From Alphaproteobacteria bacterium (GTDB taxonomy: Bacteria > Pseudomonadota > Alphaproteobacteria > GCA-2731375): a DNA stretch of 64,000 nucleotides. The position numbers were made by a program, and so were the translations under genes. Shown here one piece after another: positions 1-64,000 of the stretch (positions are counted from its first letter, which is position 1; each line of letters starts with the position of its first letter). Location of the stretch: NCBI GenBank assembly GCA_965232515.1, contig CBDDPY010000002.1, positions 448,001 through 512,000 of the forward strand, read 5' to 3'. The notes beneath the pieces are model-generated. The model searched no databases. It was given only the letters and a program-made list of their open reading frames with translations, and had not been told where the DNA came from.

Positions 1-464
1 CGGCGGCCTCGGTGTCGCTCGCGCTCGTGGGCCTGTTCAACATCATCGGCTCGCTTGCCTGCGGCGCGGCCGGCGGGCGCTACAGCAAGAAGTATCTGCT
101 GAGCGGCGTCTATCTCGCCCGCTCGGTCATCATTCTCGTGTTCCTGCTGGCGCCGGCGTCAAACGTCTCGGCCTATCTGTTCGGCGCGGGCATGGGCCTG
201 CTCTGGCTCGGCACCGTGCCGCTGACCAGCGCGCTCGTGGCCCAGATCTTCGGGCCGCGCTACATGTCGACGCTATTCGGCATCGTCTTCTTCAGTCACC
301 AGGTCGGCGCCTTCCTCGGCGTCTGGCTCGGCGGTCGGATCTACGACACCTCCGGCTCCTACGACACGGTCTGGTGGATCGCCATCGTCCTTGGGCTGCT
401 TGCGGCCGCGCTGCACCTGCCGATTAACGAGCGGCCGGTGCCGCGGCTGCGTCCCGCCCTTTGA
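1..464 (+). CDS. MFS transporter, C-terminal part (gene begins left of the window)
   Basis: Hydrophobic TM segments and MFS-like motifs (GRYSKKYLL, FGPRYMSTLFGIVFFSHQVGAFLG, GRIYD-SGSYD). Confidence 0.85.
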   Translation, partial: AASVSLALVGLFNIIGSLACGAAGGRYSKKYLLSGVYLARSVIILVFLLAPASNVSAYLFGAGMGLLWLGTVPLTSALVAQIFGPRYMSTLFGIVFFSHQVGAFLGVWLGGRIYDTSGSYDTVWWIAIVLGLLAAALHLPINERPVPRLRPAL

Positions 465-532
465 ACGCCGGCAATCGGCACGATATCCTTGTTGAAGGCG
501 CGGCCGCCGCGCATGCAAAGGGATTCCAAACC

Positions 533-1990
533 ATGCAACTGAACGATTCCAGCCTGTTTCGTCAGCAGTGCTATATCGACGGCGCCTGGGTCGACGCCGA
601 TAGCGGCGAGACCATCGACGTCGCCAACCCGGCGACGGGCGACGCCCTTGGCACGATTCCGAAGGCCGGCGCCGCGGAGACCCGCCGCGCCATCGAGGCG
701 GCCCAGGCGGCCTATCCGGCCTGGCGCGCCAAGACCGCGAAGGAGCGTTCGGCCATCGTCCGGCGCTGGTACGAGCTGGTGCTGGAGAATGCCGACGATA
801 TCGCCGTGCTGATGACCTCGGAGCAGGGCAAGCCGCTGGCCGAGGCCAAGGGCGAGGTGGTCTATGCCGCCAGCTTCATCGAATGGTTCGCCGAAGAGGG
901 CAAGCGGGTCTACGGCGACACCATCCCCAGCCACGGCGCCGACAAGCGCATCGTCGTCGTCAAGGAACCGGTCGGCGTCACCTGCGCCATCACGCCGTGG
1001 AACTTCCCGGCGGCGATGATCACCCGCAAGGCCGCGCCGGCGCTGGCGGCCGGCTGCCCCATGGTGGTGAAGCCGGCGACGGCGACGCCTTACACCGCGC
1101 TGGCGCTGGCCGAGCTTGCCGAACGCGCGGGCGTGCCCAAGGGCATCTTCAGCATCGTCACCGGCGCGTCCGGCGCCATCGGCGGCGAGATGACGTCGAA
1201 CCCCATCGTCCGCAAGATCACCTTCACCGGCTCCACCGAAATCGGCAAGAAGCTGATCGCGCAATGTGCCGGCACGGTGAAGAAGATGTCGATGGAGCTC
1301 GGCGGCAACGCGCCGTTCATCGTCTTCGACGACGCTGACCTCGACGCCGCCGTCGAGGGCGCGATCGCGTCCAAGTTCCGCAATACCGGCCAGACCTGCG
1401 TCTGCGCCAACCGCCTGATGGTGCAGGACGGCGTCTACGAGGCCTTCACACAGAAGCTGGGCGAGGCCGTCGCCGCCATGAAGGTTGGCAACGGCTTGCA
1501 CGACGGCGTCGTGCAGGGGCCGCTGATCGACATGGCGGCCGTCGAGAAGGTCGAGGAGCACATCTCGGACGCCGTCGCCAAGGGCGCCCGCGTCGTTGTC
1601 GGCGGCGGCCGTCACGCGCTCGGCCACAGCTTCTTCGAGCCGACGGTGCTGGCCGACGTGCCACGGGATGCGGCGGTTGCTCGCGAGGAGACCTTCGGGC
1701 CCATGGCGCCGATCTTCCGGTTCAAGACCGAAGAAGAAGCCATCGAGATGGCGAACGACACCGAGTTCGGCCTTGCATCTTATTTCTACAGCCGCGATAT
1801 CGGCCGCATATGGCGGGTCGCCGAGCAGGTCGAATACGGCATGGTCGGCATCAATACCGGCCTGGTTTCGACCGAGGTCGCGCCGTTCGGCGGCATGAAG
1901 GAATCCGGCTTCGGCCGCGAGGGCTCGAAGTACGGCATCGAGGACTATATCGAGGTCAAATATCTCTGCATCGGCGGGATCGACAAATAG
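533..1990 (+). CDS. gabD: NAD(P)-dependent succinate-semialdehyde dehydrogenase
   Basis: MQLNDSSLFRQQCYIDGAW start; ITPWNFP, FTGSTEIGK, ELGGNAP, catalytic GQTCVC, EETFGP, GREGSKYGIEDY. The ATG at 533 is preferred over 461. Confidence 0.93.
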   Translation: MQLNDSSLFRQQCYIDGAWVDADSGETIDVANPATGDALGTIPKAGAAETRRAIEAAQAAYPAWRAKTAKERSAIVRRWYELVLENADDIAVLMTSEQGKPLAEAKGEVVYAASFIEWFAEEGKRVYGDTIPSHGADKRIVVVKEPVGVTCAITPWNFPAAMITRKAAPALAAGCPMVVKPATATPYTALALAELAERAGVPKGIFSIVTGASGAIGGEMTSNPIVRKITFTGSTEIGKKLIAQCAGTVKKMSMELGGNAPFIVFDDADLDAAVEGAIASKFRNTGQTCVCANRLMVQDGVYEAFTQKLGEAVAAMKVGNGLHDGVVQGPLIDMAAVEKVEEHISDAVAKGARVVVGGGRHALGHSFFEPTVLADVPRDAAVAREETFGPMAPIFRFKTEEEAIEMANDTEFGLASYFYSRDIGRIWRVAEQVEYGMVGINTGLVSTEVAPFGGMKESGFGREGSKYGIEDYIEVKYLCIGGIDK

Positions 1991-2104
1991 ACGACGGCAG
2001 GGCAAAGGGATGACCGGGCGGCGGGCGTAACCGCCCGCGCGCTCGCGGCATCTCACCAGTTCAACGATAGCGACCAGCGGACGCGGGTCAGGGGACATTG
2101 GGAC

Positions 2105-3481
2105 ATGAGCGACGACAATTTCGATCTTTTCGTCATCGGCGGCGGATCCGGCGGCGTGCGCGCCGCCCGTATCTCGGCGACGTACGGGGCGCGGGTTGGC
2201 ATTTGCGAGGAGTACCGCTACGGCGGTACCTGCGTGATCCGCGGCTGCGTGCCGAAGAAGCTGCTGGTCTACGGATCGCACTTCCACGAGGACTTCGAGG
2301 ACGCGGCGGCCTATGGCTGGGACGTGCCGGCCCCGACCTTCAACTGGTCGCGGCTGATCAAGAACAAAGATGTCGAGATCGATCGCCTGAACGCCGTCTA
2401 CCATTCGCTGCTCGAGGGGGTGGGTTGCACGCTGTTTCATCACCGCGGCGTGCTGAAGGATGCGCACACCATCGAGGTGGGGGACCGCCAGATCACGGCT
2501 GAGACCATCCTGATCGCGACCGGCGGGTATCCGGTGAAGCCGGAGATCCCCGGCATCGAGCATGCCATCACCTCGAACGAGGCCTTTCACCTTGAAAGCC
2601 TGCCGTTGCACATCACCGTTGTCGGCGGCGGCTACATCGCCGTCGAGTTCGCCGGAATCTTCAATGGCATGGGCGTCGACGTGACCCAGCTCTATCGCGG
2701 CGAGCAGATCCTGCGTGGCTTCGATCTGGATGTGCGCAACCACTTGGCGCAGGAGATCGTCAAGAAGGGCATTGACCTGCGCGTCGGCAGCAATCCGGCC
2801 CGGATCGATGTCGCGGGCGACGGTTACCTCGTCACGCTCGAGGACGGCGGCACCTTCGAAACCGGCCTGGTCATGTACAGCACCGGCCGCAAGCCCAATA
2901 CATCGGACCTCGGCCTCGAGGCGCTCGGTGTCGAACTCGCCGGGAACGGCGCCGTCAAGGTCGACGAATGGTCGAAGACCTCGGTCGAGCACATCTATGC
3001 CGTCGGCGACGTCACCGACCGCATCAACCTGACACCGGTGGCGTTGATGGAGGGGCACGCCTTCGCCGACACGGTCTATGGCGGCAAGCCGCGCACGCCG
3101 GACCACGAAGACGTCGCGTCGGCCGTGTTCAGCCAGCCGAGCGTCTCCACTGTGGGTTTGCCCGAGCACGAGGCGCGCGAACGCTACGGCGCGGTCGACA
3201 TCTACCGCTCGACCTTCACGCCCATGAAGCACACGCTCTCGGGGCGCGACGAGAAGACTCTGATGAAGCTGATCGTCGACCAGGCGAGCGACCGCGTCGT
3301 CGGCGTGCACATGGTTGGTCCCGACGCGGCCGAGCTGATCCAGGGCATCGCCATCGCCATCAAGTGCGGCGCCACCAAGGCCCAGTTCGACGCCACGGTC
3401 GGCATCCACCCGACGGCGGGCGAGGAGTTCGTCACGATGCGGAGCAAGGTCGAGCCGCCGCGCGCCGAGGCCGCCGAATAG
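2105..3481 (+). CDS. gor: Glutathione-disulfide reductase
   Basis: GGGSGG FAD motif, redox-active GGTCVIRGCVPKK, GGGYIAVEFA, C-terminal GIHPT-EE. Confidence 0.95.
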   Translation: MSDDNFDLFVIGGGSGGVRAARISATYGARVGICEEYRYGGTCVIRGCVPKKLLVYGSHFHEDFEDAAAYGWDVPAPTFNWSRLIKNKDVEIDRLNAVYHSLLEGVGCTLFHHRGVLKDAHTIEVGDRQITAETILIATGGYPVKPEIPGIEHAITSNEAFHLESLPLHITVVGGGYIAVEFAGIFNGMGVDVTQLYRGEQILRGFDLDVRNHLAQEIVKKGIDLRVGSNPARIDVAGDGYLVTLEDGGTFETGLVMYSTGRKPNTSDLGLEALGVELAGNGAVKVDEWSKTSVEHIYAVGDVTDRINLTPVALMEGHAFADTVYGGKPRTPDHEDVASAVFSQPSVSTVGLPEHEARERYGAVDIYRSTFTPMKHTLSGRDEKTLMKLIVDQASDRVVGVHMVGPDAAELIQGIAIAIKCGATKAQFDATVGIHPTAGEEFVTMRSKVEPPRAEAAE

Positions 3482-3625
3482 CGATAAGCATTCGATAACC
3501 ATACCGACGGCTTGTCCGGACGTGCGCCGCCCGGGGCGGGCACGCTTGGCATCGGCCCGCGTTAATGCGTATATAACGCTGTCGTAACTAATATGGTCGC
3601 CCGAATTGGGGCGAGGGCAAATCCA

Positions 3626-5020
3626 ATGGCAAGCACTTGGCAACCCGGCGGCTGGCGTGGCCTGCCGGCGCAACAGCAACCTGAATACCCGGACGCGGCG
3701 GCGTTGGACGCCGTCATCGACAAGCTGCGGACGTTTCCGCCGCTGGTATTTGCAGGTGAGGCAATGGCCATGCGCCGCAAGCTGGCCGACGTCTGCGAGG
3801 GTCGTGCGTTCCTGCTCCAGGGTGGCGATTGCGCCGAGAGCTTTGCCGAGTTCCATCCGGACAATATCCGCGACACGTTCCGCGTGCTGATGCAGATGGC
3901 GGTCGTGCTGACCTATGGCGCCTCGGTGCCGGTCATCAAGGTTGGCCGCATGGCCGGCCAGTTCGCCAAGCCGCGTTCGGCGCCGACCGAGGTGATGGAC
4001 GATGTCGAGCTGCCGAGCTATCGCGGCGACATCATCAACGGCATCGATTTCAATGAGGCCGCGCGCGTGCCCGATCCGGCTCGCCTGCTGCAGGCCTACA
4101 GCCAGGCCGCGGCGACGCTGAACCTGCTGCGCGCCTTCGCGCAGGGCGGCTATGCCGACCTGCACGCGGTGCAGCGCTGGAACCTCGGATTCGTTGAAGG
4201 TACCGAGGCGGCGGCGCGCTATCGCGAAACCGCCGAGCGGATCGCCGATGCCCTGAAGTTCATGGAAGCCTGCGGCATCACCGGCGAGGCCGTCCAGGAA
4301 GTCCGCCACACAGACTTCTACACCAGCCACGAGGCCCTGCATCTGCCGTTCGAGGAGGCGCTCACGCGTCAGGACACCATCACCCAGAACGGCGGCTGGT
4401 TCGCGACCTCGGCGCACATGATCTGGATCGGCGACCGTACGCGGCAGCTCGATGGCGCGCATGTCGAGTTCGCCCGTGGCGTCAGCAATCCGATCGGCAT
4501 GAAGGCCGGTCCGTCGCTGGAGCCGGACGAGTTGATCCGGCTGATCGACCGGCTGAACCCGGAGAACGAGCCGGGCCGGCTGACGCTGATCTGCCGCATG
4601 GGCGCCGACAAGGTGCTGGAGCACCTGCCGCCGCTGGTGCGAAAAGTGGCCGCCGAGGGCCGCAAGGTCGTCTGGTCCTGCGACCCCATGCACGGCAACA
4701 CGTTGAAGAGCGGCAACGGCTACAAGACCCGGCCGTTCGACCGCATTCTGGCCGAGGTGCGCGGGTTCTTCGCCGTGCATCAGGGCGAGGGTACCTATGC
4801 CGGCGGCATCCATGTGGAGATGACCGGAAAGGACGTGACCGAGTGCATCGGTGGCGCGCAGCTGATCGACGAGAGCCGGCTGGGCACGCGCTATCACACG
4901 CACTGCGATCCGCGTCTCAACGCCAGCCAGAGCCTTGAGCTGTCCTTCCTGATCGCCGAGATGCTGAAGCAGCGCCGTGTCGCGGAACCGCCGCTCAAGG
5001 TGGCCGGCGCCGCGGAATAG
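3626..5020 (+). CDS. Class II DAHP (3-deoxy-7-phosphoheptulonate) synthase
   Basis: [54 protein letters not shown]. Confidence 0.95.
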
Positions 5021-5057
5021 TCCGTCGATCCCAGACAACTTCGCGGGAGAGTCCGTC

Positions 5058-6185
5058 ATGGATCTCGAGACGGATATCGCCCGTCAGGTCGATCACTATT
5101 TCAAGCGCACCAAGGAGACCGTGCATCGCTTCGGCGATGTCACGGTCACCTATGCCGTGTTCATGCGCCGCCCGGTGATCTTCACGCCGCGGCTGATGCA
5201 GGACTGGCTGAAGAGTGTGGCCGCGACGCGCGGCATCGAATTCGACATCAAGCTCTGCTTCGAGGAAGGCGACTGGGTCGGCGCCGGCGACCCCTTGCTC
5301 TACATCACCGGCTCGTTCGAACATCTGGTCGATCTGGAGACCCAGTATCTGCAGAAGCTGGGCCCGCCCTGCGTTGCCGCCTACAACGCCTTCGCCATGT
5401 GCAGCGCCTTGCCGGACTCCGCCTTCCTGGCCATGGATGCGCGGCACTGCGCCGGCGCCGAGATGGCCGAGATGATGGCGTACGCCGCCAGCGTCGGCGG
5501 TGCGGCGGCGAAGCGCGAGAACAACGCCAAGGGCTTCATCGGCAACGCGTCCGATTTCACCGCGCACTACTTCGGCAATCAGAGCGGCATGGGCACCATG
5601 CCGCATGCGCTGATCGGCTATGCCGGCTCAACGCTCCGGGCCGCCGAGATGTACGCCGAGACCTTTCCCGACGAGCCGATGACCGTGTTGGTCGACTATT
5701 ACGGACAGGAGATCACCGACGCTCTCGAGGTCTGCCGGCGCTTTCCGGAGATCGCCCATTCGGGGCGGCTGTCGATCCGGCTCGACACCCATGGCGGGCG
5801 GTTCGTCGAGGGACTCGACCCGGCCAATTCCTATGCCGTGCTCGAGCGGCATATGCCGAAGGCGATCCGGCAATACCGCACCGAGGACGAGCTGCGCTGG
5901 CTGGTCGGCACCGGCGTCTCGGCGGCCGGCATCTACTGGATGCGGGAGTCGCTGAACGAGGCCGGGTTCAAGTCCGTCAAGATCGTCGCCAGCTCCGGCT
6001 TCAACGCCGCGAAGTGCCGGGTGATGGGCAGCGTGAAGGCGCCGATCGACGTGGTCGGCACCGGCTCTTACCTGCCCGAGAACTGGCGCGAGACATACGC
6101 CACCGCCGACGTCGTCGCCTATGACGGCAAGCCCAGCGTCAAGATCGGCCGCGAGTTCCTGCTGCAGAAGTTGAACGGCGGCTGA
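5058..6185 (+). CDS. pncB: Nicotinate phosphoribosyltransferase-family protein
   Basis: DHYF, MDARH, GTMPHALIG (phospho-His motif), IRLDTHGGR, IVASSGF, GTGSY. ATG follows GGAGAG. Confidence 0.8.
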   Translation: MDLETDIARQVDHYFKRTKETVHRFGDVTVTYAVFMRRPVIFTPRLMQDWLKSVAATRGIEFDIKLCFEEGDWVGAGDPLLYITGSFEHLVDLETQYLQKLGPPCVAAYNAFAMCSALPDSAFLAMDARHCAGAEMAEMMAYAASVGGAAAKRENNAKGFIGNASDFTAHYFGNQSGMGTMPHALIGYAGSTLRAAEMYAETFPDEPMTVLVDYYGQEITDALEVCRRFPEIAHSGRLSIRLDTHGGRFVEGLDPANSYAVLERHMPKAIRQYRTEDELRWLVGTGVSAAGIYWMRESLNEAGFKSVKIVASSGFNAAKCRVMGSVKAPIDVVGTGSYLPENWRETYATADVVAYDGKPSVKIGREFLLQKLNGG

Positions 6186-6199
6186 CGGCTGCTGGCGGC

Positions 6200-6400
6200 A
6201 TGGCGGATCGAAGCGAGCTCGCCAGGCTGCAACAGGAGCGCCGCCGTCTTTCCGAAATGATCCGTCAGTTCGACGACGCGCCGGTCGGCGCGGACAGCCG
6301 CGTGCGCGAGGTCATGGAGGAGCACAAGCGCAAGCTCGACCAGCGCTTCGCCGAAGCCTTGCGTCGGGCGAACATCCCCGTCGCCGAAGCTTCGGACTAG
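6200..6400 (+). CDS. Small hypothetical coiled-coil protein
   Basis: 66 aa with host-like codon usage, filling the gap directly after pncB. Confidence 0.55.
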   Translation: MADRSELARLQQERRRLSEMIRQFDDAPVGADSRVREVMEEHKRKLDQRFAEALRRANIPVAEASD

Positions 6401-6404
6401 ATAG

Positions 6405-7421
6405 TTAGAGCTCGTCGACCTTCACCAGCTGCTTGCCGAAGTTCTCGCTGTTCAACAGACGCAGGAACGCGGCCGGCGTCTGTTCCAGGCCGTCGGCCAC
6501 GTCCTCGCGGTGCTTCAGCTTGCCGTCGCGGTACCAGGCCGCCAGCTCCTGGCGCGCCGTGTCGTAGTGTTCCTGATAGTCGAACAGCAGGAAGCCCTCG
6601 ACCCGGGCGCGGGCGACCATGATCTGACGCAGAAACCGCGGTCCGATGTCGGGCTGTCCGAACTTGTCGGCGAGCGCGATGGTGCCGCAGACGATGACGC
6701 GCGCCTTCACCGCCAGGTTCTGCATGGCGGCGTCGTGGATCGGTCCGGCCGTGTTGTCGAAGAACACATCGACGCCGCCCGGGCAGGCGTCCGCGATGGC
6801 CGCGACCAGGTCGTCCGACGTCCGGTAGTTGATGCCGGCGTCGTAGCCGAGGTCGCGGCACCAGGCAAGCTTCTCGTCCGAGCTGGCGATGGCGACGGGC
6901 CGGCAGCCTTTCAGCTTGGCGATCTGGCCCGCGACCTGGCCGACGGCGCCCGACGCGGCCGAGATCAGCACCGCCTCGCCGGACTGGATCCGGGCCTGAT
7001 GCAGCAGCGCGAAATAGGCCGTCAGACCCGGCAGGCCGAGATAGCTGAGCGCGCTCTGGATCGGCGCCAGGTCCGGATCGACTTTCCGCGTGCCGTCGGC
7101 CTGCAGCACCGGAAAGTCCTGCCAGCCGAACTGGAAGCTCTCGACGATATCGCCGGCCTTGAAGTCGGGATGGTTCGAGCGGATCACCTCGCCGACGCCG
7201 CCGCCTGTCATGACGTCCCCGATGCCAACGCCCTGGGCGTAATTCTTGGTCGGGCTGATCCGACCGCGCATATAGGGATCGACCGAGAGATAAAGGCTGC
7301 GCACCAGGATCTCGCCGTCGGCCGGTTCCGGCACCGGGCTCTCGGCCAGTTCCCAGTCATCCAATGTCGGCATGCCCTCGGGAAAGGATTTCAACCGCCA
7401 TTGCCGATTGCTATTCCGCAT
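6405..7421 (-). CDS. NADP-dependent oxidoreductase (PTGR/CurA-like MDR family)
   Basis: LSVDPYMRGR, GLPGLTAYFAL, SAASGAVGQ, GVDVFFDN, NFGKQLV. Confidence 0.9.
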   Translation of the reverse strand: MRNSNRQWRLKSFPEGMPTLDDWELAESPVPEPADGEILVRSLYLSVDPYMRGRISPTKNYAQGVGIGDVMTGGGVGEVIRSNHPDFKAGDIVESFQFGWQDFPVLQADGTRKVDPDLAPIQSALSYLGLPGLTAYFALLHQARIQSGEAVLISAASGAVGQVAGQIAKLKGCRPVAIASSDEKLAWCRDLGYDAGINYRTSDDLVAAIADACPGGVDVFFDNTAGPIHDAAMQNLAVKARVIVCGTIALADKFGQPDIGPRFLRQIMVARARVEGFLLFDYQEHYDTARQELAAWYRDGKLKHREDVADGLEQTPAAFLRLLNSENFGKQLVKVDEL

Positions 7422-7659
7422 CGTCCGTCCCTCCCGTTGGATATCGGCCGGTGTCCAGGATGATGGACGTCAGCTCGCGATAGCTGATGCCCAATGCCTT
7501 GGCCCGCCGTATCCGCAAGCGGACGATCTCGATGGGCGGGTTCTTCCAGGCTTCCTTGTGGGCCTTCGTCCAGCAATGCAATTGCCACTGCGGGACAAGC
7601 GGCGGTCCCATATTGTGACCGACGCCGGCCGATCCTGATGCTTCACCGTCTCTGTACAT
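7411..7659 (-). CDS. Small conserved alphaproteobacterial hypothetical protein
   Basis: GVGHNMGP...HCW...PIEIVRLRIRRAKALG resembles a small protein family recalled from Alphaproteobacteria; overlaps the downstream gene start. Confidence 0.6.
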   Translation of the reverse strand: MYRDGEASGSAGVGHNMGPPLVPQWQLHCWTKAHKEAWKNPPIEIVRLRIRRAKALGISYRELTSIILDTGRYPTGGTDDAE

Positions 7660-7733
7660 GACGCCGACAGTCGTTGACGCTCAAAGCCGGCGATGTTAGC
7701 GAACGAAAACAACGCAGAACAGGGGGAATGGGC

Positions 7734-8672
7734 ATGGCCCCGCGACCCATTATCATCGACACCGATCCCGGACAGGACGACGCCATCGCAATCCTGCTGG
7801 CCCTGGCCTCGCCGGAGCTCGACATCCTCGGCATTACCGCGGTCGCCGGCAACGTACCGCTGGCCCTGACCGAGCAGAACGCGCGCAAGGTCTGCGAGCT
7901 GGCCGGGCGGAGCGAAATGAACGTTTATGCCGGTTGCGCGCGACCGATGTTGCGCCCGCTGGTGACGGCCGAATACGTGCACGGCCGCACCGGCCTCGAC
8001 GGCCCGGACCTGCCGGCGCCGAGCATGCCCTTGCAGGCACGGCACGCCGTCGACTGGCTGGTCGAGACCCTGATGGCCGCGCCCGACGGCGAGATCACGC
8101 TCTGCCCGATCGGGCCGCTCACCAACATCGCCACGGCGATCGTGCGCGAGCCGCGCATCCTGCCGAAGATCCGCGAGATCGTGCTGATGGGCGGCGGCTT
8201 CTTCGAGGGCGGCAACACCACGCCGACGGCGGAATTCAATATCTATGTCGATCCGCACGCCGCGCACGTGGTGTTCGACAGCGGCGTCAAGCTGACCATG
8301 ATGCCGCTCGACGTCACCCACAAGGCGTTGATGCGGCACGACTGGATCGAGCATGTCGACCGCCTCGGCACCCCGGTCGGCAAGGCGGCGGCCGCCATGA
8401 TGTCGTTTTACGAGCGCTTCGACATGGAGAAGTACGGCGAGGCCGGCGGCCCTCTGCACGACCCCTGCGTCATCGCCTACCTGCTGCAGCCGGAGCTGTT
8501 TGAGGGCAAGGACTGCAACGTCACGGTCGAGACCGGCTCCGAGCTGACCATGGGCATGACCGTGGTCGACTGGTGGGACGTCACCGACCGGCCGTCCAAC
8601 TGCCAAGTCATGAACCGCATCGACGCCGACGGCTTCTTCGGCCTGATCCTGGAACGATTGGGGCGCTTGTAG
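7734..8672 (+). CDS. Inosine-uridine-preferring nucleoside hydrolase
   Basis: IIDTDPGQDDAIAILLA, GPLTNIA, AEFNIYVDP, PLHDP. Start at 7728 or 7734 after GGGGGA. Confidence 0.92.
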   Translation: MAPRPIIIDTDPGQDDAIAILLALASPELDILGITAVAGNVPLALTEQNARKVCELAGRSEMNVYAGCARPMLRPLVTAEYVHGRTGLDGPDLPAPSMPLQARHAVDWLVETLMAAPDGEITLCPIGPLTNIATAIVREPRILPKIREIVLMGGGFFEGGNTTPTAEFNIYVDPHAAHVVFDSGVKLTMMPLDVTHKALMRHDWIEHVDRLGTPVGKAAAAMMSFYERFDMEKYGEAGGPLHDPCVIAYLLQPELFEGKDCNVTVETGSELTMGMTVVDWWDVTDRPSNCQVMNRIDADGFFGLILERLGRL

Positions 8673-8700
8673 CAGCAGGCCATCGATTTTCTCACTGGCC

Positions 8701-8772
8701 CTGGATGCCCGTGTCAAGCACGGGCATGACGCTCAACCAATCGTCATTGCCGGGCTTGACCCGGCAATCCAG
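8701..8772. repeat. REP-like family 2 inverted doublet (GTCAT-stem-loop-ATCCAG)
   Basis: ctggatgcccgtgtcaagcacgggcatgacg (8701-8731) and cgtcattgccgggcttgacccggcaatccag (8742-8772), between convergent genes. Confidence 0.85.
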
Positions 8773-8793
8773 AACTCCAGTTCTGCCGGTGCC

Positions 8794-9816
8794 TTACCGC
8801 GTCGGATCGTCCGTGATCTGCACCACCTGCTTGCCGAAGTTTTCGCCCTTCAGCATGCCGATGAAGGCGGCGGGCGCGTTCTCCAGCCCCTGGGCGATGT
8901 CCTCGCGGTACTTGACCCGGCCTTCCTTCAGCCAGCCGCTCATGTCCTTGGTGAAGGCGGGCAGACGGTCCCAGTGGTCGCTGACGATGAAGCCGTGGAT
9001 CTTGGCCTTGCAACGCACCAGCGACATCAGGTTATGCACGCCGTCGGGCTTTTCCTTGTTGTATTGCGAGATCATGCCGCAGGCGACGATGCGGGCGAAT
9101 GGGTTGATCCGGTTCAGCACCGCGTCCAGCATCTCACCGCCGACATTCTCGAAATAGACGTCGATGCCGTCGGGGCAGGTCTCGCGCAATCCGGCGTCCA
9201 GCGACTCGACCGTGCGGTAGTTGAAGGCGGCATCGAACCCCAGCTCGTCGCGGATATAGGCAACCTTGTCGTCCGAGCCGGCGCTGCCGACGACCCGACA
9301 TCCTTTGATCTTGGCGATCTGGCCGACGATCTGGCCGACGGCGCCCGAGGCGGCCGAGATATAAACGGTGTCGCCCTCCTTCGGTTCGCCGATGTCCAAC
9401 AGGCCGACATAGGCCGTCATGCCGGGCATGCCCAGCACGCCCAGATAATAGGAGAGGGGGGCGATCGACGGATCGACCTTGGTCAGGCCCTTGCCGCCCG
9501 GCACCAGACTGTAGTTTTCCCAGCCCAGCATGCCGTTGACGTAATCGCCCTCGGCAAAGGCGGGGTTGTTCGAGGCCGCGACCTGGCCGACGACGCCGGC
9601 CATCATCACTTCGCCGAGCTGAAAGCCGCTGATATAGGACTTCCCCGCGTTCATGCGGCCGCGCATATAGGGGTCGAGCGACATATAGATGTTGCGCACC
9701 AGAACGTCGTCGGGGCCGGGCTCCGGCGCGTCGGCGGTGACGATCTCGAAATTCTCCGGCGTGACCCACCCGGTCGGGCGGCTCTTGAACATGATGCGGG
9801 TGTTGATCTCAGCCAT
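8794..9816 (-). CDS. NADP-dependent oxidoreductase (PTGR/CurA-like MDR family), second paralog
   Basis: SLDPYMRGRM, GMPGMTAYVGL, SAASGAVGQ, GIDVYFENVGG, GENFGKQVV. Confidence 0.9.
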   Translation of the reverse strand: MAEINTRIMFKSRPTGWVTPENFEIVTADAPEPGPDDVLVRNIYMSLDPYMRGRMNAGKSYISGFQLGEVMMAGVVGQVAASNNPAFAEGDYVNGMLGWENYSLVPGGKGLTKVDPSIAPLSYYLGVLGMPGMTAYVGLLDIGEPKEGDTVYISAASGAVGQIVGQIAKIKGCRVVGSAGSDDKVAYIRDELGFDAAFNYRTVESLDAGLRETCPDGIDVYFENVGGEMLDAVLNRINPFARIVACGMISQYNKEKPDGVHNLMSLVRCKAKIHGFIVSDHWDRLPAFTKDMSGWLKEGRVKYREDIAQGLENAPAAFIGMLKGENFGKQVVQITDDPTR

Positions 9817-9976
9817 TGCGCCCCTTTCCCTCCTTGCGCTAGATGCTTCTGCGCAGACGTTTTGTGATGACCTGACGGCAGGTTAGCACTCTTCGGCCGG
9901 CCGTCGCATGGGGCATATGGGCGTTTCGGCGGCCGTTGTCCATGCCGTGGGTGCGGTTCTGTGAGGTGATGAGTAG

Positions 9977-11638
9977 ATGACGGATCGATTGGCGATAGCG
10001 CTGGCCCAGCTCAACCCGACGGTGGGTGATATCGAGGGCAACGCGGCGAAAATCCGCGACGCCCGGGCCGAGGCCGCCCAGCTGGGCGCCGACCTCGTGG
10101 TTTATTCCGAGCTGGTCCTGGTCGGCTATCCGCCGGAGGATCTGGTGCTGAAGCCCGCCTTCCAGGACGATGCCGAGGCCGCCATCAAGGCGCTCGCCGG
10201 GGACACGGCGGACGGCGGCCCGGCCATGCTGGTGGGCACGCCCTGGCGCGACTCCGGCAACCTGCACAACGCCGTCGTGCTGCTGGACGCCGGCGAGGTG
10301 GCCGCGGTGCGGCTGAAGAACGACCTGCCAAACTACGGCGTCTTCGACGAGAAGCGGGTGTTCGCCGCGGGCCCGTTGCCGGGGCCGGTGAATTTCCGCG
10401 GCGTTCGCTTGGGCGTGCCGATCTGCGAGGACATCTGGACGCCGGATGTGTCGGAGTGTCTGGCCGAGACTGGCGCCGAAATCATCGTCGTGCCCAACGG
10501 CTCGCCGTTCGAGGCGGACAAATCAGATGTACGTCTGAACATGACAGTCGCCCGGATCAACGAAACCGGTCTGCCGTTCATCTATCTGAACCAGGTCGGG
10601 GGCCAGGACGAACTGGTCTTCGACGGCGGCTCGTTCGTGCTCAACACCGACCACAGCCTCGCCGTCCAGATGCCGATGTTCGAGGAGGCGATCCAGCTCA
10701 CGGTCTGGCAGCGCGACGGCGACGGCTGGCGCTGCGAGCCCGGCGCCCGGGTCGAGCCCACCAGCGGCCTGGAAGCGACCTATCTGGCCATGACGCTGGG
10801 TCTGCGCGACTATGTGAACAAGAACCGGTTTCCCGGTGTCGTGCTCGGCATGTCGGGCGGCATCGACTCCGCGCTCAGCGCCGCCGTGGCGGTCGACGCC
10901 CTCGGCCCCGGCCGGGTCTGGTGCGTGATGATGCCGTCGAAATACACCAGCCAATCCAGCCTGGACGACGCGGCGGCGGCGGCGACCCTGCTTGGCGCCC
11001 GGCTCGACACGGTCTCGATCGCGCCGGCCGTCGATGCCTTCGACGCCATGCTGGCCGACGTGTTCGCGGGCAAGGACCCGGACATCACCGAGGAGAATAT
11101 CCAGTCGCGTGCTCGCGGCATGTCGCTGATGGCGCTCTCCAACAAGTTCGGCCACATGCTGCTGACCACCGGCAACAAGTCCGAGATGTCGGTCGGCTAC
11201 GCCACGATCTATGGCGACATGGCAGGCGGCTATTCGGTCTTGAAGGACATCTACAAGACCGCGGTCTTCAACCTCTCGTCCTGGCGCAACCAGCGCAAGC
11301 CGGCTGGCGCGCTCGGCCCGGACGGCCGCGTCGTGCCCGAGAACATCATCACCAAGCCGCCGTCGGCCGAGCTCCGGCCCGATCAGAAGGACGAGGACTC
11401 GCTGCCGCCCTACGACGCGCTGGACGACATCCTGGAGTGTCTGGTCGAGAAGGAGATGGCGTTCGAGGAGATCGTCGCCCGCGGCCACGCCACCGATACG
11501 GTCAAACGCATCGAGCACTTGCTCTACATCGCCGAATACAAGCGCCGCCAGGCCCCACCCGGCGTCAAGGTCACCAGCCGCAACTTCGGCCGCGACCGCC
11601 GCTACCCCATCACCAACGCCTTCCGCGACGCGCGGTAA
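9977..11638 (+). CDS. nadE: Glutamine-dependent NAD+ synthetase
   Basis: Nitrilase domain (LPNYGVFDEKR, ICEDIW) plus synthetase domain (SGGIDS, TGNKSE, PSAELRPDQKDED, YKRRQAPPG). Confidence 0.95.
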   Translation: MTDRLAIALAQLNPTVGDIEGNAAKIRDARAEAAQLGADLVVYSELVLVGYPPEDLVLKPAFQDDAEAAIKALAGDTADGGPAMLVGTPWRDSGNLHNAVVLLDAGEVAAVRLKNDLPNYGVFDEKRVFAAGPLPGPVNFRGVRLGVPICEDIWTPDVSECLAETGAEIIVVPNGSPFEADKSDVRLNMTVARINETGLPFIYLNQVGGQDELVFDGGSFVLNTDHSLAVQMPMFEEAIQLTVWQRDGDGWRCEPGARVEPTSGLEATYLAMTLGLRDYVNKNRFPGVVLGMSGGIDSALSAAVAVDALGPGRVWCVMMPSKYTSQSSLDDAAAAATLLGARLDTVSIAPAVDAFDAMLADVFAGKDPDITEENIQSRARGMSLMALSNKFGHMLLTTGNKSEMSVGYATIYGDMAGGYSVLKDIYKTAVFNLSSWRNQRKPAGALGPDGRVVPENIITKPPSAELRPDQKDEDSLPPYDALDDILECLVEKEMAFEEIVARGHATDTVKRIEHLLYIAEYKRRQAPPGVKVTSRNFGRDRRYPITNAFRDAR

Positions 11639-11661
11639 CGGGCGGTGATAAGCGTCGTCGC

Positions 11662-11766
11662 CATGCTTCGAGACGCCCGCTAACGCGGGCTCCTCAGCAT
11701 GAGGCCATTGCCTAGTTTCCTCGGCCTTGTGCTGAGGAGCGCCCGTAGGGTGCGTCTCGAAGCATG
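11662..11766. repeat. REP-like family 1 inverted doublet (CTTCGAGAC-stem-loop-TCCTCAG)
   Basis: catgcttcgagacgcccgctaacgcgggctcctcagcatgagg (11662-11704) and an inverted copy at 11725-11766. Confidence 0.88.
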
Positions 11767-11885
11767 TCGCACCCATGGACCGCTTCGGTAGAATTTGCTA
11801 ACACTCACCGGTTCCGCCGGACGGATATTGCCGTCCCGCGGAAGAAACGTGATTAAATTCAATAGCTTAGACTGGAACTTCAGCC

Positions 11886-13207
<1,322 letters not shown>

Positions 13208-13211
<4 letters not shown>

Positions 13212-14827
13212 GCCGGGAACGCCTGTATCTGTTCGACACGACGCTGCGCGACGGCGCCCAGACTTCGGGCGTCGATTTCAGCGTCGAGGACAAGCGCGCC
13301 ATCGCGCTGGCGCTCGATGCGGCCGGCATCGACTATGTCGAGGGCGGCTGGCCCGGCGCCAATCCGACCGATACGGCGTTCTTCGAGCAGGCGCCGACAC
13401 TCGGTCGCGCCAAGTTCACGGCCTTCGGCATGACCAAGCGGCCGGGCCGCAGCGCCGCCAACGATCCTGGCCTCGCCGCCGTGCTGGGCGCTGGTTCGCC
13501 GGCCGTCTGCCTCGTCGGCAAGACCTGGGATTTCCACGTCGATGTCGCCTTCGGCATTCCGCTCAACGAGGCCGTCGATCTGGTCGGCGACAGCGTCGCC
13601 GCAACCGTCGAACGGGGCGCCGAGGCCCTCTTCGACGCCGAGCATTTCTTCGACGGCTACAAGGCGAACCCGGACTTCGCGCTGTCGTGTCTCAAGGCCG
13701 CGCTCGAGGCCGGCGCCCGTTGGGTCGTGCTCTGCGACACCAATGGCGGCACGCTGCCGCATGAGGTCGAGCGCATCGTCGGCGATGTCGCCGAGCAGCT
13801 GCCACACGACCGCCTCGGCATCCACACCCACAACGACACCGGCAACGCGGTCGCCAACAGCCTCGCCGCCGTGCGGGCCGGCGCCCGGCACGTGCAGGGC
13901 ACCATAAATGGCCTCGGCGAGCGCTGCGGCAACGCCAACCTGGTCTCGCTGATCCCGTCGCTGATGCTGAAGGACGGTTTCGCCGACAAGTTCGAAACCG
14001 GGATCGGCGAGGATCAACTCAAGCGGCTGACCTCGGTCTCGCGCCTCCTGGACGAGCTGCTGAACCGGGCGCCCGACCGGCACGCGCCTTACGTCGGCGC
14101 CGCCGCCTTCGCGCACAAGGGCGGCCTGCATGTCTCGGCCGTGCTGAAGGATCCGCGCAGCTACGAGCACGTCCAGCCCGAGGCCGTCGGCAACCAGCGC
14201 ACGGTGCTGGTCTCGAACCAGTCCGGCCGGTCCAACATCCTCTCGCGTCTGGCCGAGATCGGCATCGAGCTCGATCCTAAGCACCCGAAGATCGACCGCC
14301 TGCTGGAGGAGGTGAAGCAGCGCGAGTTCGAGGGCTATGCCTACGACGGCGCCGAGGCCAGCTTCGAGCTGATGGCCCGCCGCACGCTGGGCGATGTGCC
14401 GAATTACTTTGAGGTCGAAGGTTTCCGGGTCTCGGTCGAGCGTCGCTTTAACGCGCTCGGCAAGCTGGTGACGGTCTCGGAAGCCACCGTGAAGGTCACC
14501 GTCGACGGCCAGCAGATCATGTCCGTCGCCGAGGGCAATGGCCCCGTCAACGCCCTCGACCAGGCGCTCCGCAAGGACCTCGGCCGCTATGCGGCGGCGA
14601 TCGAGGACCTGCGGCTTGTCGACTACAAGGTGCGTATCCTCGACGGTGGCACCGAGGCCGTGACGCGGGTGCTGATCGAGAGCGCCGACGCCGCCGGTCA
14701 CCGTTGGTTCACGGTCGGCGTGTCGCCGAACATCGTCGACGCCTCGTTCGTCGCGCTTACCGACTCCATCGTCTACAAGCTCTACCGCGAGGGCGTGCGG
14801 GCCGTCGCCGACGCGGCCGCGGAGTAG
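13208..14827 (+). CDS. cimA: Citramalate synthase (alpha-IPM synthase family)
   Basis: DTTLRDGAQ, EGGWPGANP, DAEHFFDGYK, HTHND, GERCGNAN, AFAHKGGLH, GNGPVNALD. Confidence 0.9.
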
Positions 14828-14848
14828 CGCGCCGCCATCGCAAGAGCC

Positions 14849-15613
14849 ATGGCCGGCACCGATTCCACCCGCGATCCCGTGCTCGGCGGGCCGGCGATCA
14901 TCCTGGTCAAGCCGCAGATGGGCGAGAATATTGGCGCCGTCGCCCGCGCCATGCTGAATTTCGGCCTGACCGAGCTGCGCATCGTCGCGCCGCGCGACGG
15001 CTGGCCGAATGACAAGGCCTACGCCATGGCGAGCCGCGCCGATCAGGTGCTCGACGCAGCGCAGCTGTTCGACACAACAGAGGCGGCGATCGCCGACCTG
15101 ACCCGGATTTACGCCACGACCGCCCGGCGGCGCGACATGGTGAAGCCGGTGATGACGCCGCACGCTGCCGCCGCAGACATGGCCGCGACCCTGTCGGCCG
15201 GCGGCCGGGCAGGCGTGCTGTTCGGCGGCGAGCGGGCCGGGCTCGACAATGACGATGTGGCGCTCGCCGCGGCCATCGTCGAGGCGCCCACGAATCCCGC
15301 CTTCTCGTCGCTCAACCTGGCCCAGGCCGTGCTGCTGGTCGCCTACGAATGGTTCCAGGTCGGCGACGACCGGCCGCCGGTCATGCTCGACGCCGGCCGC
15401 ACGGCGGAAGCCGTCTCGGCCGCCGATCTGCTGATATTTTTCGAGCGTCTCGAGCGTGAGCTCGATGCCGGCGGATTCCTCAAACCGCCGGAAAAGCGGC
15501 CGACCATGATCCGCAACATCCGCAACATGTTCCAGCGCGCCGGCCTTACCGATCAGGAGGTCCGCACGCTCCAGGGCATCGTCTCGGCCCTTATCCGCCG
15601 GCGCGGCGATTAA
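14849..15613 (+). CDS. trmJ: TrmJ/LasT-family SPOUT RNA methyltransferase
   Basis: PQMGENIGAVARAMLNFGL, LFGGERAGL, SSLNLAQAV, EVRTLQG. Confidence 0.88.
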   Translation: MAGTDSTRDPVLGGPAIILVKPQMGENIGAVARAMLNFGLTELRIVAPRDGWPNDKAYAMASRADQVLDAAQLFDTTEAAIADLTRIYATTARRRDMVKPVMTPHAAAADMAATLSAGGRAGVLFGGERAGLDNDDVALAAAIVEAPTNPAFSSLNLAQAVLLVAYEWFQVGDDRPPVMLDAGRTAEAVSAADLLIFFERLERELDAGGFLKPPEKRPTMIRNIRNMFQRAGLTDQEVRTLQGIVSALIRRRGD

Positions 15614-15725
15614 CCATGGGTAACCGTTTGACAACACAGCCGCTTCGGGCTATGACCCGGCGTCCGCGCCGCCATAGGGCCGCGCGCGCTGCTGCTTGCA
15701 TCCATACGTCCGGAAAGAACGGTTA

Positions 15726-16340
15726 ATGACGAAGCGTCTACAGTCGAAATACAAGCTCAATCGGCGCCTGGGCCAGAACCTCTGGGGTCGCCCGAAGAGC
15801 CCCGTTAACAAGCGCGAATACGGCCCTGGCCAGCACGGCCAGCGCCGCCGTAAGCCGTCGGATTTCGGCGTTCAGCTCGCCGCCAAGCAACAGCTCAAGG
15901 GTTACTACGGCAACATCACCGAACGGCAGTTCCGTCGTGCCTATCAAGAGGCGGTCAGCGCCCGGGGCGACACGGTCGAAAACCTGATCGGCTTGCTCGA
16001 ACGCCGGCTCGACGCCGTGATCTATCGCATGAAGTTCGTGCCGACGGTGTTCTCGGCCCGGCAGTTCATCAACCACGGCCATGTCAAGGTGAACGGCCAC
16101 CGCGTTAACATCCCCAGCTACCGGGTGCGCGAGGGCGACGTGATCGAGGTCAAAGAGAAGTCGCGCGAGCTGCCGCTGGTGCTGGAGGCGGTCGAGTCGT
16201 CCGAGCGCGACGTGCCGGAATACATGGACGTCGACTTCAAGAAGATGGTCGGCACCTTCGTGCGCACGCCGAAGTTCGCCGACGTGCCCTATCCGGTCCA
16301 GATGGAACCCAATCTGGTGATCGAGTACTACTCGCGCTGA
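15726..16340 (+). CDS. rpsD: 30S ribosomal protein S4
   Basis: [10 protein letters not shown]...[10 protein letters not shown]...[28 protein letters not shown]. Confidence 0.97.
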
Positions 16341-16361
16341 TCCGGATAAGTCACTGATCTC

Positions 16362-16389
16362 AAAGGGCCGCCACGACGCGGCCCTTTTT
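16362..16389 (+). terminator. Intrinsic terminator after rpsD
   Basis: aaagggccgc-cacgac-gcggcccttt followed by T-tract. Confidence 0.85.
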
Positions 16390-16418
16390 CGTTTCGGTGC
16401 CGTCGAACTTTCTGCACG

Positions 16419-16516
16419 CACCCTTCGAGACGCGACTTCGCCGCTCCTCAGGGTGAGGGAGGTTGTCTAATGCTCCTCGCCCTGAGGAGGCCCCGCCAGG
16501 GCCGTCTCGAAGGGCG
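16419..16516. repeat. REP-like family 1 inverted doublet (left of the GIY-YIG relic)
   Basis: cacccttcgagacgcgacttcgccgctcctcagggtgagg (16419-16458) and inverted cctcgccctgaggagg...gtctcgaagggcg (16475-16516). Confidence 0.88.
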
Positions 16517-16808
16517 ACGTGCCGGATGTTCTCCGCCTAGAAAGCGCTTTCAGAGCCGCAAAGTCTCCGCGTATCAGAGCCTCTTTCTTGGCACGGCTCC
16601 ATCCCTTCAGTTGCCGCTCGGCGGCGATCGCATCGGTGATGCGTTCGAAGTGCCGATGAAAGACGGGCTCGACGGGACGCCGGCGCTTTGTATAGCCGCC
16701 GTATGTGCCAGCGTTGTGTTCTGCGACTCGACTTTCGAGGCTGGTTCGGGTCGAACCGACATAATAGCTCCCGTCGGCGCAGCCCAGGATTTAGACGAAG
16801 GCCGTCAC
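16467..16808 (-). pseudogene. GIY-YIG nuclease (UPF0213/YhbQ-like) with a nonsense codon at codon 6
   Basis: Manual translation from GTG 16808: MTAFV*ILGCADGSYYVGSTRTSLESRVAEHNAGTYGGYTKRRRPVEPVFHRHFERITDAIAAERQLKGWSRAKKEALI... TAA at 16793-16791 replaces the Tyr of the (V)YIL motif. Absent from the ORF track. Confidence 0.9.
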
Positions 16809-16830
16809 TACTCTGCCAATGTCTCGCCAG

Positions 16831-16937
16831 CACCCTTCGAGACGCGGCTTCGCCGCTCCTCAGGGTGAGGGAATGCTTTTGATATCAACACGTTACCTCA
16901 TGCTGAGGAGCCGGCGAAGCCGGCGTCTCGAAGCATG
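16831..16937. repeat. REP-like family 1 inverted doublet (right of the GIY-YIG relic)
   Basis: cacccttcgagacgcggcttcgccgctcctcagggtgagg (16831-16870) and inverted cctcatgctgaggagccggcgaagccggcgtctcgaagcatg (16896-16937). Confidence 0.88.
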
Positions 16938-16967
16938 CGATATCAGTCACCGGCAACGGCCGCTCGC

Positions 16968-17990
16968 TCACCCTGCCAGCGTCTGCCGCAGGTAGTCGGC
17001 GATCTCGCCGAGCGCCCGGTCACCTTCCGGGATCACGCGGGTGAGGATCACGAAGGCGTGGATCTGGCCGTCATAGTCGAGGCGTGTCACCGGCACGCCG
17101 GCGGCACTCAGCTTGTCGGCATACTGCCGGCCCTCGTCACGCAGCGGATCGAAGCCGCCGGTCAGCATCAGCGTCGGCGGCAGCCCCTTCAAGTCTTCGG
17201 CCAGTAGCGGCGAGGCCCGGAGATCGGTCAGCTCGGACGGATCGTTCAGGTATTGCGCCGCATACCAGTCCATGCGGTCGCGCGGAATGATGTAGGCCTC
17301 GCGCAGTTCGTCATGGCTGGGCGTCGACATGGTGAAGTCGGTTGCCGGATAGATCAGTACCTGGCAGGTGGGCACCTGCTCGCCGGCCGCGGCCGTCTGC
17401 TGCGACACCACGGCCGCCAGGTTGCCGCCGGCGCTGTCGCCGCCGACGCCGATACGCGCCGGATCGCCGCCGATCTCGGCCGCGTTCCGCGTCAGCCATC
17501 GGTAGGCCGCGAGACAGTCGTCCACCGCCGCTGGAAACTTGTGCTCGGGCGCGAGGCGGTAATCGACCGCCATGATCAAGCAGTCGCTGCGGTGGGCGAG
17601 CTTCAGGCAGGCCTGGTGATGCGTTTCCAGATCGCCTTGCACCCAACCGCCGCCGTGAAAGAAACACAAGACGGGCAGGGGAGGTCCATCACTAATCGGC
17701 GGCGTATAGATCCGCACTGGCAGATCGCCTGCTGGGCCTGGGATCGTTCGATCCTCTGTCGCGACCGTGGCCGGTCCCGGCGCGTCCATCAGTTCGACCA
17801 TACGCCGGGTCTGCGCCCGGCCTTCTTCCGGCGTCGGGACCTGGCCTGGCACCCGGATCGACTGGCTGAACTGACCGACCAGCTGCGCCTTGGGGTCCAT
17901 GGCGTGGCCGTTCAGGCGCTCACGCCGGCCCAGCAGGTACACCGGCGCCAACCACGCCGGCATGCGCGTCAGCGCGAACCCAACCATCAT
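16968..17990 (-). CDS. Alpha/beta hydrolase, HSL-family esterase/lipase
   Basis: HGGGW, DYRLAPEH, GDSAGGNLA, DPLRDEG, GQIHAF. Confidence 0.9.
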   Translation of the reverse strand: MMVGFALTRMPAWLAPVYLLGRRERLNGHAMDPKAQLVGQFSQSIRVPGQVPTPEEGRAQTRRMVELMDAPGPATVATEDRTIPGPAGDLPVRIYTPPISDGPPLPVLCFFHGGGWVQGDLETHHQACLKLAHRSDCLIMAVDYRLAPEHKFPAAVDDCLAAYRWLTRNAAEIGGDPARIGVGGDSAGGNLAAVVSQQTAAAGEQVPTCQVLIYPATDFTMSTPSHDELREAYIIPRDRMDWYAAQYLNDPSELTDLRASPLLAEDLKGLPPTLMLTGGFDPLRDEGRQYADKLSAAGVPVTRLDYDGQIHAFVILTRVIPEGDRALGEIADYLRQTLAG

Positions 17991-18051
17991 GTCGACGACC
18001 TCCGCGGCGTTTTCGCCTTATGTGCCGCGGAGTATAGCGTCGGGCGGGCGT

Positions 18052-18402
18052 TCAGTCCTTCTCGAACATGCCCAGGTTGAGATCGACTTGTTTGCCCATC
18101 CAGATCGGGGAGTCGCGATGATCGATCAGGTCGTCGCCGGTCTGCGGGTGTAGGAAGACCGTCAGACCCTCGCGGTTCAGCATCAGCCACGGCACGATCT
18201 GATCGAAGATCTCGGGTTGAAAGTGGATCTGATAGCTCCACATCGGATGCGGGCCGATCGGCTTTTCGTGCCAGCGGCCCATGCGCACGTCGAAAAGTTC
18301 TTCGACGCGCTTGCGCACGCGCTGCGCCTCGTCGCGGTGGTCCGCATCGAAGTAGACGTGCGCGTGATAGTCCTTGATGTCGGACGCAGGCGCTTCAGCC
18401 AT
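18052..18402 (-). CDS. DOPA 4,5-dioxygenase family protein
   Basis: DYHAHVYF, PIGPHPMWSYQ, WLMLNREGLTVFLHP, DH...WMG. Start at ATG 18402. Confidence 0.88.
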   Translation of the reverse strand: MAEAPASDIKDYHAHVYFDADHRDEAQRVRKRVEELFDVRMGRWHEKPIGPHPMWSYQIHFQPEIFDQIVPWLMLNREGLTVFLHPQTGDDLIDHRDSPIWMGKQVDLNLGMFEKD

Positions 18403-18404
18403 GG

Positions 18405-18743
18405 TCAGGCCGCGACGGTCGCCACGCCCTTCTGACCCATCATGGTCTGCAGTTCGCCGGCCTCGAACATCTCGCGGATGATGTCGCAGCCGCCGACGAA
18501 CTCGCCCTTCACATAGAGCTGCGGGATCGTCGGCCAGTTGCTGAATTCCTTGACGCCCTGGCGCAGCTCGGGGTCCTGCAGGATGTCGATGCCCTTGAAC
18601 TTGACGCCCATGTGGGTCAGCACCTGCACAACGACGGCGGAGAATCCGCACTGCGGAAACACCGGGGTGCCCTTCATGAACAGCACGACGTCGTTGCCGT
18701 CGATCTCCTGCTGGATGCGGTCGAAGACGGGATTCTCGCTCAT
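18405..18743 (-). CDS. grxD: Monothiol glutaredoxin Grx4
   Basis: [34 protein letters not shown]. Confidence 0.95.
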
Positions 18744-18771
18744 ATCAGATCTCTCCTGTTCCGGCGGCCAA

Positions 18772-19008
18772 TCAGGATTCCGGCACGGCCGTCTGCAATG
18801 CCAATGCATGCAACTGGCCGCCCATGCGGCCCTGTAGCGCCTGATACACCATCTGATGCTGCTGCACGCGGGTCTTCCCTTCGAAGGCGGCGGATACGAC
18901 ATGTGCGGCGTAATGGTCGCCGTCGCCGCGAAGGTCCTCGATCGTCACCTTCGCGTCGGGCAGACCCTCGCGGATCAGCCGTTCGATCTCCGCCGCATCC
19001 ATCGCCAT
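18772..19008 (-). CDS. bolA: BolA family protein
   Basis: [24 protein letters not shown]; adjacent to grxD. Confidence 0.92.
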
Positions 19009-19025
19009 GTCTAGATCCCTTCGGT

Positions 19026-21224
<2,199 letters not shown>

Positions 21225-21229
21225 GGGCG

Positions 21230-21913
21230 TCAGGCGAGGGCGGTCGCGAGGCCGTCGAACAGCGTCCGCCCGTCGTTGCCACCGTGCGTCGGATCGGCGG
21301 CCCGTTCCGGGTGCGGCATCATGCCGAGGATGGTCCGCTCGGTATTGAAAATGCCGGCGATGTCGCGGGCCGAGCCGTTTGGATTGGCGTCTCCGACGGC
21401 GTCGCCGTCGCAATAGCGAAAGGCGATCTGGCCGTTGTCGGCCAGGCGGTCGAGCGTGTCGTCGTCGGCGTAATACTGGCCGTCGTGGTGGGCCACCGGA
21501 ATGCGCAGCACCTGGCCCGCCTCGTAGGCGCTGGTGAACATGGTCTGGCTGTCCGCGACGGCGATATTCACGTCCCGGCTGACGAATTTCAGGCTGGCGT
21601 TCGGCAGCAGCGCGCCCGGCAGCAGGCCGGTCTCCAACAGCACCTGGAAGCCGTTGCAGATGCCCAGTACCGGCACGCCGCGTTCGGCCCGCGCCTTGAC
21701 CTCGCGCATCACCGGCGACTGCGCCGCCATGGCGCCGCAGCGCAGATAGTCGCCATAGGCGAAGCCGCCCGGCAGCACGATCAGGTCGACATCCGGCAGC
21801 TCGCTGTCGGCATGCCAGACCATCTCGACCTTCTGGCCGGTACTGGCCTCGAGCGCGACCTGGACGTCACGGTCGCAGTTTGAGCCGGGAAATACGATGA
21901 CGGCTGCTTTCAT
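21230..21913 (-). CDS. purQ: Phosphoribosylformylglycinamidine synthase subunit PurQ
   Basis: [35 protein letters not shown]. Confidence 0.96.
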
Positions 21914-22031
21914 GAACGTTCCCGCTTTAGGCAGATCCGGACGAGATCGATGTTTCCGTCGGCCGCCGAGGCCGGTCGACAGGCCGAACTGAACACGAGA
22001 AAAGCGTTATCGGTGATTCGACTGCCCGCGC

Positions 22032-22274
22032 TCAATCGACCAGCTCGATGGCGTAGTCTTCGATCACCGTGTTGGCCAGCAGGCGGTCGCACATCTCGGC
22101 CACGCGCCGTTCGGCGGCGGCCCGGTCGGTCTCGCTCAGCTCCAGCTCGATCAGCTTGCCTTGCCGGACCTCGCCGACGCCGTCGAAGCCAATGTTTCCA
22201 AGGGCATGCGCGATGGCCTTACCCTGGGGGTCGAGAACGCCGTGCTTCGGATAGATATGGACGCGTGCCTTCAA
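22032..22274 (-). CDS. purS: Phosphoribosylformylglycinamidine synthase subunit PurS
   Basis: VLDPQGKAI, VRQGK, LLANTVIEDY. TTG start. Confidence 0.94.
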   Translation of the reverse strand: MKARVHIYPKHGVLDPQGKAIAHALGNIGFDGVGEVRQGKLIELELSETDRAAAERRVAEMCDRLLANTVIEDYAIELVD

Positions 22275-22283
22275 GCCCGGGAC

Positions 22284-23048
22284 CTATTGCATGATCGCCG
22301 GCCCCTTCAGGTCGCGGGGGCCGCCCTCGGGCAGGATGCCCAGGCGCCGCGCCACTTCCTGGTAGGCTTCGGCAACGCCGCCAAGATCGCGGCGGAAACG
22401 GTCCTTGTCCAGCTTTTCGTTGCTTTCGATGTCCCACAGCCGGCAGCTGTCCGGGCTGATCTCGTCGGCCAGCACGATCCGCACGTCGTCGTTCTGGTAG
22501 AGGCGGCCGAACTCGCACTTGAAGTCGACCAGCCGGATGCCGACGCCGATGAACAGACCATAAAGGAAATCGTTGATCCGGAGCGCCAGCGACATCACCT
22601 CGTCCAGCTCCGACGGGCTCGCCCAGCCAAAGCAGGTGATGTGCTCCTCGGTCACCAGCGGATCGCTCAAGTCGTCGGATTTGTAGCAGTACTCCACGAT
22701 CGACCGCGGCAGCGGCGTGCCTTCGGTGATGCCGAGGCGCTTGGTGATCGAACCGGCGGCGACGTTGCGCACGATGACCTCGATCGGGATGATTTCAACT
22801 TCTCGAATCAATTGCTCGCGCATATTCAACCGGCGCACGAAATGCGTCGGCACGCCGATCTCGCTGAGCCGCGTCATGATATATTCGGAGATGCGGTTGT
22901 TCAGCACCCCCTTGCCGGTGATGATGCCCTGCTTTTCGTTGTTGAAAGCGGTGGCGTCATCCTTGAAATACTGCACCAAAGTGCCGGGTTCGGGCCCTTC
23001 GAAGAGTACCTTCGCCTTGCCCTCGTAGACCTTGCGGCGCCGTGCCAT
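22284..23048 (-). CDS. purC: SAICAR synthetase
   Basis: [44 protein letters not shown]. Confidence 0.96.
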
Positions 23049-23275
23049 GGAAGCTGTCCTCGAACGAGGTTAATAGGACGTAAGGCCGCCGGTCGGCAGC
23101 CACATCCCTCAATTCCGATATAGCCTATTCGTCTTGACGAAACAACGATACGCGAGCGTGATTAACCTTTTATGCCCGCGCATCGGCACCAGATATGAGG
23201 TTGAACACAGGTCGGGACAAGGTTATGCGTTGCAGAGCGTTGCGCCCGCAAAATTTCGCGAGGGAGATCCGGTAA

Positions 23276-23596
23276 ATGAACAGCTTCAACGATAGGGAAA
23301 AGGCGTTCGAGGCGAAATACGCGCACGACCAGGAGACGAATTTCAAGATCAATGCCCGGCGCAACAAGCTCCTGGGCCTCTGGGCCGCGGCCGAGATGGG
23401 CCTGACGGGCGATGCCGCCGACGCCTATGCCAAGGACGTGATCAAGTCGGATTTCGAGGAAGCCGGCGACGAAGACGTGTTCCGTAAAGTGTGGGGCGAC
23501 CTTCAGGCCAAGGGTTCGGACATCTCCGAGCACCGCCTGCGCCAGCGCATGGCCGATCTGCTGGAAGAAGCGCGGCAGCAGATCACCAGCGAGTAG
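23276..23596 (+). CDS. DUF1476 protein (zeta subunit / F1Fo-ATPase inhibitor of Alphaproteobacteria)
   Basis: MNSFNDREKAFEAKYAHDQE...ARRNKLLGLWAA...DFEEAGDEDVFRKV. Confidence 0.88.
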   Translation: MNSFNDREKAFEAKYAHDQETNFKINARRNKLLGLWAAAEMGLTGDAADAYAKDVIKSDFEEAGDEDVFRKVWGDLQAKGSDISEHRLRQRMADLLEEARQQITSE

Positions 23597-23600
23597 AACC

Positions 23601-24077
23601 GTGGCCGGCCTGCCCAGGTTCTGGTCCGCCGGACTGGCGGCCGTCTGTCTGACGGGGGTGCTGGTCGGCTGTTCTTGGGGGCCGGGCACGCGGATCAGCG
23701 ATCCGGTGTTGCCCGGCGCCGACATCCTGTCGCTCATGCACGGCAATACCTTCCGGGCCCGCACCGAGGCCGGCGCCGATGTCGCCATTTATTACCGTGA
23801 TGACGGCGAAGTCTTCATGCGTGGTCTGAAGAATTCGGGCGAACCCATTATCGATTCAGGGATTTGGTCTGTCGAATCCGATCGGCTCTGCACCCGCTGG
23901 AACAACATCCGCCGCCAGGCCAAGACCTGCGAGTGGGTGACCAACCGCGGCGGCGTCATCCGCACCTACGATCCCATCGGCAACCCGACCGCCAGCGGCC
24001 GTCTCTACGCCGGCAACCCCAACCGCGCCGACACCCTGCCGCAGGTCCCGCCGATCAAGGAACGCGCCGGGGGCTAG
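23601..24077 (+). CDS. Hypothetical lipoprotein (DUF995-like beta domain)
   Basis: Signal peptide ending LVGC; GNT, D-GIWSVESDRLCTRW...C pattern. Confidence 0.65.
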   Translation: MAGLPRFWSAGLAAVCLTGVLVGCSWGPGTRISDPVLPGADILSLMHGNTFRARTEAGADVAIYYRDDGEVFMRGLKNSGEPIIDSGIWSVESDRLCTRWNNIRRQAKTCEWVTNRGGVIRTYDPIGNPTASGRLYAGNPNRADTLPQVPPIKERAGG

Positions 24078-24339
24078 CCCGGATTTCTCACCCCCATCAC
24101 GGTCTGCGTCGCGCACAGGCGTTCGATCCGCCAGGAGCGGGCCGAAAAGCGTAGTGGGACTACGGTTGAGGGCCGCGACGCCGCGGGGGGACGCCTGCGC
24201 GCGACCCTTCGGGCGGCGCCGTGCTGCCGACAGCGTGCGTCGCGCCGCTTGCCCGATGCCCCACATCGCGCCGCGCAGCGCTCCTGCCCTGTCGGCAGCA
24301 CGACGCCGCGCAGACCATGATGGAGGTGAGAAATCCGGG
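24078..24339. mobile_element. MITE (non-autonomous, 262 bp) with 31-bp TIRs and flanking CTAG
   Basis: Left cccggatttctcacccccatcacggtctgcg vs reverse complement of right end cccggatttctcacctccatcatggtctgcg (29/31). CTAG at 24074-24077 and 24340-24343. Confidence 0.85.
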
Positions 24340-25635
24340 CTAGTCGCCGAAGACGCGGGCGAAGATCGTGTCGACGTGTTTCAGGTGATAGCCGAGGTCG
24401 AAGATGCCCTCGAGGGTCTGGGCCGATAGCGCCGCCGAGACGTCCGGATCGGCCTTCAAGAGATCCAGGAAGCTGCCGCCTTCGCGCCAGACGGTCATGG
24501 CGTTGCGCTGCACCAGCTCATAGGCGTCCTCGCGGCTGACGCCGGCCTGGGTCAGCGCCAGCAGCACGCGCTGCGAATGCACCAGGCCGCCGAGCCGGTC
24601 GAGGTTGGCGGCCATGTTCTCGGGATAGACCACCAGCTTGTCCATGACGCCGGTCAGGCGCGCCAGCGCGAAATCGAGCGTCACCGTCGCGTCGGGGCCG
24701 ATATTGCGCTCGACGCTCGAATGCGAGATGTCGCGCTCGTGCCACAGCGCCACGTTCTCCATGGCCGGCAGGGCCATCGAGCGCACAAGGCGGGCGAGCC
24801 CGGTCAGGTTCTCGGTCAGGATCGGGTTGCGCTTGTGCGGCATGGCGCTGGAGCCCTTCTGGCCGGCCGAGAAGTATTCCTCGGCCTCCAGCACCTCGGT
24901 GCGCTGCAGATGGCGAATTTCCGTCGCCAGCCGCTCGACCGAGGAGGCGATGACCGCCAGCACCGAGAAGAACATGGCGTGCCGGTCGCGCGGGATCACC
25001 TGCGTCGAGACCGGCTCCGGCGCCAGGCCCAGCGCCTTGGCGACATGCGCCTCGACCGCCGGCTCGATGTTGGCGAAGGTGCCGACGGCGCCCGAGATGG
25101 CGCAGGTCGCGACCTCCGCCCGGGCCTGGGCCAGCCGGGCCCGGTTGCGGTCGAACTCGGCATAGGCCTGGGCCAGCTTCAGGCCGAAAGTGGTTGGCTC
25201 GGCGTGAATGCCATGACTGCGGCCGACACAGACCGCATCTTTGTGCTCGTAGGCCCGCCGCTTCAGCACAGTCAGCAGGTCGTCCAGATCCTTCAGCAGG
25301 ATATCCGCCGCGCGCACGAGCTGGACGTTGAAGCAGGTGTCGAGCACGTCGGACGAGGTCATGCCCTGGTGCACGAAGCGGGCGGCTGGCCCGACATGCT
25401 CGGCGAGATTGGTCAGGAACGCGATGACGTCGTGCTTGGTCTCGCGCTCGATTTCGTCGATGCGCGCGATCTCGAACGTGCCCTTGTCCCAGATTTCCTT
25501 CGCGGCCTCGCGCGGGATCACGCCCAGCTCGGCCAGCGCGTCGCAGGCATGCGCCTCGATCTCGAACCAGATCTGGAACTTCGTCTCCGGCGACCAGACG
25601 GCCACCATTTCGGGTCGGGAATAGCGTGGAATCAT
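24340..25635 (-). CDS. purB: Adenylosuccinate lyase
   Basis: MIPRYSR, TKHDVIAF, GRSHGIHAEPTTFG, SSAMPHKRNP. Confidence 0.96.
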   Translation of the reverse strand: MIPRYSRPEMVAVWSPETKFQIWFEIEAHACDALAELGVIPREAAKEIWDKGTFEIARIDEIERETKHDVIAFLTNLAEHVGPAARFVHQGMTSSDVLDTCFNVQLVRAADILLKDLDDLLTVLKRRAYEHKDAVCVGRSHGIHAEPTTFGLKLAQAYAEFDRNRARLAQARAEVATCAISGAVGTFANIEPAVEAHVAKALGLAPEPVSTQVIPRDRHAMFFSVLAVIASSVERLATEIRHLQRTEVLEAEEYFSAGQKGSSAMPHKRNPILTENLTGLARLVRSMALPAMENVALWHERDISHSSVERNIGPDATVTLDFALARLTGVMDKLVVYPENMAANLDRLGGLVHSQRVLLALTQAGVSREDAYELVQRNAMTVWREGGSFLDLLKADPDVSAALSAQTLEGIFDLGYHLKHVDTIFARVFGD

Positions 25636-25676
25636 CTGACCGGCTTTCTAGCCCATGCCGCGCTGCAACAAAAGCC

Positions 25677-27266
25677 TCAGTCGCCCTCCAACCGCGTCCG
25701 CAGTTCCGCCTTGGCGATCTTCTCCAGGGTCGAGCGCGGCAGTTCGTCGACGACGTGCACCTCGCGCGGCACCTTGAAGTCGGCCAGCATCCGTTTGCAG
25801 GCCGCCAGCACGTCGTCGGCGAGCGTCGGCGGCGGGTTCTTCGACAGCACGAACGCCACCGGCACCTCATTCAGCATGCTGTGCCGCTTCGCCACCACGG
25901 CCACCTCGTCGACGCCGGGCAGCGGCGCGATCACCCGCTCGACCTCGGACGCGGCGACGTTCTCGCCGCCGACCTTCAGCATGTCCTTGTCGCGGTCGGC
26001 GAACTGGATATAGCCGTCCTCGTGCAGGGTCACCCGGTCGCCGGTGATGAACCAACCCTGGTCGTCGAAGCTGGCGGCCGTCGCCTCGGGATTGTTGAGG
26101 TATTCTTTGAACAGCGACAGCCCCCGCACGCCCAGGACCCGCAGATGCCCGGTCTCACCCGGCGCGACCGGATTGCCGTCGTCATCCAGGACGGCGATGC
26201 CGTATTCCGGCGCCGCCTTGCCGATCATCATCGAGCGGTTCGGGTGATGCGCGTCGCCGACGATGCCGTGCGTCATGGTCTCGGTCATGCCCCACCAGCC
26301 GATGGTCTTGACCCGAAAATACTCGTCGCTCGGCGGCGAGCACATGGCGTTGCCCCAGAGCCGGTAATGGTGTTCTGCCGGCACGTCGTGGCGCATCAGC
26401 GCGGTCTGACAGAACCAGACCATCGAGGTCCAGGTGCAACGATGTTTCAGCGACACGTCCCAGAACCGGCTGGCCGAGAACCGCGGCTGAACCACCACAG
26501 AACAGCCGGCCCACAGGCTCGCCAGCACCGAATAGGCCTGGGCGTTGGTGTGGAACAGCGGCAGATAGCAGAGATGCACGTCGTCGGCGCGCAGGTCCTG
26601 GTGCAGGGCGTTGATTTTGGCGCCCCAGAGCGCGTTGGCGTGCGTCCAGACCACCCCCTTCGGCCGCGACGTGGTGCCGGACGTGTACTGAATGCCGACC
26701 GGCGCCATTGGTTCGGGGGGCCGCGCCGGCAGGTCGGCGGGATCGCCCTTCAGGCCTGCGAAGCCGCTCGCCGCCTCGGGCGCCTGGCCCTGCGCCGGCG
26801 GGACGCCGGCATCGGTCTCGGTCACCGCCAGCCAGCGCAGACCGGGGCAGCAGCCGTTCACCAGCTCGGCGAATTTCGGCTGCGTGATGCCGGCCACGAC
26901 CTTGGAATGCTCGGCGAAGTACGTCAGCTCATCGGCCGACGAACGGGCGTTCGTCGTCACCGCCACCGCGCCCAGCCGGGCGCAGGCATACCACGCCGCG
27001 ACCGCCTCGGGCGCGTTGTCCATATGGATCAGCACCCGGTCGCCGGCCGCGATGCCGCGCGCCGCCATGCCGGCCGCGACCCGGTCGACCCAGGCGGCGA
27101 ACGCGGCGAAGCTCCAGACCGCGCCCGGCCCCTCGAACGGCTCCCAGATCAGGAACGGATGTTTGGCTCTGGTTTTGGCGCGGCTTTCCAGCAGCCGCGG
27201 CACGTCCCAGCCGGAAAAGGGATGGATGTCTGGATGGCGCAGGCGGTTCATCGCTGTCGACCCCAT
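25677..27266 (-). CDS. Acyl-CoA synthetase (CaiC-like AMP-binding enzyme)
   Basis: YTSGTTSRPKGV, WGMTET, WFITGD, DRDKDMLKVGGENV, terminal K in STLEKIAK. Confidence 0.88.
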   Translation of the reverse strand: MGSTAMNRLRHPDIHPFSGWDVPRLLESRAKTRAKHPFLIWEPFEGPGAVWSFAAFAAWVDRVAAGMAARGIAAGDRVLIHMDNAPEAVAAWYACARLGAVAVTTNARSSADELTYFAEHSKVVAGITQPKFAELVNGCCPGLRWLAVTETDAGVPPAQGQAPEAASGFAGLKGDPADLPARPPEPMAPVGIQYTSGTTSRPKGVVWTHANALWGAKINALHQDLRADDVHLCYLPLFHTNAQAYSVLASLWAGCSVVVQPRFSASRFWDVSLKHRCTWTSMVWFCQTALMRHDVPAEHHYRLWGNAMCSPPSDEYFRVKTIGWWGMTETMTHGIVGDAHHPNRSMMIGKAAPEYGIAVLDDDGNPVAPGETGHLRVLGVRGLSLFKEYLNNPEATAASFDDQGWFITGDRVTLHEDGYIQFADRDKDMLKVGGENVAASEVERVIAPLPGVDEVAVVAKRHSMLNEVPVAFVLSKNPPPTLADDVLAACKRMLADFKVPREVHVVDELPRSTLEKIAKAELRTRLEGD

Positions 27267-27276
27267 TGTTCTTGGT

Positions 27277-28179
27277 TCAGCCGCCTCGACGGCGCACGCC
27301 CTCGCGGTAGGCGATATAGCTTCCGCTGGCGACGATAATGGCCGCGCCGACCCAGGTCCAGAAATCGGGGAACTCGGCGAAGATCAGATAGCCGAGCAGC
27401 ACCGCGCCGACGAGCTGGCCATAGCCGAACGGCGCCAGCAGCGAGGCCGGCGCATAGTCCAGCGACTTCACAACGCAGAGATGGCCGAAGCCGCCGAAGA
27501 AGCCGAGGCTGAGGAACAACAGCCAGTCCCAGCCCTGCGGCGTGATCCAGTCGAACGGCGCGACCACGCTCGATACGACCACGCCGACGACGGCCGTGAA
27601 CGTGATCGTGGTCGAGGCATCGTCGTGGCCGGACAGCTTGCGCGTGAAGATCTGATAGAACGAATAGCTGGTGGCGCTGCCCAGCACCAGCAGCGCCGCC
27701 CAATGCCCGAAATCGCTGCCTGGGCGGATGATGATCACCGTGCCGACGAAACCGATCAGCACGGCGATCCAGCGCCGCGGCCCGACGCTTTCACTCAGCA
27801 TCAGCACCGACAGCACGGTGATGATGAAGGGCGAGGTGAAGCTGATCGTCGCCGCGTTCGCCAGCGGAATGTAGTTGAGGGCGGAGAAATAGAACGCCGT
27901 CGCGGCGAACAGCAAAAGCGAGCGGAAGATCTGCATGCCCGGCCGGCTGGTGCGCAGCAGGCCAAGGCCGCGTTTGGGCATGAACACCAGCAGCATGAAA
28001 CCGAGATGGCCGAGGTAGCGCAGCCAGACGATCTGCGTCGTCGCGTAGTCGGCGCTCAGGTACTTGACGGTCGCGTTCAGGATCGGGAACAGCGATACCG
28101 CCAGGCACATGAAGAAGATGCCGCGCAGGATCTGGCCCTGGTCGGTCCCGCCCGCGCCGGGCGGCGCGGCGTCAGGCAT
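27277..28179 (-). CDS. DMT/EamA family transporter
   Basis: About 10 TM helices; IPLANA...F-SP, LSESVGPRRW, IIRPG, ASLLAPFGY. Confidence 0.9.
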   Translation of the reverse strand: MPDAAPPGAGGTDQGQILRGIFFMCLAVSLFPILNATVKYLSADYATTQIVWLRYLGHLGFMLLVFMPKRGLGLLRTSRPGMQIFRSLLLFAATAFYFSALNYIPLANAATISFTSPFIITVLSVLMLSESVGPRRWIAVLIGFVGTVIIIRPGSDFGHWAALLVLGSATSYSFYQIFTRKLSGHDDASTTITFTAVVGVVVSSVVAPFDWITPQGWDWLLFLSLGFFGGFGHLCVVKSLDYAPASLLAPFGYGQLVGAVLLGYLIFAEFPDFWTWVGAAIIVASGSYIAYREGVRRRGG

Positions 28180-28840
28180 CGACGATCTGGAACTGCTTCA
28201 GGCGAATGTTGAAGGCGACGACGATGCGTTCGCCGGTGCCATGAAAGGGATGCACCATGTGCAGGTGCCAGGACGGGAACATCAGCATCATGCCCGCCTG
28301 CGGGTGCACCGTGAACTTGTAGCCGAAGTCGAAGCCCGGAACGGGCGAGGCCGTAGCCCCGCCGCGCGGATCGTGGAACTCGAACATGCCGCTCAACGGA
28401 TGCGCCGGGTCCGGCAGGCCGGCATCGACATAATAGACGCCCGACCAATGGTGGCCGGGATGGTTGTGCAGCACGTTGTAATCGCCGTCGCGATTGATGT
28501 TGGCCCAGGCGGCGATCTGCGGCTCCAGCCGGATGCGCTTGTCGCCGGCATTGGGCCCCAGCGCTAGCCGCGTGATCTGGCTGACGCCGGCGATCATCAT
28601 CGACTTCAGCTGCTCGATCTCGGGGCCCGGCCAGTCCATCACATTGGGATCGGACTGCCAGCCGCCGGCGCTGCTGCTTTTCAGACCCTGCTGGCCGAAT
28701 TCGGGATGCGCTTGCTCCTGGGCCAGGATCAACCGCTTCAGACTGGCGTTGAACGCCTCGGTGTTGGGCCACTGCCGCCGCAGGATCGGCGTCGCATAGG
28801 TCAGCAGCACATCGTCGCCGATCGGCACGTCAAGCAGCAT
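28172..28840 (-). CDS. TIGR02466-like 2OG-Fe(II) oxygenase family protein
   Basis: GGWQS, WANIN...YNVLHNHP..WSGVYYV, F-DPR, FPSWHLHMVHP, RIVVAFN. Start at ATG 28840. Confidence 0.82.
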   Translation of the reverse strand: MLLDVPIGDDVLLTYATPILRRQWPNTEAFNASLKRLILAQEQAHPEFGQQGLKSSSAGGWQSDPNVMDWPGPEIEQLKSMMIAGVSQITRLALGPNAGDKRIRLEPQIAAWANINRDGDYNVLHNHPGHHWSGVYYVDAGLPDPAHPLSGMFEFHDPRGGATASPVPGFDFGYKFTVHPQAGMMLMFPSWHLHMVHPFHGTGERIVVAFNIRLKQFQIVDA

Positions 28841-28908
28841 CGGGCACTTCCGGTTCGGCCGTGGGGGATCGACGTCTTGCGTAGCAAGAATTGGGCGCGG
28901 CCGGCAAC

Positions 28909-29589
28909 CTAGATCAACCCCAGCGCCTTGAAGCTGGCGTGGCGCTCGCGGCCGACGATGACGTGGTCGTGCACGACGATGCCGAGCGACTTCGCCGCCT
29001 CGACGACCTGCTTGGTCATGTCGATGTCGGCCCGGCTCGGCGTCGGGTCGCCCGAGGGATGGTTGTGCACCATGATCAGCGCCGTGGCGCCGACCTCCAG
29101 CGCGCGCTTCACCACCTCGCGCGGATAGACCGGCGTGTGGTCGACCGTGCCCCGCTGCAGCACCTCGTCGGCGATCAGCACGTTTTTGCGGTCGAGGTAG
29201 AGCACGCGGAATTCCTCGATGCTGCTGTGCCCCATGCTGGCCCGGCAATAGTCCAGCAGCGCCTGCCAGGACGACACGGCCGGCCGGTTCATGATCTGGC
29301 CCTGCACCAGCCGGACTGCCGCGGCCTGCACGGCCTTCAACGTCGCGATCGTGGTCTCGCCGACATCCTCGACCTCGGCCAGGCGCTCCGGGTCTGCCGT
29401 GATGACCTGGCTGAAGCTGCCGAAACGATCGATCAGCCGCTTTGCCAGCGGCTTCACATCGCCACGTGGCTTGGCGCCGAACAGCACCAGTTCCAGCAGT
29501 TCGTAGTCCGCCAGCGCCTCGGGCCCGGCCCGCACGAAGCGTTCGCGCAGCCGCTGCCGGTGACCGTGATAATGCGGTTTGTCAGCCAT
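28909..29589 (-). CDS. radC: RadC (JAB domain) protein
   Basis: [48 protein letters not shown]. Confidence 0.95.
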
Positions 29590-29614
29590 TGCGGCCGTTC
29601 CGCAATGCCGGCGT

Positions 29615-29714
29615 CACCCTTCGAGACAGCCCCTTCGGGGCTTCCTCAGGGTGAGGCTTATCATTTGATACCCTCACGCTGAGGAGCCCGCGAGAGCGGG
29701 CGTCTCGAAGCGTG
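29615..29714. repeat. REP-like family 1 inverted doublet
   Basis: cacccttcgagacagccccttcggggcttcctcagggtgagg (29615-29656) and inverted cctcacgctgaggagcccgcgagagcgggcgtctcgaagcgtg (29672-29714). Confidence 0.88.
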
Positions 29715-29902
29715 GCGTGCGGCGTGACTGGACATCTCATCGACGTGGATTGTAGGTCGCTGGCCCGTCTGGCGTCACGTCTCGATTGAAACTCGCGGGC
29801 CGCCACGCAACCCGAAACAACGGAAACAAAACCGGCTTTGCGGCCATGCCCGCCCTGCGGCTATTCTCCGGCCGCGACGAAATCGCTTGCGGAGATGTGA
29901 AC

Positions 29903-31288
29903 ATGGGCCTGTTGGACTGCCGTGGCGTGGATGTGTCGACCGACGACCGGCGCCTGATCGACGCGTTGGAGGCGGCGCACGAGGATAGCCTGACATTTCA
30001 AGGCGATGCCGTCGCCCGCGTCAGCGCGGTACTGGACGAGCATCCCGACTTCGTCATGGGTCACTGCTTCAAGGCCGGGCTGCTGACCCAGGCCATGGAG
30101 ACCCGGATCTACGACGATATGCTGGCCAGCGTCGAGGCGGCCGAGGCGTTGGCTGACAAGGCCAACGTCCGCGAGCGCGGCCATATGACGGCGCTCCGGG
30201 CCTGGGTCGACGGCGGATTCCACGAGGCGGTCGAGCATTGGGAAGCGGTCCTGGTCGACTACCCCCACGACCTGCTGGCGCTGCAGCTCGCGCACCTCTC
30301 CGACGTGCTGTTGGGCGACACCATCAATCAGCGCGACCGTGTCGCCCGCGTGCTGCCGACCTGGGACGAGGGCGTGCCGGGCTACGGTTACGTGCTCGGC
30401 TTCTACTCCTTCGGCCTGGAGGAATGCCGCGACTTCGCCCAGGCCGAGGAGGCGGGTCGCCGCGCCGTCGCCATGAATCCGAAGGACGCCTACGCCATCC
30501 ACGCGGTCGCCCACATCATGGAGATGCAGGGCCGGCAGCAAGGCGGCATCGTCTGGATGAACAGCCGCGTCGACGACTGGGCGCCCGGCAATTTCTCGAA
30601 CCATCTCTGGTGGCACTTGTCGCTCTACCATCTCGATCTCGGCCAGTTCGACCGCGTGCTCGAGATCTATGACAACCAGTTACGTTCCGGCGGCGCCAAG
30701 GGCGACAAGTACGAGGAGCTGGACGCGACGGCCCTGCTATGGCGGCTCAAGCTGCTCGACGTCGATGTCGGCGACCGCTGGCGCGAGCTTGCCGATCGTT
30801 GGGAGCCGGCGGCCACCGATACCCTCTACGCCTTCAACGACGTGCACGCGATGATGACTTTCGTCTCGGACGACCGCGCGGACGCGGCCGAGCGGGTGTT
30901 GACCGCGACAGAGCGCTATGTGAACCAGGCAACCGACGCCAACGTCGCCATGACCCGCATCATCGGTTTGCCGTTCTGTCGTGCGCTGCAGGCCTTCGCC
31001 AAGGGCGACTACGAATCCACGGTGGATCAACTGCTGCCGATCCGCTATCGCACGCACCGCCTTGGCGGCAGTCACGCCCAGCGCGACATCATCGCGCTGA
31101 CGCTGCTGGAGGCGGCGCTGCGATCAGGCCGTTTTAGGCTGGCCCGGGCGCTCGCGGCAGAGCGCACCGCGGTCAAACCGACCAGCCCGCAGAACTGGAA
31201 GTTCATGTCCCGCGCCCTCGACGGGCTCGGCGACACGGGTGGCGCCACCCGCGCCGCGGCCCGCGCCGACTCGCTGCCCAGCCTCTAG
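29903..31288 (+). CDS. TTC38-like tetratricopeptide repeat protein
   Basis: DYPHDLLAL, FGLEE, AIHAVAHIMEMQG, HLWWHLSL, DATALLWRL, GGSHAQRD. Confidence 0.82.
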   Translation: MGLLDCRGVDVSTDDRRLIDALEAAHEDSLTFQGDAVARVSAVLDEHPDFVMGHCFKAGLLTQAMETRIYDDMLASVEAAEALADKANVRERGHMTALRAWVDGGFHEAVEHWEAVLVDYPHDLLALQLAHLSDVLLGDTINQRDRVARVLPTWDEGVPGYGYVLGFYSFGLEECRDFAQAEEAGRRAVAMNPKDAYAIHAVAHIMEMQGRQQGGIVWMNSRVDDWAPGNFSNHLWWHLSLYHLDLGQFDRVLEIYDNQLRSGGAKGDKYEELDATALLWRLKLLDVDVGDRWRELADRWEPAATDTLYAFNDVHAMMTFVSDDRADAAERVLTATERYVNQATDANVAMTRIIGLPFCRALQAFAKGDYESTVDQLLPIRYRTHRLGGSHAQRDIIALTLLEAALRSGRFRLARALAAERTAVKPTSPQNWKFMSRALDGLGDTGGATRAAARADSLPSL

Positions 31289-31315
31289 GAACTGCCAACG
31301 CATGCGCCGGCGGCC

Positions 31316-31404
31316 CTGGATTGCCGGCTCAAGCCCGGCAACGACGAATTGTTGCAGGTATCGAACGCTTCTTCGTCATGCCCGTGCTCGACACGGGCAT
31401 CCAG
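31316..31404. repeat. REP-like family 2 inverted doublet
   Basis: ctggattgccggctcaagcccggcaacgacg (31316-31346) and cgtcatgcccgtgctcgacacgggcatccag (31374-31404). Confidence 0.85.
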
Positions 31405-31477
31405 AGGCAACGAGTGCGGCCGGCAACGTTTTTCACCTGTCTCTGGATCGTTAACCCGACCTGTGTAAGATGCCGCC

Positions 31478-32470
31478 ATGTCGGCGTTGATTCCGCGGCT
31501 CCCGAAGGCCGAGTTGCATATCCATATCGAGGGCAGCCTCGAGCCCGAGATGATGTTCGCGCTGGCGCAGCGAAACAATGTGACGCTCGCTTACAACAGC
31601 GTCGCGGCGATCCGCGCGGCCTACAACTTCGGCCAGCTGCAGGACTTCCTCGACCTCTACTACCAGGGCATGTCGGTCCTGCTCACCGAGGAAGACTTCT
31701 ACGACCTGACATCAGCCTACCTGAAACGCGTCGCGGCCGACGGCGCGGTCTACACCGAGATTTTCTTCGATCCCCAGGGCCACCTCGAGCGCGGCGTCGC
31801 GTTCGAGACGGTGATCGACGGCATCCACCGCGCAACATCGGACGCCGCCCGCGACCTGGGCGTCGAAAGCCGGCTGATCATGTGCTTCCTGCGCCACCTC
31901 GACGAGGCCGACGCGGAACGTACGCTCGATCTGGCGCTGCCGCACAAGGACCGCATCGTCGCCGTCGGCCTCGACTCCTCCGAGGTCGGCCATCCGCCCG
32001 CGAACTTTGCCCGCGTCTTCGCCCGGGCCCGCGACGAGGGCTTTCTGCTGACGGCGCATGCCGGCGAGGAGGGCCCGCCGGAATATGTCTGGGAAGCGAT
32101 CGACGTGCTCGGCGTCGACCGCATCGACCACGGCAACCGGGCGCTGGAAGATCCGGCGCTGGTCAAGCGCCTTGCTGCCGACGGCCTGACCCTTACCGTC
32201 TGTCCGCTGTCGAATCTGCGTCTCTGCGTCGTCGACGACATGGCCGCGCATCCGCTTCGGACCATGCTGGACGCCGGCCTGAAGGCGACGGTGAATTCCG
32301 ACGACCCGGCCTATTTCGGCGGCTACCTGAACGACAACTTCACCGCCGTCTCGACCGCGCTCGGCCTGACCGACGACGAAATCACCGCGCTCGCCCGCAA
32401 CGCGATCGCCGGCGCCTTCATGCCGGACAGCGAAAAACAGGCCGCGCTCGCGCGCTTCGACGCCGCCTAG
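31478..32470 (+). CDS. add: Adenosine/adenine deaminase
   Basis: [50 protein letters not shown]. Confidence 0.92.
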
Positions 32471-33096
32471 GCTTTCGCGCTCGGGCGGGCAGAAACCGTC
32501 TCGTGCCAGCGCTGCAGGTTGCCGCAGCTTTCCGGGATTGTGATCTTGCTCCAGCCGGCGAAGTCGATGGCGACCATGGCCGAGATGTCGGCGATGGTGT
32601 AGCGCGGCCCGGCGATGAACTCGCTGTCGGCGAGCCGCGCGTCCATGTCCTCCATGAACCAGCCGAAGCGTTCGCGCCCGCGCGCCGCCAGCTCCGGGAT
32701 CTGCGCCACCTTGCGAGGGCCCGGCATGGCGCGCTCGGCGAAGGCCGGCGTCGCGTTGCGGAAGGCCTCGGCCACGGCCATCAGGCCGTCGAACTCGACA
32801 CGCCGCTGCCACATCTCCACGATTGCCCGGTCCTTGGCGTCGACGCCCATCAGCGGCGGCTCGGGATGCAGCTCCTCCAGATAACGGCAGATCGCCGTGA
32901 TCTCGCAAAGCGGCGTGCCGTCGTCGAGCTCCAGCACCGGCACCACGCATTTCGGGTTCAGCGCCTTGAACCAATCCTCGAACTGCTCGCCGTTGCGCAA
33001 GTCGATCTGTTGGGTGGGAATCTCGATGCCCTTTTCCGCCATGAAGACGCGTACGCGGCGCGGGCTGGGTGCGGTGCTGCAGTCGTAGAACTTCAT
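32467..33096 (-). CDS. Glutathione S-transferase family protein
   Basis: [39 protein letters not shown]. Confidence 0.9.
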
Positions 33097-33197
33097 GTCG
33101 CTCGAGGCTCCCGGTATGTCCGAAGGTGTGGCGTCAGATGTAGCACGCCGCCGTTATCCGCAATAGGCTTGCCCTGGCAACGAACCTCGGAAGAAAG

Positions 33198-34643
33198 GTG
33201 ATCGCGATGGGAGGTCATGACGAATTGGCGTGGCTCGACGCCACGGCTCAGGCGGAATTGGTGCGCAACCGGCAGGTGACGCCGGCCGAACTGATCGACG
33301 CCGCGATCGCGCGGGCCGATCGGATCAATCCGTCGATCAACGCCATCGTCACGCCGATGTACGAGTTGGCCCAGGCCGCGGCCGCCGATGTGCCGCGCGA
33401 TGCACCGTTTGCCGGCGTGCCGTTTCTGCTCAAGGATCTTGGCGCCGAGTATGCCGGCACGCCCATGACCGAAGGCTCGGCCTTTCTCGCCGACACTTAC
33501 GTCTCGGAGGCCGACAGCGAGCTGGTGGCGCGGCAGAAGCGCGCCGGCCTGTTGATCATCGGCAAGACCAACACGCCGGAATTCGGCCTGCTGCCGACCA
33601 CCGAGCCGGCGCTGTTCGGCCCCAGCCGTAATCCGTGGGACCTCGACCGCAGCACCGGCGGTTCCAGTGGCGGCTCGGCCGCCGCGGTCGCGGCCGGCAT
33701 CGTGCCCATGGCGCACGCGAACGACGGCGGCGGCTCGATCCGCGTGCCGGCCGCCGCCTGCGGTCTGTTCGGCCTGAAGCCGACCCGCGGCCGCAATCCG
33801 CTCGGGCCCCACTATGGCGACATGGCCGGCGGCCTGGTTGCCGAGCACGTCGTGACCCGTTCGGTGCGCGACAGCGCGGCGCTGCTCGACGCCACCGCGG
33901 GCCCGGCGCCGGGCGATCCCTACAATGCGCCGCCGCCCGAGCGGCCGTTTCTGGACGCCGCCGGCCGCGATCCCGGCCGCTTGCGGATCGCCCTCTCGAC
34001 CGTGCCGTTGAGCGGCAGCGACGTGCATCCCGACTGCATTGCCGCCGCGACGGCCGCCGCCAGGCTCTGCAAGGATCTCGGCCATCATGTCGAGGAGGCA
34101 TCGCCCACCGTTGATGCCCAGCGTCTGCTGCGCCGGTTCGGATCGATCTGGGTCGGCTTTCTCGGCTGGGCGGTCTGCGACTGGCAGCGGCGGACCGGCC
34201 GCGAACCGACGCCGGCGCTGTTCGAGCCGGCGACCTGGCGTGCCTTCGAGCGGTCGCACGAGCAGACGTCGGCCGACTATCTGCTGGCGGTCCAGGACCT
34301 GCAGGCGATCTCCCGCGACGTCGCCGCGTTCTTCACGGACTACGACATTTTGCTGACGCCGACCATGGCGCAGCCGCCGGTGCCGCTCGGCTATTTCGAC
34401 TATGCGCCGGAGACCCGCGACCGGCACATCGCCCGGCTTGGCGAATACACCGGCTTCACGTTGATCTGCAACGTCACCGGGCAGCCGGCCATGTCCATGC
34501 CGCTGTATTGGAACGATGCCGGTCTGCCGATCGGCGTGCAGTGCATCGGCCGCTATGGCGCCGAGGCGACGCTGTTCGCGCTCGCCGGTCAGTTGGAGCG
34601 GGCGCAGCCCTGGGCCGATCGGCGGCCGCCGGTGTCTGCGTGA
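33198..34643 (+). CDS. Amidase-signature family amidase
   Basis: [42 protein letters not shown]. Confidence 0.92.
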
Positions 34644-34647
34644 AGGG

Positions 34648-35469
34648 TCAGCCGTAGGGCGGCTTGTGCAGGCCGCCGGGCGAGGTGGTGAAGATCTCGA
34701 CCCCGTCGGCGGTGACGCCGACCGAATGCTCGAACTGGGCCGACAGCGACTTGTCCTTGGTCACCGCCGTCCAGCCGTCGTTCAGGATCTTCACCTGCCA
34801 TTTGCCGACATTGATCATCGGCTCGACAGTGAAGAACATGCCTTCCTTCAATTCCAGGCCGCTGTCCGGCTCGCCGTAGTGCAGCACGTTCGGCGCGTCG
34901 TGGAACACCCGGCCCAGGCCGTGGCCGCAGAAGTCGCGCACCACGGAATAGCGGTGGCTCTCGGCGAACTGCTGGATCGCGTGGCCGACATCGCCCAGCT
35001 TGGCGCCCGGCCGGATCTGCTCGATGCCCAGCATCATTGCCTCGTAGGTGACATCGATCAGGCGCCGGGACAGCAGCTTCACGTCGCCGACCGGGAACAT
35101 GCGGCTGGTGTCGCCGTGCCAGCCGTCGACGATCACGGTGACGTCGAGGTTCATGATGTCGCCGTCCTTCAGCATCCGGTCACCCGGTATGCCGTGGCAG
35201 ACGACGTGGTTGATCGACGTGCAGATCGATTTCGGGAAGCCGCGATAGTTCAGCGGCGCCGGCACCGCGTCGTGCGCGATGATGTAATCATGGCAGATCC
35301 GGTCCAGCTCGCCCGTGGTGATACCCGGCCGCACATGCTCGGCGATCATGTCCAGCGTCTCGGCGGCCAGCCGGCCGGCCTTGCGCATGCCGGCGAACTC
35401 CTCCGGCCCGTGCAGCTTGATCATGCCGGTGTTCTGCACCGGCGCTTCCTGTGCGGCGACGTAGTTCAT
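34648..35469 (-). CDS. map: Methionine aminopeptidase, type I
   Basis: [44 protein letters not shown]. Confidence 0.96.
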
Positions 35470-36203
35470 TCGGTGCCTGATGCCGTGCCTGATATGGTCC
35501 CCTGAAGATCGAGCCGGAGCGGCCGATCGATGGCTATTTCCCCTGTTGTCATCTTACAGCAATAACTAATCGCCTCAACGCCGTTGCCAAGGGCGCGCTT
35601 CAGCGTTTCGTCATAGACCGGGTCGATGTCGGCGGCCATGCGCACCCGGTCGCAGTCGCCGCGCTGGACCAGGTAGACCATGACCGCGCGGTGGCCCGAC
35701 GCCACCATCTCGGCCAGCTCGTCCAGATGCTTGGCGCCGCGCGCCGTGACCGAATCCGGAAACTCGGCCAGGCCCGGCTCGCGCATCAGGTGCACGTTCT
35801 TCACCTCGACATAACAGGCCGGCCGCCCGGCGTCCGTCAGCAGGATGTCGATGCGCGAATTGCGGCCGTACTTCACCTCGCGCTTCAGATCGTCATAGCC
35901 CGCTAACTCCGGGATCGCGCCCGTCCGGATGCCTTCGGCCACCAGCCCGTTCGGATGGCTGGTGTTGATGCCGACCAGGCCACCGTCGGCCCGGATCAGC
36001 TCCCAGGTGTATTTCAGCTTGCGGTTCGGGTTCCGCGCCAGCGACAGCCAGACCTCCGCGCCCGGTTCCTGCACGCCCAGCATCGAGCCCGAATTGGCGC
36101 AATGGGCCGTCACGATCTCGCCGCCTTCGAGCTCGACGTCGGCCATAAAGCGCTTGTACCGCCGGACCAGTCGGCCCGGCAGAAGGGGATCGGCAAATTG
36201 CAT
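35466..36203 (-). CDS. sfsA: SfsA nuclease family protein
   Basis: [46 protein letters not shown]. Confidence 0.93.
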
Positions 36204-36265
36204 CCTGGGCTAATTATGCCCTGTCGGATGCCGACGCAAGCCTTGGACGTTCTCGGGCCCCCGTT

Positions 36266-36643
36266 TCACCCGGATCGTGAGAATGCCATCAGCGCGACGG
36301 CGACGATCAGCAGGCCCGCGCCGATGGCGTCGGCCACGATCAGATTGCGAATGGCCGGACCGAACGCCGGCGCCGGCAGGGCGATGGCGATGAAGCCCAG
36401 CATGCTGACCAAGCCGGCGATGATCGCGGCGGCCCGGAGCGCCGGATAGAACGCCGAGGCGATGATCAGCGCGCCCAGCAGGCCGAACAGCAGGGCCCGG
36501 TGCCGCATCAGGATGCCAAGATCGCCCTGATCGATCGTGACGCCGTACATCGCTTGCAGCCGCGCCACCGAAACGATGCCGACGACGGGCGCGAAGTTCA
36601 GCAGGCCGACGGCGACGAGAAGCGCCATGATCGCGTATTTCAT
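36266..36643 (-). CDS. Small 4-TM membrane protein, hypothetical
   Basis: Hydrophobic helices and an ILMRHRALLFGLLG motif. Start uncertain (36643/36652). Confidence 0.7.
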   Translation of the reverse strand: MKYAIMALLVAVGLLNFAPVVGIVSVARLQAMYGVTIDQGDLGILMRHRALLFGLLGALIIASAFYPALRAAAIIAGLVSMLGFIAIALPAPAFGPAIRNLIVADAIGAGLLIVAVALMAFSRSG

Positions 36644-36821
36644 GCGGGTCATTCGCCTTTGCAACGCGGTTGAGTTCTCGGCGAGCCTCGCCCGACCGCC
36701 GGCGCGCGGCAATTACCTCCGGCGTAATCGCTTTGCGGCCGTCAGTCTTTATGGCGATGCAGGCGGCCCGACCGGATGCTATACAGGGCTCGCCAATTCC
36801 AACATCGCGTGACGAGCATCC

Positions 36822-37595
36822 ATGTCGACATCCGCTGACGTCGTAACCGCCTGCCTGATCATTATCGGCGACGAGATCCTCTCGGGCCGCACCAAGGACA
36901 AGAACCTGGCGTATCTGGCCGAGAAGCTGAACGAGACGGGCGTGCGGCTGTCCGAATGCCGCGTGGTGCCCGACATCGAGGCCGAGATCGTCGCCGCCGT
37001 GAACGCCTGTCGGGCCAAGTTCGACTACGTCTTCACCACCGGCGGCATCGGCCCGACGCACGACGACATCACCGCCGACAGCGTCGCGGCCGCCTTCGGC
37101 GTCGGCATCGACTACCACCCGGAAGCCATGGCGCTCCTGCAGGCGCACTACGACAAGACCGGCATGGAGTTCAACGAGTCCCGCAAGCGCATGGCCCGCG
37201 TTCCTGACGGGGCCGAGCTGATCGACAACCCCGTCAGCAAGGCGCCCGGCTTTCAGATCGAGAATGTCTTCGTGCTGGCCGGCGTGCCGGCGATCATGCA
37301 AGCCATGTTCGAGAGCCTGCGGCACAAGCTGGTCGGCGGCAAGCCGGTGCGCTCGGTCGCCATCGCCGTCTATCTCGGCGAGGGCATCATGGCCCCCGGC
37401 CTCGGCGCCCTGCAGGAGAAGTATCCCGACGTCGCCATGGGCTCCTATCCCTTCTACCGCGACGGCCGCTTCGGCACCTCGATCGTCAGCCGCTCCCCCG
37501 ACGAGGAGCGCTTAGCCGACGCCGCCGACGAAATCCGCGCCCTCATGCGCGACCTCGGCGGCGAACCCATCGACGACGAAAACAGCCCGGCCTGA
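36822..37595 (+). CDS. CinA-like molybdopterin-binding domain protein
   Basis: IIGDEILSGRTKDKN, TTGGIGPTHDDIT, NPVSKAPGF, LAGVP. Confidence 0.9.
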   Translation: MSTSADVVTACLIIIGDEILSGRTKDKNLAYLAEKLNETGVRLSECRVVPDIEAEIVAAVNACRAKFDYVFTTGGIGPTHDDITADSVAAAFGVGIDYHPEAMALLQAHYDKTGMEFNESRKRMARVPDGAELIDNPVSKAPGFQIENVFVLAGVPAIMQAMFESLRHKLVGGKPVRSVAIAVYLGEGIMAPGLGALQEKYPDVAMGSYPFYRDGRFGTSIVSRSPDEERLADAADEIRALMRDLGGEPIDDENSPA

Positions 37596-37623
37596 GGCCA
37601 CCTCTCACTCCCCGCCCTACCGG

Positions 37624-37690
37624 GTCATCCTGGCGCCGGCCAGGATCCATTGGGAATCAGCCGTTGATGCTGGCCGTCGCCAGCATGACG
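37624..37690. repeat. Degenerate REP-like family 2 doublet
   Basis: gtcatcctggcgccggccaggatcca (37624-37649) and gatgctggccgtcgccagcatgacg (37666-37690). Confidence 0.6.
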
Positions 37691-37797
37691 GAAATGCGAG
37701 AGTAACTCTGGTGCGAGATGCACCCGACGATTTCCCTCTCCCCTCGCCAACGCGGACGGGTAGGGTGGAGTGCCGATTCCGAATACCGCGTTCCCGT

Positions 37798-37837
37798 GCC
37801 CGCCTGGCGGAATTGGTGGACGCAGGGGACCTTAAAA
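37798..37837 (+). other. Orphan 5' half of a tRNA-Leu(TAA)-like sequence
   Basis: gcccgcc-tg-gcgg-aattggtgga-cgc-a-ggggac-cttaaaa gives an acceptor 5' strand, D-arm and anticodon loop, after which similarity stops. No matching 3' half seen. Confidence 0.75.
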
Positions 37838-37895
37838 GGCTACAGCACCTGCTGCACTAACACGACATTGACCGTCACGACTTGCAACCGCGAAC

Positions 37896-37984
37896 GCCCA
37901 CTTGGCGGAATTGGCAGACGCAACGGGCTTAAAACCCGTAGGTCCGAAAGGACCGTCCCGGTTCGAGTCCGGGAGTGGGCACCA
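37896..37984 (+). tRNA. tRNA-Leu, anticodon TAA
   Basis: Acceptor GCCCACT/AGTGGGC plus A-CCA; D-loop TGGCAGA; anticodon stem ACGGG-CTTAAAA-CCCGT; long variable arm GGTCC-GAAA-GGACC; T-arm CCCGG-TTCGAGT-CCGGG. Confidence 0.96.
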
Positions 37985-38250
37985 CAACGCGGTCGACCTG
38001 AAGGTTGGCTTTCGGCCGAATCTAACCATCGGGGTAACTCCGCCACGACTAGGTCGCTTCAGTTGAAGTCGCTACTCCATAGTCCAAGTGATTCTCTGCA
38101 TCCTCTAGTCATTTTAGAATATACGGTGTTGAATGTGTCTTATGATTGAGTTAATATATCTCAAACCTACTTTTCTAAACTAGAATCGAATTCTGAAGGC
38201 GCTAACTTTGCTATTAATTGAGTGCAGTCCTTTCAACTAAGGAGGGTCGA

Positions 38251-38478
38251 ATGTCTCACAACGAGTATGAAGTCGAATTCACCGTCCGCGCTAGGGACGA
38301 GAGCGGAGAAATGAAGATGCTTGGTTGCGGATGCGGTTGTTCTCTTAACGGAAGTGTTTCTGTAACGAATACTAGGATCGTTGATATCAACCTTGAGGGT
38401 GGTGAGATACAAGTTATGCAATCATCCGTTGATAAGTATCTCAAAACCAAAAAGAAAAAAAATAAGAGAAGAAATTGA
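38251..38478 (+). CDS. 75-aa Cys-motif (GCGCGC) peptide, putative RiPP precursor / radical SAM target
   Basis: AAGGAGG 5 nt upstream of ATG 38251; its TGA overlaps the TTG start of the radical SAM gene; same AT-rich composition as that gene. Confidence 0.72.
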   Translation: MSHNEYEVEFTVRARDESGEMKMLGCGCGCSLNGSVSVTNTRIVDINLEGGEIQVMQSSVDKYLKTKKKKNKRRN

Positions 38479-39848
38479 CCAAGTTCCTTATTCGGAAGGA
38501 ACCATTTGGCGGTGTTGTTTGCAATACGTCGGACAACGACAATGTTCTGTTCGTAAACGCGAAAGCGTATAGCGTCATTAGCGCTATATCTGAACGGAAA
38601 ACCGATCCGGAGATAATTGCACAACTTCAGTCAGCATATGAGAGCTTGCCAGCTAGAAAGTGCCTTTCATTCATATCAAGATATCGCAGGTTGTTCACAG
38701 AACCAAGTGAATGGAATCTTTTTCTCGAGATTGGAGATGAGGACAGCGCGGTCAATTGCGACGCGAAGCGAGCGCCAGCACTGCACATGCCTCTTGATTT
38801 CTATTGGGAAACGACCAGGAAGTGTAATCTTCGTTGCTTGCACTGTTACAACAACTCAGGGCCCTCTGGCGCGCACCCCAACAAGCAACAAATCGAAAAG
38901 GTGTTCGAAGACCTTGATGGGGTATCCCTTCGGACTGTCACTATCTCCGGAGGAGAGGCCCTATTGCGAAAGGATATCCGCGAGATTGTTGAGCGTATGA
39001 GAAAGCAGACGTTCTGTCTCGTGTTGGGCACTAATGGAACGCTAATCAACGATCAAAATGCGGATTGGATAGCCGACAACTGTAACTATGTGAATCTTAG
39101 TCTAGATGCGCCATTCGCCAAAGAATACGACGCTTTTAGAGGAAAAACTGGCTCTTTTTTGGAATGTGAATCCGGTCTAAGGAAATTGCTTTGCCGCGAT
39201 GTTAACATAGTAGCTCAGACGACGATTTCGAAGTACAACATAAACTCTCTGGAAAAACTAGCAGATTTCCTACTTGACTGTGGAGTGTCTCAGTGGTCAT
39301 GTAGATTCCCGTTCTTTACTGGAAACATAAATAATAATAAAGATGTATTCTTGAATAAAAACGAGCAATTATTGTGCCAAAATATTATCGAAAGTGTGTA
39401 CGAAAAATACAAGGCTGAATTTGTTGACCTAGCTCTTGGTCTCAGCATTCCTTGGTCTTATGAAAAGCCGTATCAGAAATTGACCAATAAGAACCGGCAC
39501 GTCTCATGTGCTGCCGGCACTGTCTTGGCCGTACTCCATGCTGATGGAACTATGGCCCCGTGCCAACTTTTCTCTGAGACAGACAATAAGTCGGACCCAA
39601 TTTGGGAATCTAGCATTTACGATCAGTGGCATAATGCAAAATGCTTTGTAGATATGCGCAACATCGAGTTAAAGGAGTTATCGCCCTGTTGGACCTGCTC
39701 GAATGCCAATGCCGGTTGCGGAGGTGGCTGCCGAGCCAGAGCCTATATCAAAGATGGACATTTGTACGGGTCTGACTCTGAATGCGGCTATCGCCCAGAG
39801 AATGCGATCTCCAAAGACGATATTTGTGGACGGCCAGCAGAGCGCTGA
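38475..39848 (+). CDS. Radical SAM/SPASM peptide maturase with probable N-terminal RRE (PqqD/MftB-like) domain
   Basis: CNLRCLHC (CxxxCxxC), SGGEALLR, GTNGTL, SLDA; SPASM C-x12-G-x4-C ... CxxC-x6-C-x3-C ... C; N-terminal IRKEPFGGVV. Confidence 0.9.
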   Translation: MTKFLIRKEPFGGVVCNTSDNDNVLFVNAKAYSVISAISERKTDPEIIAQLQSAYESLPARKCLSFISRYRRLFTEPSEWNLFLEIGDEDSAVNCDAKRAPALHMPLDFYWETTRKCNLRCLHCYNNSGPSGAHPNKQQIEKVFEDLDGVSLRTVTISGGEALLRKDIREIVERMRKQTFCLVLGTNGTLINDQNADWIADNCNYVNLSLDAPFAKEYDAFRGKTGSFLECESGLRKLLCRDVNIVAQTTISKYNINSLEKLADFLLDCGVSQWSCRFPFFTGNINNNKDVFLNKNEQLLCQNIIESVYEKYKAEFVDLALGLSIPWSYEKPYQKLTNKNRHVSCAAGTVLAVLHADGTMAPCQLFSETDNKSDPIWESSIYDQWHNAKCFVDMRNIELKELSPCWTCSNANAGCGGGCRARAYIKDGHLYGSDSECGYRPENAISKDDICGRPAER

Positions 39849-39980
39849 GATCTTGACTCCGTGTTCGGCATGACGCTGCTCGCGTGGACATCCGCAAGGC
39901 AGAAACAGCTGGCTGAAGAGGAAGATCGCTCATGATCCGCGCCGAGCTCGAACAGAAGCGTTGGAGTCAGATTGAGTATT

Positions 39981-40141
39981 GGGGTCTGCCTCGAAACTCA
40001 TGCTGGCCGGGCCAAGCGGCGGGTGAGCAGCACAGCGGAGGCGGCGTAGTGCAAAGCCTCGGCTGCGGCGATGGTGCCTTTGAACTGCTTCGCCTGACTT
40101 CGGTTGCAGTTGATCCCAGTGAAGAAGTGCTTGACCACCCA
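39981..40141 (-). mobile_element. IS5-family (IS1031-like) transposase 3' remnant with terminal sequence
   Basis: WVVKHFFTGINCNRSQAKQFKGTIAAAEALHYAASAVLLTRRLARPA* resembles the IS5/IS1031 C-terminus WVVER-FAWI-RNRRLAKDFE-TI-SAEA-LY-AS--LL-RRLAR. The stop is followed by an IR-like tttcgaggcagacccc. Confidence 0.75.
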
Positions 40142-40142
40142 G

Positions 40143-40399
40143 CAGGATGAAGACCGCGACGATGTCGATGCCAGTGGCGTCGTGCCGTATGGACAACGAT
40201 GTATGGTAGGCAATGGATCACGATTTCCCATGTGCCACGAACCTGCCCGGCCGACCGGCCTCTGGAAAACGCTCCAAGCGTTCAATCGAACGAAACACGC
40301 GTTCGGTGACTGAGCGCGCCGCATCGGGTTTCTTTCTGCGATGTAGTCGCGGATGTTGGCGAGGTCGCTGACCGCAGACAGCTGCCACCGAATTCGTAC
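40143..40399 (-). pseudogene. RelE/ParE-family toxin, frameshifted and 3'-truncated
   Basis: Pieces in successive frames: RIRWQLSAVSDLANIRDYIAERNP / DAARSVTERVFRSIERLERFPEAGRPGR / IHCLPYIVV / RHDATGIDIVAVF. Confidence 0.8.
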
Positions 40400-40410
40400 G
40401 CGGTCCAATG

Positions 40411-40617
40411 CTAAAAGAACGCGCGAACGTCCGCGTGTGTCGCGTAGGCGGCTGGTTCATTGAGGCGGCGGTTGACCTCGGCGACCTGGTCGGGGCTGAG
40501 CTGGAAGCTCGTCGGATCCTGCTCGGCCAGGCTCATCAACAGATCGGCCGCTTCGTCCTGGCGATCTTCCGGCAGGGCGCGGATTTTGACAATCGCCTGC
40601 TCAAGTCGTTTAGTCAT
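40411..40617 (-). CDS. Putative addiction-module antitoxin (68 aa)
   Basis: MTKRLEQAIVKIRALPEDRQDEAADLLMSLAEQD...QLSPDQVAEVNRRL...ATHADVRAFF, directly upstream of the ParE relic. Confidence 0.7.
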   Translation of the reverse strand: MTKRLEQAIVKIRALPEDRQDEAADLLMSLAEQDPTSFQLSPDQVAEVNRRLNEPAAYATHADVRAFF

Positions 40618-40673
40618 GCGGTGATTACAACGGTCAACCGGCTGGACGGCGAGGCGACAGACGAGCAAGCCGG

Positions 40674-41318
40674 TCAGCGGCCAGAGAGACGAGTCCGCGG
40701 ACATCGCTGATCGCGGACGGTCCGTGCCCCACGCCGCCGCCGCTGCGTGACAGCGATGCCGGCGACACCCACCGAGAACAGCAGCAGGGCGCCCGGCGTG
40801 GGCACCTGTACCGCGTCTTTGTTCCAGATCCCGGGGCTGTCGGTGTTGGATGCGCCGACAACCACGAAGAGCGCGATGTCGACAACCTGATCGGGTGTGC
40901 AATCGACGAAGCCGAGCGTGAGCGTTACTCCCGGCGCATTGCAGGTCAGCAGGAGCGTCAGGATCGAATCGTCGAACGCCAGGGCGCCCCAATTCACGAT
41001 CTCGAGCTGGTCGTCGAAGTCGAACGAGAAATCCGAGACGACGCCGGGCGTCGTGCTGCTGATCGTCAAGGGGCCAACGTCCGTCGATACGGCCAGCGAA
41101 AAGGCAGCAACGTCGGTCTTGTTGGTCTCGCCCGGCGTCGGCAGCGTGGCGAATTCGACAAAGCCGCTGATACGGTCGTCGGTGTCGATCGGCAGGCCGT
41201 CGGAAATCGTGTCGAAGCCGTTGCCGACATAGTTGTAGATAACCGCCCCCTGGGCATGAAACGCCAGGCCGACAGCGGCCGTCAGGGCGCACGTCAGCGC
41301 CATTACGTGTCTGATCAC
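40674..41318 (-). CDS. Secreted PEP-CTERM-type (VPTPG) surface protein
   Basis: GTG after GGAGG; signal peptide; acidic Thr/Asp-rich body; C-terminal VPTPG, TM helix, RRRR. Confidence 0.8.
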   Translation of the reverse strand: MIRHVMALTCALTAAVGLAFHAQGAVIYNYVGNGFDTISDGLPIDTDDRISGFVEFATLPTPGETNKTDVAAFSLAVSTDVGPLTISSTTPGVVSDFSFDFDDQLEIVNWGALAFDDSILTLLLTCNAPGVTLTLGFVDCTPDQVVDIALFVVVGASNTDSPGIWNKDAVQVPTPGALLLFSVGVAGIAVTQRRRRGARTVRDQRCPRTRLSGR

Positions 41319-41465
41319 CGGAGCCTCCGTTGTTCTAATTCTCCCGTCGTCGGCGCGGCTTTCGATTCTTAGGCACGGCCATGTTTCAGTTCGATGTCCG
41401 CCCATCCCCCACAAGATGTTTTCCATCGGCCCCTCGCGCTATAACGGAGGCAGGAGGACATCAGC

Positions 41466-42317
41466 ATGAATCTTGCCGATCGTGACCGGCTCGGCCGGCT
41501 TCATCCCGAGACCGTGGAGGTCGTTGACGGCCTGCGTTGGGGCGTGATCGACACCGGGCCGGCGCCGTCCGGCACGACGCTGTTGTTGCTGCCCGGCACG
41601 CTGGGGCGGGCCGATATCTTCTGGCAGCAGATCCTGGCGCTCAAGGACCGCGTGCGGGTGCTGGCGGTGACTTATCCGCGCAACGCCGATCTCGACCGGT
41701 GGGTCGCCTGCCTCGTGCGACTGCTCGACCGCCGGCATATCGCGCAAGCGACCGTACTCGGCTCGTCGCTCGGCGGCTATCTGGCGCAACTCTTCGCCGC
41801 CCGCCGGCCCGAGCGGACCGTCAGCCTGATCGCCGCCAATACCCTGTCGTCGACGGCGGGGATCGCCGACCGGCCGCCATACTCGGCCGACATCGCGGCG
41901 CTGTCGGTCGCGGCCATGCGGCGCGGCTACCGCGACCGGCTGGAGGCGTGGGGCGTGGCGCATCCCGAACAGGCGGGGCTGGTGACGCTATTGCTGGCCG
42001 AGGTCGACGGTCGTATTCCGGCCGGGCATCTGAAGGCGCGGATGCAGGCGCTCAAGGTCGCGCCGCCACTGCCGCGGATCAGCCTGGCGTCGGAACGGAT
42101 CGCCATCGTCGAGTGCGCGGACGATCCGATCGTACCGGCGCCGATCCGGGAAAGCGTGCATGCCCATCTCGATGCCGGCGTCTGCTACCGGTTCCGCCAC
42201 GGCGGGCACTTCCCTTATTTGGTGCGGCCTGACGAATACACGACAATATTGTCCGAGCGGCTCGGGCTTGCCGAAGGCGCGTCGGTCTGGGGCGAAGGGC
42301 GGGAGAGGGCGGCCTAG
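41466..42317 (+). CDS. Alpha/beta hydrolase (maspardin-like)
   Basis: LLPGTLGRADIFWQQILAL, GSSLGG nucleophile elbow, DDP, GGHFPYL. AGGAGG SD. Confidence 0.8.
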   Translation: MNLADRDRLGRLHPETVEVVDGLRWGVIDTGPAPSGTTLLLLPGTLGRADIFWQQILALKDRVRVLAVTYPRNADLDRWVACLVRLLDRRHIAQATVLGSSLGGYLAQLFAARRPERTVSLIAANTLSSTAGIADRPPYSADIAALSVAAMRRGYRDRLEAWGVAHPEQAGLVTLLLAEVDGRIPAGHLKARMQALKVAPPLPRISLASERIAIVECADDPIVPAPIRESVHAHLDAGVCYRFRHGGHFPYLVRPDEYTTILSERLGLAEGASVWGEGRERAA

Positions 42318-42326
42318 GCGGCGACG

Positions 42327-42827
42327 TCAGCTCTCGACGGGCTCGGCGACGGCGCGGTCCTGCTCCCAGCCCTCGTGCTGCAGCACGATGCGCTCGATTG
42401 CGACCTCGTTGCCGTTCGCGTCCAGCTCGGGCAGGGCTTCGAACTCCGAAACCCAGGCACGGAAGATCATATAGCTCAGCACCACGTTGCCCTGCTGATT
42501 CAGGAGGTCGATACGCAGGTCCTTGCGGAAGTTTTTCAACGACATCGCCCCGTCCCCCTGCGGACTGTAGGCCAGCTCGGCCCAGTCGCGGAACGTCGTG
42601 TCGTGGGTGATGCCGCGCTCCAGCACGATGGGATCGAACGATGTCGCGCCCGGCGCCGTCAGCAGGTGGCTCGGCATGCGGCCGTCGCGGTGCAGCACCA
42701 CTTCCGTGCGCCGGCGCAGGCCGCCGATACGCGAGACGCCGGCGACGACATCGCCGTCCAGGATTAGCTGGAACTTGAAGCTCTTATAAGGATCGAGGCG
42801 ATGCGGGTTCGCGGGAAACGGGACCAT
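42327..42827 (-). CDS. Contractile tail tube protein (T4 gp19 / eCIS Afp1-5-like)
   Basis: RLDPYKSFKF, VAGVSRIGGL, EVV-HRDG, PG...IVLERGIT, FRKDLRIDLLN, RAWVSEF, LDA...VAIERIVLQHEG. Start at ATG 42827. Confidence 0.9.
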   Translation of the reverse strand: MVPFPANPHRLDPYKSFKFQLILDGDVVAGVSRIGGLRRRTEVVLHRDGRMPSHLLTAPGATSFDPIVLERGITHDTTFRDWAELAYSPQGDGAMSLKNFRKDLRIDLLNQQGNVVLSYMIFRAWVSEFEALPELDANGNEVAIERIVLQHEGWEQDRAVAEPVES

Positions 42828-42862
42828 GAATATGCTCCATTCCTGTCGACGGCCGTGCGTCG

Positions 42863-44047
42863 TTAGTTGTGGCTGTCGGCGGTGCGCTGTTGAATACGTA
42901 GGATGACGAACTCGGCCGGCCGCACGGGCGCGAAGCCGACTGTGATGTTGACGAGACCCTGGTCGATGTCGGCCGCGGTGTGGGTGCCGCGGTCGCACCG
43001 GACGAAATAGGCGTCGCGGGGCGTGGCGCCCTGAAAGGCGCCGTTGCGGAAAAGCAAATGCAGGAACGAAGACACATTCAGCCGGATCTGGGCCCAGAGC
43101 GGTTCGCCGTTCGGCTCGAACACGGTCCATTGCACACCGGTCTCGATGCTGGCCTCGATAAACAGCGCCAGCCGCCGCACCGGCACGTAGCGCCACTCGG
43201 CGCCGCTGCCGGCAGGCTCCAGGCTGCGGGCGCCCCAGGCGACGATGCCGGCGCCCGGAAACGTCTTGATGACGTTGACCGAGCGATCGGTCAGACGCGC
43301 CAGATCGGCATCGCCGACGTCGGTCTCCAGGCCGCTGACACCGAATAATCCGGCGTCGACACCTGCCGGCGCTTTCCAGATACCGCGCTGTCTGTCGGTC
43401 CGGGCGTAGAGGCCGGCGATGCTGCCGCCCGGCGCGATCGCCCGGTCGCCGGTCCGTTTGCCGGGCGTCGTGGTCAGCAGCCGCGGAAAATACGTCGCGG
43501 CGTTGGCATGACGCAGTTTCGGGTTTGCCCGCAGCCAGGCCGTGACCGCCCGCGATGTGCGCCGGATTTTATCGCCATGCGGAATGTCATGCAGATAGAT
43601 CATGCGCCGCCGGTCCGCGTGGCCGACCGCGGCCGCGGCCACCTGGCCGGCTTCGGCGGCGGTCATGCGCGCCGTGTCGGGGGTCAGCAGCAGGTCCGCC
43701 GTGTCGGGCAGGGCGTGCAGCCCGGTCCCGCGATCTGCCCGGCCGATGATATCGCCGGCCCGGGCGGACGCACCCTTTCGACGTGAGTTCGACTTTGCAC
43801 GGACGATCCAGGCGCTCCGGCCGCCATTGGCGAAGAACTGCCGCACTGCCAGTGGAGCCTCCAGATCGCTGGAATCGGCGGCAAAGATCTCCGCCAGCTC
43901 GGCCGTCGAGGTGATTCGCACGACCTGGTCTACCGGACCCCGGGGAAAGGTCCCGACAATGGCGGCCACCCCGGTCTGCCGGCCGGCGATGGGCCGGATG
44001 CCCGGGGAAAGCTCTTGGACATAGACCTCCGCAGTCGTCAGCGTCAC
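42863..44047 (-). CDS. Contractile tail sheath protein (T4 gp18 / eCIS Afp2-4-like)
   Basis: VYVQEL...RGP, FFANGG, AGLYARTD..RGIWKAPAG, WGARSL, WRYVPVRRL, FEPN.EPLW, GFAPVRPAEFVI. Probable GTG start at 44047 after GGAGG. Confidence 0.92.
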   Translation of the reverse strand: MTLTTAEVYVQELSPGIRPIAGRQTGVAAIVGTFPRGPVDQVVRITSTAELAEIFAADSSDLEAPLAVRQFFANGGRSAWIVRAKSNSRRKGASARAGDIIGRADRGTGLHALPDTADLLLTPDTARMTAAEAGQVAAAAVGHADRRRMIYLHDIPHGDKIRRTSRAVTAWLRANPKLRHANAATYFPRLLTTTPGKRTGDRAIAPGGSIAGLYARTDRQRGIWKAPAGVDAGLFGVSGLETDVGDADLARLTDRSVNVIKTFPGAGIVAWGARSLEPAGSGAEWRYVPVRRLALFIEASIETGVQWTVFEPNGEPLWAQIRLNVSSFLHLLFRNGAFQGATPRDAYFVRCDRGTHTAADIDQGLVNITVGFAPVRPAEFVILRIQQRTADSHN

Positions 44048-44564
44048 GAACGCTCCTCCCATGATCTCGGGCTGCGCCAAATGGTGGGACGACGCGGCCA
44101 TTGGGAAGATTTACCGGGGTCAAGCAAAGCTTCGAATGAACTGCTTCACATCCTCGACAAAGACCAGGCTAGTCATAGAGGACGCTGCCCGCCGACCAAG
44201 ATACGGGCAGGCGTGAACAGGTCGTGTGACCGGTTGACCCATGTAACGGGCAAGTCGAGCAAACCGGTCCGCGGTCGTGCAAGCGGATGTCGATTTGACG
44301 CTTCACGAGCCCCGATGCGCGGCATCGGTACGGCGTCACGACCCGACTTTGCGTTAACCAGTCTTTTACTCTTGTCCCTCAGTGTGGCGCGCGCGGGCTT
44401 GTGGATAACCCGTTTGACCAACGTTGAGGACTGCGAAGCAATTGTATCGGAACTGCCCGCTCCCTACGGATGACGTTCTCATTCTTGCTCAAAGCACATC
44501 CACTCAAAACCCTTACTCCACTCCAATCAACAACATCATCATCATCAGCACAGAGGTGTGAGAG

Positions 44565-45806
44565 ATGCCGAAGAAGGTTGTAACGGCCAGGGCCAAGAAA
44601 AAGCCCGTCAAGGCCAAAGCTGCCGTTCGCAAAACGGCCGCGAAACGAACGAGCACCGCGCGCAAGCGCGTTGCCGCTAAGCGCGTGACCGCCCGCAAGA
44701 GCACCGTCCGCCGCGCCAGCACGGCCCGGAAGACGACTGCCAAGAAGCGTCCGGCCGCGAAGAAGAGCACGGCTCGCAAGACGACCGCGCGCAAGACGAC
44801 GGCCCGCAAGACCGTCGCCCGGAAGCGCCCGGCCGCCAAGAAGACGACCGCCCGGAAGACGACGGCTCGCAAGACCGTCGCCAAGAAGCGTCCGGTCGCC
44901 AAGAAGCGCACCGTCGCGAAGAAGAGCACGGCTCGTAAGACGACCGCGCGCAAGACGACGGCCCGCAAGACCGTCGCCCGGAAGCGCCCGGCCGCCAAGA
45001 AGCGCGTCGTTCGCAAGTCCACGGCCCGTAAGTCGACCGCTCGGAAGACTGTCGCCCGGAAGCGTCCGGCGGCGAAGCGCACCGTTCGCAAGTCGACCGC
45101 TCGGAAGACCGTCGCCCGGAAGCGTCCGGCGGCGAAGCGTACCGTTCGCAAGTCGACCGCTCGGAAGACTGTCGCCCGGAAGCGTCCGGCGGCGAAGCGT
45201 ACCGTTCGCAAGTCGACCGCTCGGAAGACTGTCGCCCGGAAGCGTCCGGCGGCGAAGCGCACCGTTCGCAAGTCGACCGCTCGGAAGACCGTCGCCCGGA
45301 AGCGTCCGGCGGCGAAGCGCACCGTTCGCAAGTCGACCGCTCGGAAGACCGTCGCCCGGAAGCGTCCGGCGGCGAAGCGTACCGTTCGCAAGTCGACCGC
45401 TCGGAAGACTGTCGCCCGGAAGCGTCCGGCGGCGAAGCGTACCGTTCGCAAGTCGACCGCTCGGAAGACTGTCGCCCGGAAGCGTCCGGCGGCGAAGCGC
45501 ACCGTTCGCAAGTCGACCGCTCGGAAGACCGTCGCCCGGAAGCGTCCGGCGGCGAAGCGTACCGTTCGCAAGTCGACCGCGCGTAAGACTGTTGCGCGCA
45601 AGCGCGTGGTCGCCAAGAAGCGTCCGGCCGCGAAAAAGCGTACGACCGCTCGTAAGGTCAGTGCGCGTCGGCCCGTCCGCAAGGCGAGCGCGCGTAAGCG
45701 CGTGTCGATGAAGCGGGCTCGCCGTCCTGTCGCTCGGAAGATCAGCCGGGCCCGGACCGTGAGCCGGCGTTCGGTCGCCAAGCGGTCGATGCGGAAGGCT
45801 GCTTGA
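44565..45806 (+). CDS. Histone H1-like, Lys/Arg/Ala/Thr-rich basic protein (Hc2/HctB-like)
   Basis: GAGG SD; 413 aa of KKxxARK-type pentapeptides with no Asp/Glu or aromatic residue seen; hairpins downstream. Confidence 0.85.
   Translation: MPKKVVTARAKKKPVKAKAAVRKTAAKRTSTARKRVAAKRVTARKSTVRRASTARKTTAKKRPAAKKSTARKTTARKTTARKTVARKRPAAKKTTARKTTARKTVAKKRPVAKKRTVAKKSTARKTTARKTTARKTVARKRPAAKKRVVRKSTARKSTARKTVARKRPAAKRTVRKSTARKTVARKRPAAKRTVRKSTARKTVARKRPAAKRTVRKSTARKTVARKRPAAKRTVRKSTARKTVARKRPAAKRTVRKSTARKTVARKRPAAKRTVRKSTARKTVARKRPAAKRTVRKSTARKTVARKRPAAKRTVRKSTARKTVARKRPAAKRTVRKSTARKTVARKRVVAKKRPAAKKRTTARKVSARRPVRKASARKRVSMKRARRPVARKISRARTVSRRSVAKRSMRKAA
45030..45590 (+). repeat. 60-bp coding tandem repeat, about 9 copies (RKSTARKTVARKRPAAKRTV)
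   Basis: Nine consecutive 60-nt lines (45061-45541) begin agcgtccggcggcgaagcg and differ mainly at two synonymous sites. Confidence 0.97.
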
Positions 45807-45881
45807 CTGCCTTAGGGGACCGTCCGGTCACGATTTGAGGACGGTCCCCATAAGGCGCTTATACTCCAGTCCTTCGACAGG

Positions 45882-45913
45882 CGGCGGTTCCCCGGAACCG
45901 CCGTTTCTCGTTT
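45882..45913 (+). terminator. Probable intrinsic terminator after the histone-like gene
   Basis: cggcggttc-cccg-gaaccgccg followed by tttctcgttt; a second long hairpin precedes it at 45809-45856. Confidence 0.65.
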
Positions 45914-45960
45914 CTGCCCGGCGTTAACCATCGGCGGATTGCCAAATAGGGGGAACCGTA

Positions 45961-47178
45961 ATGCGTGCGCCTCGAACGCTTATCGTTGCCTTGATGGTCC
46001 TTGGTCTGGCCGGCTGTCAATCCGGCAAGCTCGCGCCCAAGCTGGACGCGGAACGGGCCCAGCTGGAAGATCTTCGCCGCCTGGTGTCGATGCTGGACGA
46101 GACGGTCCAGGTGCAGCGCCGGCTCGGCACCGTAAGCCATCGCCTGACCGTCGCCGGTGCCGAGATCTGTGGCGATCGGACCAGGCCCTACTACGGCATA
46201 AATCTGATTGGACACCCGCGGGATGTCGCGCGTCTGCGGCACCGCGACATTTATCGCCAGGCTTTCGGCCTGGGCGATGGATTTACCATCGTCGATCTGA
46301 CGGCGGATGGTCCGGCGGCTGAAGCCGGGCTGCGCGCCGGCGACGTTGTCGTCGCCCTCGCCGGCGAACCCGTCGTCGGCCCGGCCGATGCCGGGCGTTT
46401 GTCGCGCCTCTTCGGCGGCGCCGGCGGCCGGCTCGCGATCGACATCGCCCGCGATGGCGCGACTGAAGCCGTTGAGATCGCGCCCGTGTCGGAGTGCGCT
46501 CAGGATGTGCGGCTGGCCGGCGGCAACGCCGTCGCCATTGACGCGCTGGCCGGCCCGGTGCTTGTCACGCCCGGCATGGTGCGCTTTGCGGTTACGGATG
46601 ACGAGCTTGCGGTCGTCGTCGCGCATGCTCTCGCCCGTGCTCTGCTTGATCCGGCGCCGCGGTCCGCCGCCACCGTCGCCGTGCCCAAAGGGGTGACATC
46701 GGCGATCGGCTCGGCTGCCGGCGTCAGGGTCCGGCCGATCGATATCGAGATTGGCGACCGGCAGCTCGGCGCCGCCGCCGAGGCCAAGGCCGACCAGCTC
46801 GGCCTCTATCTCGCCGCTCGCGCCGGCTTTGACGTCAGCCATGCTGCCCGGTTCTGGCGCCGGCTGGCGGTCGCGCATCCGCGCGCGGTCCATGGCGACC
46901 GCACCGGGGCCCGCCCCGGATTGGCGAAGCGCCTCGCGGCGATCGAGCAGACCGTGCGGGACATCGCAACGAAGCAGCGGGACGGCGCGGCGCTGCTGCC
47001 GGCTGGGGTCGATCTGCCGGTGGCCGCCATGCCGACGGAGGCCGACCTGGTCGATCTGCCGAGTTCGGTGCGCGATCACGCCATTATCGCGGCGCGTCAG
47101 TCGCGCGAGCCGTTTCAGCGCTTCTGGGGACGCGCCCGCAGCGTACAATGGGTTGAGCAGCCGACGTCCGACGAGTGA
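45961..47178 (+). CDS. PDZ-domain lipoprotein with a degenerate M48 peptidase domain
   Basis: Lipobox LAGC; PDZ (GPAAEAGLRAGDVV); M48-like DDELAVVVAHALAR, EAKADQLGLYLAARAGFD, FWRRL. Confidence 0.75.
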   Translation: MRAPRTLIVALMVLGLAGCQSGKLAPKLDAERAQLEDLRRLVSMLDETVQVQRRLGTVSHRLTVAGAEICGDRTRPYYGINLIGHPRDVARLRHRDIYRQAFGLGDGFTIVDLTADGPAAEAGLRAGDVVVALAGEPVVGPADAGRLSRLFGGAGGRLAIDIARDGATEAVEIAPVSECAQDVRLAGGNAVAIDALAGPVLVTPGMVRFAVTDDELAVVVAHALARALLDPAPRSAATVAVPKGVTSAIGSAAGVRVRPIDIEIGDRQLGAAAEAKADQLGLYLAARAGFDVSHAARFWRRLAVAHPRAVHGDRTGARPGLAKRLAAIEQTVRDIATKQRDGAALLPAGVDLPVAAMPTEADLVDLPSSVRDHAIIAARQSREPFQRFWGRARSVQWVEQPTSDE

Positions 47179-47285
47179 TCGAGGACACAGACGGCGTCGT
47201 CTCCGGGTGCCAGATATGATCGAGCGGCCATTGCCGGCGCCGTTTGCGGGCAGCTGCCGTTTGTTGTTGTTGAAGGTTCGGGCAT

Positions 47286-48845
47286 ATGCCGGCAAAGGTT
47301 CTCGCCATCGGTCTCGATGCGGCTGAAGCGACGTTGATCGAACGTTGGGCCGCGGCCGGTGACTTGCCGACATTTCGCCGCTTGGGCGAGACCGGCGCGG
47401 TTTGCCGCATGGGCAACTCGCTGGAGACGCTGCCGGGCGCGATCTGGCCCGAGCTGACCAGCGGCATGTCCTGCGGCCGGCGCCCGCTCTATTACCATTC
47501 CGCGCAGTTGCATACCGGCGAAACGACGCCGCGCGCGGTCGCTGTCGACGACGTCGATCCCGACGAGTACTACTGGGTAAAGGTTAACGCGGCGGGTCGT
47601 CGTGTCGCCGCCGTCGACCTCCCGCAGACCGTGCCGGCATCCGGCTTCGATGGCATTCAGCTGTTTGAATGGGGCCTGCACGACCGGAATTTTTCGATCG
47701 CCAGCCAACCGCCGGCGTTGCTGTCCGAAATCAAACAGCAGTACGGCGACCATCCGGTGACGGCCTGCGACGCGCACGGCGAGACTCCCGCCGGCTACCG
47801 GCGTCTGCGTGAAGGGTTGTTGACGGGCGCGACGCGCAAGACCGAGCTGCTGCTGGACTTGCTGGGCCGCGAGGATTGGGACCTTTTCACCTGCGCCTAT
47901 GGCGAGACGCATTGTGTCGGCCATCAGTTCTGGCGCTTCTTCGAAGCTGCCGCCGGCGCGCCCGGGGAGTTCGCCGACACCATTCCGGCCCTTTACCGCG
48001 AGATCGACGCCGGCATCGGCCGCCTGCTTTCGGCCGCGGGCCCGGATGCGGTCGCGCTGATCTATACCAGCCACGGCATGGGACCCTATATCGGCGGCTA
48101 TCAGCTTTTGCCCGAGGTGCTGATCCGGCTCGGCCTGGGTGCGATCGAACCCGCCCGTCCGATGGTCGCGCACCGGATCCGCCGCTGGCACGCGCTGGCG
48201 GCGCGACTGCCGAATTCATGGCGGCCATTTATCCGCGCGGTCGGCCGGACGGCAATGCTGCGCGGGCTCAAGGCGTCGACCGGCATCGAGCTCGATCCGC
48301 TGTCGTCCTCGAAAGTTCGCGCCATCGCGGTGAAGAACAACCGCTGCGGCGCGATCCGTCTGAACCTGCGCGGCCGCGAGCCGTTCGGCGCCGTCGAACC
48401 GGGCCGGGAGGCCGAAGCCGTGTTGTCGGAACTGCGCCGGGAGCTGGCGGCGTTGCGCGAGCCTGAAACCAACGAACCGATCGTCGATCATACGATAACG
48501 GCCGAGGAAGCGTTCGGCCGCGACCACCACCCCGATGCGCCGGACCTGATGGTGGTGTTCCGAACCAATCTCGGCCCCATCGAGGCCTGCCGATCCGATC
48601 GCGTCGGCACGGTCCGGGTGCCGATCTATCATCCGAATATTCCGCGGACCGGCGACCATACCGTCGAATCCAGGCTTTGGGCGGTCGGTCCCGGCATCGC
48701 GGCGGGCGAACGCCTGCCGGACGCGAACGTGCTCGATCTGGCGCCGACGATCCTGCGGCTGCTCGACGTGCCGTTGACCGGCACGTTCGACGGTCGGCCG
48801 ATCCCGGCCATCGTATCGATGCAGACGGTCGCGCCGGCGGGCTGA
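47286..48845 (+). CDS. Alkaline phosphatase superfamily / type I phosphodiesterase-nucleotide pyrophosphatase protein
   Basis: IGLDAA, WPELTSG, ETHCVGHQFW, SHGM, TGDH, LDLAPTIL, DGRP. Confidence 0.82.
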   Translation: MPAKVLAIGLDAAEATLIERWAAAGDLPTFRRLGETGAVCRMGNSLETLPGAIWPELTSGMSCGRRPLYYHSAQLHTGETTPRAVAVDDVDPDEYYWVKVNAAGRRVAAVDLPQTVPASGFDGIQLFEWGLHDRNFSIASQPPALLSEIKQQYGDHPVTACDAHGETPAGYRRLREGLLTGATRKTELLLDLLGREDWDLFTCAYGETHCVGHQFWRFFEAAAGAPGEFADTIPALYREIDAGIGRLLSAAGPDAVALIYTSHGMGPYIGGYQLLPEVLIRLGLGAIEPARPMVAHRIRRWHALAARLPNSWRPFIRAVGRTAMLRGLKASTGIELDPLSSSKVRAIAVKNNRCGAIRLNLRGREPFGAVEPGREAEAVLSELRRELAALREPETNEPIVDHTITAEEAFGRDHHPDAPDLMVVFRTNLGPIEACRSDRVGTVRVPIYHPNIPRTGDHTVESRLWAVGPGIAAGERLPDANVLDLAPTILRLLDVPLTGTFDGRPIPAIVSMQTVAPAG

Positions 48846-48869
48846 TCCGGTTTTCGAAGAGGGAAGCCG

Positions 48870-49802
48870 ATGACTCTTGATGTATCGGTTGTCGTCGTTT
48901 CCGACTATGCCGGCGGTGACGCCAAGTCGTGGGACGATCTGCGCAAGACGCTAACCAGCTTGTCGCGGCAGGATTTCCAGGGGCAGGCCGAATTCATCCT
49001 CGTCGAGGCGGCGGAATTCCGCGACACCATTCCCGCCGAACTCGAGCGGATCATCCCCGGTCTGCGCATCGTCTGGTCCGAGGCGACGGCGTCCTACGAT
49101 ATGAAGAACGCAGGCGCCGAGGCGGCGACGGCGGACATCGTCGCCATGCTGGACGCGGACTGCACGCCGTGCGAGGTCTGGCTTCGTCGTCTGGTCGACA
49201 CGATGCGCGCCTATCCCGATGCCGTTGCCGTCAGCGGCAAGACCACCTATCCCGGTCGCACGCTGCTCGAGCGCATCCTGGCGCTGATTGGCCGATCGTT
49301 CCTCTATCGCCGCCAGACCGGGGACACGGATTCGATTTCGAACAATAACGCCGGTTACCGGCGCGACATTCTGCTGCGCTACCCGCTGTCGAACGCCATC
49401 GGACCGTTCGGCGCGGGCCTGCAGAACACGGCGATTGTCTGCGACGGCCACCGGGTGATGTTCGAGCCGCGCATGCAAGCGGTGCATGACTTCGAAGGTT
49501 GGGCGATGGAGCGCGATGTCCGGCGAAATGTCGGCTATGCAACCGTTGCCGTGCGTCAATACGAGCCGCGAACCAAGCAATCCTGGTTCGTCCAGCTGGG
49601 CGTCTTCAGCCTGCCGCTGTTCTATGCCGGGCGGGTGCTGATGTCGTCGCGGCAGTGTGTTCGCTACCACCGCGACTACCGGGTGCCAGGCTACGCCTTG
49701 CCGATGGCGTTGGTACTGGCGTTCATCGTGCACGCTATGGAATTGCCGGGCATGCTATGGGCATTCCGCAACCGGCCGATCACCGACACGGTTTACCGTT
49801 AG
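48870..49802 (+). CDS. Glycosyltransferase family 2
   Basis: VSVVVV, KNAG...ADIVAMLDADC (DxD), NNAGYRRD, C-terminal TM region. Confidence 0.85.
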   Translation: MTLDVSVVVVSDYAGGDAKSWDDLRKTLTSLSRQDFQGQAEFILVEAAEFRDTIPAELERIIPGLRIVWSEATASYDMKNAGAEAATADIVAMLDADCTPCEVWLRRLVDTMRAYPDAVAVSGKTTYPGRTLLERILALIGRSFLYRRQTGDTDSISNNNAGYRRDILLRYPLSNAIGPFGAGLQNTAIVCDGHRVMFEPRMQAVHDFEGWAMERDVRRNVGYATVAVRQYEPRTKQSWFVQLGVFSLPLFYAGRVLMSSRQCVRYHRDYRVPGYALPMALVLAFIVHAMELPGMLWAFRNRPITDTVYR

Positions 49803-50302
49803 CAAGGCGAGGCAGGTTTTCGAGCGAAGCTGCCGAGGATGTAGCTGAAGGCGGGGATCGGCGCGTCGTCGGCGCGCACAGGCACGCAGCAGAGCCGGTA
49901 ATTGGTGAGCCGGCCTCGCGGTTCCCAGTAGGTGCCGGCCAGATAGGCCGGTTGGCTCCCGGCCTTTGCCTCGCCACAGAGGCGATACAGTGCGTCGCGC
50001 ACCACGGTCTGGCGCATTGACGAAAGCGTCTGCCCAACGGCGGCGCGCAAGTCCTCGAATTCCACCCGCTCGCCACAAAGGACGACGATCGAGTCGGCCG
50101 GGCTGTCGCCGATGAGCAACAGAAAACTGGCTTCGCGAATGCCCGGGTGCGCGTTGAGCGACATGTCGTGCAGACTGGGGGGCGTCCCGTCCCGGCGGGC
50201 CTGGCGCCAGTGCGCGATCAGCCTTCTATCCGCGCGACGTTCGTCGGTCTCCGTCCGAGGCAGTCGATCGTCGTCGGCGTCGACCATCACAGCCGCCGGC
50301 AT
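49799..50302 (-). CDS. PAS-domain (PAS_5-like) protein
   Basis: LIAHWRQAR...PPSLHDM, FLL, CGE, YRLCCVP, ILG pattern of stand-alone alphaproteobacterial PAS proteins. Start uncertain. Confidence 0.6.
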   Translation of the reverse strand: MPAAVMVDADDDRLPRTETDERRADRRLIAHWRQARRDGTPPSLHDMSLNAHPGIREASFLLLIGDSPADSIVVLCGERVEFEDLRAAVGQTLSSMRQTVVRDALYRLCGEAKAGSQPAYLAGTYWEPRGRLTNYRLCCVPVRADDAPIPAFSYILGSFARKPASPC

Positions 50303-50714
50303 GTGATGGCGTTTGCCGGCATTCGCGGCGGGTCGGCGACATCGGCATACAATCGGGGGCCGGGGGCTTGTTGACGGTGCTCCGTCGCCCGGGAACATGC
50401 CGTTTCGACGTTGACGCAAGACATGACATCAACGTAGCGCTCCGAATTCGGACGCTGTATCAGGAATTCTACCTAATACTATCGCGGTGATCTTGTGACT
50501 TCGGTCGTATCTAGTATTCGTAAGATCTAATGGCTTAACGATCCTCGAAATACGCCGGGCGCGCCGCTTTGGTCGGTATTCGCATTCGCGAGTACGATAG
50601 GCATTCGAACTGAAATCCATCATATTTCGAAATAGGCATGTTGCCTAAATCGAGGAGTTGTTTGTGATATCCATACGTATTCACAGAAGTGAAATAAAAA
50701 ATTCATAAACAAGA

Positions 50715-51971
50715 ATGTCGCGCGGTAATTTTTTATTTACGCGATTTGAGCAACATCCCGAGCAAGAACAGAGCTTGTTTGATACGCGTATTTCGGGGGC
50801 GGGGGTGTCTCAACAGCTGCGTCAGTTAGTGCTGTCCGTATCGCCGCTTGCCAGCGATATGCGTTGCGTCGACGTCTATGACCGTTTTGCCGTGGACCCG
50901 GAAATGTTGACGGCGGCCGTCGTCGACGCGAACGACGTGCCGCTCGGCCTCGTCAACCGGCACGAATTCTTTCTGCAGCTTGCGCATCGCTATGGCCGGG
51001 CGCTCTATGACCGCAAGCCGATCACCACGCTGATGAATACCGAGCCGCTGATCGTCGATGTCGACGCCAGCCTCGAGAGTCTGAACGACCGGATCGTCAG
51101 CGACGCGCAGAGCGCGCTGCTGCGCGGCTTCATCGTTACCCAGGACGGCCGCTATCTCGGCGTCGGTACGGCGCTCTCGCTGATGCAGTTGAACGTGCGT
51201 CACATGCATGCCCGGGCCAGGGATCTGGAAGAAGCGCGCCGCAACGCCGAGCAGGCCAACACCGCCAAGTCGCAGTTCCTCGCCAGCATGAGCCACGAGC
51301 TACGCACGCCCCTGAACGCTATTCTGGGCTTTTCGGAGATCATCCGCGACGAGAGCCTGGGCCGGATCGGGATTCCGAAGTACCGCGAATATGCCGACGA
51401 CATTCATCAAAGCGGCCGGCACTTGCTGAATGTCGTGAACGATGTCCTCGACATGGCTAAGATCGAGGCCGGAAAGATCGAGCTGCAGGACCACCAGATC
51501 GACATCGGCGAGTCGATCGAACGCAGCATCAAGTTCGTCGCCACCCATGCCGCCACCGCCAACGTCGCGCTCGAGATGCGGGTGCCGGCCGGACTGCCGC
51601 TGGTTCGTGCCGACGAAGTGAAGCTGCGCCAGGTCCTGCTCAACCTGCTGTCGAATGCGGTGAAGTTCACCCCGAGCGGCGGCCGCATCCGCGTCGAAGC
51701 GTCGGCCGATTGGCGCCACGGCCTGACGATTATCGTCAGCGACAATGGGATCGGCATCGCGCCACGGGATATCCCCGGGGTGCTGCAGCCATTCGGTCAG
51801 GCCGACAGCGGCTTCGCCCGGAAATACAACGGCACCGGTCTCGGCCTGCCGCTGGCGCGCTCGATTGTCGAACTGCACGGCGGCGAGCTGTCGCTCGACA
51901 GCAAGGTCGGCGTCGGCACCACGGTGCGACTGCGTTTGCCCGCCGACCGCCTCAGCGCCGACGCCGCCTAG
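50715..51971 (+). CDS. Soluble sensor histidine kinase with N-terminal CBS-like pair
   Basis: PLGLVNR...LM...PLIVD...GFIVT-DGRYLGVG; H-box AKSQFLASMSHELRTPLNAILGFSE; NLLSNAVKFT, DNGIGI, GTGLGL. Confidence 0.9.
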   Translation: MSRGNFLFTRFEQHPEQEQSLFDTRISGAGVSQQLRQLVLSVSPLASDMRCVDVYDRFAVDPEMLTAAVVDANDVPLGLVNRHEFFLQLAHRYGRALYDRKPITTLMNTEPLIVDVDASLESLNDRIVSDAQSALLRGFIVTQDGRYLGVGTALSLMQLNVRHMHARARDLEEARRNAEQANTAKSQFLASMSHELRTPLNAILGFSEIIRDESLGRIGIPKYREYADDIHQSGRHLLNVVNDVLDMAKIEAGKIELQDHQIDIGESIERSIKFVATHAATANVALEMRVPAGLPLVRADEVKLRQVLLNLLSNAVKFTPSGGRIRVEASADWRHGLTIIVSDNGIGIAPRDIPGVLQPFGQADSGFARKYNGTGLGLPLARSIVELHGGELSLDSKVGVGTTVRLRLPADRLSADAA

Positions 51972-51980
51972 TGCTTGTCC

Positions 51981-54077
51981 TCAGTCCTTGCCGAGGATCC
52001 CTTTCAGGCCCTTGGTGATGCCGTCGACGGCCTTCTCGGCATCCTTTTTCAGGTTCTCCGCCGCGCCGCCGATGTTGGAGGAATCGACCGGCGACTTCAG
52101 CGCGTCGGTGGGCGACGGGGCCGGCGCCTGCGCGCCGCCGCCTTCGCCCTTCGCCAGCTTCAGGCAGGGATTGTCGGAATTGCCCATTTCCGCCAGCCCG
52201 ACGACGGCCGCCGGCGGGAACAGGGTGGCACCCAGCAGTCCGCCGAGCTTGCGGGCCGCGGCCACCTCGTCCGGCGTAAAGCTGGGCTCGACGAACGTGC
52301 CGCCGATCTTGACCGGCACGGACACGTTCAGCGTGGCGCTCTTCGGCTGCGGCGAAACGACCAGGTTCAAGGCTTCCTCGCCCAGGTTCACGTCGCCTTC
52401 GCCGCTGACGATGGTGTACTCGGTGTTGATCAGCATGACCTGCGACTTGGCGACGCCGTTCTCGATCTTGAAGTCGCTCGCCATGCACTCGACCACGGTC
52501 CATTCGGACTTGCTGCCGAACACCGATCCCATCACCGAGCTCAGGCCGCCGACCAGCAGGTCGAAGGCCTCGGTCCGGGCCCGGCCCTCGTTCATCAGCA
52601 CGCGGCTGTGGCCGTTCAGGCTGCCCATGATCGCCGCCACCGAGTTGCCGCTGCCCTGAAGGTCGACGTCCAGGCTGGCGCTGCCTTCCAACAGGTCGGT
52701 GACGCCGGCCTCGGTGATCAGCTTGCCGAGATCGAGCGACTCCGACTTCAGCCTCACGTCCAAGGCCGCGGCGTCGGCCTGCCGCGCCAGCGAGACCATG
52801 CCGTCGATCTTGCTGTCGGCGACCGTCGCGGTCAGCGGCTCGACCTGCAATCGGCCGTCCTTCAGCGCCACCTTCACCACCGTGTCGCGCACGGTCAGCG
52901 TCGGCGTCACCAGTTCGGCGATCGTCACGTCGATGTCGGCGTCGGCGGCCGACAGGCCGTCCAGCGGCAGCGGATCGGACGGGAACACCTTGCCGGTAAC
53001 CGCGGTGCCGCCGCCGCTGTCGGCCCCGGTGCCGCCGCCGCCCGCGGCCTCGGCGCCGCCGGCCGGCTGCAGCTCGACCAGGTCGACCTTGTTCGAGGCC
53101 AGCTTGGCCGTAACGCTCGGCCGCTCGCCCGCCATGCGCAGGGCCACGTTGCCGGCAAGATCGGTGTTGCCGAAGTTGAACTGGATGTCATTGACATCGA
53201 GCGCGTCGGGCGCGCCGACGATCTTCGCCGTCAGTTCCAGCGGCCCCGCCGTCGGCAGGCCGTCGCCGGCGAAGGCCTTCAGGCCGGACAAATTGCGCGC
53301 GTTCACCGACAAGGCCAGATCCAGGCCGCTCGGCGCCTGCGGATCGGCGATCCCGCCATTCAGCGCCACTTGAATGCCGAACGCGTCGGCCTTGATGTCG
53401 ACGGGGAAGGGGCCGCCGCCCGTTGCCGCGGCGATCGAGCCGACCTGGCCCTCGACGATCAGCGGATCATCGCCCCAATTGCCCTCGACCTCGATGACCA
53501 TGGGGTCGTCGGCGCTTTCCGAGGCGACGCGGGCGCGCACCAGCGCAGCGTCGATGCGCTCGCCGCTACGCGCGTCGGTCATGCTCAGCGTCACGTTGTC
53601 GATCGACAGATCGCCGAGATGCGCGGCGATGCCGCCGCCGCCGCCAGTGTCGCCGCTGTCACTTTCGCTTGGCGCGGTGCTGTCGGCGGCGCCGGCGAAG
53701 TCCCAGTTGTTGCGGCCTTCGGCATCGGTCTCCAGCGCGATGGTGGCGTCGGCAAGTTCCAGCCTCGGCACCGAGACCTCGCCGCCCAGCAGCGGCAGCA
53801 GCTCGACGTCGACCGCGAACTTTCCGATTTGCGCCAATGCCGGGGCCTCGCCCCATTCGGCGTTGGCGAAACGGATGCCCTCCGCGCTCACCGACGTCGT
53901 CAGGCCGAACCGCAGATCGAAATTACCGTCAATGGTCAGATCTCGGCCGGTCGCGTCTTTGACGGCCTGGGTGATCTGCTGCTTGTAGGTGTCGGCGGGG
54001 ATCAGGAACGGTACGGCGACGACAACAACGATCAAAACGAGCACGAGAACGGCGAAGCCGATCAGGATGCGTTTCAT
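51981..54077 (-). CDS. AsmA family protein
   Basis: N-terminal TM, TGRDLTIDG, GRNNW, C...DFKIENGVA, GEGDVNL.EE.L, PVKIGGTF.EP. Confidence 0.88.
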   Translation of the reverse strand: MKRILIGFAVLVLVLIVVVVAVPFLIPADTYKQQITQAVKDATGRDLTIDGNFDLRFGLTTSVSAEGIRFANAEWGEAPALAQIGKFAVDVELLPLLGGEVSVPRLELADATIALETDAEGRNNWDFAGAADSTAPSESDSGDTGGGGGIAAHLGDLSIDNVTLSMTDARSGERIDAALVRARVASESADDPMVIEVEGNWGDDPLIVEGQVGSIAAATGGGPFPVDIKADAFGIQVALNGGIADPQAPSGLDLALSVNARNLSGLKAFAGDGLPTAGPLELTAKIVGAPDALDVNDIQFNFGNTDLAGNVALRMAGERPSVTAKLASNKVDLVELQPAGGAEAAGGGGTGADSGGGTAVTGKVFPSDPLPLDGLSAADADIDVTIAELVTPTLTVRDTVVKVALKDGRLQVEPLTATVADSKIDGMVSLARQADAAALDVRLKSESLDLGKLITEAGVTDLLEGSASLDVDLQGSGNSVAAIMGSLNGHSRVLMNEGRARTEAFDLLVGGLSSVMGSVFGSKSEWTVVECMASDFKIENGVAKSQVMLINTEYTIVSGEGDVNLGEEALNLVVSPQPKSATLNVSVPVKIGGTFVEPSFTPDEVAAARKLGGLLGATLFPPAAVVGLAEMGNSDNPCLKLAKGEGGGAQAPAPSPTDALKSPVDSSNIGGAAENLKKDAEKAVDGITKGLKGILGKD

Positions 54078-54263
54078 GTCACTCTCCAACGCAGGCGGCG
54101 CCGCCCCCCGTTGCCCGGTTCGCCGCGGTGTCTTTCCCTCTATATGCAACTTAGTCCAGCCAGGGCTTCGGGCCTAGTGCCGTTTCCCCAATCGGTCGCT
54201 AGGCCATTTTCTGCTAAACTCACCCGGATTGGCCGAGCGCCGCCCCGGAAGAGGTGTCAAAGC

Positions 54264-55229
54264 ATGAGCCGTGGTCAGAAATTCGCAGCAGCCGGCGTCA
54301 TTCCGGCAACCCTGTTGGCGTTCGACGACGACTTCGGCATCGACGAGGCATCGAGCCGCCGGCACCTGCGCGATACCGCCGAGGTCGCTGGAATCGGCGC
54401 GATCACCGTCAACGGCCACGCATCAGAGGTGCATGCCTGCAGCTTCGACGAGCAGCGGCGCATTCTCGACTTCTCGCTCGACGAGGTCGGCGATCGCCTG
54501 CCGCTGGTGAACGGCGTCTATGCCGACGGCAGTCTGCATGCGGCCGAGATCGCCCGCATGTCGGAGGCCGCCGGCGCTTCGGCCCTGCTGGTGTTCCCGC
54601 CCAACAGCATGTCGATGGGCGGCCAGCTCCGACCCGAGATGGCAATGGCGCATTTCAAGACCATCGCGGACGCGACCGATCTGCCGATCATCCTGTTCCA
54701 GTACCCGATGGCGACCAATCTCGGCTATCCGTTCGAGACGCTGCTGCGCCTCGTCGACGAGGTGCCGTCGATCGTCGCCATCAAGGACTGGTGCAACGAC
54801 GCCATGCTGCACGAGCGTCACATCCGCACGTTGCAGGCTCTGCCGCGCCCGGTCTCGGTGCTGACCACGCACAGCGCCTGGCTGATGGCCTCGCTCAGCA
54901 TGGGCGCGGCCGGGCTCCTCTCCGGCGCCGGCAGCGTCATCGCCGATCTGCAAGTCGCCCTGTTCCAGGCCATTCAGCGGTCCGATCTGGCGGCGGCCCG
55001 GGCGGTCAACGACCGGATCTATCCGCTGTCCCAGGCCTTCTATTCGCCGCCGTTCCTCGACATGCATAACCGCATGAAGGAATGCCTCGTGCTGCTGGGC
55101 CGGCTGCCCAAGGCCGTGGTTCGTCCGCCGTTGATGAAGCTGTCCGCGGCCGAGATTGACCGGCTGAGGGCGGCACTGGCCGCCGCGGGCGTCGAACCGG
55201 CCGGCGCCGCGCGCCATGCGGCCGAGTAG
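54264..55229 (+). CDS. Dihydrodipicolinate synthase (DapA)-family lyase
   Basis: GVIPATLLAF, VNGHASE, LLVFPP, PIILFQY, Schiff-base IVAIKD. The real start is ATG 54264, within the long ORF 51975-55229. Confidence 0.85.
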   Translation: MSRGQKFAAAGVIPATLLAFDDDFGIDEASSRRHLRDTAEVAGIGAITVNGHASEVHACSFDEQRRILDFSLDEVGDRLPLVNGVYADGSLHAAEIARMSEAAGASALLVFPPNSMSMGGQLRPEMAMAHFKTIADATDLPIILFQYPMATNLGYPFETLLRLVDEVPSIVAIKDWCNDAMLHERHIRTLQALPRPVSVLTTHSAWLMASLSMGAAGLLSGAGSVIADLQVALFQAIQRSDLAAARAVNDRIYPLSQAFYSPPFLDMHNRMKECLVLLGRLPKAVVRPPLMKLSAAEIDRLRAALAAAGVEPAGAARHAAE

Positions 55230-55398
55230 CTTGCCCGACTAATCCCAAGCTGGTACAAATGGTTAGCGCCGTTCGCTGAATATTAACCTTAACAAGCGTC
55301 GGTGGGTCTGAAGTGCGTCGATCTGGGACAGATACGGTTGGCATGCCGCTTGCTCCTATCGGTTCGACGGCTCGAGGAGCAGGGATTAGGCCTTTGTT

Positions 55399-55743
55399 AT
55401 GAAACAGAATTCGACCGAATCCACCGTGTTTTCGTGGGTCTTGCGGCTGGGCCTGCCGATGGTGTTGCTGTTGGGCGGCATCATGCTGGCCAGCGGCCTG
55501 GCGTTGGCCGACAGCCGCACGACGATGGCTGGATTTGCCACCTGTCCGGTTGCCGACGGCGCGGCCGATCGCTGCCGCGCCAACGACGGCGATGGCGTGA
55601 TGCTGCGGCGGCAGTCGGGACAGCTTTGGATCGGCCCTTACCAGATCGCGCCGGTGCGTTCCGCCGACGGCTTCTTTTTCCCTTATCTGCGAGACGCCGT
55701 TCTTGACGAAGCCTCGACGACGACACGCACGCGATCGATCTGA
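55399..55743 (+). CDS. Hypothetical exported/membrane-anchored protein
   Basis: Hydrophobic N-terminus, two Cys, followed by a terminator-like hairpin. Confidence 0.5.
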   Translation: MKQNSTESTVFSWVLRLGLPMVLLLGGIMLASGLALADSRTTMAGFATCPVADGAADRCRANDGDGVMLRRQSGQLWIGPYQIAPVRSADGFFFPYLRDAVLDEASTTTRTRSI

Positions 55744-55771
55744 CCGGTTTTAGCAGCACCTATCCAAGCTC

Positions 55772-55800
55772 GAGCCGGCGGCGACGCCGGCTTTTCTTTT
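55772..55800 (+). terminator. Probable intrinsic terminator
   Basis: agccggcg-gcga-cgccggct followed by tttctttt. Confidence 0.7.
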
Positions 55801-55887
55801 GGCCGTCCGACGCAATATGCCGGTCCCCGATCATGCTCTAATATCTCGGCAGCGGGTTGTCGGATCCGCATAACAGGGGAGGGTGGC

Positions 55888-56922
55888 ATGACGACATTTC
55901 GCGTCGGCATCAGCGCCGATTTCGAGAGCGACGGCGTCGCGACGTTTCCGAGCTACGATATTTCCGCGCTGCGGAATGCTGCCGGTGTGGACGTTTCGGT
56001 GCTGCCGGCGGAATCGCCGCTGCGGCCCGAGACCATTGCCGATCTCGACGCGGTGATCCTGCTCGGCGAACAGCTCCGGACATCGAGCCTCACGTCCGGC
56101 TGCCGCCTGGCGCATGTCGCCCGCGTTGGTGTTGGCTACGACACGGTCGACGTGCCGGCCTGCACCGACCATGACGTCGTCCTGACGATCTGCCCCGACG
56201 GCGTGCGCCGGCCCATGGCCATCGCCATCGTCACGCTGTTGCTGGCCTTGAGCGGCAACCTGCTGGCCAAGGACCGGGTTGCGCGCAAGGGCGCGCCCGG
56301 TTGGGACGAGCGCATGGGCTATCACGGCACCGGGCTGATCGGCCGCACGCTCGGTTCCGTCGGCATCGGCAATATCGGCGCCGAGATGTTCCGCATGGCC
56401 CGGCCGTTCGAGATGCGCTACATCGCGCACGATCCTTACGCCGATGCCGCCGTCGCGGCCGAACTCGGCGTCGAGCTGGTCGGGCTCGATGACGTCTTCG
56501 CGCAGTCCGATTTCCTTGCCTTCAACTGCCCGCTGACCGACGAGACCCGCGGCATCGGTTCCGCCGCCGGCATCGCCCGAATGAAGCCGACGGCCTACCT
56601 GATCAATACCAGCCGCGGGCCGGTGGTCGACCGCGACGCGCTCTACGAAGCGCTCGCCAGCGGGCGCATCGCCGGCGCCGGCCTCGATGTCTTCGATCCC
56701 GAGCCGCCCATGGCCGACGATCCGTTGCTGACCCTCGACAACGTCGTTTTGGCGCCGCATTCGCTCGGCTGGACCGATCAGATGTTCACCGAGTTCGGCC
56801 GTCTCAACGCCGAGGCCGTGCTCGACGTCGCAAGCGGCCGTGCGCCCAGGAACGTCGTCAACAAAGATGTGCTCGACCGTCCCGGTTTTCAGGCCAAGCT
56901 CGCGGCCTTCTCGGGCCGCTAG
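55888..56922 (+). CDS. D-isomer-specific 2-hydroxyacid dehydrogenase
   Basis: RVGVGYDTVD, GIGNIG, CPLTDET, INTSRGPVVD, GLDVFDPEP, LAPH. Confidence 0.9.
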   Translation: MTTFRVGISADFESDGVATFPSYDISALRNAAGVDVSVLPAESPLRPETIADLDAVILLGEQLRTSSLTSGCRLAHVARVGVGYDTVDVPACTDHDVVLTICPDGVRRPMAIAIVTLLLALSGNLLAKDRVARKGAPGWDERMGYHGTGLIGRTLGSVGIGNIGAEMFRMARPFEMRYIAHDPYADAAVAAELGVELVGLDDVFAQSDFLAFNCPLTDETRGIGSAAGIARMKPTAYLINTSRGPVVDRDALYEALASGRIAGAGLDVFDPEPPMADDPLLTLDNVVLAPHSLGWTDQMFTEFGRLNAEAVLDVASGRAPRNVVNKDVLDRPGFQAKLAAFSGR

Positions 56923-57812
56923 TCCTCGCGCGGGTCAATAACCCTCGCGAGCGCCGGGAAGTAGCGGTCGCCGTCTCCGTTGGCGATGGTCTCCTCCAGC
57001 AGCTTACGGGCGACATCGGCGCCGCGCAGCGCCAGGCCGATATCGTCGGCGAGGCCGAGCGCGTAGCTCAGGTCCTTCAGCGCGTAGCGGGCCGGGAAGG
57101 CGCGTTCCGGGAATTCGCCCGGCAGCATCGCCTTCATGCCGTGGTTGCGCAGCGCGAAGCTGTCGGCCGAGCCCTTCGACAGCGTGTCGAACAGCACCTT
57201 GCCGTCGACGCCGGCCCGGCGGCCGACGGCCAGCGCTTCCGCTAGCGCGACGACGGTCTGGAACAGCACCATGTTGTTCATCTGCTTGACCACCTGGCCG
57301 GCGCCGGTCTCGCCGCAGAGCGTGATCTCGCTGGCGAAGCAAGCGAGATAAGGTTCCAGGCGGGCGAACAGCCCGGCATCGGCGCCCACCATCACGCTCA
57401 AGGTGCCGGCTTCGGCGGCGGCGCGCGTACGCGCCACCGGCGCATCGGCAAAGGCGACACTGATCTTGGCATAGCGCAGCGCCACCTCGCGGCTCAGTTC
57501 GACCGGCGTCGTGCCGGTGTCGACCACGATCTGCCCGGGCTCCAGCGCCTCCATCAGGCCGTCCTCGTCGTCCAGGCAGACGCAACGCACGGCGTCGCCG
57601 TCCGGCAGCGACAGGAAGATCAGATCGGCGGCCTGCGCGACCTCGGCCGGACAGTCCTTCTGTTTGACGCCGGCCGCGGCCAGCCGTTCCAGCGGCGCCG
57701 GGTCCGGGTCGAAGGCCACCATCGGCAGCCCGCTCTTGGTGGCCAGGTTGCGGCAGATCGGCTCGCCCATGACGCCGAGGCCGATAAAGCCGAGGCTACT
57801 GACGTCGCGCAT
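56919..57812 (-). CDS. 3-hydroxyisobutyrate/tartronate-semialdehyde reductase family NAD(P) oxidoreductase
   Basis: GFIGLGVMG, DAPV, GTLSVMVG, GAGQVVKQMNN, ALKDL. Start at ATG 57812. Confidence 0.88.
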   Translation of the reverse strand: MRDVSSLGFIGLGVMGEPICRNLATKSGLPMVAFDPDPAPLERLAAAGVKQKDCPAEVAQAADLIFLSLPDGDAVRCVCLDDEDGLMEALEPGQIVVDTGTTPVELSREVALRYAKISVAFADAPVARTRAAAEAGTLSVMVGADAGLFARLEPYLACFASEITLCGETGAGQVVKQMNNMVLFQTVVALAEALAVGRRAGVDGKVLFDTLSKGSADSFALRNHGMKAMLPGEFPERAFPARYALKDLSYALGLADDIGLALRGADVARKLLEETIANGDGDRYFPALARVIDPRED

Positions 57813-58650
57813 GTATCTTCTCCAGCACAGGCAGGATGTGGTTGCGGAACCGCGCCGGGTTCTCCGACATCGGGAAATGGCCAAGCGCCGGCATGATCTC
57901 GGCCTCGGCGCCGGCGATCTTGCCGGCCGTCCGAACCGTGTCTTCCGGCGTGCATGAGAAATCGTATTCGCCGGTCAGCAGGTAGACCGGGCATTTGCCG
58001 GCATCGATATCGGCGACCCGGTCGCGGAAATCGGAATCGGCGCGATAGAAATGGAGATCGCCCTTGAACACCCCCGGACCGCTCTGCATGTAGGCCCACA
58101 GCGTTTCCCAACGGAACTCGTCCGGGCTTTGCGGCGCGACAAGGCCGGAGATCAGCGCCGCGCAGACCTCGCCGCCATGCACGTCGGGCCGGTGCAGCCA
58201 GGTCGTGTCGTACCAGGGCTGCTGGTGATCCGAGCCTTCGAGGCCGATCACCGCGCCCAGTTCGTCGGCGAACGCGCCCGCCAGATGCAGCACGATCCGC
58301 CCGCCCATGGAGCAGCCCATGACGACGGGTTGCGCCAAATCCAGGGCCCGGCAGAACGCCATCACCGTTTCGGCATAAAGGTCGGTCGTCAGGGCATATT
58401 CCTCATCCTGCCAGCCCGGCGGCGGGGCCGATTTGCCGTGCCAGGGCAGGTCGAAGGCGATCACCCGAAACCGCTCGGTCACGACTTCGTCCAGCATCAG
58501 GTGCCGGAATTGCTGGCCATGCGCGCCGGCGGTGTGCAGGCAGACCAGCGGCATGCCGTCACCCGCTTCCTCGAAATAGATCCGGTTCGGACGGCCGGCG
58601 ATCTTCAGCGTCAGATATCGCCCGACGATGGGCTCCAGCTCGGCCGGCAT
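57796..58650 (-). CDS. Alpha/beta hydrolase
   Basis: CLHTAG, FDLPWHGKS, GCSMGG, GEYD, LGHFPMSENP. Start at ATG 58650. Confidence 0.88.
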   Translation of the reverse strand: MPAELEPIVGRYLTLKIAGRPNRIYFEEAGDGMPLVCLHTAGAHGQQFRHLMLDEVVTERFRVIAFDLPWHGKSAPPPGWQDEEYALTTDLYAETVMAFCRALDLAQPVVMGCSMGGRIVLHLAGAFADELGAVIGLEGSDHQQPWYDTTWLHRPDVHGGEVCAALISGLVAPQSPDEFRWETLWAYMQSGPGVFKGDLHFYRADSDFRDRVADIDAGKCPVYLLTGEYDFSCTPEDTVRTAGKIAGAEAEIMPALGHFPMSENPARFRNHILPVLEKIHARRQ

Positions 58651-58651
58651 G

Positions 58652-59032
58652 TCAGCCGCCGCCCGCCAGGCGGCGCGGCGCCGCCAGCACGTCCTTGACA
58701 TAGCGCAGGTTCGCCATCAGCGGCTGCAGCGATCCGTCGATACGGGCGACGCCGATCTTCGTCATGGCGAAGATGTCGTGATAGCCGGGCGCCGGCATCG
58801 GTTGCCAGAAGGACTGCCAAGCGTCTTCCGGCGCCCGCACGGCGAAGGTCCACGGCCGCATCAGCACCGGCCCGCGCGTGACCTCGTCGATGCGGCCCGC
58901 GCGGATCGCCACATGCCAGGGCTGGTCGCCGACCTCGATCAGGATGTCGTCGGAAAAGAACCGCCCCCGTCGTACCAGGGCGGCGTCGCCATTCACCAGC
59001 TCCGGCAGCCGCTCGATCAACAAACTCTCCAA
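58652..59032 (-). CDS. SCP2-like small hypothetical protein
   Basis: W..FW.P.P.PGYHDIFAM...IDG...LMANLRY; coupled to the downstream hydrolase. TTG start. Confidence 0.7.
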   Translation of the reverse strand: MESLLIERLPELVNGDAALVRRGRFFSDDILIEVGDQPWHVAIRAGRIDEVTRGPVLMRPWTFAVRAPEDAWQSFWQPMPAPGYHDIFAMTKIGVARIDGSLQPLMANLRYVKDVLAAPRRLAGGG

Positions 59033-59096
59033 CGCGATCAGGGGTGAACGTTGCGCCGAGTCTAGGGCGGCGGCGCGAAGCCTGTCAAAACGGTCG

Positions 59097-62000
59097 CTAG
59101 CCGGCGAGCTTGTTCAGCGCGGCCTCGGTGCGGGGCAGCCAATAGGTCATGCCCAGGTCTTGATACAGCGCGGCCGTGGCCCGCAGCGCCGCGACGGCTT
59201 CGTCATGGCGGCCGATCGTCGCGTAAAGCTCGCCCAACGAGAGCTGGCCGTGCGCCTGATGCGGCCGCAGGCCCTGCGACGCGGCGCCCGCGATGGCGGC
59301 CAGATAATGCTGTTCGGCCTGCTCTGGGTCGGTTTCGGCAACCAGATCGCCCTGCAGGCGAAGGGCCCAGATCTGGCCCTCGCGCTCCTCCTGCGCTTCG
59401 GCGAGTTCCAGGCCGCGCCGCGTCATCTCGGCCGCTTCGTCGCGGCGGCCGGCGATCAGCGCGGCTTCCGCGAACCAGAAATAGGGGCGGGCATAGTGCA
59501 CCGACCGCTCCCAGACCGCCGGATCGATCGACCGGTTCAACAGCGCGAAGCCCTCGTCCTGCCGGCCCTCCACCACATAGACATAGCCCAGCGCCGACAG
59601 GATCACCGGCGCCAAAGTGTAAAGCTCGTAGAGATCGCCGATCTCGGTCGCCCGTTCCAGGTGCTTCGCCGCCAGGTCAAACCGGCCCTGCCGGGCATAG
59701 GCGTGCCCCAGTCCGCGGGTCAGCACATAGAGGCTGTAATGGTCCTCCGCGTCCTCGGCTGTCGACAGACCCAGCGTTTCGTAGGTCTCGACCTCGTCGA
59801 AATTGCCGAGCTCGGCGATCGACGAGATCAGCACCGAACAGGAAAACACGAACGGCAGGCCGCCCAGCGCGAACTTGCGCTCCGATGAATTGGCCTGCAT
59901 GTCGGCGATGGCGCGCTTCAGCCAGGTCGCGGCGGCGGTGAAATCGCCCATGCCGTAATAGGTCTGACCCAGGCGATAGGCCGCGAGGTAGCCGAGTTCG
60001 GTATCGCCGACCTGCTCGGCGATATCGCGGGCCTGATGGATGACGGTTTCGGCGTCGCCATAGTCGCCCTGCCGCCAGTAGGTCGCGCCCAGATGCAACA
60101 GCGCCCAGCCGATCCGGTCGTCGTCGCCGATGCGCCGCGCCAGTTCCTCGGCCCGCCACAGATGCTCGGTCGTGGTCTCGTGGTCGCCGACCACGAACAA
60201 CGCGTTGCGCAGCTGAAATCTGAGATCGATGTCCTGCGCGATGGTTTCGTCGGTTTCCGGCAGGTGATGCAGCGCGTCGAGCGCCCGCTCGAAATCCGCC
60301 ACCGCGGCGCGCAGGGCGGCGCGGCGCAGCGCCTTGTTGCCGGAGTCGCGGCAATAGGCCACCGCCTTCGGCCAGTCCTCGGCCGTCAGCGCATGGTGCG
60401 CCAGACGCTCGACATGCTCGTCCAGACGGCCGGCATAGCGTTCCTCGATCGTGTCCACCGTGCATGTATGCAGCGACCGGCGGCGCTCGCGCAGCACGCT
60501 GGCATACGCCACCTCCTGCGTCAGCGCGTGCTTGAAGGTGTATTCCGCTTCCGGAATCAGCCGGGTTTGCTGCAGGAACTCGGCCGCCCGAAGCTGCGAC
60601 AGGGCTTCGTGCAAGGCGTCGTCGTCCAGGTTCGCCATCGGCTGTAGCAGGGCCATGGGCACGTCCTTGCCGATCACCGAGGCCACCTGCAACAGGTTCT
60701 TCGCGTCCGGCGCCAGCCGGTCGATGCGCGCCGCCAGCACCTCCTGCACGCTTGTCGGGATCTCGAACTGGTCCAGCGGCTTCGCCGGCAGGAAGGCGCC
60801 GCGCGCGCCGGTGATCACGCCGGTTTCGATCAGCGCGCGTACGGTTTCCTCGAGGAACAGCGGCGTCCCGCCCGTGCGTTCGTACAGAAGTCGCCGCGCG
60901 TGCGCCAAATCCGGACTGTCGCCCAGCAAGTGCCGCAGCAGCTCGGCCGCCGTGTCGTCTTCCAGCGGATCGGCGCGGATCAGCCGGAAATAGCTGCGGC
61001 TGGCCCAGTCATGCGCGTATTCCGGCCGGTAGGTCACCAGCAGCAGCATCGGCACGGCGGCGATGCCGTCGACCAGGGCGTCGAGGAAGCCCTGGGTCTC
61101 GCTGTCGATCCAGTGCAGATCCTCGACCACCAGGATCAGCGGCTGCTGCTGGCTCAGCCGCGCCAGCAGGGCGATCAGCGCGTCCAGCGTCCGCCGCCGG
61201 CGCTGCGGCGCGCCCAACGCCTGCCACTCGACGTCGTCCACCGGCAGGTCCAGCAGCGCGAACAACGGCGGCAGCACCGACAGCATCTCGATGCCGAGGC
61301 TCGAAACCTTGGACTGCACCTTGCGCACGATATCGGCCTGGCTGTCGCTTTCCCTCACCGCAACCCAGCTACGCAGCATGTCGCTGACCGGCAGATAGGT
61401 CGCTTCGCGGTTATGCGCCGCGCCGCCAGTCTCCAACACGGCCCAGCCCGCGTTTTCGGCCGCGCGGACGAATTCATGCGCCATCCGGGTTTTGCCCATG
61501 CCGGGCTCGCCGATCAGTGCGATCACCTCGCCCTGGCCGCGGCTCGCGCGCTCCAGCGCCCGGTTCATCTTCTCCATCTCGACCTGGCGGCCGACGAAGG
61601 GCGTCAGGCCGCGGGTGGCGCGGGCTTCCCAGCGCGAGCGCGCCGAGGTGCTGCCGCGCAGCTCGAACAGGTCGACCGGTTCGCGCACGCCGCGCAGCCG
61701 CATGGCGCCCAGCGCTTCCGCCAGGATAAAGCCCTCGGCCCGCTGCAGCGTCGCCATGGTCAACCCAATGCGGTCGGACTCCATGCTCTCCTCGACCCGG
61801 CTGGCGAGATGCACGACCGGGCCCACGGCGTCGTAGCGCGCGCCGGCGCTGCCGCCAAGCGGCCGCACGACGACCTCGCCCGAATGCAGGCCGACGCGGA
61901 TCGCCAGCTCGCCGCCCGACAACGCGTTCACCGCCTCCTGCATCGCGAGCGCCGCATAGCAGGCACGGACCGCGTGGTCCTCGTGCGCGATCGGCGCGCC

Positions 62001-62990
62001 GAACAGCGCCATGATGCCGTCGCCGCGGGTGTGGCTGACCGTGCCTTCGAACCGGCCGACAGCGTCGATCATCGTCTGCAGGGCCGGGTCCAGCCGCTGC
62101 AAGGCCAGCTCCGGATCTAGCCCGTCGACCAGCTCGGTCGAGCCCTTGATGTCGGCGAACAGCACCGTCAGGTTCTTGCGTTCGGGCTCCGCGTCTTCCA
62201 GCGGCCGGGCCGCGGAGGCCGTCGTATCCTCTGCCGTTGCCGGCGCCAATTCCGTCGGCTGCGACGACCGGCGCTGCGTGATCTCGTCGCGCAGTTGCCG
62301 GGTCTCGGGCGTCGGATCGGCGTCCAGCTCGCGCCGCAGCTGCCGGGCGCAGACGTCGTACTGGTTCAGCGCCGCGCTCCAGCGGCCCTGTTCGGCATAG
62401 AGCCGCATCAGGTCGCAATGCACGTTCTCCTGCGCCGGATCGATCGCCAGCATCCGGCAGGCGACCTGGATCGCCGCCGCGGTCGCGCCCGCGGTCGTCT
62501 CGTGCGCCAGCAGGCGGCCCAGGCCGGACAGCGCCAGCTCCCGCAGGCGGTGACGCTCGGCCGCCAGCCAGTCCTCGAAATCGGCCTCGCGCAGGCTCAA
62601 CCCGTCCAGCAGGTCGCCGCGATAGAGAATCGCCGCCGCCCGCAGCGACTCCGGCGTGTCGTCCGCTACCAGCCGTGCGAAGCGGTCGATATCGACCTCG
62701 ATCCGGGCGCCGTCGAAGGCCAGCGTCTCGCCGTCCGCCACCAATGGCGTCAGATCGACCGCGGCGAAGGCCTTGCGGATGGAATAGACGGTCTGGCTCA
62801 GGCTGTGCCGGGCCTGCTCCTCGCCCCGGTCGCCCCAGAACAGCGCCGCCAGCTTGTCGCGCCGCTGCGGCTCGCCGCCCGCGACGGCGAGGTAGGCCAG
62901 CAGCGCTTCGGCCTTTTTCGTTGGCAGGCGGACATCGCCGTCTACGGCAAGGCGCAGGCCACCGAGAAGCTGTAGTTGCGGCGATGGCAT
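59097..62990 (-). CDS. Multidomain regulator: wHTH-BTAD (SARP-like) + class III nucleotide cyclase + STAND/AAA ATPase + TPR
   Basis: LLGG..KAEALLAYLA..RDKLAALFW, LYRGDLL, DPAQE; TVLFADIKGST, GDGIMALFGAP; GEPGMGKTR, VVEDLHWID, GGTPLF; helical repeats. Confidence 0.9.
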   Translation of the reverse strand: MPSPQLQLLGGLRLAVDGDVRLPTKKAEALLAYLAVAGGEPQRRDKLAALFWGDRGEEQARHSLSQTVYSIRKAFAAVDLTPLVADGETLAFDGARIEVDIDRFARLVADDTPESLRAAAILYRGDLLDGLSLREADFEDWLAAERHRLRELALSGLGRLLAHETTAGATAAAIQVACRMLAIDPAQENVHCDLMRLYAEQGRWSAALNQYDVCARQLRRELDADPTPETRQLRDEITQRRSSQPTELAPATAEDTTASAARPLEDAEPERKNLTVLFADIKGSTELVDGLDPELALQRLDPALQTMIDAVGRFEGTVSHTRGDGIMALFGAPIAHEDHAVRACYAALAMQEAVNALSGGELAIRVGLHSGEVVVRPLGGSAGARYDAVGPVVHLASRVEESMESDRIGLTMATLQRAEGFILAEALGAMRLRGVREPVDLFELRGSTSARSRWEARATRGLTPFVGRQVEMEKMNRALERASRGQGEVIALIGEPGMGKTRMAHEFVRAAENAGWAVLETGGAAHNREATYLPVSDMLRSWVAVRESDSQADIVRKVQSKVSSLGIEMLSVLPPLFALLDLPVDDVEWQALGAPQRRRRTLDALIALLARLSQQQPLILVVEDLHWIDSETQGFLDALVDGIAAVPMLLLVTYRPEYAHDWASRSYFRLIRADPLEDDTAAELLRHLLGDSPDLAHARRLLYERTGGTPLFLEETVRALIETGVITGARGAFLPAKPLDQFEIPTSVQEVLAARIDRLAPDAKNLLQVASVIGKDVPMALLQPMANLDDDALHEALSQLRAAEFLQQTRLIPEAEYTFKHALTQEVAYASVLRERRRSLHTCTVDTIEERYAGRLDEHVERLAHHALTAEDWPKAVAYCRDSGNKALRRAALRAAVADFERALDALHHLPETDETIAQDIDLRFQLRNALFVVGDHETTTEHLWRAEELARRIGDDDRIGWALLHLGATYWRQGDYGDAETVIHQARDIAEQVGDTELGYLAAYRLGQTYYGMGDFTAAATWLKRAIADMQANSSERKFALGGLPFVFSCSVLISSIAELGNFDEVETYETLGLSTAEDAEDHYSLYVLTRGLGHAYARQGRFDLAAKHLERATEIGDLYELYTLAPVILSALGYVYVVEGRQDEGFALLNRSIDPAVWERSVHYARPYFWFAEAALIAGRRDEAAEMTRRGLELAEAQEEREGQIWALRLQGDLVAETDPEQAEQHYLAAIAGAASQGLRPHQAHGQLSLGELYATIGRHDEAVAALRATAALYQDLGMTYWLPRTEAALNKLAG

Positions 62991-63048
62991 GGGCGCGAAT
63001 CCGTTAGGCGGCCGTCGTTGCGCGCAAGATATCGTCTGGCGGCGTCAT

Positions 63049-63091
63049 TTTTGAGAGTTTTTTGATAGCCGCGATGAGAGCCGTTTGATGG
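63049..63091 (+). promoter_or_regulatory. Four phased direct repeats (TGA[G/T][A/G]G), candidate SARP/wHTH operator
   Basis: TGAGAG 63052, TGATAG 63063, TGAGAG 63075, TGATGG 63086 (spacing 11/12/11) between the regulator and the divergent gene. Confidence 0.55.
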
Positions 63092-63148
63092 CGGTCAAAT
63101 AGTCTGTCACCGCCAAGAATACCGGTTTTTCGCCGGTGGGAGGAGAAA

Positions 63149-64000
63149 ATGGCAATCGACCCGGCCAAGCTGGACGATTTCAGCGGTCAGGTCGTCGGCG
63201 ATCTCGCGGCGGCCTTTTCCGGCGTCATGGTCAATATCGGCCATAAACTGGGCTTGTACAGCGCCATGGCCGGCGCTGGGCCGATGACGTCGGCTGCACT
63301 CGCCGCGCGCACCGGTCTGAATGAGCGCTACGTCCGCGAGTGGCTGAACAATCAGGCGGCCGGCGGCTACGTCACCTACGACGCCGTCGAGAAGACCTAT
63401 CTGCTGCCCGACGAGCATGCCCTGGTGCTGGCGGAGTGCGAAAGCGCCGCCTACATGGCCCAGGCCTTCGACGCCGCGTCGTCGATCTGGAAGACGGTGG
63501 ACCGCACCGTCGATGCGTTCCGAAACGGCCAGGGCATCGGCTGGCACGAGCACGACGCCGGCGTCTTCTGCGGTATCGAGTCGTTCTTCCGGCCGGGCTA
63601 TCGGGCGAACATGACGTCGAAGTGGATCCCGGCGCTGGAGGGTGTCGAGAAGAAGCTGCGCATCGGCGCCACGGTGGCCGATGTCGGCTGTGGTCACGGC
63701 GCCTCGACCATCGTCATGGCCGAGGCCTATCCGAACTCGACCTTCTACGGCTTCGACTACCATACGGGTTCCATCGAAACCGCGCGTCAGCGGGCGCAAG
63801 ACACCGGCATGGGGCACCGCGTCGCCTTCGAGGTCACCGACGCCCAGGGCTATTCCCCGGTCGGCTACGACCTGATCTGCTTCATGGACTGCCTGCACGA
63901 TCTCGGCGATCCGGTCGGCGCGGCGCGGCATGCGCGTGAAGCGCTGGCGCCGGACGGCACCGTGTTGCTGGTCGAGCCGCGGGCGGGCGATGCGGTCGAG
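63149..64000 (+). CDS. Class I SAM-dependent methyltransferase with N-terminal wHTH (Rv2258c-like), runs off the window
   Basis: AGGAG SD, ATG 63149; MAIDPAKLDDF...LAARTGLNERYVREWL...VADVGCGHG...GFDYH...DCLHDLGDP. Absent from the ORF track because it has no stop inside the window. Confidence 0.9.
   Translation, partial: MAIDPAKLDDFSGQVVGDLAAAFSGVMVNIGHKLGLYSAMAGAGPMTSAALAARTGLNERYVREWLNNQAAGGYVTYDAVEKTYLLPDEHALVLAECESAAYMAQAFDAASSIWKTVDRTVDAFRNGQGIGWHEHDAGVFCGIESFFRPGYRANMTSKWIPALEGVEKKLRIGATVADVGCGHGASTIVMAEAYPNSTFYGFDYHTGSIETARQRAQDTGMGHRVAFEVTDAQGYSPVGYDLICFMDCLHDLGDPVGAARHAREALAPDGTVLLVEPRAGDAVE

Follow-up and report, generated by a model that had tools for sequence, protein, structure and literature searches.

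A candidate two-gene RiPP cassette pairing a CxCxC peptide with an RRE-fused radical SAM/SPASM maturase in an alphaproteobacterial genome

Does a small cysteine-containing reading frame beside a radical SAM/SPASM enzyme encode the substrate of that enzyme and, if so, what kind of cross-link would be installed? The question is raised by a locus within a 64,000-nucleotide stretch of an alphaproteobacterial genome (the window), for which a preliminary description had proposed a new RiPP system. The pair represents a rare, uncurated and unnamed RiPP family, for which public data contain some 20 enzyme clusters and roughly a dozen peptides. On the evidence below the short peptide is very probably the substrate of the adjoining enzyme. 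Analogy with characterised systems favours, with some reserve, a two-gene cassette whose product would carry three thioethers arranged as a ladder.

The precursor peptide gene (75 aa; 38251..38478, + strand, stop included) reads as originally quoted and has the strong Shine-Dalgarno sequence then claimed for it, AGGAGG at 38240..38245 (+), 5 nt ahead of the ATG. Its identification comes from ORF reading, a family of 12 aligned peptides and a HMMER match at E 3.6e-19. The maturase gene, which encodes 457 aa at 38475..39848 (+), begins at a TTG (38475) that overlaps the peptide's TGA stop (38476-38478); this start is consistent with the N-termini of homologues (MTKFLIRKEPFGG vs MSDFLLRREPFGG, and others). 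Just the two genes are contained in a low-GC islet of 1.9 kb (37985..39850; GC 0.45 vs 0.656 for the window), bordered on the left by a tRNA-Leu with anticodon TAA (37896..37984, +; ARAGORN, with an Rfam tRNA match of 58.5 bits over 37896-37981). GC falls from approximately 0.62-0.68 to 0.44 directly after this tRNA. Neither the surroundings of the pair nor the intergenic region of a second locus (L083) showed a promoter or terminator of consensus type. The stretch is covered by two sequencing runs of unrecorded type that contain it, and has zero reads in two RNA runs, neither of which is listed as containing it.

The domain content of the maturase follows largely what had been described. Pfam recognises Radical_SAM (PF04055) at 68.1 bits (cut-off 29.5) and Fer4_12 at 36 bits, while SPASM (PF13186) scores 17.6 bits, under its 21.5 cut-off; across the enzyme subfamily the SPASM model matches 14 of 17 members at E <= 1. 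The CxxxCxxC motif, C117-x3-C121-x2-C124 (38823..38846, +), and the seven cysteines of the SPASM region, C345, C363, C405, C408, C415, C419 and C437 (39507..39785, +), are invariant in all 17 aligned members, and C390 is found in at least 90% of them. From the CX2C to the next Cys the spacing is x6, the canonical SPASM spacing being x5. The N-terminal domain, approximately residues 1-90 (38475..38744, +) and including an invariant R7-x-E9-x-F11-G12 strand, is predicted to be a fused RRE of the PqqD type, in agreement with the earlier proposal. The AF2 model places three strands (4-9, 12-17, 24-27) and then three helices (29-39, 44-54, 60-75) within residues 4-75 at pLDDT ~77-93. Pfam PqqD (PF05402) matches 5 of the 17 subfamily members, with a best E of 5.7e-5 and no match at E <= 1 for the window's own protein, and the subfamily profile aligns with SuiB (query 2-420) and CteB (query 14-219) across the N-termini that carry their RREs.

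The best fold matches to the enzyme are RiPP maturases, namely SkfB (6efn), SuiB (5v1t) and CteB (5why/5wgg), then PqqE and TigE; profile matches to solved structures reach 1e-24 for SkfB, 2.2e-20 for SuiB, 1.3e-18 for PqqE and 2.9e-16 for CteB. SkfB and CteB (sactisynthase or ranthisynthase structures) and SuiB (which forms a Lys-Trp cross-link) share with the window enzyme an RRE, a radical SAM barrel and SPASM, with the peptide encoded alongside, but their identity to it is just 15-18% and their precursor motifs differ. Among NCBIfam models the highest scores are those of NirJ2 (147 bits), WgkB (137), ScmE (132) and AhbD (118), all far under cut-offs. The same applies to StsB (NF045574, 79.8 vs 625), PapB (77.5 vs 340) and AlbA (68 vs 850). 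Because the enzyme is approximately equally distant from NirJ2, WgkB, ScmE and AhbD, whose chemistries are very different, thioether formation is not readable from enzyme similarity. For the enzyme, searches of the ESM Atlas gave generic radical SAM/SPASM clusters only; the peptide matched nothing there. Neither protein is named by any Pfam or NCBIfam model or reaches any curated cut-off seen, and a literature search found no paper describing the family, in line with the original suggestion that it had not been described before.

Whether the two genes form a substrate-enzyme pair at all was considered next to these scores. The short ORF could instead encode an independent Cys (metal-binding) protein or be non-functional, and the radical SAM enzyme could act on, for example, a tetrapyrrole. 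The top NCBIfam scores are of the NirJ2/AhbD type, and a relative (P0017) carries the source name 'AdoMet-dependent heme synthase'. However, the NirJ2 and AhbD scores lie far below cut-offs of 500 each, and the heme-type enzymes are without an RRE, whereas the window subfamily has one throughout. Moreover, an upstream CxCxC peptide is present at all four subfamily loci having upstream DNA (the window, L082, L083 and L192), bearing out the expectation that close homologues would be preceded by a Cys-motif peptide. These reading frames also have SD-like sequences ahead of them (GGAGG in L082, AAGGAGG in L083, AGGAG in L192). Enzymes just 34-38% identical, in genomic settings that are unrelated, still have the peptide gene alongside, a pattern difficult to account for unless the two are functionally linked; the absence of a pair is accordingly considered very improbable. 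The translational coupling originally emphasised holds for the window, where stop and start overlap, but is not conserved, the gaps elsewhere being 4, ~181 and ~322 nt.

Additional support for pairing can be garnered from the wider sequence data. The peptide P0131, ~50% identical to the window peptide, and the radical SAM protein P0002, 62% identical to the window enzyme, are likely a fifth pair, each deriving from a single JGI contig 8600 nt long. The motif CxCSCxx[ST]VTVYYS is common to the L083 and L192 peptides, and the enzyme at each of these loci is closest to the group of the other; judged from these sequences, peptide type tracks enzyme clade. In approximately 186 records with more distant radical SAM/SPASM relatives the CxCxC motif peptide is absent. 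DNA context is known for four loci, and the other eight peptides are tied to the enzymes by sequence family and similar rarity. At one further subfamily locus (L081) the enzyme is N-terminally truncated and no peptide gene lies upstream. Co-folding of enzyme and peptide, run without controls, scored 0.11 vs a mark of 0.32 and was counted neither for nor against pairing.

The enzyme subfamily is small and sharply bounded. It comprises 19 clusters among 5.8 billion, with P0002-P0020 at E 1e-193 to 1e-57 and the next protein at 2.7e-39. Genome and metagenome contig scans with a generic radical SAM pattern gave L081-L083 as the subfamily loci among the matches listed, the rest being mostly distant. 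The window's genome aside, the subfamily was found in 1 of ~1,300 genomes searched; within the family to which G430 belongs it is present in 1 of 401 genomes, and within that match's genus in 1 of 17. None of 60 relatives, of 400 further genomes of the class or of 400 of the phylum yielded a true member. A match in one relative (E 2.8e-46) proved to be a different radical SAM protein of 434 aa that lacks the N-terminal domain, at a locus without the CxCxC motif. No member was found in a scan of viral contigs or by tblastn of plasmids, where the best matches were GDL-motif maturases of ~25% identity. Named hosts, according to source names, include Rhodoplanes, the one named isolate lineage with the family (enzyme P0016). 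In the window's own genome the enzyme gene is single-copy. This, the scarcity in relatives, class and phylum, and the GC contrast were counted for horizontal transfer. The islet was probably acquired in this way, and the cassette would have reached the genome beside the tRNA-Leu. Neither an integrase nor a direct, att-like copy of the tRNA 3' end was found at the islet.

What distinguishes the peptide is a short, strongly constrained core. A peptide-profile search with HMMER through 1.84 billion proteins returned nine short peptides at E <= 5.4e-6; with the single window peptide as query, nothing besides itself was matched. In the 12-peptide alignment Cys 26, 28 and 30 and Val 36 and 38 never vary, and Ser or Thr occupies positions 35 and 37 in every peptide. 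Exactly three Cys are present in 11 of the 12. The exception, P0129, has a fourth, which probably sits in a false N-terminal extension. In the window the core reads C26-G-C28-G-C30-SLNG-S35-V36-S37-V38-T39 (38326..38367, +, as delimited by family alignments and Cys counts). The 'GCGCGC' and poly-Lys end by which the peptide was first characterised are indeed present there, but the family motif is C-x-C-x-C, a loop of 2 or 4 residues and then [ST]-V-[ST]-V, in which x within CxCxC can be G, A, S, Q or E, and the poly-Lys end is specific to the window. The sole core length variation, 2 vs 4 residues, lies precisely where the Cys strand gives way to the [ST]V strand, the place expected for a hairpin turn. 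Six-frame translation of 194 records (1.395 Mb) placed the motif C.C.C.{1,6}[ST]V[ST]V at the four subfamily loci only; together with the profile matches this indicates a peptide pattern beyond chance. The N-terminal and C-terminal flanks are both conserved, the leader including an F-T-V-x-R stretch. In the AF2 model of the peptide alone, mean pLDDT is 62 and core residues 25-37 fall below 50, a confidence too low to define a hairpin register. A lipobox reading of 'MLGC' was rejected, the site being without a signal peptide and not conserved, as was a double-Gly leader cleavage site, none being conserved.

The chemistry has to be approached through the precursor. According to Precord et al. 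2023 (PMC10288494), the core of StsA is CxCxCx4GxGxG, in which StsB forms the sactionines C2-G15, C4-G13 and C6-G11; modified StsA shows a loss of 6 Da and no alkylatable thiol, and three nested thioethers forming a hairpin were demonstrated. According to the same paper, CxCxC runs recur in predicted sactipeptide precursors of the RumMC, 'Hypervariable Sacti' and StsA/BlaA classes. By analogy of motif and architecture, the nearest characterised analogue of the present pair is StsA/StsB, in the StsA/BlaA hairpin sactipeptide group, to which BlaA/BlaB also belongs. The window core, CxCxCx4SxSxT, has the spacing of StsA, and both systems combine a radical SAM/SPASM enzyme with a PqqD-type RRE. 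The systems differ in several respects. The acceptor half GxGxG is replaced in the family by [ST]V[ST]V[TSYI], so that Ser, Ser and Thr interleaved with invariant Val stand in the window where StsA has Gly. The RRE is fused in the window enzyme, whereas StsC is a separate protein. The family peptides exceed StsA in length and have a leader and a C-terminal strand that are conserved, and StsB is from Streptomyces, unlike the hosts named above. The StsA model (NF045558) gave no match for the window peptide and a single match among the 12 peptides, without significance at E 0.067.

On this analogy, the cassette would be self-contained. The N-terminal RRE would dock the peptide leader at the F-T-V-x-R stretch, and the radical SAM core with two auxiliary SPASM [4Fe-4S] clusters would cross-link the peptide core. 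The sharp precursor motif predicts three nested Cys thioethers, C30-S35, C28-S37 and C26-T39, locking a beta-hairpin ladder about the SLNG turn, with a loss of 6 Da and of all free thiols. Thioether formation as such is somewhat favoured; the connectivity of the ladder and the carbon attacked are proposed more tentatively. Two invariant Val and the conserved leader and C-terminal strands are left unexplained by a simple sactionine ladder, and these could point to other target residues.

The same pair might therefore perform another chemistry on the invariant Val or the Ser/Thr positions, such as formation of cyclopropylglycine from Val as by TvgB/TigE, ether or C-C cross-links, or epimerisation, with the Cys then used, for example, for disulfides or to ligate a metal or cluster. 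Conservation of V36 and V38 is as complete as that of the Cys, a hydroxyl residue always occupies positions 35 and 37, and the window enzyme is equidistant from many SPASM chemistries. TigE (8vpo) is among its matches (fold rank 12, profile E 1.3e-7), although far weaker than SkfB, SuiB, PqqE and CteB. Known Val-cyclopropanation substrates bear repeated TVGG-type motifs, whereas the family has a single [ST]V[ST]V. RS-SPASM enzymes converting Val to cyclopropylglycine are described in PMC10878394 and PMC9062424. Against such alternatives, the three Cys are invariant, 11 of 12 peptides are without further Cys, and the CxCxCx4 spacing equals a proven thioether donor motif. Another chemistry is thus unlikely but deserves serious weight, and the thioether ladder is the reading retained.

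A different fate was suggested by the resemblance to MftC and PqqE noted at the outset, since the peptide could, like the precursors of mycofactocin and PQQ, be consumed to give a small-molecule redox cofactor, a diffusible product retaining few of its residues. The resemblance exists, at 95 bits for MftC (TIGR03962) and 82.6 bits for PqqE (TIGR02109), with PqqE a top structural and profile match, but both scores are far under cut-offs of 265 and 381, and neither protein is the nearest by NCBIfam. Both pathways (MftA/B/C and PqqA/D/E) likewise combine a PqqD-type recognition domain with a radical SAM/SPASM enzyme acting on a small neighbouring peptide. As had been observed from the start, however, the window peptide has neither the C-terminal Val-Tyr of MftA, ending instead in ...KNKRRN, nor the Glu-x3-Tyr core of PqqA, and its RRE partner is fused rather than separate as MftB is. 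The accessory genes of those pathways are absent near the pair, no peptidase, dehydrogenase or glycosyltransferase accompanying it in either genome context, and conservation runs along the whole peptide, which would be needless for a throw-away scaffold. A cofactor precursor is the least probable of the explanations weighed.

The gene neighbourhood bears on the form of the product. In the window the pair is surrounded by the tRNA, weak toxin-antitoxin-like ORFs, a PEP-CTERM protein and a hydrolase, and in a second genome (G663) by UDG, ETF-QO, an RsmE-type methyltransferase, UbiA and IclR. No protease or transporter lies next to the pair in either, extending to a second context what had been reported for the first. 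Given this and the conservation of both peptide flanks, a full-length product is possible, so that the end product of the thioether cassette may be the entire stapled mini-protein, 60-75 residues long, and not an antibiotic that is cleaved and secreted. Such minimal arrangements have parallels. SCIFF-type ranthipeptide cassettes consist of a minimal peptide and radical SAM/SPASM pair, usually without a dedicated protease or exporter; SCIFF peptides, from Clostridia, carry six Cys in ~45 residues, whereas the peptides here, by description, have three and a different motif. PMC13692751 describes CrpA/CrpC of Methanococcus voltae, in which a SPASM radical SAM enzyme with a predicted RRE puts thioether (ranthionine) cross-links on a Cys-rich protein instead of a short peptide that is cleaved. 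Compared by that description only, it offers a precedent for a stapled small protein, although it is archaeal and its substrate is a larger Cys-rich protein. A bolder reading, and a distinctly improbable one, is of an undescribed cross-link, e.g. from Cys sulfur to a Ser/Thr or Val side-chain carbon, on an uncleaved and unexported 60-75-residue mini-protein. This would give an intracellular stapled beta-sheet protein, perhaps with a redox or metal role, spreading among distant bacteria as a two-gene module.

The original proposal of a new RiPP system therefore stands as regards an uncurated family, but, with StsA/BlaA as the best functional analogue, the pair is better seen as new within the thioether (sacti-/ranthipeptide-like) RiPPs. 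For annotation, relatives labelled 'radical SAM protein' or 'AdoMet-dependent heme synthase' may be read as peptide maturases, and the small ORF upstream of the enzyme as a real gene. If the predicted ladder is true, hairpin thioether ladders of the StsA type would come to include Ser/Thr acceptors, an enzyme lineage that has a fused RRE and is unrelated to StsB, and hosts among the Gram-negative Alphaproteobacteria; the cassette would also add to the compact two-gene modules that make stapled beta-hairpins without a protease. Should the chemistry differ, the invariant Val/Ser/Thr pattern would indicate a new radical SAM reaction.

The precursor peptide ORF (75 aa; 38251-38478, + strand) runs from an ATG start to a TGA stop, with an AGGAGG 5 nt ahead of the ATG. 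Its stop overlaps the TTG start, at 38475, of the 457-aa enzyme ORF (38475-39848, + strand), a start that matches the homologue N-termini in an alignment of relatives. The ORF, its Shine-Dalgarno sequence and the stop/start overlap are all present as the preliminary description had them, and the two genes form a genuine, complete RiPP cassette belonging to a rare and as yet uncurated family. Both genes lie in a low-GC islet (37985-39850; GC 0.45 versus 0.656 for the whole window) that begins directly after a tRNA-Leu(TAA) gene (37896-37984), and no integrase, att-like repeat, consensus promoter or terminator was found around them. A 39-nt stretch at 37798-37836, 98 nt ahead of the complete tRNA-Leu gene, repeats the 5' half of that gene at 77% identity; it gives no tRNA call with ARAGORN or Rfam and may be a tRNA fragment from an earlier integration or duplication. 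For window positions 36800-41200, run X3, a second sample with the same organism label, has only about half of the sampled islet words, on short contigs, and one contig joins unlike sequence at 38376. This pattern could be due to low coverage or to a variant arrangement.

The radical SAM motif of the enzyme is C117-x3-C121-x2-C124, and seven more C-terminal Cys are invariant in 17 of 17 aligned relatives, in keeping with the CxxxCxxC and seven-Cys SPASM pattern first read from the window. The Pfam models Radical_SAM and Fer4_12 match, and SPASM gives a match below threshold. Among the best 25 of 78 NCBIfam matches none comes near its curated cut-off, e.g. (bits versus cut-off) NirJ2 147 versus 500, WgkB 137 versus 650, ScmE 132 versus 400, MftC 95 versus 265, PqqE 83 versus 381, StsB 80 versus 625, and PapB 77 versus 340; scores so far under the cut-offs place the enzyme outside the named SPASM families among those matches. 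Searching with the enzyme through 5.8 billion protein clusters delimited a subfamily of 19 clusters (P0002-P0020; E 1e-193 to 1e-57, 31-62% identical) with a sharp edge, the next protein after P0020 reaching only E 2.7e-39. One member, P0016, is from Rhodoplanes. The AF2 model (17-sequence alignment, mean pLDDT 82) has three strands then three helices at residues 4-75, with the rSAM barrel and SPASM region coming after them. The subfamily profile matches the solved structures of SkfB (1e-24), SuiB (2.2e-20), PqqE (1.3e-18) and CteB (2.9e-16), aligning with SuiB from query residue 2 and with CteB over query residues 14-219, and thus spans the RRE-bearing N-termini of the latter two. At E <= 1 the Pfam PqqD model picks up 5 of the 17 subfamily members (best E 5.7e-5), the window enzyme not being one of them. 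From fold and profile evidence, not its own Pfam score, the N-terminal domain is predicted to be a fused PqqD-type RRE, as had been proposed. Sources give the relatives no names beyond 'radical SAM protein', 'radical SAM protein with 4Fe4S-binding SPASM domain' or 'AdoMet-dependent heme synthase'. Three peptide maturases, SkfB, SuiB and CteB, lead the PDB fold matches of the model, ahead of BlsE, PqqE and TigE.

A word-index search with a profile of the peptides gave two further members; searching 1.84 billion representatives by HMMER then gave 13 matches at E <= 0.001, nine of them peptides of 58-86 aa (six new). The other four HMMER matches (P0128, P0133, P0134, and P0135) are repetitive proteins of 954-2161 aa. 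Each has 3-10 repeated matching stretches, mainly at the CGCGCS-GSVSVT positions, and these are probably repeat or low-complexity matches. Across the 12-peptide alignment C26, C28 and C30 (window numbering) are invariant, as are V36 and V38. Exactly three Cys are present in 11 of the 12 peptides, and the fourth Cys of the remaining one, P0129, likely sits in a false N-terminal extension. Only Ser or Thr occurs at positions 35 and 37, and at position 39 Thr, Ser, Tyr and Ile are all seen. Two residues separate the last Cys from the first Ser/Thr in 10 peptides; four (S-L/Q-N-G) do so in the window peptide and in P0131, a relative about 50% identical to it. The leader has a conserved F-T-V-x-R stretch, and most members have an E-x-S-V-L-x-L terminus. 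When set against models of known targets, the window peptide matches none in Pfam or NCBIfam; among the 12 peptides the StsA model gives one match (E 0.067) and the lachnocin model one (E 0.021), neither significant.

Related-locus scans brought at least three subfamily metagenome loci, L081-L083, among the matches listed. L082 has a 58-aa SD-preceded ORF, containing ...AECACGCSGSVSVTVYVS..., that ends 4 nt before the enzyme, and L083 a 62-aa SD-preceded ORF, containing ...KSCSCSCSASVTVYYS..., about 322 nt upstream of it. Within the family of a Bradyrhizobium MAG, genome G663 encodes P0016 exactly, with a 59-aa SD-preceded ORF containing ...ILCQCSCANTVTVYYS... about 181 nt upstream (locus L192). 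A Cys-motif ORF near homologous enzymes, for which the preliminary description had suggested looking, is therefore found, as an upstream CxCxC peptide, at every one of the four subfamily loci that have upstream DNA among the matches listed (window, L082, L083 and L192). In six-frame translations of 194 records (1.395 Mb), mostly with distant rSAM/SPASM genes, the control motif C.C.C.{1,6}[ST]V[ST]V is confined to these four loci. Peptide type also tracks enzyme clade, the two 'VTVYYS' peptides occurring with P0012-P0016-group enzymes and the L082 peptide with a P0017-like enzyme. The source of peptide P0131 is a single 8600-nt JGI contig, as it is for enzyme P0002 (62% identical to that of the window), and so the two probably form a fifth pair. 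At L081 (1-1478) no peptide gene lies upstream and there is no room for one: the enzyme, about 75% identical to P0006, starts at the equivalent of residue ~106, without the RRE, and abuts a tRNA-like fragment and an opposite-strand HU gene, so the locus represents a truncated remnant or else a join made in assembly. An RRE, rSAM and SPASM enzyme with an adjacent, co-evolving Cys peptide is the standard RiPP maturase/precursor signature, and it is very improbable that peptide and enzyme are not a pair. In the 181-nt spacer of G663 an inverted repeat, GGACGCG-n6-CGCGTCC, was seen by eye (L192 ~2945-2975, - strand), which may be an attenuator setting the peptide-to-enzyme ratio.

The nearest chemical likeness is with the StsA system of Precord et al. 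2023 (PMC10288494), which comprises a precursor with a CxCxCx4GxGxG core, the MftC-like rSAM StsB and a separate RRE, StsC. Together StsB and StsC make three sactionines, C2-G15, C4-G13 and C6-G11, in a nested hairpin, the evidence given there being a -6 Da shift, no alkylatable thiol, and deuterium on exactly those six residues (PMC10288494). CxCxC runs also occur there in predicted sactipeptide precursors of the RumMC, 'Hypervariable Sacti' and StsA/BlaA classes, e.g. ...CACGCAGGAGAGAG... (PMC10288494). The window peptide, CxCxCx4SxSxT, keeps this StsA spacing with Ser, Ser and Thr in place of Gly, whereas the loop of other family peptides is two residues shorter with side-chain alternation retained. 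Sactionine formation on Ser and Thr is known from other sactipeptides. Because the window core shares the spacing of StsA, for which the topology is reported, three nested thioethers are proposed, C30-S35, C28-S37 and C26-T39, which would lock a beta-hairpin. The enzyme is not close to StsB (80 bits against a cut-off of 625), and by analogy the mechanism would most likely be an StsA-like three-thioether hairpin made by a different enzyme lineage with Ser/Thr-Val acceptors. This thioether ladder leaves the invariant Val and the conserved flanks unexplained; other chemistry on the same peptide, such as epimerisation, the forming of ether or C-C links, or cyclopropanation of Val like that by TigE/TvgB, is possible but less likely. 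A cofactor-type pathway is very unlikely.

Upstream of the window pair, genes for an amidase, a methionine aminopeptidase, SfsA and a MoCF/CinA-like protein are followed by tRNA-Leu. On the downstream side lie two ORFs with weak likeness to ParE and to an antitoxin, and genes for a PEP-CTERM protein and a hydrolase. The ParE_toxin-like (39998-40408; E 0.033) and Unstab_antitox-like (40411-40710; E 0.029) ORFs, both on the - strand, could represent a decayed toxin-antitoxin pair at the edge of the islet. The 250-aa ORF at 40674-41426 (- strand) has a weak C-terminal PEP-CTERM sorting-signal match (E 0.032). The stretch 42327-44101 (- strand), 2.5 kb downstream, encodes a tail tube protein of the T4 gp19 type (E 1.3e-32) together with a tail sheath protein, both part of a contractile tail/injection-system cluster or prophage remnant. 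At 44565-45806 (+ strand) is a 413-aa Lys/Ala/Arg-rich protein with many tandem ARKTVARKRPAAKRTVRKST-type repeats, matching histone H1-like nucleoprotein HC2 (E 7.5e-43). The G663 pair, of somewhat lower GC (0.59-0.65) than its surroundings (0.70), is flanked by UDG and ETF-QO on one side and by an RsmE-type methyltransferase, UbiA and IclR on the other. The reported absence of an adjacent protease or transporter is borne out, no protease, exporter or immunity gene being present beside the pair in the window or in G663. Taken with the full-length conservation of the peptide, this agrees with the earlier idea of a modified small protein, for which CrpA/CrpC, where an RRE-SPASM enzyme is reported to put thioethers on a protein (PMC13692751), is a precedent.

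The genome has one copy of the enzyme gene. A search of 60 relatives, all 32 other genomes of the order among them, yielded no true member, and neither did 400 other genomes of the class, 400 of the phylum, or viral contigs and plasmids; in the family of genome G430 one of 401 genomes had a member, as did 1 of 17 genomes of that match's genus. The enzyme family is rare and patchy, and this spread together with the GC contrast indicates horizontal transfer of a two-gene module. The pair does not coincide with a described family: neither protein reaches a curated cut-off in Pfam or NCBIfam release 20 (for the enzyme, best 25 of 78 NCBIfam matches), and among the 3,421 precursors tabulated by Precord et al. 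(PMC10288494) there is no SVSVT peptide and no Rhodoplanes entry. Likewise, no description of the family was found in openly accessible full texts (SI figures of PMC10288494 excepted) on rSAM/SPASM RiPPs, sactipeptides, CxCxC thioether precursors and Rhodoplanes. In general, RRE-rSAM/SPASM pairs that await characterisation are common; the strength of this one is that it offers a sharp, directly testable chemical prediction.
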